From Narcine bancroftii (Eukaryota), in contig NC_091474.1 in assembly GCF_036971445.1 (NCBI RefSeq), forward strand, positions 90,582,001 to 90,646,000: DNA of 64,000 bases, given 5' to 3'. The notes below the pieces were generated by a model. It worked only from the letters and a program-made list of their open reading frames with translations. It searched no databases and was not told where the DNA came from. Of the stretch, positions 1-64,000 are shown in pieces; positions within the stretch are counted from its first letter, which is position 1, and every line of letters starts with the position of its first letter. Both the position numbers and the translations under genes were made by a program.

Positions 1-125
1 AGGCGACTCAGTAAATAAGTTGAAGACAAGGTGGGGAAATTAAGGGATATGGGGAAAAGGCAGGTGGGCGGAGATGAGCCTACTGGCCGACTCCTGCTCC
101 TATTTTTTCTTATTCTATTGTTTCT
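1..125 (+). mobile_element. 3-prime tail of a CR1-like LINE
   Basis: Nearly the same sequence as the tail at ~36520-36660 (ggggaattaagggatatggg..ccgactcctgctc..ttcttat), which follows CR1-type ORF2 end residues. Confidence 0.6.
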
Positions 126-448
126 TAAACACCCTTTCTTGGTGTTCATTTGATTTTCGTTTCATTGTAATTGTAAGTCGTACTATTTACACGGCTCTTT
201 GAATGTTAGAGATAACGTGTTGGGCTACTCAGGGGAGACCTTCCCACTGTACATGGTGCAGTGTGACAAGTCAATGTCAACTTTAAAGAGCACACCTCCT
301 TGACGACCTCTCTCGCCATGGAATACTCGAGCAGACGGGTGCCAGTCACATCCATGACTTCTGACTGATTGGCTCCTCTGAGTCGGGGTCCCTTTTCGAT
401 GGGAAATGTCCCTGAGATGTTTCTAATAGTTACTGCGTCTGTTCTCAG

Positions 449-1377
449 ATACAACAAGGGTGCTACCCGAGGGAGAAGACGGAGTGAGAAGGCACATTTT
501 GGTCTTTAACATGACCATCCCACGACAGGAGGAGATCATCGCCGCCCAGCTGAGACTGTACGCCTTCGTTGACACGGACAGGAGGATGTACGATGGGTTC
601 AACAGGATAGTCCGAGTTTATGACATCGGGCAGCCGGGAGACGACTCGCAGGAGATCTCCACGCCAACTCAAATGTCCCTACTGACCTCCAAACAGGTTG
701 CTGTCAGGACCGGCGGTTGGGGAACCTTTGATGTGACCGAGGCCGTGAAACGGTGGGTGAGATCCAACCGAACGACTCATGAGCTTGAAGTTCACATCGA
801 ATGCGCCCCGGAAGGGCAGCCGGGGGCATTGGTCTTGGACAGCGAGCCGAGGTGGGAGAGCAAGAACGTGCCGTTGCTGGTGGTCTTCTCCGACGACCGG
901 GGTCTCGGGAAGGGAGACGAGGTGGGGGAGATGCTCGTGCACGAGCGGGAGGTGGCGTGGGAAGATCTGGCCGACAGGTCGGGGTCGGGCGGCCGAGACC
1001 AAGAGCAGCCCGTGCTCCCGCTGGACACCCCGTCAAGAGCGCGCAGGGACGCCAAGGGGAATTACTGCAAGCGCTCTCCCCTCCACGTGGACTTCACCGA
1101 GATTGGCTGGAACTCCTGGATCATAGCCCCGAAAAGTTACGAGGCTTACGAGTGCAGAGGGGTCTGCTATATCCCCCTCACGGATCACGTCACGCCCACA
1201 AACCACGCCAGGATCCAGACCCTGGTGAACCACTGGAACCCAGAAAAGGCGTCCAAGGCGTGCTGCGTTCCGACCAAGCTGGACCCCATCTCCATACTGT
1301 ACAAGAACAGTGCCGGCGTCACTACTTACAAGTACAAGTACGAGGGGATGGTGGTGGCGGAATGTGGTTGCAGATAG
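449..1377 (+). CDS. GDF2: BMP9/BMP10-subfamily TGF-beta ligand, terminal coding exon (prodomain C-terminal part plus mature domain); GDF2 by synteny
   Basis: Acceptor ttctcAG at 447-448 (phase 1, D-T-T-R-V-L). RARR furin site, then the cystine-knot mature domain (CKRSPLHVDF..WIIAP..CRGVC..CCVPTKL..CGCR), TAG 1375-1377. Family is certain. The symbol rests on position upstream of RBP3, because many residues are BMP10-like. Exon 1 is outside the window. Confidence 0.85.
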
Positions 1378-1391
1378 TGTCAAGTATATAT

Positions 1392-1988
1392 TACACACAG
1401 ACACACACACTCCCACATTCCCTCTCACACACACACACACCTATCTCTCTCACACACACATCACATATCACACACAGACACACACACTCTTACACACACA
1501 CCACCTATCTCTCACACACACACTCCCACACTCTCTCTCACACACATACACACCACCTATCTCTCTCACACAGACATCTCACACACACATCACATATTAC
1601 ACACAGACACACACTCCCACACTCTCTCTCTCACACACACACCACCTATCTCTCATACACACATCACATAACACACACAGACACACACACTCTCTCTCTT
1701 TCACACACACACACCACTTATCTCATATATAATATATATAATAACATATATAACAATTACAGCACGGAAACAGGCCATTAGGCCCTTCTAGTCTCTCACA
1801 CACACACTCCCACACTTTCTCCCACACCACCTATCTCTCTCACAGAGATCTCACACACACATCACACACAGACACACTCTCTCTCACACACAGACACTCA
1901 TACACACACACACTTTCTCACACACACACCACCTATCTCTCTCACACAGACATCTCTCTCACACACAGACACACTCACTCACACACAC
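1392..1988. repeat. Composite (CA)n/(CT)n low-complexity microsatellite in the GDF2 3-prime UTR
   Basis: About 600 bp of interleaved CA and CT runs with recurring sub-blocks (cacctatctctc, cacatcacat), interrupted at ~1725-1795 by an AT-rich stretch and a retroposon-tail-like sequence. Confidence 0.95.
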
Positions 1989-2169
1989 TGAACCAGTCTC
2001 ATTCTTGTAAATCTGTACATTTGGGATGCAAATTTATATATTTGTTTATTTAATGACCAGATATGTACAGCTGACCAGTAGATATGGTTTGTAACGTTAG
2101 AAACTTTCATGGAAAGGGTTTCATTGTAAATTCATTCACGGTATACGATTGTGTAATCGCCCCACGCCA

Positions 2170-2175
2170 AATAAA
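2170..2175 (+). terminator. Candidate polyadenylation signal of GDF2
   Basis: AATAAA about 800 bp after the stop codon, downstream of an AU-rich UTR segment. Confidence 0.5.
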
Positions 2176-2704
2176 CGTCGCGTTTTCTCCAGAATCCACA
2201 CTCTCTGTTGAACTCACGATTGTGTAAATTCAGTGTCAGTGGAAAATCTGCCAAAATTGGGTTGAGAGCAGCATAGCGAAAGGAACTGGTTTCTGTATGT
2301 CTGATGATACTGAAAACTTGCTAGTGACAAGAGGTCGGTCGCCACGCTTGCAGAATTATCCCGTAACCTATCACCCCCTCCCCCCCCCCCCCCCCCAATC
2401 CTGCATTGGTAAACTCAGCATGCCTTCCCGCGGCCAACACACCCGCGGGCAATCACTTTCTGCGAGCAAAAAAACCGGAGAGATAAACTGTCTTTTTTTT
2501 CCCCAACACACTCTCACTATTCGCAGAGAAAGGGGTCAATAGGCCAGAACACCACAGGACAACGAAATCTCGGCCAAGAACAGCTTGTTAAGTGGGATCT
2601 CTACCCGCCGCTGGGCCCCAAGTTGAGTTCGTAAATTATACTCCTCTAAAAAGACATCTCTCCTGATTAGTAGATTGTAAATGAATGGGCGGGGTGGCTA
2701 ATAA

Positions 2705-3504
2705 CACTGGGCATTTTTTTTCAATAGGTTGAAAAAAAAGGGGATTATGGTAGACAACTTCAAGACGAATCCAGAGGTCATTTCAGATTTGTTGTATTAT
2801 ATAGGACGTTGGATAAACAGTAACTTCTAAATTTATAATGCTGACATTATAAATTTCAGTTCTATGGACCTAAAAATGTTTTGCTGCTGATGCTCGTTTG
2901 TACTCGGCATCTGATGCCTCTCGTGTCAGTGTCCAACAATAGTCGACCAGCTTTGATAGCGCTGATACTGCTTTTCCGTGGTGGCAATGTCCCGGGTTTC
3001 ACCGTGTTTGGAACTGACTGCAGCAAGATCAGCAGGGAAGACGTCCAACTGTGAATGTAGAAAATGAATTTTCACTGACACATTGTACATTCTGCCTGAA
3101 GTAGACTTAAAATATGACAGGAAATCACAAGAAATGTTATATCTTTTTTAAAAAGCGATAAGTGATTGGAAATTTTGTATGCTCGAAGCACGCTGACAAT
3201 CAACTGGATTTTTGGTGCTCTGTAGTTGCCAAGAAATTTTTAAATTTAAATTTAAATCCTTCCAAGCATGCCATGGCCTAAGACTGAATTTTGCATAGCA
3301 CCTGCTCTGAGGGCATGCCTTGGACTGACCAAAACAGCTTATTTTGCGGGCAATACACTAGTTGACTTAAAATCACAAAATATAGGTTATATCTTAAAAC
3401 CTATACATGGATGGAAATTTTTGAGGTGATTTTTGTGATCAGCAGCCATCATCCATAAAATGCACCCAAAAATGTTCAGAAAACAACGTTTTCATTGTCC
3501 ATTT
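2705..3504 (-). mobile_element. Chapaev3-like (CMC superfamily) DNA transposon deletion derivative, copy 1
   Basis: Terminus CACTGGGCA at 2705 and degenerate TTGTCCATTT at the other end, with TAA on both flanks. Minus strand encodes decayed KIHFLHSQLDVFPADLAAVS..HGE..DIATTEKQYQ. Homologous to the copies at 7287 and 14287. Confidence 0.6.
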
Positions 3505-4159
3505 TAACTGGTGAAGAGGACAGGAGGAATCAATTAACAATGTTAATTGGTTGTAATAAATGAAGGCGAATATTTCCGAATGAATGGGAATGATCAAGTT
3601 GCCAACCTTGCTTTAAATTCTTCAAAGGCTATTATTTATAATATTGGAGCGGCATACAGCAAAGAAACTGGCCCTTTGGCCAAAAATCCCCTTCCTGTCC
3701 ATTGCACTCACATGACAGAGGGGTGAGGAAGGGTCACAAATGACCCCCACGGCCCATATATTTCTCAACCCTATGTGAAATGGACTGTTAAGGCGATAAC
3801 GTGCGTTTGCGGAGAGCTTTTGTGGCCTCAAGTAGCCCCAACTGTGGTACGACCACGTCTGGGAGCGAGCACCATTGTGGGGAGTCAGAGACTCATTGCA
3901 CACACTGACCACCCACATTCCGTGCTGCTGTCTGCAATTCCTGGCCAGCTGTTGGCTCCGGGGTCAACTGTACAGGACAGTGGAGAGATGCCCGTCTCTC
4001 CAACAGTCTTCCTACATTTTATATGCTCAGCTGAAACCACAGAATCATGGATCCTCAAAACACTGGTATAATTTAAAGTTTTACCGATTTCCAGGGTAAC
4101 TGTAATTATTCAATCAAATACATATATCTAAAAAAACCCCACAATGATGGAGAAAGGCA

Positions 4160-4470
4160 GCAGGTCAAATTTTGTCACTTCGTGTAGTAAAGATACGGAT
4201 ACATAATGTGTTGGGCTTGAGCCCTTCATCAAAATATGAGCAAAATGTAGACAGGCCCCTGAACAAATTGTGGGGGTGAAGAGAAGGGGGAGGAGCACAG
4301 TTGCCACAGGCAGAAGATAATAGGTGGAAGAGGAAGGGAGGACACGGCAGCAAACAGGAGGAGGGAGATTGCTCTATGAATGGCAAAGGAAGGGAGTGGA
4401 GAGCTGGAGGAAAGAAGACAAAGGGATGGGGAAGAGAGGGAGAGTGGTGTGTGGGAAGGGAAACAAGTTT
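4160..4470 (-). mobile_element. Penelope-like element 3-prime/pseudo-LTR fragment
   Basis: Minus strand has a pyrimidine-rich tract followed by ttgatgaagggctcaagccc; the motif recurs at many other sites in the window. Confidence 0.5.
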
Positions 4471-5169
4471 GGTAGGTTCAAAGAGCAATGAGTCTGGATA
4501 CGTTTTTGGAGGAAGGAAATCCCTGCTGCTCTCAAAATAAGTATGTCTGTCAATACCAATGCCCTATAATTATTAATGTGAATAGCTCTGTTTTCAGTCG
4601 AACAAGGTCGTCGGAGATGAGAAGGACTGAAGAGCATTCAAGCTAAATGCCTTGTCGGAAGAGATCGGGGCAGTGAAGCTTTTTACCCATGGACGATGCC
4701 TGACCCAAGGAGTCCCCCCAGTTTCTCATTCTTTGATGGCAACTTTGGGTGTGACCTGAAAAATTAATAGGGACCACGTTCCTAACCGGTAGTGTTAAAG
4801 AAAGGGCCACCACAACAATCAGAACATTGATTTGGAATATTCTTCTATTAAAATCAACAGTTCAGTTCACCCTGAACATTTTACCCATTTACATTTCATT
4901 CTATGGAAATAAAAATAAATATGACCAGAATAAGCATATGGAATACATGTTATAAATTATAAAGATCCACCCAGAGCCACTTCTGTCCCAATCCTTGATG
5001 CTCTCTGTGGTTGTATTTGCTTCCTTCATGTTGTTCCATACATAGACCAAGAACATATACTTCCCCATCCGTGGAACAATCCACTTTAGGTGAAATTGAG
5101 TGTTGAAATTGAACCCACATCCACCACCTCCACTGGCAGCTTTATCCATAACATACCTCTTTAAAAGTT

Positions 5170-5420
5170 CACCTTTTAAGTCTTAACCTGCATTCTTGTC
5201 TCACCCGACCTCAGTCTGTTTCCATTTACTCTATCTACGCTCCTCATAATTTTGAATACCTCTATCAAATCTCCCCTCATTCTCTGACACTCCAGGAAAT
5301 AAAATCCTAAATTATTCACCCTTTCCCTATAACTCAGCTCTTCAAGTCCCAGCAACATTCTTGTAAATTTTCTCTGCACCCTTTCTTGATATCCCTGTAG
5401 GTAGATGACAAGAATTGCAC
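5170..5420 (-). mobile_element. CR1-like LINE ORF2 3-prime fragment
   Basis: QRKFTRMLLGLEELSYRERVNNLGFYFLECQRMRGDLIEVFKIM is the typical CR1-clade ORF2 C-terminus. Confidence 0.8.
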
Positions 5421-6734
5421 ACTAATCTCAATGAATTTACACGTTTGTTAGATTTCCGTGTTAGGCTTCCAGTGATTTAAAGAAAGCACACCACGCAAAT
5501 AATATTCACATTAATGAACGCTGTTTATTTTTGACCATTTAAATTTGACATTTTGGAAAAGTTTCTGAATTTGTTGTAAAAACTACAAGATGAGGCTAAT
5601 GTTTATGACATCTTGTGAAATTAAAAATAAATGGTTACAAAAATAAATTCTGGACATTTCAAATCTGCAAATTAAAATGCTAGAAATTAGATCAAATTAA
5701 CTAATGGAGGTTCACAAATTTGTTTTTTGATGATTCCTCTTTAATGATTCACATGTTAAGTTTTGAATTTACAGTATGTACACGCTAGAAAAATCGTCAG
5801 GTCTGTACTCGAAATGACCCTTTCTCAGGGGAACGGCTTCTGTTTGCCTTTGCACTCCGGCACTAATTATGGGGGAGAAACAAGACAAGGACCTTATTCA
5901 TGGTTCCCATCCAATGGCAGTACCGAGAAGTACATTTATGTGTGGACTTAGAGAAGTGTGAGGTGTGAAATTCTGATATGTTTAAATGCCCTGTCAATAA
6001 TTATGACCTCCTCTGGTTCCCAATGTATAAGCTGTTGAGTGAAATCCCAACTACTACTTGCAGAATAGTAGTTCAATCTGTCAGTACTTACAGGAGGCAG
6101 AAAAAATAAATGCCAAAAATGTGGCATTTTGAGATGCATTTGTGATTTCAATCAACATTGCAATCTTTCTTAAATTCCAACTTCATAGAGCTCACATCCA
6201 GGAAGTATGGTAATCCAGTTATTAACTTATTGGATTGGTATCCAAATCCCTGGGCTACTGATTTGGAGGCGATTGTATATCTCTCTTCATTGTATGCAGC
6301 TCTGAATACAGTCATCCTCCTGGTATGTGGAATTCAAGGAACTGGCAGCCTCAAATGCTCACCTTTGGGCCGACTCTCCTACTTCACCCTGGCCAGAGGC
6401 TTTATCTGTAAACTTAATTATCTATACTGTTATTGTTCGTCCTTCGAGTAGCTCCATGGAAGGAGAGGAACCTGCCAATGCCATGACTGTTAAATGTTTT
6501 CAAAGAATGGGACTTAAAATAAAGTAAAATGCTTTATGGTTTATGCATTCTTGCAAGGCAGGTTTCTTCAGTGTAAGTAGAGAATTTTTGTCTTTTAAAC
6601 TCTTAATGCAGGTGTATTTGTTTGGCATGGTAAGAGTAAGTCTCAAGCAACCGGAAAATACTTTTATCCAGCATCTACCAATCCCCATAGGTGCCGGATA
6701 GTGGGGGTTTTAATTGTACCTATACAATAGGAAA

Positions 6735-7130
6735 GAAATTGTTTGAAAGGGTGCAGTGAAGATTCCCTGGAATGTTGCCTGGATTAGAGGTCTTTGGTTA
6801 TGAGGAGAGATTGGATAGGCTAAGCTTCCCCCCCCCCCCCCCCCGCCCCATCCCAGGAGCAAAGAAGGCTGAAGGGTGATCGCACAGAGATACTGTATAT
6901 AAGATTAGAAGAGGCATTGTCAGATGAAACTTTTTCATCAAAAATAGGAGGGTGTGGGTTTCAGGTGAGAGGAAGGAGATTTACAAGTGATTAGAGGGGG
7001 AAATCGTTAGGCAGTGAGTGAATGATTTCCGAACCTCACTCCCAGAGGAGGTGATTGAAGAGACTTTCAGACATGCACTTGAATGGTCAAGTCATGATAG
7101 ATAGGGACTCGATGCAGCAAATGGGATGAG
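6735..7130 (+). mobile_element. Degenerate CR1-like LINE 3-prime fragment
   Basis: gaaagggtgcagtgaagattc..atgttgcctggattagagg..ttatgaggagagattggataggct; decayed version of the same ORF2 end. Confidence 0.65.
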
Positions 7131-7286
7131 CCTACATGACACAAGAAACTGTGACTCCATGGTTCTATTTTAGGTAAAGCATAATCTGAAGTTACTAAAT
7201 CATTGAATAGAGCCAACAAGCTGGAAGTCAACCAAGTCTATAATTGAGCCTAAATGTGATTCCTGACTAATCCATGTATCTGATGA

Positions 7287-7876
7287 CATTATACAATTTT
7301 TTTTCCAAAATGTTTGCTTCTTGAAAAAACAATTGGGGATTATGATAGACAACGTCAAGCTGAACACAAATACATTTCTTGTATCATGTGGAGAAACTTT
7401 AAATTAACTTTTATTGAATTTAATATGTTTGATTGCATAATGACGCTGACACATTGCCTTAGTTCAACTGACCTAAAAATGTTTTGCTGCCGATTTTCAT
7501 TTATACTCAACATCTGATGCCTCTCGTGTCAGTGTCTGACAAGAGTCAGCCAGCAATTAACAGATTCCAGTTGCCCTAATGCCGCTTTTCCATGGTCGCA
7601 ATTTCCTGGTGAAACCTATCGCCCTGTTTGTTACTGATGGCATCAAGATCAGCAGGGAAGATGCCCAAATGCAAATGCAGAAAATTAATTTTCAAAAATA
7701 TGTTGTACTTCATGCTGGAAGTAAACTGGAAATATGACAGGAAATCACAAAAACAGGTTACATCTAAATAACCGTACGTGGTAGGCAAAATTTAAGGGGG
7801 TTTTCATGACCAGCAGCCTAAATACCATAAAATACACTGAAAAATATTCAGGAAGTAAAATCCTCATTGTCCAGTG
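7287..7876 (-). mobile_element. Chapaev3-like DNA transposon derivative, copy 2
   Basis: Ends in TTGTCCAGTG. ORF 7576-7788 reads LKINFLHLHLGIFPADLDAISNKQGDRFHQEIATMEKRH, matching the SLKIHFLHSHLDFFP..GERFHQDI transposase C-terminus. Confidence 0.65.
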
Positions 7877-8479
7877 GATAGCCATCCAGTTTCACAAGAA
7901 ATTCAGCTTGGCAATACAGGTTTTTCCTCAAGACTCAATTCACACATATTCCACCTGTCAAAAGAAATTGTTTAAATGTGACAGTGGGGACCAGCTGTGT
8001 CACTTGTTTAGAGGCTGAAACATCACAAAGGTTCTCAGTCAAGATACTCTGGCTCCACTCCGGAACTACAAGGCCTTGAGAATTTGGATGCCAAAGCCAC
8101 CAGATTCATGAAAGTCAGTAGGGACATCTTGCACCAAGGTCAGCTAAGGTCACTGTGCATTCCTGCCTGGACAAACTCAGAATGAAAATTGAATAGGGCA
8201 TTACCACTAACATCAGTGAAATCTGGCCCCTACCCCTCTGCTCTCTCCTTGTTTGATCAACTAACCAGCATCTTACTTCCAGCATTATCCCTTCACACAA
8301 ACAAACCAATAGTGGGAATTAGGGTCAATGTTCAATTACTTTCTTGTTATTCTATTTTTCTTTCTGCAGACTTTATTTAATTCATGAACTATCTACATTA
8401 TTATTTTTACTACAGAATACAATGTATAATCTAATATAATAAAAACTTATCATCATCAAAATATAGAATAAAAAGAGAG

Positions 8480-8700
8480 CAGAGTTAGCGTGCCGGATAG
8501 CGCAACGCTGTTACAGCGCCAGCGATCGGGACCGGGGTTCAAATCCAATGCTGTCTGTAAGGAGTTTGTACGTGTTCCGTGTGTCTGCGTGGGTTTCCTC
8601 TGGATTTTCTCCCACCGTTTAAAATGTACCCGGGTGAAGATCAATTGAGCAGCACAGGCTGGTAGGCCAAAAGGGCCTGTTACCGGGCTGTATGTCTAAA
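8480..8700 (+). mobile_element. tRNA-derived SINE
   Basis: B-box-like ggggttcaaatcc followed by gtctgtaaggagtttgtacg..gtgtctgcgtgggtttcc. Related copies at ~12510-12860, 13420-13490, 32455-32620, 40320-40520 and 58140-58290. Confidence 0.7.
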
Positions 8701-9744
8701 TTACATTAAATTTAGATTAAGGTACTCAGCATACATGAGATCTGCTAGCCTGTGCTCCTACCCCTTTCCCTTCTCCTGCCCCCACCTCCCACACCCTTCT
8801 TATTTGGGTAGTTACTTAATATTTGGCATCCCTGAACGAAGACCCAGGCCTGAAACGTCACTTGCCTATTGCTCTCCATGGATGCTGTGTGACTCGTTGA
8901 GTTCCTCCAGCAGTTTGATGTGTTGTACAACTTCTCCAGCACCTGCAGATTTCCCGTTTGGCTCCAGAGAAAACTGACTTTCAGAAATTTTGCCTCATGG
9001 AGTGAAATTCTTACTTAAGTCAGTGACTTCCTGCAAATCCTGGCTCGTTAGTGATGCATTAAAAAAAAAATCTGAGAAAAAAACTGGATGTCATAGAATC
9101 CAAGACACTCTTCCACTTTAAATATCCCCAATGACTTGGCTGCTACAGCTGTTCATGGCAACAAATCCCGTAGATTCACCACCAAAAGAAATTTCTCCTC
9201 ATCTCTGTTCTAGAGGGACTTTCTGATATTCTGAGCCTGTGCCCTCTAGTCCTAGACTTTCCCATCATCTTCTCCACATCAATTCTACCCAGCCTTTTTG
9301 TAATATCTGGTATCTTCCATGAGATTTTCCCCCACCCCCACTCCTAAATTCTAGTGAATACAGGCCCAAACCCATTAAACACTATCACACTATTTGAGTT
9401 AGAGACTCCCAGATAATCTAACTGAAGTGCGGCATCTCTGCTGAGAAAGTTCAAAGAGCAGTGAAGATAAAGCAGGCAAAGAGAAGGAACAGAAAGTCAA
9501 TGCAAGGGCTAACTGGCTGTGAACTACTTGATAAAGAAAGAACTGAAGCACAAAGACACTGGACAATCAGTGGAGTGTGGTCGTGGTATTGCAGCGCCAG
9601 CGACCTTGGTTTGAATCTGGCACTGAGTGAGTCTTCAGATGCTGTGATTGTAGTAAAAACACACCAAAACTGACCGACTCCTAGGAGACAAAGGTATATT
9701 ACCAACGTTTCAGGCCTTGAGAAAAGGACAAAAGTAGTTTAAAG

Positions 9745-9839
9745 AGTATCTAAAAAAAAGTATGTAATAGGAAAATTTTAAGCAAAATCCATAAAATACA
9801 CTAAAAATTTTCAGGAAATAAAATCTTCATTGTCCAGTG
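9745..9839 (-). mobile_element. Terminal fragment of the same Chapaev3-like family
   Basis: ccataaaatacac..ttcaggaa.taaaatcttcattgtccagtg, the same pattern as the end of copy 2. Confidence 0.55.
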
Positions 9840-10640
9840 ATTACAGGGCATGTTCTGCCTGCTTGATCTCACAATATTAATACCAGACACATCTCTATGT
9901 GGATTAACTCTCAATAATGCCACCTCATTAAATTTCACAACAAATAATATTGCAAGAATACCAACACAACTTTATTCAGAGACCTAGTAGTCCTTTGGAT
10001 GAACGACTCTTTCCACTCACGCAGTCTTTTTGGCACAAGGGGAGGATAGGTAATACCACGAAGCTAGACCTATGCTTCACCCAAATGCAACCTCAGTGTC
10101 GAGAATGCATGATCTCACTGGCTGCCCTATTCTTTTAAGCATCTCCTGTGGTTCACAGCAACAAACTGAGCAAGGTCACCTGTAAATCTCTCTAAACGCG
10201 CAAATGGGACACTTTAAGTTGTCACTTTCGTGATCCATTTCAATCCTCTATGAAAGCAGTTTCCACATATTAAACTCCAAAGAGAGCACCGTCACTCAGC
10301 TATTCAATCACTGAACATTTCCAAATGAGCAAAAAGAAAAAGAGCAGGTGGCAGCTGTATGTCCCTCCTTATCTGATCTTTGGCCTCAGCTCATTGTCCC
10401 ATCTTATTTACAAATATATTCCCCTCCAGCACTAAAATCTATCTGCATCAGATATGAATATAATGTAATAATTTAGCATTCATGGGTCATTCACGAGTAA
10501 AGAATTCTAAAGTTGCATAGTCCTAAGAGGAAAATAAAATTAATTGTTTCAGTCTTGAATAGCTGATCGTTTATCGTGAAGCTGTGCTACGCTGTGACTG
10601 TAGTGCAATGCACGAGAAACTCAGCAGGCCACACCACATG

Positions 10641-10768
10641 NNNNNNNNNNNNNNNNNNNNNNNNNNNNNNNNNNNNNNNNNNNNNNNNNNNNNNNNNNNN
10701 NNNNNNNNNNNNNNNNNNNNNNNNNNNNNNNNNNNNNNNNNNNNNNNNNNNNNNNNNNNNNNNNNNNN
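10641..10768. other. Run of N (128 bp)
   Basis: Undetermined or masked bases. Confidence 1.
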
Positions 10769-11649
10769 GGTGCAGATAGGTTTAATGCTCTCTTTTCTAC
10801 ATGTTCATGGTGTTTAATAGTAGAGCCTCTTAATTACCTGATTTTTTAAAATCCCAAATAATTCCTTCAATATAAAGAACAATTTGGTTTATGCAACTTG
10901 TTTAGTAAAGTTAATCTTCCGATAGATTAGGCACTGCAAACTAATAACACGAGTTGTATACCACAAGTTTTGTATATGCAAAGATTGAAGATGGATCTTC
11001 AATCCATCTTTTTCACGTCATGGGTTTTGTTCATTCTTATAGGTCATTGCAATTGCTTATTCAAATCCTATGTGTAAATAGTTAACTGTAATAATGTGGT
11101 AAAACATCTCACTAACTATAGAGTGAGTTTCTCAATTCTTCCAATTCCATTCTCCTTTTGCCTATATAAAAACATGATCCAAGTGAATGCCTCCAGCCTG
11201 CATAAAAATGTGCATAATTGTCAAGGGGAATGATATTTTGCAATGCTGGTTCACAATAATTCCATAGAACATTATCAAAACATCTCTGTACTAATCAATG
11301 AAAAGGACATGGAATTTTGACGTTGATATTGAATCTGTTGTTGACTGTGAATGTACTATTAATAAGCATGAAAATCTGCAGAAGCTTCCTGCTGAGAACA
11401 ATTGAACAAGCCTTTCAGAATGAACTCACACTATCTGGATAACTTAACAACACAACAGTTAAATTCTGTGAAACTTGGTTTAATATCAGATGGTAAAAGA
11501 GCAACAGTCAAGACCCAATTTCTTTGTGCTCACTGTGAGTTGTCAGTATGTTCATTAGGTTAGCCTGGATGATAAATGTACAGAGATCAGGACACTAGTG
11601 ATTGTGGTCTACCTGTGGCTGTCCAAGTATTGCCAGGCACCGGACCCGG

Positions 11650-11970
11650 AAGGTGGAAGTTAATTGAGGTATTTAAAAGTATTAGGGGTATAGATAGAAT
11701 TGATGTGGAGAGGCTTTAAGAAAGGGGAAGGACATGAGTTGAGAGTTGGGGGCAAAAGTTTAGGGGAAACATGGGGGGGACTCAGAAAGTAGTGGGTGTG
11801 TGGAACAAGCTTCCAGACGAAGTAGTGGAGGGAGGCTCGATATTAGCATTTAAGGAGAAGTTTGATATGTGTATGGATGGGAAGGGTTATGGTTTGAGTG
11901 TAGGTGGGAGAAAGTGTCCAGCATGGACGAGAAGGGCCAAGTTGGCTGTTTTTATGGTGCAATTGTTCTA
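11650..11970 (+). mobile_element. CR1-like LINE 3-prime fragment
   Basis: LIEVFK-like segment, then TQKVVGVWNKLPDEVVEGGSILAFKEKFD. Confidence 0.7.
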
Positions 11971-12509
11971 TGTTTATATATAATGGCCCCTCAGAATCCA
12001 GTGACCAGAAATTATTTCATCCCAATTCTGGGAGAGGGAACCAGATATTCATAATGTTACCACTGTACATGTTTGTTTCCAAAGTACAGTGGTTTCTGAT
12101 TTGGTCCAATGCTAACATTTGAGCAATGTGTTGAGTCAAAGTTCACCCCCGGACCATTTTGAGCCTTCTCATTCCGTTCACCTGATGTTTTAATTCCTTG
12201 CTATCAGTGCCTGCTTTGCCAAAAAAAATCTAAAGTTGATACTATATTTAGCAGCCTTACATTTTTCTGCTGAACAACAAAATCAGGTCATTGTGTTTCT
12301 GAGATGACTGGCTTCCCATCCTCTTCTTACTTTCCATTTCCTTTCATCACAGATTATCCAAGTTGCATTGCATCCATATTCCTCAGCACAAGAATGAATT
12401 GAATGCCAGCATATAAAATTTGATTACCCCCATTTAACTATTTACACCTCTTCTTAATATTAACTTCCAGATAAATAAGAAGATGTAATCAACCTCCATC
12501 TTTAAAATT

Positions 12510-12860
12510 TCAGGGCCGCACAGTAACGCTGTTCGAGCACCAGTGACTGGGGTTCAAATCTGGCGCAGTCTGTACGGTAACAGGTCATTTTGGCGCGCAC
12601 AATTTACACCCTGTATGTTTTGAACAGTGGGAGGAAACCGGAGCCCCCGAGGAAAACTCATGCAGACACGGGGAGAACCTACCAACTCCTTACAGACAGC
12701 GCGGGATTCGAACCCCGGTCCCAATCGCTGGCACTATAAAGGCGTTGGACTAACCTCTACGCCAACTGTTCCACTCCAAGTACCTCAATTAACCTACAAT
12801 CCCCATACATTTTGAAGGGAGTGAGGAAACCAGGACACCCAGGAAAACCCCATGTGTTTA
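12510..12860 (-). mobile_element. Cluster of tRNA-derived SINE pieces, mainly minus strand
   Basis: Reverse complement of the 8480 SINE (aactccttacagacagcgcgggattcgaaccccggtcc) plus partial copies. Confidence 0.65.
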
Positions 12861-14286
12861 ACACTTGTACATTTGCATTTGTAGTATCATTAAAATCATG
12901 TTGGAAAAATTACTTTTCATTTTTAAAACTGATCTTCACCATGAGATTAGGCAAAAAAATTATATGGTGCATTTTTATTACCTGATACCTGACCATAATG
13001 ATTATGTTCTTGTGAGATCTGCAGGGAAAGGCTCCATTCAAAAGAAAATATAAGAACTGACTGGATTATGTAATGAATGAGTACACTGAAATGCTTTTAT
13101 TGGGCATGAATTTTATATCAGTATATTTGACCATAAGTGTTTGGAAATATTTTTCTAATAAATGCTCTAAGAATCCTGGATCACTTCCAATCACAGCAAA
13201 CTCTTACCAAACTTGGCTGATTTCTTTCCCAAACTTTTTTTTTCCACTTTTCCTATTCTCGTTTTCATCTACCATGGATGTGTGCCTTCTCCCACATGCT
13301 GAATTCTAATTCCTTCTCCAGTCCAATATCTGGCAATCATTTAATTTTTTATTATTTTTATTTCCTTTATTTGTGGTCCTTAAAAAGGCAAATATTGTCT
13401 GGGCAAAACAATAGCAGCACGTTTAACGTAGCAGTTAGCGTAATGCTATTGCAGGGCCAGCCACCCAGGTTAGAATCCAGCGCTGTTGTAAGCATCCTTG
13501 ATGATCTCATATTTGCCGGCCAAAAAATTTCCATTATAATGGGGCAACAATCTTGGCATGTATGGTTCTACCAGCATTGGCAATGTGGCTGTGGCTTTAC
13601 CGTAATCATCGTCTGTATACCAGCTGCCTGGTCACGTGGCCTGGTCTGCTCACCAAAGTTCATCATAGGGATTACAAATCGGGAATGAGAGCAACCTGCT
13701 CAATTGGCTATCCACATTAGTGAACGTTTGTCTCTCTGTTGTCATGACTAGAGTCCTCACGTAGACAGTGAAGGGCATGAATGCATGGAAATACAGTCAC
13801 TTACTTCCAGGTGTCCTTCCAAAGTACTAATTCTGATGTACATCATGGGCCCATCAAGAATGCTGAGATAAAGGCCTGGGCCCATCAAGAATGCTGAGAT
13901 AAAGGCCTGGGCTCACCATGTGTTTGTTCTGGAAAAGGCCCTATCTCAGCCTTCTTGAGGGCAATTAGATTCTGTCCTGAAACTCGATCAATTCACCCAA
14001 TCTGGATTGGTTAGGATGTGATACCACTTCAAAGGAGCATCATTCAACTGTCGGATAGTATTAACTGTGCATTGCAAGCTATGGTTGATCTTTAAATGAA
14101 GGTGAAGGCTTCCCAGGTATACCACTGGATCATTGTTGTATAAGTTTTAATTTTAAGCCAATTCATCATGATGTACTAAAGTACTGTGAGAAGGATTCTT
14201 CTGCAAACAGATGAAAGGTCGTTAAAGTGGATCTATGGTTGCTTGAAGACAAACACAAATACAAATACAGGTGCACAAACTGATTA

Positions 14287-14881
14287 CACTGGGCAACAAT
14301 TTTTTTTCAAAAAGTTTGCTTTCTGACAATAAATTGGGGATTACGATAGACAATTTCAATCTGAACACAAAGATAATTTCAGATTTACTGCATCATGTAG
14401 GAAGCTGGAGAAACATTAAATGAACTTTTATTGAACTTGGCATGTTTAATCACATAATGACGCTAACACATTGCGTTAGTTCAACTGCCCTAAAAATGTT
14501 CTGCTGTTGATTTTCATTTGTACTCAGCATCTGATGCCTCTTATGTTGGCCAGCATTGATGGATTCCATTTGCCCTGATAATGTTTTTTCCATGGTCACA
14601 ATGTCCTGGTGAAACCATGTTTGTCACTGTCTATACCAAGATCAGCAGGGAAGACGTCCAAGTGCGAATGCAGAAAATGAATTTTCAATTACACGCTGCA
14701 CTTCCTGGCATTGTATGCATGAAGCATGTTAAAAATATGACAGGATATCACAAAAATAGATTCTATCTATAAAAAATAGAACATGGTAGGAAATCCTTAA
14801 AGTGATTTTAGTGATCAGCCATCCAAACTCTGTAAAATACACCCAAATGTGTTCAGGAAGTAAAATCTTCGTGGTCCAATA
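14287..14881 (-). mobile_element. Chapaev3-like DNA transposon derivative, copy 3
   Basis: Starts CACTGGGCAA after TTA, is colinear with copies 1 and 2, and has a degenerate right terminus. Confidence 0.6.
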
Positions 14882-15227
14882 TTTTCATCACTTTGCAAAG
14901 CATGAAAACTCCTTTACACCAAGAAGCACTGCCAAAAGCAGTTAGTCTCACCCCAAGAGGGTCTGCCTCGTAGCTTACAATCATGTATTGTATACCTTCA
15001 GACCCCTAGGTTTCCAGCATATTTGAACAGACTTCTCCATATGCTTTTGAATTCACTTGGGATTCATTAATCAGGGTATTTCCCTTACCCAATGGTTCCA
15101 GATGATAATAAGAAAGAATAGAATGTATCCAGCTTCAATCTTACAGTCAGAATTTTAAAACTTACATTCTCAAGGATATCTCCGACCCTCATATAGCTCT
15201 GAAAAGAAAACAATTTTCAGAGTCTAG

Positions 15228-15650
15228 GGTTAGATTCATATTTCAGATTTATTGTTAGAGTATATACATGACAACACATACAACCCTGAGATTCCTTTTT
15301 CCTGCAGGTGCAGCAGAATTACCACTAATTGGTAGTGCAAAAAATAAACTGTACACAGCATGAACAAGTAAACAAGAACTGTAAACAGATAACAAATGTT
15401 AACAAACTGACTATGCAATATGGAGAGAACAACGAAAATCAACAAAGTGACCAAGTAAGAGTCCTTAAAAAGAGTCCCTGACTGAGTTTGTTGCGGAGGA
15501 GTTTGATGTTGGAGAGGTAGCAGCTGTTCCTGAACCTGGTGATGTGAGCCCTGTGATACGTACACCTCTTTCCTGATGGCAGCAGCGAGAACAGGGGTTG
15601 TGCTGGGTGGTGTGGGTCTTTGACAATGTAAAGGAAGATCAATTTGCAAC
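15228..15650 (-). mobile_element. Rex1/Babar-like LINE 3-prime end
   Basis: KDPHHPAQPLFSLLPSGKR..TRFRNSCYLSNIKLL plus aataaatctgaaat tail; homologous to 31480-31670, 46340-46830 and 55935-56400. Confidence 0.7.
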
Positions 15651-16240
15651 AAGCAAGAGCAGTATGAGAGCACCATTGTGGGGTTCATTCAGGAGCCTGA
15701 TGACTGCAGAAAGAAATTGACTTAATGCATGCTTTAACAGTAAGCCTTCTCCTTCGGTGTGTCAGCAGCCTTTCCTGGGCAGCAGGAGATATAGCTGGAG
15801 TGCGTGGTGGGGCGGAACATTTGCTTTAATGTTCTGAGTTGCAGTCTGGAGGCAGAGCAGCTCCCCTACCACGCTGTGATGCATCTAACAAGTATCCTTT
15901 CAATGGCGCGCCTCTAGGAGTAGTTGTAGGTGGGACGAGGAGAACATGCCGAACTTACCCAACAAATACCTGCATGAAGCTCAAGTTGAAATGGAGATAA
16001 ATGTGGCTCTAGGTGGTGCAAAGAAGGAGGGAACATAACTGTAGCATGGCTTGGTATTTAACATAGAAATTGCCATTAGCTTGGCTTTAAAAAGAAGCAA
16101 GGAGCACGTTTGATGTGAGCACCTACTACGAAGAATTCCTTAGAACTGCTCGATTCCCTGTATAAGAAAGTAAAGGCAGCCTGTTCACCGTATCTTCTAG
16201 CTCCAAAGAAATGAATTATATTTTGAAGTATGTCTTTTAA

Positions 16241-16739
16241 CCCTTTGGACTCCCGGTTTTCAGCAACTAACCAACTAGCGCATATACTCCGTGTCCCCGC
16301 TTTCCAGGATTGGTTTTATACTCAACCATCAGCTGGTTCATACTACCATTAGTTTACCCATGGACCGAGTCCAGAGTATGTATTATGAAAGGTCCAAACC
16401 AGTGGTTCTCAACCTTTTTCTTTCCACTCACACACCACTTTAAGTAATCCCTATGCCATCGGTGGGATGTGAGTGGGAAGGGAAGGTTGAGAACCACTGC
16501 TCTAAACCCAATTGTTACTGAAATATTTTGCTTGAGAAAATTTGTCATTGGCCCATTTCCTTTGGAGTTAGAAAACCATGCACATAACAAGTCAATTAGG
16601 TACAATTAAAACAGTGGTTTTCAAACCTTTTCTTTCCACCTACATACCTTACTAATCATAGAGAACCTATGGCATAGAGATTACTTGAAGTGGTATATGA
16701 GTGGAAAGAATGAAGGTTGAGAACCACTGGTCCAAAGGG
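16241..16739. mobile_element. piggyBac-like MITE with a nested hAT MITE
   Basis: TTAA|CCCTTTGGAC at 16237-16250 and GTCCAAAGGG|TTTAA at 16730-16744. Confidence 0.55.
16400..16729. mobile_element. hAT (Charlie-like) composite MITE
   Basis: TIRs CAGTGGTTCTCAACCT / AGGTTGAGAACCACTG; 8-bp flanks gtccaaac / gtccaaag; internal extra termini at 16499 and 16612; relatives at ~28930-29085 and ~37000-37078. Confidence 0.75.
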
Positions 16740-16897
16740 TTTAAAGACGATACAATATTTTGAGGGGGGGTTATGGATATTTTTTCTCGGCGCCTTCATT
16801 TGTAAAGATTGGAAGCTGATAGATAATGCAATTACTTTTAAAGTTCTCCATTTAATTGGGTCAAATGATTGTGCGGAGGCCACTCGATGTCTTCATA

Positions 16898-17038
16898 NNN
16901 NNNNNNNNNNNNNNNNNNNNNNNNNNNNNNNNNNNNNNNNNNNNNNNNNNNNNNNNNNNNNNNNNNNNNNNNNNNNNNNNNNNNNNNNNNNNNNNNNNNN
17001 NNNNNNNNNNNNNNNNNNNNNNNNNNNNNNNNNNNNNN
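16898..17038. other. Run of N (141 bp)
   Basis: Undetermined or masked bases. Confidence 1.
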
Positions 17039-17689
17039 TTGTGTTCCGAGAGCACCCTCTGGAGGAAATGTGGCTGGAATGTGCATGGTTATCCAGAAAG
17101 GCACCCATCCAGCGAACTGCAGAAAATTCGCACTTCACTGCTCCCGAGACACTGTAGCGCTTACCTGAAATGTGCTCAGGAACTAGTGCCTGTGGCGTCA
17201 TTTGATCTGTTCTCTTCTTAGACTGTCCCTCTGGGTCGAGGTGGCTCACCTGGTCTTGTGGACTCTGGGGTGGCTGATTGGGCTGGGGGGTTACGCAGCC
17301 TCTTCCACGGATGGGGTAAGAGATGGCTGGCAGGGAGTGGGACAGGTTGGGAGAAGAGCAACCCTTCCCCTCCCCCACTTACCCAAGGGATTCCTTGCAT
17401 TCCCAATGGACCCAGTGTTCTCACTGTATTCCCAAAGGCTCCTCTTCTGAGTCGGAGCACAAAAGGGACTCGCAGGAGTTGGTGGGGGCATTGCCCCAGG
17501 GAGTGAAATCTATCCTTGAGCTTCTGCCCATCTGGTGATCTCCAGAGAGCTCGGAACACCTGCAACCTTTTGCATCCAACCTAGTCGGCAGAGTACATCC
17601 TTAGTGCTGCGGATGACTGCCTGGGGAAGGGCGTTGACACTGGTTCACTTCTCCTGTCCTGTGAATTCAGAGAACTTTACAATAATTGC

Positions 17690-18150
17690 TAGATAGAACA
17701 GCAAAGTACGGGCCCTTTGGCCAACGATGTTGACCTGTATATTCCTACCAAAATAATAAAACGAACCCCTTCTACCCTATTTCCCTCTATTTTTCTTTCA
17801 TTCTTGTGCCCGTCCAAGAGTCTCTTAAATGCCCCTAGCGTTCCAGCCTCCACTGTCATCTCTGTCAAGGCATTCCAGGCACCCATAACTCCCTGTGTAA
17901 AAAAAATTTACTCCCTAAACTTTCCTTCCTTCAATCTGGTGTTTGCTATTCAGATCCTTAGAAAAAGGTGTTGGCTGTCTACCTTATCTAGGCCTCTCAG
18001 AACCTTGTAGACCTCTATTAAGTCACCTCTCATCCTTCTTCACTCCAAAGAGAATAGTCCTTCCTCTGGTAGCCCTCCAGCATAAGACTTATTTTCCAAT
18101 CCAGACAACAAGCAGGTAAATCTCCTCTGCCCCCACTCCATAGCTTCCAC
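17690..18150 (-). mobile_element. CR1-like LINE 3-prime fragment
   Basis: GAWNALTEMTVEAGTLGAFKRLLDGH and tail; closely related copy at ~31690-32190. Confidence 0.75.
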
Positions 18151-18599
18151 TATGTCACAGTAGGCACATTATGTGCAATTGTTGTAACATTTGTAGATTT
18201 TCAATAACGATTTAGATCTCATTTTCAACAGGTAAAAGCAAAAAGTTCCAAGGATTTTAAAACTCTTGCCTCTGGTTAGAATTGAGAAATGATTGGCTCA
18301 ACCCATCCTGGGGAACTGCAAAACAGCTGCGTCAGCGCCATCCTGTGGTGATCTGTTGGGAAGGTTGAAATGCAGTATTATTTCACCCAAAATATATTTA
18401 TGCACTTACATTGAAAGGTGTTAAAACCCAGGTCTATCGTACATCCAAATATATCCACTCATGATGACATAAATTTCAATGTTATGAGAAATGTCATGCC
18501 TTAGATTTTGGAAGGAAGCATTTTTTTGAATGCTATATCACCTAATTTTCCCCTGCTGTATCAGTCGGATACAGTTAATGCTCTTTTATGTTTGACCCC

Positions 18600-19530
18600 C
18601 CCCCCCTCTCAGAACGGATTAAAATTGTGACCAGCCTTGACTGATAAATTTAAAAGGGTGTGGGACCAAGAGCTCCAAAAGTCTTTTCCTGCAGAGAGGT
18701 GGGAAAAGTTTCTTAAACTAGTTAATACCTCATCAATGTGAGCTCGACACGCCATATTCAATTTAAGGTAATACATAGAATGCGCATGTCCAAGGACAAG
18801 CTTGCCCATATTTTTCCTCATTTTGATCAGTGTAATTCACAAATGGCTTCATTGACCCATACGTTTTGATCCTGTCCAGCTCTGGAAAGATATTTTAAAG
18901 ATGCCTTTGGTACTCTTTCAGTAATTCTCGCAATTGATTTATAACCATATCCCTTAACTGTTCTTTTTGGAGTGTTAGGAACAGATGTAGGTCGTTGTCT
19001 GGCTTCTGCTCAGTAGCTTTTGCCACCCTGATGGCCAGGAGAACAATTCTTTTTATATGGAAGGACCCTCCGCCTGCTATAGTTCAATGGTTTTCTCAAA
19101 CCATGGCCTGTTTGAACTTGGAGAAAATTAGACGAGCTGCATTTGATTTTTTCTGTTAAATTTGAAGAAACTTGGTGCCCATTCATACAATATTTTCGTA
19201 TGATATAATTTCAGGCATTTTCTCTAATTTATTGTCCCTTCCTGATACCAGTAAGTTTCTCTCTCTTCTGGATGAGGACCAGGCTTCTTATGTTTGATGA
19301 ACGCTGATCCAAACCTTCCCAGTTTTTCTTTTTGTTTTTTTTTCTTTTAGATTAGAACAGGGCGTTTTACTATAAAGTGAATTTTTTTCCTTTGATTGAG
19401 TATGGGGAGATGAAGACACTATTGTTATTTACTGACTGACTGTTCTATATTGTAATATTTTCAATAATGTATCCTTATTCTCTCCACCTATTGTATGTTT
19501 TATATTAAAATCAATAAAGATTGAAAAAGA
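18600..19530 (+). mobile_element. L1-like LINE 3-prime end, degenerate
   Basis: Decayed ORF2 end (QFKVIHR.., C-x-x-ASLTHxFxSCP, ARRTILFIWK, WFSQTMACLNLEKIR), T-rich UTR, AATAAA and A-rich tail near 19510-19535. Confidence 0.7.
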
Positions 19531-20149
19531 AGAATGAAATGAAGGACAAGACTGTTGGTGTCACTTGCTTTGTTGTGGATAGTTCCAAAAAAACCCCAAG
19601 GATACATTATATTTTTAGGTGTTAAATACTTACGGTAAGCATTAAATATGTGTGTATGGTCCACAGTTAAAACTAATTTTACATTTCAAAGTTTAAAGAA
19701 CACTATATTTCATGAAGGCTAATTTGATTTGAAAACATCTCCAGAGTCATGTCACTGAACTACACTTATCCAAAGAGGTTGGGGGAAACAGGTCGTTTAC
19801 AAGTTCTGGTGTGCCAGAAATATGAATTTTTTTTCTGAAAAATATGTAATTTTGTGTTTTATGTTGGAAAGTTATAGGGAAGTAATGCATTATCTTGAAG
19901 TCTGTTGACTTTATTTTCCAAGCATTACACATTTCCAAAAATTGCAGAGAAAATGTAGTTTCCTGGTAATATCAGTGGTTACCACTGCTAATTCTTCAAT
20001 AACAGCACTGATCTTGTTTAACCACACAAATACGGCTGGAAATAACATTTTAATCACTTTGCAAAGCACGAGAACTCTGTTACAGCAAGAAGCACTACCA
20101 CAAGCAGCTAGTCTCACCCCAGGAGAGTCTGTCTCATGGCTCAGTTGCA

Positions 20150-20688
20150 TACTGCATGTGTGTAATAGTCTATACTATGTAAAGCTCAACTCTCTGTTTT
20201 TGGACAAAAAAGCTGGCATTGTCCATATATCACAGATAAAAGTTGACCCCCTTAATTTTGTCCTGTCTGCCCAATTTCCAGAGCTCCCAATACCCCATCT
20301 GTTGTCTCTCACCCAGGCCCCGGCTGCCCGCCCACCAGAGCACCCATTGCCCAACTGCAAACTCTCACCTCAACCACCTGCCCATCTGAGCTTCCAACCA
20401 TTGATCCTCACCTCGGCCACCCAACCACCCACCTAGCTGAGTTCCTGATGCCCCAACCATGGACTCTCACCTAGGCCCCAGGGGATTCCCTCATCCAAGC
20501 TCTCGACACCCCAAACACAGACATACCACCTGCTCCTGGCCACCCATCCACCTCTCTGATCTCCCAATGCCTCAAACAATGCAGGTATTTACCCCAATCA
20601 AAAGTAGTATGCTTGCAATAGTCGACCCCCTAAATTTTACCCTAAAATTGGTCCACAAAATTTGACTATTACACCTGTATTTATGGCA
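20150..20688. mobile_element. Tc2/pogo-like non-autonomous DNA element
   Basis: Termini gtgtaatagtc / gactattacac, subterminal aagttgacccc/gtcgacccc motifs, C-rich interior; homologous to 58904-59490. Confidence 0.5.
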
Positions 20689-20739
20689 TTTTTACAGATA
20701 TTTCCAGAACAGACTGCTCCATATGAGTACATTTCTCGG

Positions 20740-22000
20740 ATTTTTCGTATCTAAAAACTGTCTGTTGGAAAGATTAAATTTAGCAGATAATTGTTTGAAA
20801 GAGGCTAAATTATCTCTAATAAAGAGATTGTTAAACCTTTAAATACCCATTTTATACCATTCCTTGAAACCTACATCTAACAGTTATAATAGAACTAGCC
20901 AGTGAAAAACCATTAAGCCAAAAGAATTTCCTAAATTGAGCCCAAATTCTCAACTTATTTTGCATTAACAGATTATATGTCAATTTGGAAAAATGAAAAT
21001 GGTAAAAGGATCCTAAAATTGCCAACATAGAAGTTTTTTTGGAGAACTGCAATTCCATTTCTAGCCAAGAGGAGCGATTCACTGACATCCTAATGTAATA
21101 ATAAGAGTAAATTATGTACGTTAATCACCCAACTATACAATCTAATATCTGGAAGTGATAATCCTCCATTTAATGTGGTCTTTTGAAAATGGGCGTTATT
21201 TTATGTGGTTTTGCTTCCTGCCATATATAATCAGAAATAGCCGAAACCAGCAAGCTGAAAAAAGATTTGGGAATAAAAATTGGTAACACTTGAAAAAGAT
21301 GCAAAAAAATAAGTAAAAATAGTCATTTTAATCAAATTAATGCAACAGATAAGGGTGACCAACCCGATAATAATAGTTTCATCTTATTAAGTAACACCAA
21401 GAAATTCTCTTTCAATAGATTTTTATAAGTTTTTGTAATTGTAATTCCTAAATATTGGAAATTATCTTTCTCAATTTTAAATGGAAAATTGGAATAACCT
21501 GCAAAAGCACCTTTTGAGGGTAGAAATACACTCTTATGTAAATTTTATTTATAACCTGAAAACTGACTAAATTAATTAAATAAAATTAATACGTTTGGTA
21601 CAGCAATTTCAGGATTTGAAATAAAAAGCAGTAAATCATCCACATAAAGTGATACTTTATGTTCAATTCCTCCCTGACTATGCCATTAAATTCTCTACAC
21701 TGTTGGAGAGCCACAGCTAATGGTTCCAAAATTATATCAAAAAGCAAAAGACTTAAAGGACAACCCTGCTGTTTTCACCTCTTAAGATTAAACATTTCAG
21801 ATTGCTTAAGTTAGACCGAACTGATGTCTTAGGAAATAAATACAATAATTTAATCCATTTTTTGAAGTCTGGTCCAAAATTAAATTTACCTAGTGCAGCA
21901 AATAGATACACCCATTCCACCCAATCAAACACTTTTTAGCATCTAATGGAAGAAGGTAGATATAGAATATTCAATAACAAATATTATAAGAATGAGACAT
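20740..22000 (-). mobile_element. L1-like ORF2 reverse-transcriptase segment (inverted part of a 5-prime-inverted L1)
   Basis: Minus strand has decayed LDAKKxFDWVEW, QQGCPLSLLLFDI, HKVSLYVDDLLL, and FKQLSAKFNL at the left end. Confidence 0.75.
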
Positions 22001-23075
22001 TATCTGCAAATTTCCAAAACTAATATTCTTGATCTGGTTTTTTTTAATTTACAGTTTTATTTTCATAGTGGATTAATAAATCATGTATTTATAGGATTTA
22101 AAATCAGTCCCCATGTCTGGGATCAAGAACGATTGGGAATGAGATTTGAACATAACATTTTCAGATGAAGATCAATACTCTACTCTCAGTTTGATTAATG
22201 ATTCCTCATTTTGTGCAAGGCACTGCTTATTACAATTTAAGGTGGTCCACAGAACTCATACATCCAAACTTAAATTATATCAATGTATTCAGATATTGAT
22301 CCACTTTGTGAGAAATGTATAATTTTTGAAGCTTCTCTGATCCATATGTTTTGGGAGTCCCCAAATTTAGAGAGATTCTTGAAAGACATTTTCCAAACTT
22401 TATCAACAATTCTTAAGATTCATTTGGAACCTTGCCTGTTCATTTCTCTGTTGGTTTTTCTTGTGATTCAGATAAACCTATATTGGCATCTCAGGAAAAA
22501 GTCTTAGCTTTTACCATGTTGATAGCCAGACAAGGAATTTTATTGAAATGGAAAAGAAATTCATCCCCCACTCATACACAGTGGTTATATGACATATTTA
22601 GGAGTAGAGAAAATTAGATATAATATTAAAGATAGAAAGTTCCAATATATGCAATTGTGGGGGCCATTCTTAGAAAGTTTTTTATAATTAGACAATTACT
22701 CTATGTTCCCGTGATTCATCACCTGTTCTCCAGGGGTTGCTACATTAATGATTTTTAAAATTAATTATAAGGTAATCTTGATTAGAGGGAGGGGGTAGAT
22801 CAGATTTAGTTTTAGTTTTTAGGGTTTTTTTTCTTTTTCTTTTCTTTCTTTTATTTTATATGTTATTTCATCAAATAGGTTTAACATGGCCACGTGGATC
22901 ATTTAAATTGCACGTTTTTGAGGTATTATAAGCAATTATTGATGTAGTTTTATCTTTTTATGGCTTTTTTTCTTTTTGTGTGTGCTTATTCATATACAAA
23001 TGAATTATTATGGAATTGCAATTCTGTATATACGCTTATATGTTAAACTCAATAAGAAATATTTTATAAAGAAAT
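22000..23075 (+). mobile_element. L1-like ORF2 C-terminus and 3-prime UTR (sense part)
   Basis: CARHCLLQFKVVHRTH..DPLCEKC..ASLIHMFWESP..IARQGILLKWK, T-rich UTR, A-rich end near 23050-23075. Confidence 0.75.
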
Positions 23076-24349
23076 AATTTTCTTAGCATTCGGTAATCAG
23101 GATTGTGTGCCTTACCCAATGGTTAGTAATCTTTTACTGTCTGAGTCAAATGTGGAATTGTTCTTCATAATCAGCTTTAACCTTGCTGAATTATCAAACC
23201 ATCCTATGGAATGTTCTCTGCTATACTATCTGGGTTACTGCTTTAAAACTTACATTCTCAAAGTCATGTCATGAAAGCGCAACAAACCAACACCAGAGTT
23301 CAGCCAGGGTTTAGCTGGATTCCCATCTGCTATGAAAGATGAATATTTAATGAGACAATCATATTCAATATCGACTGTGACTTTTTTAAAAATTGATAAT
23401 TAAAAACCATTGTTACCTAACAGCTGAGATTAGGCTGTGCGGCCTTTCAAATGTATTGTGAGAACTAACACAGTGTGGACAAAAAAAACATCTGGCACTA
23501 TTTCACCCACACCAGCTTTGCCCATTTTGGATAAGCTCATTTTCTTCCAACGTGCCCCGTCTTTTCAAACCAATTACTGTATTCTCTGTTTTTTTTTAAT
23601 ATATTCCAATATTATGCAAAGTCTCTGTGTTCCGCAGCCACCAGTCACACGACTCTTTAGAACTGATAAACACTACTAAAGTATAAATAAACAAAAGTGA
23701 TGATTTAATTGAGGCAAAAGTCTTTGGAATTATGAAATCAGTTCTGAAGTTTTCACGCAAACGTGGTCAATTTCTATCTCGCACTAAAAATATTAAATAT
23801 TTGAAGAACTGCATTTAAAGCTAAAGCTGACTGCAGGCTGGTCGTCTGCACCCTGTCACTTTCTTCGTCATACTGACCCGATGAATAGGGCTAAAGTGAT
23901 AAGCAGCCTCTGTATCCCTGGTACAAGCACAGCCATTGGCTGAGCCAGATGATAAGACATGGCCATATGCTAGTCAGCAGAGTTAAAATGTTAATCGCAT
24001 ATTCCACGGGGATTAGTGTCACAACAGATTCCATTTATGTTATGTAGTGAGAAACATGGGCCGATTTAATTCTGTCCTTATAAAAGGCGATAGGAGGGCC
24101 AAAGGGGTTCTGTGATGCCTTCCCATTCAAAGGATCACTTCAAAATTTAAAGAAAATTAATATCGGAACAGCAGGGTCTTTGATAAGCTAATTCGGGTTC
24201 TGATTGCTGTTGCCTTTTAAGAGCTTAGGGAACATCAATCAATGAACAACTTCAACCTTTGCAATGAGCAAACCTCTCTTTGCACAAATTCAGGCAGAAC
24301 TTCCGTTTTGGACCCTGTGCACCTTTGAGATTCCTAACTAGAATTGGAC

Positions 24350-24970
24350 CTACCAAAATGACCTAGATGAAGAAGCTGAAGGATGGGTCAGTAAGTTTGT
24401 GGTTGATATGATAGTTGGAGGAGTTGTGGATCATGTTGAAGTTGTCGCAGGATATGGACAGGATGCAGCGTTGGGTGGGAAAGGGGCAGTTGGAGTTCAA
24501 TCCAGAGAATTACTCAACCATCTTTGAAGGTTGAGTACAGCATTAATGGTCGGATACTTAACAGCGTGGAGGAACCTTGGGATCCAAATCCATACATCTC
24601 TAAAGGTTGCTGCACAGGTTAATAGGATAGTTAAGAAGGCTTGGTGGGGGGGGGGGGGCGGGGGTGCTGAACATCATTAGTAGGGGGTATTGAGTTCAAG
24701 ATTCAAGAGGTCGTGTTACAACTCTACAAATCTTGGGTGAACCACACTTAGAGTATTGTGTTCAGTTCTGGTCACTTCATTACAGGAAGGATGTGGAAGC
24801 TATGGAGAGGGTGCAGAGGAGATTTACCAGGATGTCACCTGGATTGGAAACCAAGTCTCATGAGGCAAGGTTAGCAGAGCTTGGACTTGGATGAGAGGTG
24901 ACAAGATTCTGAGAGCCAGTGCCTTTTTTTTCCTCAGGGTAAGAATAGCAAACACCAGGGGACATCTGTT
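24350..24970 (+). mobile_element. CR1-like LINE RT/C-terminal fragment immediately upstream of RBP3
   Basis: Decayed VSKFxxD..DMDRMQRW..LEFNPE, LQLYKS..PHLEYCVQFWS..RKDVEAMERVQRRFTRM. Confidence 0.8.
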
Positions 24971-25044
24971 CTATGTTGCAGACGCTGGGAGACTAGATTT
25001 CTTTACGCAAGGCACTCCTTTGTATTATTTATAGGCAATGGCCT

Positions 25045-25095
25045 GCCTAATGAGATTACACGGTTAACAGAAATGAAGGCTTTAATCGGTCTCGT
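25045..25095 (+). promoter_or_regulatory. Candidate RBP3 proximal promoter with CRX/OTX (K50 homeodomain) core sites
   Basis: GATTA at 25054-25058 and TAATC at 25083-25087, about 110-140 bp before the ATG; photoreceptor RBP3 promoters are known to be CRX/OTX2 dependent. Confidence 0.45.
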
Positions 25096-25193
25096 CCAGA
25101 GCAGCGAGATTTAGGACAGACGGCTTTCATTTCAGACTGGAGTGAAGGGAATTGCTTCAGTCGGTGCCGCCTGCAACTGACCTGTGGGAAGGC

Positions 25194-28193
25194 ATGGCTG
25201 CAAGTGTGTTCATTTGTCTGGCGCTCTTGTTATTCCAGCGGATGCCCACAACAGAGACGTTTCAGTCCACGCTGATGTTGGACATGGCTCAAATCCTGCT
25301 GGAGAACTACTGTTTCCCAGAAAACCTCGTGGGGATGGAGGAGGCCCTCGGGAAAGTCAATCAGAGCGGCGACATTCTGCGCGTGACCGATCCCCAGACT
25401 CTCGCTGCAATGTTGACCACAGGAGTCCAGGGGGCTTTGAACGACCCCCGGTTACTGGTCACGTACGAGCCCGGGACGGCTCCCACTGAAGCGATGGACC
25501 TCCCTCCCCCGAGCTCCGAGACGCTCATGGCATTGATCCGAAGTTCTATCCAATTCGAAATTTTGGAAAATAACGTGGGTTACTTGAGGATTGACCACAT
25601 TTTTGCCGAGGACGTCGTGAACTTGATTGGCCCCATCCTAGTGGACACGGTTTGGAACCACATGGTGAGGACCGACGCGCTGATCCTGGACCTCCGCCAC
25701 TGCAGTGGTGGGGAGGTCTCGGGCGTCCCTTTCGTTATATCGTACTTCTGCAATGCCAACCCTGCCATCCACATCGACTCCATCTACCACCGCCCGTCCA
25801 ATGCCACAAGGGATGTATGGACCCTGCCCGTTCTGCTGGGTGAAAGGTACGAGGAGCACAAAGACGTGCTGGTGCTAATTAGCAGGAAGACCCGTGGGGT
25901 GGCCGAAGGGGTGGCGTACATCCTCAAGCACCTGGACCGCAGCCTCTTGGTGGGAGAGCGGACAGCGGGAGGCTCGCTGGACATCCAAAAGTTCCGCATT
26001 GGCCCCTCAGACTTCTTCGTCACCGTTCCCCTCTCGAGGTCGATCAGCCCCTTCACCGGCCAGAGTTGGGAAGTCAACGGAGTGTTCCCGTGTGTCGCGG
26101 TCAAGGCGGGGCGCGCCCTTGAGAGAGCGACCTCCATCCTCGCCGTGAGGAACCAGGTGCCCCGCGTCATCCAGAAGGTCGCGGAGCTGCTCGGCCGCTA
26201 CACCTCCTTCGCGGACCAGGTTCGGACTTTGACCCGACGGGTCGCTCAGATTGCGCGCTCGGCTCTGACTTCCGAGCAAGACCTGGCAGCAAAACTCAAC
26301 GACGAGCTCCAAGCCATCTTTGAAGATCCCCGACTGGTGATCAGCGTGACCTCGGGGGTCCCGGACACGGGAGAACCGAGTCCAGCCGAGGACCTCCCAG
26401 ATGATGCCGATTCCCTGCGGCAGATCGTGGACACCGTGTTTCGGGTGGAGATTTTGCCAGGCAATACTGGGTACTTAAGGTTCGATATGTTCCCCACTGA
26501 GTTGGCGCTGGCCAAACTGAGCCCCTACATCGTGGAGAGAGTGTGGAGGCCGATCAAGGACACTGACAATCTAATTCTGGATCTCAGATACAACGTCGGT
26601 GGCACCTCGGCCGCCGTGCCAATGCTGCAGTCATATTTCCACGACCCATCCCCGCCCGTCCGCTTGTACTCCATATTCAATCGGTTGGAAAACTCCACCA
26701 AAGAGTTCTTCACTCTTCCTGATTTGGATGGGAACTCTTATGGGTCAAAGAAGGGCGCCTATGTGCTCACTAGCCATCACACGGCCACGGCGGCCGAGGA
26801 GCTGGCCTACTTGATGCAGTCGCTGAGTCGGGCCACGGTGATTGGGGAGATCACCTCTGGCACCCTTCTACACACTCAATCTTTTCACATAGAGAATACC
26901 AAGTTCATCATAACGATCCCCTTCATTGATTTTATAGATAATAATGGAGAGTGTTGGTTGGGCGGTGGCGTAGTGCCCGATGCCATTGTATTGGCCGAAG
27001 AGGCACTGAATAAGACGAAGGATATCATAATGTTCCACGCTAAAGTGTTTCAACTGGTGGAGGAGACTGGGGAGCTCCTGGCCGTCCATTATGCCATCCC
27101 AGGGGTGGCGGCCAAGGTCGGCTCCCTGCTCGTTTCCAGGTGGCGGAATGGCTTGTACCGCTCAGTGGTGGACTATGAGTCACTGGCGGCTCAGCTGACC
27201 ACTGATCTGAAGGAGACCTCTGGCGACCACCGATTCCACGTTTTCTCCAGCGAGAGCTCGCCCGAGGTCCTGGACGACCAGGATGGGAGGATCCCTTCCC
27301 GCGAGGAGCTCGACCACATCATCCAAGCCCTCTTCAAGACCGAAGTGTTAGCAGACAACATTGGGTACCTTCGATTTGATATGATGGCCGACGCAGAAAC
27401 CATCAACGTCATTGTTCCACAATTACTAGACCAAGTGTGGAACAAATTGGTCAATTCAAGCGTTCTCATTATTGACATGAGATACAACGTCGGCGCGTAT
27501 TCGACCGCTGTCCCAATGTTGTGCTCTTACTTCTTCGACGCCGAACCTACCCGTCATCTCTACTCTGTTTTTAACCGCTCCTCCTCGTCCACTTTGGAAA
27601 TATGGACGTTGCCGGAGGTGCTTGGCCAAAGATACGCCTCCACTAAGGATGTCTACATCCTAACCAGCCATATTACAGGCTCCGCCGCAGAGGCGTTCAC
27701 CAGGGCTATGAAGGACCTGAACAGGGCGACGGTGATTGGCGAACCAACCACGGGAGGTGCCTTGTCTGTAGCCACCTACCGGATAGAAAATAGCAACCTC
27801 TATGTGTCGATTCCAAATCAGGTCGCCCTGAGTGCCGTCACCGGGAAGATTTGGAGCGTATCAGGTGTTGAACCGCATGTTACGGTCCAGGCCACTGAAG
27901 CCATGAGCGTTGCACTTGGCATCATAGAACTTCGGAGCAAGGTGCCCGGGGTTGTGCGAACGGCTGGGAAGTTGGTGGCTGATAATTATGCGTTTGCTGA
28001 AACCGGTGCCAAGGTAGCGGGGCAGCTCGCCGAGTTAGTTCAAGGCAGGATGTACAATGCTATTAATTCCGAGTTGGAGCTGGCTCAGAGGTTATCAGAG
28101 GACTTGCAGAAACTCTCCGGTGACCAGCATCTCAATGTAGCGCATATCCCGGAAAATCTGAAGGACCGCATCCCCGGTGTGGTTCCCATGCCG
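25194..28193 (+). CDS. RBP3: Interphotoreceptor retinoid-binding protein (IRBP), exon 1: signal peptide, modules 1-3 and start of module 4
   Basis: ATG 25194 in good Kozak context (ggcATGg); hydrophobic signal; LLENYCFPENLVGM; three repeats of GYLRxD/LILDLRxxxGG/GExTxGG; ends DRIPGVVPMP|gtaggt; 3000 bp. Confidence 0.97.
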
Positions 28194-28291
28194 GTAGGTT
28201 AACAGAAACCTTCTATCCCAGATTTTTTTAAAAAAAACAAGGCGTTTCCAGGGCATTGTATCTATTAACTCCTCTTGCTTCCCGCCCTTAG

Positions 28292-28482
28292 ATTCCACCT
28301 CCAGAGATGTTTGAAGACTTGATTAAATTTGCCTTCCAAACGAAGGTGTTTGAGAATGCGATCGGCTACCTGCGCTTCGACATGTTCGGCGACCACGAAT
28401 TGATTACCCAAGTCTCAGGTTTGATGCGGATGCATGTGTGGAATAAAATAGCACACACCGTGGCACTGATTGTAGATCTGAG
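28292..28482 (+). CDS. RBP3: IRBP exon 2
   Basis: cccttAG|ATT CCA CCT ([29 protein letters not shown]) AG|gtaatg; 191 bp, phase 0 to 2. Confidence 0.96.
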
Positions 28483-29944
28483 GTAATGTGACCTGTATAA
28501 TCACCTCTCCTCTCATAGTCATAGTCTTACTTCCAATCCAATTCAGGGTCACGAAAGGTTGATAAAGGGGCCCGGCGCCCAACGTTGGCTGACCATTCTC
28601 TCCATGGAGGCTGTAGTGCCGCAGGTCAATTTGCGGTACAACTATTTAATTCTCACTGTTTTCCACTGACTCTCCATCTCTTAATTCTACCCTTTATCCA
28701 CCCACAAGAGACAATAGAGAGTGTCCATTTAACCCACGAACCCGCACGCCTCCGAGCAACGTCGACCTTCAAGGATTCCATGGGGATCAACGTTTGCCTG
28801 TTGTCTATGCTTCCTTCTTTGTCTTGGTTCCTGCTAGGTGTGGCGTGACGTCCACGCTATGATCAATTACCGGGCGTCACAAGTGCTTCCAACCAATCAA
28901 AGGATGCTGTTAAGCTTTAGTTTCCCCAGAGTGGTACTGCTCAACATTTTTTTTTCCACTCACATGCCACATTAAATAATCCCATAGAGCACCTATGGCA
29001 TAGGATGGCCTAGGTGCTCTGTGCTTGGTAAGGGATTACTTAAGATGGTATGTGATTGAGGAAGAAAAGTTTGAGGGCTACTCCCCCAGAGCATCCGGTG
29101 TATCTTAGTTCGATCCAAGCAAACCAGGTAGAATTATCACTTGGGGATAGTTGAGTAGATCTTTGAAAAATCTTGCATGCCAAGCCGGGTTGAAGCCTTC
29201 CCCTGCGTTATACTGATCTGGTTCAGCTATGGACATTTCTCAGGTAAATATCTGACCTCCTCTGAGAGCACACTCTGGCCTTGCAGGCAACGACCATCTA
29301 GTTACCATTCAATATCTGTTAATTCCTCTATTGCTCCCAGATGCTAGATGCTCCGCTGTGTATCCCTTCTTGGAGTGTGTAAAAATGCACCTGTAACAAA
29401 GGAACACACGTACAGCTGCCAGATGTTTTATTTTTGCTTTGCAAAGCGTGAGGACCTCCTTACCGCAAAATACACTGCCACCTGTACAAGAGAGCCTGCC
29501 GTGTGGCTCACAAGTCACATATTTACACAGAGAGAACCTTTAGTTTTCCACAACATGCGAAAGGACTGCTCCATATAAGTACATACTTCTTGGAATTCCC
29601 TTGAGATTCGTTAATCAGGGTCATGCCCCTTCCTACTGTCTTCGTCAAATATGGAGCTGTTGTTCTTCAACCTTGCTGAGTATCAAAACATGCCATGCAA
29701 TTTTCTCTGCTGTTTGATTTTAGTTGCTCCTTTAAAACTTACATTCTCAAGTGAAATGAGACAAATGAGTAGATGTCACGTTCCACCAAATGGAATTATG
29801 GTCATTTATTCTACAAGTTCGGAATCTATGTGAGGTTCCATATTCTGAACCAGATGTGAACTGAAATTGTCTGGCACCAAATTTAGATTTCGCACGAGCA
29901 AATAGGCTTGGATTTGAAGTAAAGATAGAATGTAGAAAATAATA

Positions 29945-30110
29945 ATAAGGGGCTCTCTGCCTCTCCCTTACCATTTTATTCAGGCATCTACCTGCTCTTT
30001 CACTGATGAAGGGTCCGGGTCCGAAACATGGAAAAGAATGGAAAAGGATGCTACGTGACTTCTCCAGCATTTTTGTATAAACCATTTTCACAGCGTCTGC
30101 AGATTTTCTT
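29945..30110 (+). mobile_element. Penelope-like tail with hammerhead-like core in RBP3 intron 2
   Basis: CTGATGA-AGGGTCCGGGTCC-GAAAC at 30003-30027, followed by tttctccagcattttt..tctgcaga as in the other copies. Confidence 0.5.
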
Positions 30111-30316
30111 AACTATAATAAAGAGAACAGCTGATTTACCCTCCCACGGAAGACATTGTCTCATACCGTCTCTTGTAATGCTCTTATGGTTCCGGGGCGT
30201 CATTTCTTTGTCCAATTGTTCCTCCTATTCGCCACAAATCTCCTCTTTTAAGATATTTTCCTTTCCCGAGTTGCCAACACCAACAGCAGACCCTTCAGCT
30301 TTCCTTACCAGAATGG

Positions 30317-30471
30317 NNNNNNNNNNNNNNNNNNNNNNNNNNNNNNNNNNNNNNNNNNNNNNNNNNNNNNNNNNNNNNNNNNNNNNNNNNNNNNNNNNNN
30401 NNNNNNNNNNNNNNNNNNNNNNNNNNNNNNNNNNNNNNNNNNNNNNNNNNNNNNNNNNNNNNNNNNNNNNN
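30317..30471. other. Run of N (155 bp) in RBP3 intron 2
   Basis: Undetermined or masked bases. Confidence 1.
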
Positions 30472-31479
30472 CTACCTGTGCAACTAGTTGTCTGGGGATG
30501 TTAAAGCATTTGTTCAAGGGAAGGTGTCTGAAAAAGTGTGTATATGGCTGATATCTTGAATACATAAATGATTTTTTTATATTATAATTGCATAGGTTTG
30601 CAATTTAAGCGTGCTATTGAACAATTATGCACTTTAACGCTATTTTGGATGTGTCATGTATTCAGGTTCATTCGTGTACTTCATTTATTCATAAATGATT
30701 TATTTCCCAGTATCAACAGGGAATTCCACCAAAGGGTGACCATAAAAAAAATCAGGGACACTGAATTCAAAAAGCATATTTATAATTCACCCGGAAATTA
30801 AACGTCAATGAGGGGATAGACAATGCTAAATATGTTTTCTCAGTCTGTCAAGGTGTTTCGGTCCATTCCAAGGCTCCGGATGATGTCATGTTTGCTTGGA
30901 GTATCCTTCTTGGCCCAAACTGACCCACTTGGATGAAAGTTTGCTCTGTCGGTCGGCTGTGGATTATAACATGGCTTTGGGACGGTCACCGACATTTCTA
31001 AAGCGTTTGGACACCACACGCCAAACTAGCTTGACAATCATCTTATTCTGGATCCCCCTTAAATGCAAAAAACAGCAATGTCGCTTAAGGGCAATGGAGG
31101 GCGCTGTTGAGGTTGGAACGGCAGCATCAATCCCGCAGAATAAGAGAATTTCCTGCACTACATTTGTACCTATATGGCTGCATTGCGAGCTTTTACCCCA
31201 TGGTGGAAACTGTTACATTTTTCGTTGGCAGTGTGCATCGCTTTCATTAAAAAAAAATGTTGTGAGGCGACTGTAACGACTGTTCAGCGTATAGAATCTG
31301 AATGTTAACAGTATGGTTTAGAGTTGTTGATCAGAGCCAATCGCACTCCTTCATAGGTATCCTGGATTCATCTCCCCCACCTACCCCCCCCCCCCCCCCC
31401 CCACCACCCAATTTTGAACCGCCACTTCCGACCAAAGATAGGCTCCGCTTTCCAACGTGTACCCGTCTGGAGTTAAAAT

Positions 31480-32190
31480 CATTACTTATTTTGGTTGTAC
31501 GGTATTCACTTTTCGTGTTTGCATTCGTTATCTGTTTACAGTTCTTTATTTGTTTGCATGTGGACAGTTTTGCACTGCCAATAATTCTGCCTCGCCCGCA
31601 GGAAAAAGGAATCTCGGGGTTGTTTGTGATGTCGTATATACACTCTGACAATAAATCTGAAATCTCATTTTAAAAAATACAATAATCATTACAGCACTGT
31701 GTACAGGCCCTTCGGCCCTCAATGTGGTGTCAAACCATATAGAAGTGCTAAATCCTCCCTACCCTATAACCCTTTACTTTCCTTTCGTCCATACGCCCGT
31801 CTAATAATCTTTTAAAGGCTCCTAATGTTTCAGCCTTGACCACCACTCCAGGACTCAACAACTCTCTTGTGTAAAAAAAAACTTACCCCTGATTCTTCCT
31901 TTATCTTGTCCTCTAGTTCTTCCCACCCTAGAAAACAGATATTGGATGTCCAACCGATCTTTGCCTCTCATAATTTTGTAGACCTCAATCAAGTCCCCTT
32001 TCATCCTTCTACGCTCCAAAGGGAAAAGCCCCAGCTTGCCTCATAAGACGTGCCCTCCAATCCAGGCCACATCCTGGTAAATCTCCTCTTCATCCTTTCC
32101 ATTGCCTCCATGTCCTTAATGAGCCGACCAGAACTGGACACAATACTCCAAGTGTGGTCTCACCAGAGACTCATAAAGCTGCAACAATTT
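31480..32190. mobile_element. Rex1-like 3-prime UTR (+, ~31480-31670) abutting a CR1-like 3-prime fragment (-, ~31690-32190) in RBP3 intron 2
   Basis: Homology to 15228-15440 (reverse) and to 17690-18150. Confidence 0.65.
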
Positions 32191-32755
32191 GAGCAAATGC
32201 ACAAAATCAGCCATTGTTTCCCAATTATGGCCACGTATTTGTCCTCATGTATTTTAAGTGTTGCAATTGTAACCGTCTTCATCACTTCCTCTGGGTACTC
32301 CCTCCATATAAACCAACCCCCACGATAATTTAAGTCCTCCTATCCCAGTTATGTCATCGTAGATCCTTTTTGATCGTCTCCAGTTTAATGACGTCCTTCT
32401 AATAGCCGGCTGACCTGAACCACACTTCATCGACCTTTTATTCAGCTGGGAAAGGGGCGGCGTGATAGCACAATGCAGTTAGAGCGCCAGCCACCATGAG
32501 CTTCGAATCCAAGGCTTCCTCCCACTGTACTGTAGGTTAATTGGGTGCAAATTGGGCAGCTCGAGCTTGTGGGCCGAAAGGGATCTGTTACCGTGCTGTA
32601 TGTTTACATTTAAAATAAAAATGATGAGCGAAGAAGGCAAACATGCCAATCTCCTTATTCAGCACCATGTCAATGAACTAACCCTAGGTCTTGCTTAACT
32701 GACTCTGAACCCTCTCTAAACGATTGTTTAACTAATGCATGTATGTGTGACCCAG

Positions 32756-32898
32756 GTACAACATTGGAGGACCCACCTCTTTCATCCCAACACTGTGCTC
32801 CTATTTCCTTGACGATGAGAACCCGGTGCACCTGGATACCGTTTACAATAGACCGAACGACACCACCTCCGAAATATGGAGTACTCCATGGTCGGCAG
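32756..32898 (+). CDS. RBP3: IRBP exon 3
   Basis: cccAG|G TAC AAC ATT GGA GGA ([29 protein letters not shown]) G|gtaaga; 143 bp, phase 2 to 1. Confidence 0.96.
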
Positions 32899-32973
32899 GT
32901 AAGAATAAAGCACGGCCTCAACGTCAATGCTCGCTCTGAGCCATCGTACAATGTGTGTGTTCTGTTTGTCAAG

Positions 32974-33308
32974 GAGACCCCTACGGTTCCAAACGGGAGT
33001 TGATCCTCCTCACAAGCAGCGTCACTGCCGGAGCAGCGGAGCAATTCGTCTTCGTGATGAAGAGACTGGGAAGAGCTCTGGTGGTCGGCGAGTTGACGAG
33101 CGGCGGGTGTCACCCTCCACAAACTTACCACGTCGACGACACCAACCTTTATCTGACCATGCCGACCACCAGGTCGTCCGGACCGGATGGAATCTCCTGG
33201 GAAGGAGCCGGAGTGGCACCTCACGTCGAGGTCCCCGCTGCCACCGCGCTGGAGAGAGCGAAGGAGATGCTGAGAAGCCACTTGCATGGACCTTCCCCAC
33301 TTATATAG
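32974..33308 (+). CDS. RBP3: IRBP exon 4, coding part
   Basis: tttgtcaAG|GA GAC ([51 protein letters not shown]), TAG 33306-33308; joined CDS is 3669 bp = 1222 aa, in frame. Confidence 0.96.
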
Positions 33309-33809
33309 TCGTAGCTCATTTAATGTTCTGAACACAAGCGGTGGGATTAGAGGCTGAAACCCACAGTTGAGACTACCAGCAAGGTTTAGATAAGCGTTGA
33401 CTCATTTCTCATGTCGCTGGCACTTAACAATACATCAAAGTTCCTTTAATGTCATGTAATAATACAAGAAAATGTACTATACACGATATACGTTAACGTT
33501 TACCTACTGTAAAGCATTCACATCACCAATGTGGTGAGTTGCTTGATTGGAGTCATTCCAGGACACCTTGGTCCAGGAGTTTCCCCCATTCTGCTTGCCT
33601 TGTTAGAGTTATCCATTTCTTCGTATGTGATGTCATTGTTTTGAGTCTGTTCCCTATTCGCTTTCTTATGGTTTGTAGGACTGTTCCACGCATTATGTGG
33701 AATATAGGGCATTGTTTCAGAAAAAATGGCAGTGGTATTTCAAGGGGCAGAATCTTGACCAAACAACGAGGTGCTGGGGATCTCAATGCATCAAAGAGCA
33801 TCCGCGAGT

Positions 33810-34050
33810 AGGCATGGTCAGTCAACGTTTCGGCTCGGGGGCCCTTTATCGAGATTGACTCTTTTTCTCCCATTGGACCCACTGAGTTCCTCCAGCTTCT
33901 CATTGGTTACTTCAAGTGAAACAGGAAGGTCTGCAGACGCAGTGGTTGAAGTGAAAGCAGAGAAATGCTGGAGGAACTCAGCCGGTCTCGGAGCGCCCAT
34001 GGGAGGTAAAGACGTTTCAATCCTGCGCCCTTCTTCAAAGGTGACTTCAA
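33810..34050 (-). mobile_element. Two tandem Penelope-like tail units
   Basis: Repeated gaagggc..gaaacgt and ctgagttcctccagc motifs. Confidence 0.45.
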
Positions 34051-36364
34051 AGCCTTGCCGGCCAACTGGCTTCACGTTGAAAAAAAAAGCGGGGAGAATG
34101 TTTGGCGAAAGCATCTCTCTCCTCAGAGTGTCCGGGAAAGAGGGACCTCAACTTTTGTGGTTCCTCTCAATACAAAATTGCTAGGGTTTTTTTTAATGTC
34201 CACGGTTGATTTTATGAATACAGTAGGTACTTGCGTTTATGCTCTATAAAACAAATTTTAGATCTGGGATCTAGAGAAATGACACGACCCTCAGTTATAA
34301 ATGAACATGGACGATCCAATCAATAACCTTAAATTGAAGGTTTGATACAATTGATCCCTTGGATGGGGGATCCCGCCTAATAGACGTTTGCGGCTGTTTC
34401 GTTTAAGACAGGTGAATTTAAATTGAATTCGAGACTGAGTTCTCTTCTATTGAAAGGAAGACTGGTAAGTAGGTTGAGATTCCACGACATCTGGGAATAA
34501 CTAAAACTGTCTATGTGTTCCCCCCACCCCGAGGATGGCGCTTCCCCTTCATTATGTCACGGAGTCCAGAAGTGATTGGCAACTGAAGATTGCTGCCTTC
34601 AGATCGTTGCACACGACGGTTCTAAAATAACGCTGTATTATTCCAAGAATTGTCCACAATAAAATCCTTAACATTCCACTGCTTTTCAAAATGATCTATA
34701 GAGGCGATGTTTTTTTTTGTTTTTGCAGGGGGTCGGGGGTGGTGAGAACACTCGTTTCCTCTGTGAATAAATATTATCACAACGTTTACAAGAAGGATTG
34801 TGAAGAGAATTAATAACCCGAATTAACATGCAATTGGCATTTGCTTGACTTTTCGACGCATAACGTTGTCCCGAGGAGTGGCGTTGTTATTACTCCTCCC
34901 CATTGCCCTGGTTCTAATTGGTTCGAACCCAATACAGTCAAGGAATCATCGAAATGTATGAAACTGGGCCCCTCCCACCATGTGGCTGATTTATTTTGGC
35001 TATTTTCCTTTCTAATCCTTAAACCTATTACCATAACCTTTAGCCCCCTCCCCTTGTTTCTGACCCCATTGCTGGAGGTAATAATTATACCCAACTTATT
35101 TGTCTGGGCTCCTCGTGTCGGTCTACTTTCCGCCTCATTGAGCTAAATTTCCCTTTCCTAAAAAGATGTTTTCAACACCTCCTCTACTCCACTCTCTCGG
35201 GTGTAATCGCATCTTTCCTTTAACACGGTGGCCAACAGTGTCAAGGACAGTGCCCGAACAAGGGTGGACCTAGTGATAGCACAACTTCCCTGCTCCCTAC
35301 TCTCATCTTTAGCATCAATATAATAAACAATTAAAGACCATATTACTTTGAGGTGTTTACATACAGTATATGCCCTACGATAGGGAAGGACATTATTCGA
35401 CCTATCGAATCCATGCTCGTTCTCAAAAACAATGCTATCAATCTCATTCCACCCCCTTACTTTCTCTGACACGCTCATTTAGATGCCCCAATTTTCTACT
35501 ATCTGCGCAATGAGGGATACTTTGCAGGAGCGAATTATCCCACTAAAATACTGTGGATGGGGGGTGGGGAAGCCGAAGAGTGGGTGATGTAGGGTGAGGG
35601 GTGGGATCCACGGAATTGCCGGGAAAACGTGGAAACTTCCGCACAGAAAACATGGGGTCTCTGCGGCCGTGAGGAAGCCTGCAGAGCCCCGGCATCGTAA
35701 ACCACACCGGATCGAAACCACCTCACGCGTGTGGAGTTATTTTGGAGCTTCATGGACCAGGTAAATGGGGAGCTTTAAAACTTGTGACAACGTCTTTGAG
35801 AAGTCAATAGGTTTGCCACAACCCAGTAAGGTTTCTAGCCTGAGATCACCATTAGGATTTTCATGGTGCGGACTTCAAAGGTGAACAGAATATGGAAGTG
35901 ATTAATGGACCATAAGATATCCAGATTTGTTGTGTGTCATATGAATATTATGTCAATACACTCGCCTTCTTATTTGTTGGTGATTCTCCCTTTCTAATGT
36001 TTGTTAATTATCTGTCAGATGGTATAAAAATATTTCCTTCATTAAAGTTTTAGTCCTATAACATTAAAGTAATTATTCGCCTATCAGTTTGGCGTTTCCA
36101 TGAAGGTCTTCGCTCAACATCGGAATCAATGACCTTTTAACAACTTTAGAGGGGGTCAATATTTGGTGAGTGTTCTTAATCGTTCACAATACTTTAATCG
36201 AGTCATACAGTCAGACCATTCGGCCCGCCAGGCCAATTCCAATCACCCATCTACGCCAATTCCCATTTACCGGCACTTAGTCCGTGGCCTCGCGATTTAG
36301 GAATTCCACTCCAGATTTCAGCTATCCTCTAGATTATTTCTTTTTCCTCAGATCTCTTCCATCC

Positions 36365-36665
36365 TCTGGATTTCATGGTATGGGAAACCAGAACTAGGGG
36401 ACATAGCCTGAAGATTCAGGACAGTAGATTTAGGACGGAAATGAGGAGGAACTGCTTGTCCCAGAGGGTGGTGAATCTATGGAATTCGCTGCCCTTTGAA
36501 GCAGTGGAGGTGACCTCAGTAAATATACTTAAGACAAGGTTGGATAGATTTTACATAGTCGGGGAATTAAGGGATATGGGAAAAAGGCAGGGAATCCTAT
36601 CATCGGATCAGCCTCGACGGGATGGACGACCGACTCCTGCTCTTATTTCTTATGTTCCTATGTTC
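36365..36665 (+). mobile_element. CR1-like LINE 3-prime end
   Basis: TRTRGHSLKI..FRTEMRRNCLSQRVVNLWNSLPFEAVEVTSVNILKTRLDRF. Confidence 0.85.
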
Positions 36666-38222
36666 TTACTCCGCACCCACTGATTTTATTTGCTTTAAAG
36701 ACCGTGGATTGTTTTGTCTTCCCTGGAATAAACCACACCAGGCGGAAGGTGGAGATGACTGATCTACCCAAGATGTCTCATGGGCACATTTCTTTCCAAC
36801 TCCCTTATCCAGTTACCCGCCATATTCTGCCGTCTTCCCCACCTCTTCATTGCCCACGCCTCCCACTCTGGCCTATCCCCCTCCCACAGTTTCCATCTGT
36901 CCACCCTTCCTCCCATATTTGGATCTACACCTCTACTTATTAGCCTCGTTCGCTATCTCCACCCTTCCCTGCCCCGTCCGCCTGTCGCTTGATAACTCTT
37001 GTTCAACCCCTCCCCTCTTTCTTTCCACTCACATACCACTTTAGGTAACCCCTTACTAATCACAGAGCACCACTGGTCTAGATGAAGGATCTGCCTCCGA
37101 ATCGTCGACACTCCATGCTGCCTGACCCGTTGAGTTCCTTCAGCAATTTGGTCTTTTGCTCCCGATTCCAGTATCTGCAGACCCTTGTGTTCTATTCAGC
37201 TTCCTTCTATCGTCTTTCGCCTCCACTGAACCAGCTGGTTTCGCTCTTCAGTCTTTTTCACCCCCTGTCTTAGTGGGGAGAAGATGGGGTCAACACAGCT
37301 CCCTGGTCCAAACCTGCTTTAATTATGTAAAATACTAGAAGAAATTGATTTGGAAACGTGGCTGATAAGTGTAAGTTAGTTGCTTCATTGTTGAATTCTA
37401 TCACCCGAAACCAATGTCTACTGTATGCACCTCCTCTCTTTGCTCCCTTTCTGTCGGCGAATTGCGACACACTGTATCGTTTCGCATTTCACTGCAGCTC
37501 ACCAGCTGGATACAAGAAAAAACAGTGTCTCAATTCAGTAAGTGGCTTCCTTGAATGTTGAATGGTTTCGAGGTGTTACTGTTGTCTCAGACAGCGCCGA
37601 TCATTTCTGAAATGCAGCTGACCATTAATTGTTTGCATTCACTGTCCAATAGAAACAAATTCTGGTTTAGAAAACAATGGACATGCCTTGACTCATTAAC
37701 CTTCCCGAAGTATCAACTAATAACATATCAACAGTACTTAATGTGAAAGACACTACATAAATGCATGTTCTTATCTTCATGTTCAAGGTGACTATAGCTC
37801 CTGGGAGGATCAATCCACATCAACAACTCAAATTCAAGCTGTGGGACCAATGGCAGATCACAAGAAATTTCCTAATATCTGGAAACTGGAAGCAATTTAA
37901 TTTCTAATTCCTTCTCCAAATAGCAGCTAAAATTCTTGATGGGTATCTCGTACACATCCACACCGTATCTAGGCAACCCCAATCTTAGTTCAATATTGGT
38001 CTTCTTATAACTGAAAAGGAAAGCTTGAAGCAAGAATTAATGAACAATGAGACTTTCGATCTTTATCATTGAACTCGCCAGATGTGCAAATATCCTGATG
38101 GGGAAAAAATGAACTGAGACGACAGAAACTCCCCGCGCCTCCTCAACACCAACCACTAACAGAAAATGGGGTTCTTCGCCTTTGCTATGATTGACAGACA
38201 TGAGGTTGCTTTCAGGGATGGG

Positions 38223-38286
<64 letters not shown>
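38223..38286. repeat. (CT)n microsatellite
   Basis: About 30 CT units with one interruption. Confidence 0.95.
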
Positions 38287-38290
<4 letters not shown>

Positions 38291-38931
38291 GCCGTTCCTA
38301 TCACTGGTGCTCTTCCCTCAATTCGAACACATCACCAGCACAAACGTTGATCTATATAAGCGCTTTGTCCTTGAAACTGAAACGTTGTTGGCACGGAGTG
38401 CTGGTGGAACTGTTTCCCAGAGCAAACAGTCATGTATTTGTTTACAGGGAGATTTAAAAGCATTAATGGAATGTCAGGGGAACAGAGGTTTGGTGTGGCC
38501 ATTGGGATTTGTATCCTCCCCAAGAGTGAAACTCTGTATTGTGACAATTGAAGGCCGGTACAGGTTTTCTCCAAAATTAATCATCCAAATTTAAATAATT
38601 ATACATTGAATGTCGCTTTAACTATCGTCCTTACCCTAAGTTCACAAAGAATCAAAGGCAGGAACTTATTACCAAAGTTGTGCCATGCGATGTACATTTG
38701 ATTTATTGCCAAATCAAACCGATTATCTCACAAGTGCAGTGTCGATATCGTCGGCGCATTCTAATATATTTTATTAGTCTCAATAAATTGCAGATTTCTT
38801 TTTGTCGTTTAAGACCGTTCCTCCCTTCAGCTATAATGCTGTCCCAGATCAGGGAGACGCTCAACTGACTTGACCGTATTTCTTCTACCAGGAAGCCCTT
38901 AAATCCCCTGCCTTCACTGTTGATTCACACC

Positions 38932-40082
38932 TCAGTTGTGAGATGTCATGTGTCGCGATAGATGATGGCGCTCTCGAAAAAATTCGTTACAGATCGGGCA
39001 GGTCAACTTTTCCTCCCTCCGTCGCTTGTTCAGGTGGCCAGTCGCGTACTCTTTCTTGTGATGGGACCTCATGTGAAACACCAGGTCTGAAGTCATTCGA
39101 AAAGACGCGTTGCATTTCGCGCACCAGTTCTGAGCTGAAACCCCGAGGGAAGTATATGATGGTGGAAGCAGAGTCAGGGTCGACGTTGACTGGAGCTGAA
39201 CTGGTTTGGGCCACATGTCAGCGCTGTACAAAAGGGGACCGTTGGTTGTAACACTTGCGTGTAAAATGTGAGAATTGCCGAGATCCGTGCTGAGAGATTT
39301 GGAGCCGAGGAGATTAGAGGGGCCCAGGAGGTGGCTTGCAGCGATAGAATCGGGCAGATCCCCGGAGCTTTCAGCTGCGGCGTGGAGTGCATGCGGCAGA
39401 AGCAGTGGGGGGCCTTCCCCGTTCCGCCTGCCCGGCTGACAGAACGCACTCCTCCGCTCCTCCATGCGTGCAGAAGGCAACACCGAGGAGAAGGCGCTGC
39501 GAGTGGAGCTGAGAACCACCTCTGTCCCTGCGCCCACCTTCCTGATCAGGTCAGAGGTACCGTCTTTAGCATTGCCCTCTGACTTATCTCCCTTGGCCTT
39601 CTCACGCGGTCGGCGAACCTCAGTAAATGCGCTTGTTTTATGTTCCGACGAATCCTTCTTCAATAAATACTTACCAGAGTTAAGTTTCCAGACGGAAACT
39701 GCGAGCGCCGGGAAGACACTTGAGTCATCTTTAGACAATGCGCCCAAGTTATTTGTTTTCTCCAAGAGGACCGCTTTCCTACTTCTGTTCTCCCCTGCGC
39801 CGTCTTGTTTTCGCTTGTTGGACGGCCTCCCCTCCTCCTGCCCCGCCGGCTTCTTCCTGGAATGCTCCAAATCGTGGGCGATTCTGTGAAAGTTGGTAAC
39901 TCTGCCCTTCTCTTTCCCCTCGGTGTCCTTGGGCGGGTCTTTATAAAGGACATCGTGACCAAAACCAAGGGCTCGGAAATCTCGCCCGAGATCATCCTTT
40001 CTCTTCCCGCATAAGAATCGAACGTGGGCCAAATATGGATTCTCATTCTTCAGCTCTTGTCCACAGTCTGCGCATCTGAAGG
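38932..40082 (-). CDS. ZNF488: ZNF488 (PRDM8 paralog), last coding exon with three zinc fingers
   Basis: Acceptor ttaccgtAG|CC (phase 1); CADCGQ..YLAHVRFLC; KSAFTEV/SAFS/SAFCQP-type motifs; C-terminal AQNWCAKCNASFRMTSDLVFHMRSHH..KRRREEKLTCPICNEFFRERHHLSRHMTSHN characteristic of PRDM8/ZNF488; TGA at 38934-38932. Tail-to-tail position next to RBP3 indicates ZNF488. Confidence 0.92.
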
Positions 40083-40546
40083 CTACGGTAAATAATAACA
40101 CATCATTAACATCTCTCTCTCTCTCTGAAATACATCACTGCAATAATATCGACCTAAATTCTATTTTTTAAGACTACAAGATCAGGGAAAGCCACTTTGT
40201 GCTCACTTAGAACACCGTAAAAATCCCAGCGGCCAAATTTCGCAAAGCAAGATCCCACACAGCCCTGAGGAAAGGGGTAAGTACTGGTACGTGGTTAATC
40301 ATGCCTGTTGAATTCAGATGTTCAGCACGGTAACTGGCCCTTTCGGCTCACGAGCCCAGTTGCACCCAATCAACCCACAACCCTGCACGTTTTGGAGGAA
40401 ACCGGTGCACCCGAGAAACACGGGAAGAATATATACAAACTCCTCGCTGACAGGGCGGGAGGTCCCGGGACGCTGGCACTGTCGTTGGGCTAACCGCTCA
40501 GCTAACCTTGCCGCTCTGAATGAACATTTTCAGGAAGAAGACGCTC

Positions 40547-41974
40547 TTTAAATAAAAATCCCATCACTTTGTTTTAAATGGGGAGCTCAGATTTAAAAGC
40601 CTCAATTCGCAGGGCTGTCTAAGCAGTGCGCTAAACCCTTCACCAAGTTTCTCGAGGTGTGACACGACCTTTCAGGTGAAATGATCAATTCATTCAGTGG
40701 TCTTGGATCCCGCCCAATAAAATAAGAGGTCGCTTTCCCCACACAGCTCTTCACCAGTTCTACTGTCAAAAGCACGCAGTTCAATCAAAACTGGCTGCTC
40801 TCACAATATCTGTTTAGTTGGTACATTTAAGACCCACGCATTTATTACACTGGATGGTTTTTTAAAAAAAATATAACCGTGGACACCAGTTCAAATAAGA
40901 AATGTGCAAAAAAACACACACATAAAGAAATTCAAGCACGTTTCAAGGGCTAAACGACTTATGGATTTCGTTCTAACCCTTTGCCTGCCAACGCGCATTA
41001 ATAATAGCGCGGTGGCACGTTTCAAACAGGGCTTGAATCGTCTTGCAGTGACACAGAGGTCGGGAGAAAGAGAGCAATTAGAAAACCAAGGCCTCAGGAT
41101 AATCAGATTTTCCATGTTTAAGAGTGTGAACCTATCGTTCTAATTTATAACCAAAAAGTCGCATGAGATAAACCGATACGAAAGATGAAAATAAAAACAC
41201 AATCCTGGCCAAGCAGCATCCCTTATATAGCAAAGATAAAGATACCTAGAGAGCGCTTCGGGCTTCTGCCCTTCATTTATCACCTCTTGAAATATTGTGA
41301 CTCGGTTGACGCCAGTTGTTGATGGTGATCTCTTCTAAACTTCCTCACCGTGCCCTTCAACCCAAATGTCAATCCATCGGACACCGTGAAGCATGACCCT
41401 TCTCACATGGCTTTCACTGGCTCATCAATGATTTTTGTTCACCATGCAGTGAAATCTGTGCTGCAATTTGCCAGATCGCCTTTTTCCATCTGACATTAAT
41501 TCAAAATGACGGGCTGTGTCTATAATTTTTTACTCTTATTGTGTAATTCTAAAGACTTTTGTCTACATATATATATAATCAAAAAGCAAAATTTATTTAA
41601 AAATATCCCATTAGGTCTACGACCGGACAACAATTAATATGTTCACAGTTATATTTAAAAAATCCATCCAGTGTAATAAATGCGTGGGTCTTAAATGTAC
41701 CAACTGAACAGATATTGTGAGAGCAGCCAGTTTTGATTGAACTGCGTGCTTTTGACAGTAGAACTGGCGAAGAGCTGTGTGGGGAAAGCGGCCTCTTATT
41801 TTATTGGGCGGGATCCAAGACCACTGAGTGAATTGATCATTTCACCTGAAAGGTCGTGTCACACCTCGAGAAACTTGGTGAAGGGTTTAGCGCACTGCTT
41901 AGACAACCCCGCGAATTGGGGCTTTTAAATCTGAGCTCCCCATTTAAAACAAAGTGATGGGATTTTTATTTAAA
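40547..41974. repeat. Long inverted repeat: arms 40547-40885 and 41640-41974, spacer ~750 bp
   Basis: Arms are near-perfect reverse complements; the ORF track shows the same pseudo-peptide on opposite strands (40602-40784 and 41737-41928). Confidence 0.95.
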
Positions 41975-42133
41975 TCCTATTTATCTTTTTCATTTTGAGT
42001 TCCTACTTTATGGCAAATTCATTTAAACAAGCGGCCAGTATTCGCTTTTAACAGAACTCAAGACCACATTCCAGCCGGTGGCGGTGAAGCGCGCAACCCT
42101 TCTGGAGTTTTGGGAGGCGCCAAGGTTACTCAC

Positions 42134-42365
42134 TGTTCGAGGCCCTCCGAGTTTTGATGTCGGTGAAGCCGAGGAGTGTGGACAGCTCCTCGTCATACCA
42201 CACGAAGAGTTCCTCGTCCTTCCTAATCCTCCGCGTGGAGCGGTAGTATAATTGCCCGCTCTTCAAGTGCGCTTCCAGGTTCTGCTCCTTCGAGTTGTTG
42301 GCCGCTTGCACCAGCCGCAACCAGGACAAGCCATCCGTGGAGCTACTCACTGCAGTTGTATCCAC
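42134..42365 (-). CDS. ZNF488: ZNF488 second coding exon, PR/SET domain C-terminal half
   Basis: cccgcccAG|GTG GAT (VDT..GLSWLRLVQAA..EQNLEAH..GQLYYRSTRRIRKDEELFVWY) AAC A|gtgagt; 232 bp. Confidence 0.92.
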
Positions 42366-42503
42366 CTGGGCGGGAGACAACGTTGCATCAAACTCTTGAA
42401 TAACTCATGCACATGTTTTGACCCAGATTTCATGAAGGTGTGAATATCCTTCCAATTGTTTCTGGCACTGTTCTGGTCTCCAATCCAATCTTCAAGGAAA
42501 ACT

Positions 42504-42701
42504 AAAAACACCATCTTGGAGAAACTCAGTTGGTCAAACAGTGTCCTTTATGTTGCAAAGTTAAAGAAACGTAACCAACGTTTCGGGCCGTTGATTATGT
42601 ATCTTTATCTCTGCTCTATAAAGGACACTGTTTGACCAGCTGGGTTGATCCAGCGTTGTGTTCTTACTTCAACCACGGTGTCTGCAGACTTTCGTGTTTT
42701 A
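42504..42701. mobile_element. Head-to-head Penelope-like tail pair forming a hairpin, with 14-bp flanking direct repeat
   Basis: TGGTCAAACAGTGTCCTTTAT (from 42531) versus ATAAAGGACACTGTTTGACCA (from 42618); flanks cttcaaggaaaact (42490-42503) and cttcaagggaaact (42702-42715). Confidence 0.7.
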
Positions 42702-42897
42702 CTTCAAGGGAAACTTACGGCTTCAAACATACTTTCTAAGTTTCGAGTTTATCGACATGGTAAATATTTTTTTTAAAAAACCGTATGTTTTGGAGAAACT
42801 TTTAAATCGTCTCCTTTAATGTTTGACGCTTCATAGGCAATTAGCGCCCAACATGAAACTTTGAAACGGGTGTGGGCTTAGTTTAAAGGGCTCTTAC

Positions 42898-43113
42898 CCG
42901 GAAGACGTAGGGCACACTTCTTCGATCTGAAGATTTCAAGGCAATGAAAGCGATTGTGTCGTAAAAGGTGTTCTGCAGGATGCAGGGACCGAAGACTGCA
43001 TCTTCAGGGATCTCGCGGGTAATATGCACGCTTGTTAATATGTCCGTGAAGTGGTGATGCAGGAATTTATTGTCACCTGTCCATAGTCCCTTAGAAAAAG
43101 GGGTAAATTCCAT
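42898..43113 (-). CDS. ZNF488: ZNF488 first coding exon, PR/SET domain N-terminal half
   Basis: MEFTPFSKGLWTGD..TDILTSV..IPEDAVFGPC..YDTIAFIALKSSDRRSVPYVFR|gtaaga aligns to the PRDM8 N-terminus. An acceptor cgcAG at 43122-43121 implies an upstream non-coding exon. Joined CDS is 1599 bp = 532 aa. Confidence 0.92.
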
Positions 43114-46100
43114 AATTCACCTGCGACATACAAAATAAAAGAGGATAATTCCTTGAATTTCCTGGTGCTTGTGAGATTATACTCGTTTTTGAGCTATTTG
43201 TATGGTGGAATTTAGGCAATATCAATTCACCTTGTCATTAGAACGATTCAGCCCCATATCCTTAAGTTTAATTTTGCCGCAGGCGATTTTTTTAAACCAC
43301 AGGCCCGTACACAACTCATAGCCTGTAAAACCGTCAGAATGGTGCACGTTTCATTCTTGACCCAGAAGCAACACGAATTCAGGGCTCAAGCCCGAAACCC
43401 CGGTGATGCATTTTTACCGTTGCAACATAAAAGGGCAGTGTGGGACCTGCAGAGCTTCCCCGGCGTTTAGTGTTTTTTTACTTCAAGTTAGGACTTCAGG
43501 TTAAATCCGAGTTCCCCACTCTCTTGGAAACGCGAAGCCCTGTTGCTTGTTGCGTTGGCGCGTTTGCTATTCCGCCCTGATCTAAATGGATCTGCTCCTC
43601 GCCCTCCATCAATCACCTCGTCCCAACGTTCATCAGAAGTTAATCTGGTACAAATCCACTTTTTAAAATGGGTTCAAGTTGTGGGCTGCAGAAGAATAAG
43701 CCCTGACACCGAAAATGGAGTCTCGTACAAATGATCTCTTGCTTTGAACATCGAAATGTAAAATTTTAAATAGAGCTAAATCCTGATGCCAACGTTTATT
43801 GTATCCGTTCAGTTATTGGCGTTAAGATAATAAAATGAGTTAATTTCGGATATTGGAATAAGTCACGAGACTATGATTACCTCGACATGATAAATATTAA
43901 ATTCAATTGAAAATTATTCCGCCGCGGTGCAAGCATCTTGCAAACCCGTAAACTTCAGCGTTGGGTTGCAATTGTTGAGCGTACCTTGTACTTCCGACAA
44001 TACTAAGATAGGCAACTCGCCGCAGTGGACGCATAATAAAGTTATCAATCATTTTCCCTTCTTGTTACTGTAATCGTAGTCTATATGATTTTACCTAATC
44101 TACCTTGGAATTGATGCCATTATGGACTTCAGGCGAAGCGATGTTGATCATTGGTGACAATTCTGAGCCACTCTTTTATTAGATGGAGCGTTTGAGAAAT
44201 CTTTTTTTTAATTGGGGCAGACCTGTATTGTATGGAGCCAAGGCGTAAATTAATGCGGAAACGAATGAACCGAGAGTTCGTGTTAGACGACTACCTCCTC
44301 CATGGCATTCATCAAGGCTAGGGGCAGAGATGAGTAAAGATATCAAATTAAACAATGACAGTAGGCAGGCAATTCTGTTCACCAGTGTTGCCTGGTCCCT
44401 TGGTCCTCGGTTCGGTTAGAAGCTAACGGACTGTGGCATAACGTTCTTTCCACTCTCGTCAATATCAAGCAGATCTATTCAACTCGATCCGCCCCTCGGC
44501 TCTCTCGGTTCGGTGTGGGGGAAAAAACTTCTCGGCTCTCACTGAGTCAAGTGACACTTGGAAGCATGATACCGTATTTTACTCTTCATTCAATCCTCTG
44601 CTCTCCCCCGAGCTTCACAATACCAAGTGACACGCGTGCAAAATCAATTTGACGCGAGGATACCAACATCCACATAATTATATAAATATACATGTTTTTT
44701 TTCGTGTCCTTCGGAGAATACTTCAAACTGTTGGAAGCAAACGAAGCCTAAACATTTTGCCTTGAGTAACTGCTGTCCTCGACGCCGATTGCAGAGATGT
44801 AGAACTTCATTGCGAAGTTGCTACGCTGTTAGATTGTGGGGTTGCTTTCAACGTTCAAGCCGTGTCGTGGAGGACGGCATGGTGTAGGGCGAATTCACGG
44901 TGATCTGATTGAAACTGGCGCATCGACTGGTCTAAAGGCTCACAGAAGTATAACGATGGGAATGAATGTATTTCTCTCTCCCCCCCCCCCTCTCTCTCTA
45001 TGTAAACCTTCACTCTCTCTGTCTGCCCCCTCTCTCCATTCCCCCTCCCCTCCCCTTCCATTGTGCTTGAGACGAAAGTGAGTGGATTGTTCATTTGATG
45101 CATATCGGCTCACTGAGACTGCTCTCCATTGTCTGTCCATCTGTCTGCCTGTTAGTTCCGGCCTTTCTTTTCCACCCTCACCCATCACTGTGCAAAACTG
45201 CCACTTTGCGCGTATTCAGCGACAGCCATTAGTTGCAGGTCGAAATGTTTTCAGGAATTAAAAAAAAAATAAATATTAAAAAAATACATTCGTAACAGTT
45301 GCCCATTTCAATTTTATAGTCAAGATCAGTGCAGCGCCTAATCCTGCCTGAATAATCGCGATTTAACTCTACACTGAATTATTAAACCGATCTGATTAAA
45401 CAAGCCAGCGTCTAAAAGCTTGCTGATAGAAGCATCGTACACGTGTTAGTTTGCTGTCATTAAAACTAAATTCGCTTGTTCTTAAATTAAAATGTGACTG
45501 TGCATCACCCTAAATCCGCAACATGCCCTCCGATAAATATATCCGCAGACAAGAAGGCATCTACAGACGGTCACAAGCCAGGTTCTCATTTACCAATGCC
45601 AGCCGATTATCCTTTGCGATCGATATCCCTTTCCGGAGGCTTCTTGAGGTGCAGCGATTTCGATTGATCCCTGAAAGTGAGAGTGACGCCGGTGAGCGCT
45701 GCGTGGAAATGACAGTTTGCCCCGCTGGAAAAGACACTTTCCTTTGCAACATCATTTGTTCAGTGAACCGTGCCAAGCAATCCCTGGGCTCTTCCGCTTG
45801 CATTCACCCTCAATTGGCGCTTTCATTGGTGGTTTATATGGAGCAACCCTATTAATGAAATCATGGAACCCAACAATTGCCGTGCACTATAACAATATTC
45901 AATCGCTTTCTGCGCCCTATTTTCTACAATACATGGAATCTGTGCAGTTTATAACGGCTAAGTGTTGCAATATCTATTTGAGTCGCTTAAATCACCTGAT
46001 CAGATGTTATATTTATGGCAAATCCTTACCTTGGCTTGAGCGAAATAAATTTATGACTAAACAATGCTAGCGATCGCTTGTCGGGAATAATGACTAAATA

Positions 46101-46339
46101 ATATTTGAAGAAAAATAAACTCTTTGCTGTATAAAGTGCACTAAAACGTTACATTTTAAATCAGTCTGGGATCATCTTATTCCTGTTTTTGGTCCACACC
46201 TTCCGAATTTCTTAGTTTTTAGTCGAATATTGATATTATTTCTATTTTCTACTCGGCATTTTATTTAATTTTTAAACTATTAATCAATGAAAGAGACGCG
46301 CCACTGACCTTTAACAGTTGTTGAATGGGAAAGTTAGCA

Positions 46340-46830
46340 AGACTTTCAGCGGCTGTACTTTATGAGGTGTTTGCGTGCCACCAAAGACTCTCATAAACGA
46401 CTACAGGTGTGCCGTGGGGAGCCTTCTGGCTGGCGGCATCCCTGCCTGGTACAGCTCAGGACAAGCATAAATTCCAGAGTTAACTCGGCCTGCGACATCA
46501 CAGGCACCAGACTTCCCTCCATCGAGGACATCGACATGAGGCGGCGTGTTCAATGAAAGCAGCCTCTCTCCTCAAAGACCCCCACCACCCAGGCCGTGCC
46601 CTCTTCACTCTGCTCCCATCGGGGAAAAGGTCGAGGAGTCTCAAGACAAGCTCTCAATGGCACAAGGACAGCGTCTTCCCCGCTGCCATCAGATTCCTGA
46701 ATGATCAACGAACCACAGACAGACACTGCCTCACTTTTCGCCTGCTATTATTATTTATAATATGAATGTTTACACTGTGATACCGCAAAAACGCCGTCTT
46801 ATTGACAATAAATTCTGATTCTGAACCTAA
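46340..46830 (+). mobile_element. Rex1/Babar-like LINE 3-prime end
   Basis: SACDITGTRLPSIEDI..KAASLLKDPHHPGRALFTLLPSGKRSRSLKT..KDSVFPAAIRFLN and aataaattctgattctga tail. Confidence 0.8.
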
Positions 46831-47973
46831 TTCTGAGATCACCATACTCGTCATTAAATTTAAAGAGAGCGACCATGAAGTTTATTCCGATCCCTGGTTC
46901 TTTTATAGGAAATATGATAATATCGGACAAAACTGAGTCCAGTCTTATTAAATGTATTTTATTACAGGAGATCGTTTTGGAGTCAGCTGGGTACACTCAA
47001 CATCGTCTGCTGCTCTAATAATTAAACGCAGCTATTTGCTACGACATTTTAAAAATAAACCCTAATTCACTCAATCTTCGTCGAAATGTTTGATATTTAG
47101 AAGTTCTTTCGATTCAGGACATTTCTTTTTTTAAAAAAAACCATTCGTGGTACACCAACTATACCCCGGCAAGGTCATTACATTGGTATTTTTGGGGGAA
47201 AACATTACCTTCAACAAATTCAGCTATATATAGTCGCAAGTAATTGAGACCATTCTCCCTCAAACGGGCCAAAGCCAAGGAAAGTTTGTGACCAACTTTA
47301 TGAGCAGTGTCATTTAGCACAAAAATCCCCCGGGAAGATGCCGCATCAATTATAGGACACTATCCCAAACAGCCTTTCATATAATAAGACGTGACGTAAA
47401 TTCCCTTCTTGGTCCTTTCGGAATGATTTGCAAAAATGCTATTGTGTATTTTTCAACTCACCTAGAAATAAATTGACATCAACTGTTTAGCGAATCGAGT
47501 AACTTCGAACATTCGTTGCATTTTTTTCTTTAAAATGATCTTTAATCTTTAGCCACTATGAATATATACATTCTTAGATCTTTCGCTGAATTGGTTATTT
47601 AACATTGCATGATAAACTAAACTGGTTGTATTAAAATAGTAAATAGCTACTCTGTGACAGACAGCTCCTCGTCCATTGTCCAACTCATTCCATATAAAAG
47701 TCATCTGCGATATGCTGGAGAAAAAAAAAAGCCTCTATAATGGCGAAATATCTTGTCACAATCAAATACGCCAACAGTTCAAAGAGCAACATCACTTTTG
47801 AAAGATGTCGTTCCAAATAAAGGAGTGTCAACGCCTGACAGAAAATTCCTATGAACATCTTGACATCTGAAATAATCAGCACTTTTGATTAACGTTTATG
47901 GGGTGGCTGCACTCCTCCGCTGCAAGAACGCCTGCTTATATGACCAGAAACATCTCGTGTTGCGAGCTGCTTT

Positions 47974-48447
47974 TACTCGAGATGGCAGAGGCCCACATGC
48001 TGCTGAAGATCCAAATGCGCTGGGTAGGTCACTTCTCCAGAATGGAGGACCATCGCCTTCCCAAGATCGTGTTATATGGCGAGCTCTCCACTGGCCACCG
48101 AGACAGAGGTGCACCAAAGAAGAGGTACAAGGACTGCTTAAAGAAATCTCTTGGTGCCTGCCACATTGACCACCGCCAGTGAGCTGATATCGCCTCCAAC
48201 TGTGCATCTTGGCGCCTCACAGTTCGGCGGGCAGCAACCTCCTTTGAAGAAGACCGCAGAGCCCACCTCACTGACAAAAGACAAAGGAGGAAAAACCCAA
48301 CACCCAAACCCCAACCAACCAATTTTCCGCTGCAACTGTATCTGCCTGTCCCGCATTGGACTTGTCAGCCACAAAAGAGCCTGCAGCTGACGTGGACAGT
48401 ACCCCTCCATTAATCTTCATCCGCGAAGGCAAGCCAAAGAAGAAGAA
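47974..48447 (+). mobile_element. RTE-clade LINE 3-prime fragment
   Basis: LLKIQMRWVGHFSRMEDHRLPKIVLYGELSTGHRDRGAPKKRYKDCLKKSL; (gaa)n tail; premature stop at 48180-48182. Confidence 0.88.
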
Positions 48448-49155
48448 AACATCCAGTTTGGCAACAGCAAAGTAAACCAGATCATCAGTAGGACGGAGTT
48501 TCAACGCACTGATCCTACTATTGAGGGTCCTAATTAAGATGAATGAGCAGAAGGCTTCTTAACAAAATATTACATTTTTTAAGTTCAGTGACTCGATTCA
48601 CGATTTGATTTTCAAATTTGTGTCGGCCAGTGTGATTTTATATACACATTCCACAGCCACTTTCCCTTCAGTAAGATCGCTGCCACTATTTTGTGACCAC
48701 CGTGAATTGTTTGCGTCTGTATTTTTTTTAAATAAAGAATTGCCATAAAACACACCAAGTGCTGAAAATATTCCCTGCCTCTTGTTCATTTCTGTTCCCA
48801 TGAAAGTTCTGATTAAGTGGACTGGGCAGTGTGCATTGAAAACTTTCCAACTACTCCGATGCCCCCTTAATGGCAACTAATTGACAAATTTACTCATGAT
48901 TGAATGTGGGGAAAATGTGATTTGGATAACCACATTTTGTAAAAAGAAGCGAATGTATCAACAAATTGCATGTTGGGAATCAAAGTAAGACAATAAATGG
49001 ACATGTCATTATTCAATGCACAGTTGCTGTGATGTTTCAAATTTGGTGTCAACATTACAAGTGATTCAAAAGTAACACTTCATTTACAATTCTGCTGTTA
49101 TAAACGATTTATATCATTCAGTCATCACGAGGTATCATATAAAATGGCTGCTCTC

Positions 49156-52100
49156 AGGGGTGAAGACTGGTCCCAGGAGACCACTGGTCCCCTGTGCAGG
49201 GAGGAAAGGATGACCCCTGGAGTGCACAGGACCCCAGTGCAGGGAGAGGGACAAAGGTTGGTCCCAGGAGTGCACTGGTCACCAGTGCCAGGAGGGAAAG
49301 GTTAACCCCTGGAGTGCACTGGCCTGCAGTGCAGCAAGAGGGGTGAAGGCTGGTCCCAGGAGGGCACTAGCCCACAGTGCAGGGAGAGGGGCAAAGGCTG
49401 GTCCCAGGAAGGCACTGGCTCGGGTTCTAGGGAGAGGGGAGAAAGCTGGTCCCAGGAGTGCACTGGTCCGCAGTGCAGGGAGAGGGGCAAAGGATGGTTC
49501 CAGGAAGGGACTGGCCCACAGTCTAGGGAGAGGAGTGAAAGCTAGTCGCAGGAGTGCACTGGTCACCAGTGCAGGGAGGGAAAGGTTAACCCCTGGAGTG
49601 CACTGGCCTGCAGTGCAGTGAGAGGGGTGAAGGCTGGTCCCAGGAGGGCACTAGCCCACAGTGCAGGGAGAGGGGCAAAGGCTGGTCCCAGGAAGGCACT
49701 GGCTCGGGTTCTAGAGAGAGGGGAGAAAGCTGGTCCCAGGAGTGCACTGGTCACCATTGCAGGGAGGGAAAGGCTGACCCCTGGAGTACACTGGCCTGCA
49801 GTTCAGGGATAGGGATGAAGACTGGTCCCAGGAGGGCACTGGCCCACAGTGCAGGGAGAATTGCGAAAACTGGTCCCAGGAGTGCACTGGTCCCCATTGC
49901 AGGGAGGGAAAAGCTGACCCTGGAGTGCACGGGAACCCAGTGCAGTGAGAGCGGTGAAGGCTGGTCCCAAGTGGGCACTGGCCCACAGTGCAGGAAGAGG
50001 GGTGAAGACTGGTCCCAGGAGGGCACTGGCCTGCAGTGCAGGGAAAGGGGCAAAGACTGGTTCTAGGAGTGCACTGGTCCTCAGTGCAGAGAGGGACAGG
50101 CTGACCCCTGGAGTGCAGGGAGAGGGGTGAAGTGTGGTCCAGGGTGTGCACTGGCCCACAGAGTAGGGAGATGAGTGAAGGCTGGTCCCAGGTGGGCACT
50201 GGCATTGTTCAGGTAAAGGGTTAAGGCTGTTTGCAGGAGGCCACTGGACCACAGTGCACGGAGAGGGGCGAACACTGGTCCCAGGAATGCACTAATCCCC
50301 AATGCAAGGAGGGAAAGGCTGAGCCCTGGAGTGCACAGGGCCTCAGTGCAGGTAGAGGGGTGAAGACTGATTACAGGATTGCACTGCAGGATGAGAGATG
50401 GTCCCAGGTGGGCACTGGCATGCAATGCAGGTAAAGGGGCGAAGGTTGGTCGCAGGAGACCACTGGACAACAGTGCAGGGAGAGGTGCGAAGACCAGTCC
50501 CAGGAGTGCACTAGTCCCCAGTGCAGGGAGGGAAAAACTGACCTCTGGAGTGAACAGGTCACCAGCGCAGGGAGGGAAAGGCTGACCCCTGGAGTGCAAA
50601 CGACCCCAGTGCAGGGAGAGGGATGGTGTGGTCTGAGGTGTGCACTGGCCCACAGTGCAGGGAGAGGGGTGAAGGCTGGTCCCAGGAGTGGACTGGTCCC
50701 CAGTGCAGTGAGCGAAAGGCTGACCCCTGGAGTGCACTGGTCCACAGTGCAGGGAGAGGGACGGAGGCTGGTCCCTGGAGACCACTGGACTGCATTGCAG
50801 GAAGAGGGGCAAAGACTGGTCCCAGGAGTTCACTGATCACCAGTGCAGCGAGGGAAAGGCTGACACCTGAAGTGCACTGGCCCATAGTGCAGGGAGAGGG
50901 TCGAAGGCTGGTCCCAGGAGACAATTGGCCCACAGTGCAGGGAGAATGGCAAAGGCTGGTCCCAGGAGACAACTGGCCCACAGTGCATGGAGAGGGAAGA
51001 AGACTGGTCCCAGGAGGGCACTGGCCCACAGTGCAGGGAGAATGGCAAAGGCTGGTCCCAGGAGACAACTGGCCCACAGTGCATGGAGAGGGAAGAAGAC
51101 TGGTCCCAGGAGGGCACTGGCCCACAGTGCAGGGAGAGGCGAATACTGGTCCCAGGAGTGCACTAATCCCCAGTGCAGGCAGGGAAAAGCTGACCCCTGG
51201 AGTGCACAGGACCCCAGTGTAGGTAGAGGGGTAAAGGCTGGTCCCAGGAGGGCACTGGACCCCAGTACAGGGAGGGAAAGGCTGACCCCTGGAGTGCACA
51301 GGACCCCAGTGCATAGAGAGGGGTGGTGTGGTCCGAGGTATGCAATGGCCCACGGTGCAGGGTGGGTGTGAAGGCTGGTCCCAGGAGTGCACTGGTCCCT
51401 AGTGCAGGGAGGGAAAGGCTGACCCCTGGAGGGCACAGGACCTCAATGCTGGATGAGAGGTAAAGGCTGATACCAGGATTGCACTGGCCTGCAGGGCAGG
51501 GAGAGGGGTGAGAGCTGCTCCCAGAAATGCACTGGCCCACAATGAAGGTAAAGGGGTGAGGACTTGACCCAGGAGGCCACTGACCCACAGTGCAGGGAGA
51601 GGGGCGAAGACTGGTCCCAGGAGTGAACTGGTCCCAGTGCAGGGAGGGAAAGGCTGACCCCTGGAGGGCACTGGCCCGCAGTGCAGGGAGAATTGTGAAG
51701 ACTGGTCCCAGGATTGCACTAGTCCCCAGTGCAGGGAGGGAAATGCAGACCCCTGGAGGGCACTGGCCCGCAGTGCATGGAGAATTGCGAAGACTGGTCC
51801 CAGGATTGCACTAGTCCCCAGTGCAGGGAGGGAAATGCAGACCCCTGGAGTGCACAGGGCCCCAGTACAGGGAGAGGGGCGAAGACTGGTCCCAGCAGTG
51901 AACAGGTCCAAGTGCAGGGAGGGAAAGGCTGACCCCTGGAGTGCACTGGCCCAGAGCAGGGAGAGTAGCGAAGGCTGGTCCCAGGAGGGCACTGGTCACC
52001 AGTGCAGGGAGGGAAAGGATGACAACTGGAGTGCACTGCCCCACAGTGCAGGTAGAGGGGTGAAGGCTGATCCCAGGAGACCACTGGCCGGCAGTGCACG

Positions 52101-52420
52101 GAGAGGGGCGAAGACTGGTCCCAGGAGACCACTGGCCCGCAGTGCAGGAAGAGCGGTGAAGGCTGACTCCTGGAGTGCACTCGGCCACAGTGCAGGGAGA
52201 GGGGCGAAGGCTGACCCCTGGAGTGCACTGGGCCACAGTGCAGGGAGAGGGGCGAAGGCTGACCCCTGGAGTGCACTGGCCCACAGTGCAGGGAGAGGGG
52301 CGAAGGCTGGTTCCAGGAGGGCACTGGCCCGCAGTCTCGGGAGAGAGGCGAAGGCTGGCCCCAGGAGTGCACTGGTCCCCAGTGCAGGGAGCCGGGTGAA
52401 AGCTGATCCAAGGCTGCAGT
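49156..52420. repeat. Tandem minisatellite of 48- and 44-bp units (roughly 70 units) with higher-order structure
   Basis: Consensus close to gaaggctggtcccaggagTGCACTGgcccaCAGTGCAgggagaggggc; 48-bp period at 52158/52206/52254, 44-bp at 49267/49311, 284-bp higher-order repeat at 49277/49561, 96-bp at 50941/51037. Confidence 0.97.
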
Positions 52421-53125
52421 GAGCAGTCGATGTTTCAACAGTTGGCTGAGCTCACGTCAGTCTGACCGCAGGGGAATCTCAGGCTGTCGCGCAATTTGGG
52501 GAAAAGACAATCCCATTCGCAGCAATTTCGTGCAAAGCAGCAATAGAGAAAGCGAGCCTCTGGGCTGCAGCAGGACGCCTGAGTGGGCTGCATTTTATTG
52601 TGGGGAGGGAGATCGTTCATGACCGGGACATGGCGACGTGTGGACGCGGCGTTTGCAGCTCGGCGCTGGCTGCCTTGCTGTTCCTCGCCGCCCGCTGCTC
52701 CTGTTCTCCCGGCCGGCAGGACAACGCCGAGGGCGACCCGTCCTGTCACGGAGCGTTCGACCTCTACTTTGTCCTGGATAAGTAAGTGAAAGCCCCCCCT
52801 TCCCCTCCAAATCCGTGTGCCGCGCTTTTCCGCCGCTTCCCCACATGCGAAGGGCCAACTTTATATTTGCTTTTGTGCTTCGTATTTGAACGGCCAAGGT
52901 GCGGGGAAGGTGGGTGGGGAGGAGGGAGAGAGGGGGGTGGTGCGAGTCTGCGACACAGTCCTTTAAACACCCCCCCCCACCCCATTCCCCGGTGTAAGGT
53001 CTCGTGGATACTGTGGCTCCCGGGGTTGGGGGCGTCGCGGCTCCCGCGGGGGCGTGTGGGGGGGGGGGAGCGCGGAGGTGAGGGAGCGGCTCGGTGTCGC
53101 GCGTCCGCTGGGCGAGGGGACGGTG
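52420..53125 (+). promoter_or_regulatory. CpG island / promoter region of the ANTXR-like gene
   Basis: GC-rich, CpG-dense segment spanning a signal-peptide-coding first exon. Confidence 0.65.
52630..52781 (+). CDS. ANTXRL: Anthrax toxin receptor family gene (ANTXR1-like sequence; ANTXRL position by synteny), first coding exon
   Basis: gacATGg; signal peptide, then PSCHGAFDLYFVLD-K|gtaagt matching the ANTXR vWA-domain start (C..xFDLYFxLDKSGS); 152 bp, phase 2. Family is secure; the paralog name comes from synteny only. No downstream exon was recognised in the window. Confidence 0.85.
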
Positions 53126-54030
53126 GGTGAGGTACGTGGGTGGTGGGTGAGATAGTTGGTGAGGTAGATGGGCAGTGGGTGAGGTCTATGGGTGGTGGGT
53201 GCTATAATTGGTGAGGTAGGAGGGTGGTGAGTGAGGTCTGTAGACAGTGGGTGAGGTAGGTGGGCGGTGGGTGAGGTCTATGGGTGGCGGGTGAGAGTTG
53301 GTGAGGTAGATGGGCAGTGGGTGAAGTCTATGGGTAGTGGATGCTATAGTTGGTGAGGTAGGAGGGCAGTGAGTGAGGTCTATGGACAGTGGGTGAGGTA
53401 GGTGGGCAGTGGGTGAGGTCTATGGGTGGTGGGTGAGATAGTTGGTGAGGTAGATAGGCAGTGGGTGAGGTCTATGGGTGGTGGGTGCTATAATTGGTGA
53501 GGTAGGAGGGTGGTGAGTGAGGTCGAAAGGCAGTGGGTGAGGTAGGTGGGTGGTGGGTGAGGTAGGTGGGCGGTCGGTGAGGTAGGTGGGCGGTGGGTGA
53601 GGTAGGTCGGCGGTGGGTGAGGTAGGTGGGCGGTGGGTGAGGTAGGTGGGCGGTGGGTGAGGTAGGTGGGCGGTGGGTGAGGTAGGTGGGCGGTGGGTGA
53701 GGTAGGTGGGCGGTGGGTGAGGTAGGTGGGCGGTGGGTGAGGTAGGTGGGCGGTGGGTGAGGTAGGTGGGCGGTGGGTGAGGTAGGTGGGCGGTGGGTGA
53801 GGTAGGTGGGCGGTGGGTGAGGTAAGTGGGCGGTGGGTGAGATACGTGGGTGGTGGGTCAGCCAGTTGGTGTGGTAGGAGGCCGGTGGATGGTCTATGGG
53901 TGGTGGGTGAGGTGTATGGGTGGTGGGTCAGCTAGTTGGTGAGGTGGAGGCTGGTGAGTGAGGTCTATGGACAGTGGGTGAGGTAGGTGGGTGGAAGGTG
54001 AGGTCTATGGTGGTGGAAGTGGGTGAAATA
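53125..54030. repeat. G-rich minisatellite, 20-bp unit GGTAGGTGGGCGGTGGGTGA
   Basis: Near-perfect 20-bp period across ~53540-53840, with diverged variants on both sides. Confidence 0.95.
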
Positions 54031-55934
54031 TATGGAGGGCATTGTGAAACTGACAGTGGGTGAGACAAATGGGCGATGGGAGAGAAGCAAGTGCACTGAA
54101 ACAAATGAGGAGGGGCAGGTGGGATTCTAGCACTGGATGAGAAAATCCCATTGATGGAGACTGTGATGAGAAACATTGGCTGAAGGTCTCTATTGGTTAC
54201 TGGTTGATATGAACAACTATAAACAGTTGACATAAAGGTGCAATTGGGTGAGAAGTGCCTTCAGTGACAGAGAATCTGATTAGTGGGGAATGAGAGATAT
54301 GTTTGGCTCCTGGCTGGAGGGGAACCACTCACAAAGGTGGAGACAGCTTTGTCCAAGGGGCCTGTTTCTGTGCTATAGTGTTCTATAGTTAAAGATGAAG
54401 TTTGAGAAATGATGATGGAGGTGCGGAATAATGTCCTTGTTGAGTTCCTGGTAGTAAATGGGGCACCACTAATGGATGAGGTAAAAGATCATCTGTAGAT
54501 GACAAATCTTTTATGAATCTGATGGCACAAGAGCAGGAGCCATTTATTCTTATTCTACTTTGATACCAGTGCCGCTGGCTATGTCTCAACACTGAAGGTG
54601 GCACTCACTCCCTGAAAATTTCTCTCCATTGTGGTATTTCTCAGACATAGTAATGGTTTAAATATTTTCAAAGAATGTGACTGAAAATAAGATGCTTTAA
54701 GTTTCATATATTCATGGAAATGACATTTGTTCTGTGTAAGTACAGTATACAGGTTCTCCTGTATGGGTTTGCTTTCTGGCAAATCCATCTTGCGTCAAAA
54801 AAGAATACCACATCGACCATTTTTTTGTAATTAAGTTTTTAATCCCTTTGTCGCACACTGAAAACGCCATTAGCTGCTCACGGTGGTTGAGTCGGCATCA
54901 CGAGAGAGTACGCTGTATGATACCCTCGCACGATGCTACCATTGCCCAGCGTCATGAGAGAGTAGCGTAGCGCATATTAGGGATTTGAAATTGAAAGTAT
55001 AGATTCGAACCATCATAACTGAAAAACTGTAAGTCAGACTATTGTAAGTAGGGGAGCACCTGCAATAGTTCTGTATTTTAAACTGTTTATTCTTAATGCA
55101 GGGTATTAGGCATTCTAAGTCTCAAGCAATTGGAAAACTTGCTTATCCAGCATCTGCCAGATTTTTTTTACTGTAAATATCTCTCAGCAAATAGTGTTTC
55201 CCATACTCCGGGATACTATCCATCAGCCACGAGAAATTCAGGACCAGTATCTCATGGGTTTTTCAACTATCCAGTACCAATGTATGTCAGCCACTGTCAG
55301 TGTTTCTCCCACAAGGCCATTACTGCAAGTATTTCTCATTCTCTGTCTGCATTTCACCCATTGGCAGTTATTCCCCCCACCGCCCCCCCCCCCCCCAGTC
55401 GAAGTGTCCTTCATCTATTCATTGTTTTTCAACCTGTGTCAGTGAGAAAAATAACACAAAGATTGAATGAGTGCACATTGGGGAGAAGCGTGACCTTTGG
55501 ATGCTGCTGCTGTGTGAGTGATACAGGTCACTGAGTGAGTGGTACTGGCACTGGTGGGAGTTGTTGAGGAATCTTGTTCATCAGTGAGAATCACCATAAT
55601 GGAGAATACTTGCAGTCTCTCACCGAGTTGGCACTTTGGTCTGCCTGAAACCTGTTGGTCTTTTAGTACATGGAAATGTTGGCGCAGGACTGGCACATTC
55701 CAGGCTGGAGGAGTACATTGCTAAGGGATGCACAGAAGCTTAGTGCACAGAAGCTTAGGGTGTAGTGGGGAAGGACCACAGCCTAAAGCCCTTCCATTAC
55801 CAGCCATTGTAGAGCTAAGACTGAGGGGAAGCTCTCAAATAACAGAGGGAGGGAGAAGTAACAAGGTGCCACAGAGTTGGTAATGGTGTATTTAGAGAAC
55901 AAGTGTAACAAAATTCATTGATAAGAATATATGG

Positions 55935-56400
55935 ATATGATTTCAGGTTTATTGTTAGAGAGCAAACATGGCATCACATACAACCCTGAGATTCTTTTTC
56001 CTGTAGGTAAGCAGAATTACCACTTATTGGCAGTGTTTTTAAAAAAAACTGACTCAACATTCATGTGGAAGCAAATAAAGAAATATAAACAAACTATGCA
56101 ATACAGAGAGAGAGAAAAAGTGCAAAAGTAAGTTTCTGATTGAGTTTGTTATTGAGGAGTCTGACTGTGGAGGGGGAGCAGCTGTTCCTGAACCTGGTGG
56201 TGCGAGTCTTGTGACACCTGTACCTCTTTCCTGATGGCAGCAGTGAGAACAGAGCATGTACTGGGTGGTGTGGGTCCTTGCTGCTGCTCTCCAACGGCAG
56301 CGTTCTCGATAGTGGGGGGGGATTTTACCCATGATTTCCTGGGCTGTGTCCACTACCATTTGCAGGGTTTTAGGCTGGGGGCTATTGGTGTCCCCATACA
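55935..56400 (-). mobile_element. Rex1/Babar-like LINE 3-prime end
   Basis: KDPHHPVHALFSLLPSGKRYRCHKTRTTRFRNSCSPSTVRLLN. Confidence 0.8.
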
Positions 56401-56556
56401 AGACCAGAGGGCTATGCGTGTGAAAAGACTTTGAACGGTTTTTCTTTTTTGTAAATAATTTATTGTGAATAAAGTCTATTTTTGGAAAGAAATAACCGCA
56501 GAGGGAGATAAACCATCACAGGAGGGGAGGTGCTGCCACAGGGTGAACATGTACTT

Positions 56557-57727
56557 CACACATGTCAAACTCTGGCCCGCGATATAATTATATTTGGCCC
56601 GCAAGATCATTTCAAAAATGTATTAGAGGTGGCCTGCCCTGCAGCGAGAGCCGATGCTATTTTTTGGTAATGTCACCCCCACCATCCTCCCCCTTCATTG
56701 CACATCCTTCCCCATTGTAACATGAGAAATTGTAACACGAGAAGTCTGTCGATGTCATCAGCCGGCAAGCCAGTTTGAAGGCTCCCCGCACAACCAGTCA
56801 CTTCTCCCACCTGTCGAGCGGTGCGATGGATTGGCGAGCGCCTGTGATTTCCTGTCGGCGCGACGGGCATGGCAGGCTGCGCATGGCCCCCGGGCAGCAC
56901 GAGCCCCGCGCGACTGGCACTGGACGGCCCTTCCACAGCGCGAGCGCACTTCTCCTGGTCGCCACGGCCTTCAGCGCTTGCACCCGCGTGGACCCCAGGG
57001 ACGGCTGGTTCGGCCCTGCATGTGAAGAGAGAGATGGTGGCTGTCTGCAAAGGCTGATTGGCAGCGCGCTGGGCCTGAGTGGGTGGGTAAGCAGGGGTGG
57101 GCAGAGGGTGTAGGTGAGGAGTAATGGGCAGGGGAAGTTATGGTGATGCGAGGGGCAGTTAGAGGGAGGGATGAGTAGAAGGAGGGGTGGATAGGGAAGA
57201 GGTAAAAGGGGAGGGGCAGGGCGAGTAGGGGAGGGGTGATTAGAGGGTGAGAGACGGGTAGAGGGAGGAACAGGTTGAGGGGAGAGGCTGTAGAGGGGCA
57301 TGTATAGGATGGGGTGGGTAGAGGCAGAGCGAGTGGAGTGAGGGGTGAGTAGAGGTTGGGTAAAGGACTGGTCAGGTAGAGGGATGGTGGGTCGAGGGTG
57401 AATAGAGGCCTAGAGCCTGAGGAGTGAGCAGGAAATGCTGAGTCCTGATGCAGGCCAAAATGGACACAGCCTGTGAATGCTGACTACATCTCCACAGGAC
57501 CAAATATGTTTCCCTCAGGTCAAGCAAAGGGTGAACTTGAGCTACCTACTCCTGACCTGTAACATTATCCTCCTAAAGTTATATCCTAAAGTTTAACATT
57601 ACATATGTTGAAAGAAGAGAAAACATGCAGATGTTGTTGAAAATTTTCAATAAATATTTAGTTCGGCCCTCGACTTAGTCCAAGTTTTTAATTTTGGCCC
57701 TCCGTGAATTTGAGTTTGACACCCCTG
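56557..57727. mobile_element. Non-autonomous hAT DNA transposon, 1171 bp
   Basis: Perfect 8-bp TSD ATGTACTT at 56549-56556 and 57728-57735; termini CACACATGTCAAACTC / GAGTTTGACACCCCTG; subterminal ggccc motifs. Confidence 0.88.
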
Positions 57728-58903
57728 ATGTACTTGGTACTTGAGTAAGGATGTCTGGTATGGGCAGAGATATCAATGCTGAAGGAGAGGTGAAAGAATA
57801 ACATTGGAACTGAATGAAAAATACCCCAGCAATAGTTATGAGATGGAGTGCATTAAGTAATGTTTCTGTTGTAAAATGAGGAAAATGCTAATGCGATTGA
57901 CCTCAAGTAGACTACCTGTGATGAGAAATCCTCATACAAAAAGGAATGCCATTGACTGAGAGAGGACTGGATGAGGGACATTTGTGCCTTAAGTGAACCT
58001 GTGACTGGTAAAGAAAGCCTTTCCAAGTGTAAGGTACATTTAGGATTCATGACACTGAGACACACCGTTGTCACAGATGAAAGACATAGGAGTTGGTACT
58101 GGTAGTAAAATCTTGGCCAAGGATGATAGATTGTCCACTTCCGGACTGCTGTCTGTAAGGAGTTTGTTTGTCCTCTCCGTGTCTGCGCAGGTTTTCTCCG
58201 GGGGCTCTGGTTTCCTCCACCATTCAAAACGTAAATTGGGCAGCATGGACTTAAGGGCCGAAATGGCCTGTAACCTTGCTCGATGTTTAAATAAAACCTC
58301 AGTAGCACCAGAGTCAGAATTTCTGAAATTTAATACAAGTTTTGAAACTCCAAGGCTGAGTGAATCTCAGTGAAATCAAATCTAAAACTACAACTGTAGT
58401 TACAGCATAACCTGAAGGATTTACTCATTTTCTTTTCAGGAAGTTGACAATCTTTCAATTTACTGCATGCCTATTCCAAAATGCTTACGCTGCACAGCGC
58501 TCTGTATATTCCAGCATTAACTTCTATTCCCCTCCATTGTTCTAAGAAACTCTCCCTGACTCCATACATCCCAGCAGTGCTGTTTTACATCATTGCACCT
58601 GGAGTGCTCGAAGGTAGGCAGGTGCCTTGTTCATCCATAGCATCCATCAAATTTGCAAACAGATTCTTGACATGGAGCAGGTCATGAAGAAAAGGTTTTT
58701 TTTTTCTTGACTTTGATCTCATCTAACCAAGTCCAGTCTTGTCCTACTCTGACATCTGAATGAGCAGTTATAGTATGGGCTGTTGAAAACTATTGAAATG
58801 CAGACATCCTCAATCATCAAATACCAGAGACTGATCTCAAGCATTTTCTTTCTGCTCACCCACCTGTCTTTATTCTACACTGAGCCAATAGTTGAGCAAA
58901 TTA

Positions 58904-59490
58904 CCGTATAATCTCATGTAATAGTCGATACCATGTAAAATTGGCCCCCTATTTCCATATATCACGTAAAAGTTGACCACCCCTCCTATTTTTGGCCACA
59001 GTTTCCCAACCACCAGAGCTTATGGACTCTTGCCTAGGCCCCGGCTGAGACCATCCGAGCTACTGACACCCTGACCACGGACTTGCACCTAGGCCCACAA
59101 GAGCTTCCGACACTTCAGCTGCAGACTCTCGTCTACACCCTGGCCACCCATCTGAGCTGATGACATCTCAAATGCAGACTTACTGCACAGTCTCGGACAC
59201 ACACCTATCCAAGCTTCCCGAACCCGAAATTACCACCTGGTTACCCCCCCCCCCCCCCGCCCATCTGAGCTCTCGATGCCCTAAATGTGGACTTTCCACT
59301 TGGTTCTCGCCCTCTCATCCGAGCTCCCAAGGCCCCAAGGTGGGCTTCCTACCCTGATCCACCTGCCCACCCACCCGGGCTCACAATGCCTCGAACGCCA
59401 CAGGTACTTACCACAGTCAAAAGCAGTATGCATTTAGTAGTCAACCCCTAAATTTTACTCTAAAAAAAATTGTCCAAAAAATTCAATTGC
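58904..59490. mobile_element. Tc2/pogo-like non-autonomous element, right end eroded
   Basis: Begins TA|CCGTA..tgtaatagtcga; colinear with 20150-20688. Confidence 0.5.
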
Positions 59491-59828
59491 TGGAGAGGTG
59501 AGGACTGGGACCTGGCAGAAGATATGGAGTGTGAGACTTTTCTCATGGGTGGCAGAGATTGTGGGTTTGTGCTTTTTAGCATTGCATCAAGCCATTTTGA
59601 CATTGAACTATTTAATTGGGCCTTTACTGCAATTTTGTTCCACAAGTTTAACAACTGGCAATAAGCAATGCTGCCCTGGAATGTTGCCGAGATTGTGTAT
59701 TCTGGGTCGGGAATGGGGAAGGGGGGAAACTGAGTAAAAAAAAAACTCCACAGCACTGAAAAGAGAATAGACATGAATTTAAACAGTTTAAACACTCAAG
59801 GAAATATTTATGTGCCTTGTATACATAT

Positions 59829-60948
59829 CTTTGGCTTGGCTTCGCGGACGAAGATTTATGGAGGGGGTAAAAGTCCACGTCAGCTGCAGGCTCGTTTGTG
59901 GCTGACCAGTCCAATGCGGGACAGGCAGACACGGTTGCAGCGGCTGCAGGGGAAAATTGGTTGGTTGGGGTTGGGTGTTGGGTTTTTCCTCCTTTGCCTT
60001 TTGTCAGTGAGGTGGGCTCTGCGGTCTTCTTCAAAGGAGGTTGCTGCCCGCCAAATTGTGAGGCGCCAAGATGCACGGTTTGAGGCGATATCAGCCCACT
60101 GGCGGTGGTCAATGTGGCAGGCACCAAGAGATTTCTTTAGGCAGTCCTTGTACCTTTTCTTTGGTGCACCTCTGTCACGGTGGCCAGTGGAGAGCTCGCC
60201 ATATAACACGATCTTGGGAAGCCGATGGTCCTCCATTCTGGAGACGTGACCCACCCAGCGCAGCTGGATCTTCAGCAGCGTGGACTCGATGCTGTCGACC
60301 TCTGCCATCTCGAGTACTTCGACGTTAGGGATGAAAGCGCTCCAATGGATGTTGAGGATGGAACGGAGACAACGCTGGTGGAAGCGTTCTAGGAGCCGTA
60401 GGTGATGCCGGTAGAGGACCCATGATTCGGAGCCGAACAGGAGTGTGGGTATGACAACGGCTCTGTATATGCTTATCTTTGTGAGGTTTTTCAGTTGGTT
60501 GTTTTTCCAGACTCTTTTGTGTAGTCTTCCAAAGGCGCTATTTGCCTTTGCGAGTCTGTTGTCTATCTCATTGTCGATCCTTGCATCTGATGAAATGGTG
60601 CAGCCGAGATAGGTAAACTGGTTGACCGTTTTGAGTTTTGTGTGCCCGATGGAGATGTGGGGGGGCTGGTAGTCATGGTGGGGAGCTGGCTGATGGAGGA
60701 CCTCAGTTTTCTTCAGGCAGTTTCCGCAAAGCAGGACGTCAAGCGCTGAAGAGCTGGCTCTGAATGGGCAACTTAAGCGGCATCATCTGCAAAGAGTAGT
60801 TCACGGACAAGTTTCTCTTGTGTCTTGGTGTGAGCTTGCAGGCGCCTCAGATTGAAGAGACTGCCATCCGTGCGGTACCAGATGTAAACAGCGTCTTCAT
60901 TGTTGGGGTCTTTCATGGCTTGGTTCAGCATCATGCTGAAGAAGATTG
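59829..60948 (-). mobile_element. 5-prime-truncated RTE-clade LINE, 1120 bp
   Basis: TSD ATACATAT at 59821-59828 and 60949-60956; minus strand YRTDGSLFNLRRL..VRELLFADDAA(stop) and C-terminal CSRCNRVCLSRIGLVSH finger. Confidence 0.92.
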
Positions 60949-63069
60949 ATACATATAATTACAGTAAAATCCCTGGTATCTGACACCTGCGGGATTGGTA
61001 GATGCCAGATAAGTGAATTTCTCAATTGCTTGAGACTCAGTGTTGCATGAATGGAGAACCAGTGACGGCGGGTGCCAATTTTAAATGTCTGTGTTTTTTA
61101 CCCATTTATTTTCCACAATTTTCTTTTTGCCGGTTGCTTGAGGCTGCCAGATGCTAAAATTCTGGATAACAGAATTTTGTTCTCACCAAGTAAGGGTGGA
61201 AAATTAAATTAAATCCAGTGCTTTTTATCAATGGATCAAGGCAATTTGACATTGCTTGAACTATTTAATGGAGCCTTTTCTGCAATTCTGTTCCACAAGT
61301 TTAACTACTGGCAATAAGCAGTGTGGCCCTGGAATGTCACCGAGATTATGCATACTGGGTCTGAAATGGATTCAGACCCCTGCTGTCACTGTGTTGTGTC
61401 ATAGGTATAGGGAGAGCTGCAGTGATAGTCAGTGAATATGAGACTGAGTCTGGTATTGTAATGCATCCACAAGCAACAAACCCTGGCATTTGCACAGCAT
61501 GGAGCTGCAACAAGAAAGGACTACTGATAAAATATGAGAGACCCATTCTCCCGTTGGAACAGGCAGAAAGATCGATACCCCTTGATAACCCGAGTATAAT
61601 ATTGTATTGAGTGAGGCTGGCACAAAGTGGTAGTAGAGGGACAGACAGTGCGAATAGATGGCCAGACAGCTTAACTTATCAACAGAATCTTGTTTATTTC
61701 TTAAAAGTTAAAAATAAATTAAAACAATAATGTCTCTTTTTTTTAAGAGGATGATCATTGAAATGAGTGACGAAAGCACAAGTCAATGCCAGTTCTAAAT
61801 AAAACAGTGATTTGTGAACTGAATAGCAGATGATTTTCTCCGAACTATTAAACCATCCAGTTTTTTTTCCCAGAAACGAACAAATTGCTATGTGTTTCCA
61901 AGCGGGTTTTGTTTGTGGAGTTATACATGTCTGATTGTTCAATGGAATATGGCAGAATTCAAGCACAGCGTGCTGAAACCTTGTAAGTGCACCTTGCAGA
62001 GTCAATGAAAGCCCTGTAAGAAAGTAGGTTGAGTTCAGCAGCGGGCGATGTAAAACTGGTCACTTTGAAACTGGGGTTCCTTGGAAACTGCCAAGCAACA
62101 CAAAAGCAGGATTCACAGAACTAGCATCAATTTCCCATGCCTGGATATTTTTTTCTGACAGTATCCTGCTTAGTTGGTGGATATTTTAGAAATATCCAAC
62201 ATTTCAATGCCATCCAACAATTTACCTCTTTCACTTTTAAATGTACATAAAACTTTGACAGCTGATGAAACAAGTAATTCATCAGAATCTGATTTCATAC
62301 TACATGTACTTGTTTTGGAATACAAGGATGAAGTGTTTAGGAGCTCAGCTTGGCTCCTGCTAAAGAGACTAGTGGAACTTCCCTGAATACAGGGGCGGCT
62401 ACGGGCAGTTAGTAGGCAGTCTCTGATGCATTTTAAAGGCATTTGCCACTGGGGTGCGGAATCTGTGAAGGGGATGGCTTCACTGCAAACCCTGATGAAG
62501 TGGCTCAGTTGTAGTAGCCGGTAAGGATTTAAGCAAGAAAACCTGAAGACGTTGCGATGGCAGCACAGAAGTGCTGGAGAAAACTCAGCAAGTCACAAAG
62601 CGTTCTTTATGCAGAAAAGATAAAGATACCTAATGGATGTTTTGGGCCTGAGCCCTTCATCAACATGCGAGCAAAATGCAGACAGGCACTTGAACAAAGT
62701 GGTGAGGGTCTGTGGAAGGTCGTGTGCTCAGGAAGGTGGTTCCGCAGGATCTGCATGGCTGAATGTGGTCTGCAATACTAGATTCCAGAGCTTCAAAGTA
62801 AATTACATCTCCAAAATGTGCTCTTTCAGACCAGTCCATTCCACACAGTAGGGAAAGAGGTTTATGGAATGTAACTCTGGTTACAGGGCTAGATTTCTAT
62901 TCTTCCATATTCTTAGTATGCTGTAACTCAAAATGCCTGACTTTAACCCACAGATATCAATGATAAACGATCCATAAGGAAAATGTAGCAGGGAGTTAAC
63001 AGATAATTTCTAGGCACTGAGGAATGTGTGATCCAGCCTTTTGTCAGTTTACTGGAAAAATAAAAATAA

Positions 63070-64000
63070 CTACATAAGAGTCAACCATCCGGTCTGTCGA
63101 GTCTGCTCCGCCGTTCAACGAGATCATGGTTGATCTGATGGTGGGCTCATCTCCACCTACCTGCCTTTTTCCCCCCATTCCTTAATTCCCCTACTATGCA
63201 AAAATCTATCCAACCTTGTCTTAAACATAGTTACTGAAGTTGCCTCCACTGCTTCATTTCCACAGATTCACCACCCTCTGGGCAAAGTAGTTCCTTCTCA
63301 TCTCTGTCCTAAACCCTGGATTGTGAGGCTATGTCCCCTAGTTCTAGTCTCCCCCACCACTAGAAACAACTTAAATACCTCTCCCTTTATCTACACCTTT
63401 CATAATTTTATCCATTTCTATTAGATCCCCTCTCATTCTTATAAATTCCCGTGAGTACAGTCCCTACAGTTGACTCAATCTCTCCTCATACACTAACCTA
63501 CTCATCAACTTGGTGAACCTCCTCTGCATCGCCTCCAAAGTTAGTACGGAGACCAGAAGTGCACACTGTACTCCAGATATGGCCTCGCCAGTACTACATG
63601 CAACTGCAGCATAACCTCCCTGCTCCTAAGTTCAATCCCTCTATCAATGAATCCCCACGTTTCATTTGCCTGCTGCATCTGCAAGCCAACCTTTTGCAAT
63701 TCATGCACAATAACTTCCAAATCCTTCTGCATGGTAGTGTGCTGCAATCTCTTGTCATTTAAATAATGATCTGATCTTCCATTTTTCCTTTCAAAGTAGA
63801 TAACCTCACATTTACCAACATTGTACCCCATCTGCCAGAACGTTGCCCACTCACTTAACCTATCTACATCTCTCTGCAAACTCTCCGAATCCTCTGCACA
63901 ATTTGCTTTTCCATTCAATTTAGTGTCATCAGGAAACTTAGATGCACTATACTCTGTCCCCTCTTCCAGACCATGAATAGTTGCGGACCCATTACATTAA
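63070..64000 (-). mobile_element. CR1-like LINE, RT end to 3-prime tail
   Basis: SKFPDDTKL..SLQRDVDRLSEWATFWQMGYNVGKCEVI..RPYLEYSVHFWSPY and family tail. Confidence 0.85.

What the first reader, a model, noticed from the sequence alone, without database searches (positions are those of the whole stretch)
49156..52420. 3.3-kb array of ~70 hairpin-bearing 44/48-bp units ending 210 bp before the ANTXR-like start codon
Seen: most units contain the dyad TGCACTG-N5-CAGTGCA (for example TGCACTGG-TCA-CCAGTGCA) with a variable loop (gccca, gtcac, gtccc, gcctg) and better-conserved stems, separated by purine-rich linkers. Two unit classes (ggtcccagg and gacccctgg) combine into higher-order repeats of 284, 188 and 96 bp. 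The array is GC-rich but CpG-poor and stops at the CpG island. Inference: a promoter-proximal VNTR that could act as a multimeric binding platform, a cruciform or RNA stem-loop array, or a chromatin barrier between the divergent ZNF488 and ANTXR-like promoters. This is the most striking unexplained structure in the window.
Basis: partly seen in the sequence, partly recalled or inferred. Interest (0 to 1): 0.7.

Follow-up and report, generated by a model that had tools for sequence, protein, structure and literature searches.

The report
Promoter-edge minisatellite with unselected hairpins
A real 3.3-kb run of 70 short repeats, found at only this place in the genome searched, abuts the start of an expressed anthrax-toxin-receptor-like gene; its hairpin arms vary as much as the rest of the unit and its variable loop likely reflects ordinary decay of methylated CpG, so it is most likely an ordinary promoter minisatellite whose last copies are probably transcribed.

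Summary
The array is real: 70 units at 49156-52420, a single locus in a 3.33-Gb genome, ending 210 bp before the ATG of a spliced, expressed ANTXR-family gene. The hairpin reading fails. The exact dyad occurs 11 times; stems vary as much as linkers (0.115 vs 0.100; 3.4 vs 3.4 parsimony steps); two-sided changes are at chance level. Loop variability is mostly one CG/TG/CA site, matched by a second in the linker: likely methyl-CpG decay. The two classes are one 44-bp and one 48-bp unit; 284/188/96 are local duplications. Two facts are new: the array is a CpG-poor island (o/e 0.14) inside a CpG-retaining domain, and RNA contigs run 123-124 nt past its edge, so the transcript start probably lies in its last units (one study, not aligned there). 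Such arrays are common here: 32 in 1.26 Mb, 9 beside CpG-island-like windows; earlier scan notes report similar promoter arrays in this genome and in other cartilaginous fishes. Length polymorphism and function are untested. Verdict: new member of a known kind.

The parts
49156..52420 (+). Compound minisatellite, 70 units plus a partial one; mean pairwise unit identity 72%; CpG o/e 0.14
51388..51431 (+). Example of the 44-bp unit (X): 19-bp dyad core plus short linker; 19 such units; a short tail is followed by the second head class in 19 of 19 cases
50641..50688 (+). Example of the 48-bp unit (Y): dyad core plus long linker, with two CG/TG/CA sites (one in the loop, one in the linker)
   Evidence: no difference from the Y majority outside the two sites
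49261..49766 (+). Local duplication at lag 284 (222 bp, 9 differences); source of the 284 period
50926..51137 (+). Local duplication at lag 96 holding the longest exact repeat (116 bp)
51633..51895 (+). Local duplication at lag 92 (X+Y dimer)
50098..50130 (+). 33-bp unit that lacks the loop and one arm: 15 bp lost between two 6-bp direct repeats
   Evidence: sequence
50364..50394 (+). 31-bp unit with a deletion through the dyad
   Evidence: sequence
52160..52303 (+). Three near-identical terminal units (96-98%), CpG kept in the linker; the only long-tail to second-head junctions (3 of 50) lie at this end
52297..52420 (+). Last 2.5 units; probably part of the 5' leader (inferred: RNA contigs run 123, 124 and 38 letters past 52421; not aligned here)
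52421..52629 (+). Unique 5' leader covered by RNA contigs with 0 differences; upstream ATGs at 52430 and 52619
52630..52781 (+). First coding exon of an ANTXR-family gene, spliced at 52781 to exon 2 at G000:C15:90646908, just beyond the window
52401..53200 (.). CpG island
39001..48000 (.). CpG-retaining domain (o/e 0.75-0.99 per kb) over the ZNF488-like gene and its upstream region
38935..43113 (-). ZNF488-like C2H2 zinc-finger gene (three coding exons; ATG 43113; a splice acceptor just upstream suggests a further non-coding exon). Name by synteny; PRDM8 likeness recalled

Best explanation
This is a single-locus compound minisatellite of 44- and 48-bp units that likely grew in place at the upstream edge of the ANTXR-like CpG island by slippage and unequal exchange, whose hairpin is likely an unselected heirloom of the founding unit and whose variable loop likely records decay of methylated CpG. 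Shown: one locus, two unit types with a fixed junction rule, local block duplications, equal variation of stems and linkers, two CG/TG/CA sites changing about three times as often as other columns, and spliced RNA covering the leader up to the array edge. Inferred: (1) the unit arose from a duplicated 15-17-bp submotif whose ends are self-complementary, which yields the dyad without selection; (2) a 92-bp X+Y dimer was amplified, then Y units and blocks were duplicated; (3) the array was methylated in the germ line while its flanks kept their CpGs; (4) the transcript starts about 120 bp inside the 3' end, so the last units serve as core promoter and leader by position, while the upstream 3 kb are likely passengers that may modulate expression only incidentally.
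For: Single locus: three pattern searches gave 11, 11 and 14 matches, all inside the array, the last with 2 mismatches allowed; a DNA search gave only the array; no blastn hit elsewhere in 1.264 Mb. Mismatch to class majority: stem 92/798 (0.115), linker 151/1507 (0.100), non-CpG loop 28/203 (0.138), CpG-site columns 58/164 (0.354). Parsimony steps per column on leave-column-out trees, 39 distinct Y units: stem 3.36, linker 3.44, CpG columns 10.75 (p=0.0013); 15 distinct X units: stem 1.07, linker 1.12. The two sites in 41 Y units: CA 20, TG 7, CG 7, other 7; CG 14, TG 13, CA 8, other 6; the second lies outside the hairpin. Two-sided changes: 2 of 7 pairs, 3 of 378 cells, reached by 205 and 99 of 500 shuffles. 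A stem of at least 7 bp arises in 6.8% of 3000 shuffles of the Y majority unit, at least 8 bp in 3.5% for X. Two units lost the hairpin. 32 arrays of at least 200 bp in 1.264 Mb, 4 over 2 kb, 9 within 1 kb of a CpG-island-like window against 3.6 expected (p=0.007). RNA contigs of three runs cover 52421 onward with 0 differences and splice at 52781.
Against: The covariation score (0.066) is reached by only 22 of 500 shuffles, though a slid control scores 0.099 and the tool warns that relatedness inflates it. The dyad is the longest among the 32 arrays sampled (8 bp; the other 31 at most 6). 82% of stem cells still pair. Equal rates within one array cannot exclude selection on the whole unit or on array length. 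Methylation is read from sequence only. CpG is kept more often in the last 18 units (12 CG to 8 decayed against 9 to 40; p=0.001, 0.015 after dropping 8 recent duplicates, 0.05-0.10 with another cut; cut chosen after looking), which fits a promoter role for that end. The inferred start rests on unaligned overhangs from one study.
Confidence: 0.75

Rival explanations
1. The array is a maintained methylated island that separates the ZNF488-like CpG-retaining domain from the ANTXR-like promoter, letting the two divergent genes be regulated apart.
For: CpG o/e 0.10-0.13 at 49-52 kb between 0.75-0.99 at 39-48 kb and 0.91 at 53-54 kb; decay signature at two sites; human VNTR copy number can raise local methylation (10.1101/2020.12.16.423078, passages).
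Against: A methylated repeat inside an unmethylated domain needs no function; no sign of selection on any part of the unit; the unique kilobase just upstream is already intermediate (o/e 0.53).
Confidence: 0.1
2. The array is a selected multimeric transcription-factor platform, for example for MTF-1 (metal response element core) or GC-box factors.
For: The MRE core TGCRCNC (PMC4879176, passage) occurs 29 times in 3.3 kb against 35 in the other 60.7 kb; GC-box-like hexamers at 8 places, 4 in the last 320 bp; human expression VNTRs are 7.9-fold enriched within 2 kb of starts.
Against: Only 28 of 70 units keep the core; one of its fixed bases is the most variable non-CpG column (13 steps); a shuffled unit holds such a core in 5.5% of trials, and all copies descend from one event; only this motif was tested, no motif library was on hand.
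Confidence: 0.07
3. The units are a structure-selected array of DNA cruciforms or RNA stem-loops.
For: 82% of stem cells pair; covariation 22 of 500 shuffles; one terminal unit folds at z=-2.3; human MSY1 units are predicted hairpins thought to shape mutation (PMC2599865, passages).
Against: Stems vary like linkers; two-sided changes at chance level; the other 4 of 5 folds give z=-0.2 to -1.5; inferred leader z=-1.5; no Rfam family near its threshold; unit lengths vary from 31 to 48, unlike MSY1.
Confidence: 0.05
4. The array is a copy of a dispersed satellite or the subterminal repeat of a transposon, or an assembly artefact.
For: LINE-like fragments lie 0.7 kb upstream; organism B holds 0.17 of the words of the region for an unresolved reason.
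Against: All matches in G000 are in this array; the upstream flank is unique; units differ (3 identical pairs among 70); four DNA runs of one sample, possibly the assembly's own, hold 0.92-0.93 of the words, and a contig crosses the left junction with 0 differences and ends at 49240, where the first repeated 31-mer predicts a break.
Confidence: 0.03

Closest known systems
Human promoter and upstream minisatellite VNTRs (INS 14-mer, CSTB 12-mer, MAOA 30-mer, TRIB3 33-mer; 10.1101/2020.12.16.423078, passages read; PMC8096271, passages; PMC4857002, abstract and outline)
   Same: Single-locus, GC-rich, 10-60-bp units with variant repeats, next to a transcription start and CpG island.
   Different: Here units are old (72% mean identity), of two lengths with a fixed junction rule, and neither polymorphism nor an expression effect is shown.
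Human MSY1 minisatellite (PMC2599865, passages read)
   Same: Single-locus array of variant repeats, each predicted to form a hairpin.
   Different: MSY1 is 75% A+T with an invariant 25-bp length and block-wise variants; this array is 62% G+C, interspersed, tolerates length changes and loss of the hairpin, and abuts a promoter.
DNA methylation valleys at developmental regulator genes (PMC5806489; search listing and start of abstract only)
   Same: A large CpG-retaining domain over a zinc-finger regulator gene (39-48 kb).
   Different: Inferred from CpG content only; here the domain is interrupted by a CpG-poor repeat.

Membership tests
Single-locus minisatellite | Head-to-tail units of about 10-60 bp, array of 0.1-20 kb (definition recalled) | tested here: met
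   70 units of mostly 44/48 bp over 3.3 kb
Single-locus minisatellite | Confined to one locus | tested here: met
   11, 11 and 14 pattern matches, all in the array; patterns cannot see very diverged relatives
Single-locus minisatellite | Variant repeats and internal block duplications | tested here: met
VNTR | Copy number varies between alleles or individuals | not tested
Expression or methylation VNTR | Within 2 kb of a transcription start | tested here: met
   Spliced RNA contigs reach the array edge
Expression or methylation VNTR | Allele length associated with expression or methylation | not testable with these tools
   No population, expression or methylome data
Structure-selected hairpin or structured-RNA array | Stems conserved above linkers | tested here: not met
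   0.115 vs 0.100; 3.36 vs 3.44 steps
Structure-selected hairpin or structured-RNA array | Compensatory changes above chance | tested here: not met
   2 pairs, 3 cells; 205 and 99 of 500 shuffles; covariation score 22 of 500 but below a slid control
Satellite with higher-order repeats | One multi-unit period repeated across the array with higher identity than the monomers (definition recalled) | tested here: not met
   Array-wide identity at lags 92, 96, 188, 284 is 0.37-0.44, below lag 48 (0.56); high identity only locally
MTF-1 metal response element cluster | TGCRCNC core kept across copies | tested here: not met
   28 of 70 units; core from PMC4879176; binding itself untested
Coding repeat | One open frame through the array joined to the gene | tested here: not met
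   Longest stop-free frame inside is 279 aa of 1088 possible; 44-bp units shift frame

The most novel reading that the evidence does not exclude
The ANTXR-like core promoter is built from the last units of the repeat, and the 3 kb upstream are methylated, retired copies of the same module that now form a boundary against the ZNF488-like unmethylated domain; this would be one case of a lineage-wide process that turns promoter edges into kilobase arrays in this genome, with array length tuning expression.
Probability: 0.1. Interest if true: 0.6.

Novelty: new member of a known kind. Interest (0 to 1): 0.25.

Why it matters
It is a clean example of how methyl-CpG decay mimics a 'variable loop, conserved stem' pattern, a trap for repeat annotation. 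If the transcript start is inside the array and kilobase promoter arrays recur in this genome, as the sample here and earlier scan notes suggest, the genome would be a natural test of whether promoter repeats are passengers of recombination at CpG islands or tuned regulators.

Tried and rejected
Dispersed copies: none. Rfam: one match at E=0.96, 21 bits against a threshold of 50, treated as chance. G-quadruplex: no canonical motif, G4Hunter maximum 1.48. Coding: rejected. A seed of the unit in the flanks: only weak local alignments, scores 22 and 29. Look-alike stretches in other genomes of the scan: 0. No run is on record as RNA; X6-X9 are guessed to be RNA, though X6-X8 carry the splice. Runs X6 and X9 show almost no cover on unique sequence of 45100-49100, so the ZNF488-like start was not found; absence in contigs is no evidence. 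Organism B (X5) holds 0.17 of the words, but lays only short pieces under 90% on 52421-53120 and no long piece on 48550-49210; whether its share lies in the array is open. X9 has depth 78.9 in the bin 49102-49210 from a piece not listed; unexplained. The duplicate-pair rates (stem 0.114, linker 0.110, CpG 0.29) use overlapping segments, so its p-values are not used. Twelve of 70 units with indels were left out; re-phased counts use 16 of 19 X and 41 of 48 Y units. Ten literature searches listed no description of this array; subscription papers are not covered; no supplements were read.

Full report
Observation. TRF finds one array at 49156-52413 with periods 48, 96, 188 and 284. Segmentation gives 70 units and a terminal partial, mean pairwise identity 72%, 3 identical pairs. 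The ATG at 52630 is 210 bp after 52420. GC is 0.62 and CpG o/e 0.14.

Unit grammar. A short tail is followed by the second head class in 19 of 19 cases, a long tail in 3 of 50, all three at the 3' end. Re-phased at the stem, there are two units: X, 44 bp (19 copies), and Y, 48 bp (48 copies). The periods 284, 188, 96 and 92 are local duplications: identity reaches 0.88-1.0 over one period but only 0.37-0.44 array-wide. The sequence shows the end of the linker and the core to be two similar 15-17-bp submotifs, each ending in the self-complementary TGCA; a tandem pair of them gives the dyad. That origin is inference; it fits the 33-bp unit at 50098, which lost 15 bp between the two 6-bp direct repeats.

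Hairpin test. Stems and linkers vary alike by three measures: mismatch to class majority 0.115 against 0.100, parsimony steps 3.36 against 3.44 in Y and 1.07 against 1.12 in X, and duplicate pairs 0.114 against 0.110 (overlapping segments). Two-sided changes are 2 of 7 pairs and 3 of 378 cells, reached by 205 and 99 of 500 shuffles; the covariation score is reached by 22 of 500, but a slid control is higher. A founding unit of this composition has a 7-bp stem in 6.8% of shuffles. Against this reading, the stem is the longest among 32 arrays sampled and one of five folds reaches z=-2.3.

Why the loop varies. Two dinucleotide sites in Y read CA 20, TG 7, CG 7 and CG 14, TG 13, CA 8 of 41. TG and CA are each one step from CG, the products of methyl-cytosine deamination on either strand (established knowledge). 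These four columns change 10.75 times on the trees against about 3.4 for others (p=0.0013). One site is in the loop, the other in the linker, so the effect is not loop-specific. Without it the loop is not distinguishable from the stem (p=0.28). One other loop column remains variable (10 steps in Y).

Locus. All matches in the 3.33-Gb genome lie in the array, at 90.6 Mb of a 254.6-Mb contig, so it is neither dispersed nor subtelomeric. The upstream flank is unique. Gene order is TGF-beta family gene, RBP3, zinc-finger gene, ANTXR-family gene; human 10q11.22 holds ANTXRL, ZNF488, RBP3 and GDF2 (PMC8624726, one passage), so the gene is likely the ANTXRL orthologue. Earlier scan notes call the organism an electric ray; I did not check that.

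Transcription. Contigs of three runs cover 52421 onward with 0 differences and leave at 52781 for exon 2, which is single-copy and matches ANTXR1 at E=1.6e-6. They run 123, 124 and 38 letters past 52421. If colinear, two end at 52297-52298, at depths 40.8 and 5.7. Repeated 30-mers in this allele predict a break at 52271, not there, while the same logic predicts the DNA contig end at 49240 correctly. So the start probably lies inside the third-last unit. This is a hint: one study, other individuals, contigs, and overhangs that were not aligned; a reverse-transcriptase stop is an alternative.

CpG landscape. Per-kilobase o/e is 0.75-0.99 from 39 to 48 kb, 0.53 at 48-49 kb, 0.10-0.13 over the array body and 0.58-0.91 at 52-54 kb. 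CpG is kept more often in the terminal units (p=0.001-0.10 by cut and de-duplication). The array thus looks like a methylated island in an unmethylated domain; this is inferred from sequence alone.

Base rate. In 1.264 Mb of the same contig (664 kb around the locus, three 200-kb blocks elsewhere) there are 32 arrays of at least 200 bp, 4 over 2 kb, and 9 lie within 1 kb of one of 49 CpG-island-like windows against 3.6 expected (p=0.007; includes this array; island calls are liberal and array edges can create them). Earlier notes report 2.7-3-kb promoter arrays at two other genes of this genome and smaller ones in other cartilaginous fishes; these are unchecked leads. Human VNTRs are likewise enriched upstream of genes and in CpG islands (PMC8096271, passages), and most minisatellites are thought to be by-products of local meiotic recombination (PMC2599865, passages).

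Verdict. An ordinary single-locus promoter-edge minisatellite, new member of a known kind. The hairpin-device reading is not supported; polymorphism, methylation and function are untested. Papers seen: passages of PMC8624726, PMC12887540, PMC2599865, PMC4879176, PMC8096271 and 10.1101/2020.12.16.423078; abstract and outline of PMC4857002; listing only for PMC5806489. Interest 0.25.

Noticed in passing
window 40547-40867 and 41654-41974: A 321-bp inverted repeat, 97% complementary, arms 786 bp apart, inside an intron of the ZNF488-like gene; a recent inverted duplication, an inversion-prone site or an assembly feature.
   Followed up: partly
window 53123-54016: Second minisatellite (20-bp unit, about 32 copies, GC skew +0.75) in intron 1 of the ANTXR-like gene, so exon 1 and its CpG island are flanked by arrays on both sides; G4Hunter at least 1.2 over 47% of it.
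   Followed up: partly
window 25001-48000: A roughly 23-kb region with mostly retained CpG, covering RBP3 and the ZNF488-like gene; o/e 0.67-0.87 per 5 kb against about 0.35 in the surrounding 464 kb.
   Followed up: partly
window 25146-28199 (+): Long single-exon frame of RBP3/IRBP, 1018 aa stop to stop, 4 and 3 Peptidase_S41-type stretches.
   Followed up: no
window 42050-43113 (-): The ZNF488-like gene keeps N-terminal exons that look like a PR/SET-type domain of PRDM8 (likeness recalled, not searched).
   Followed up: no
window 52430 and 52619: Two out-of-frame upstream ATGs in the transcribed leader; the second overlaps the main ATG.
   Followed up: no
window 46330-46790, 47960-48460, 59886-60782: High-copy LINE-like fragments; family not identified, no Pfam match for the last.
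   Followed up: no
G000:C15:30017083-30181430: A cluster of 14 minisatellites in 200 kb, many over 70% G+C, one 3.1 kb.
   Followed up: no
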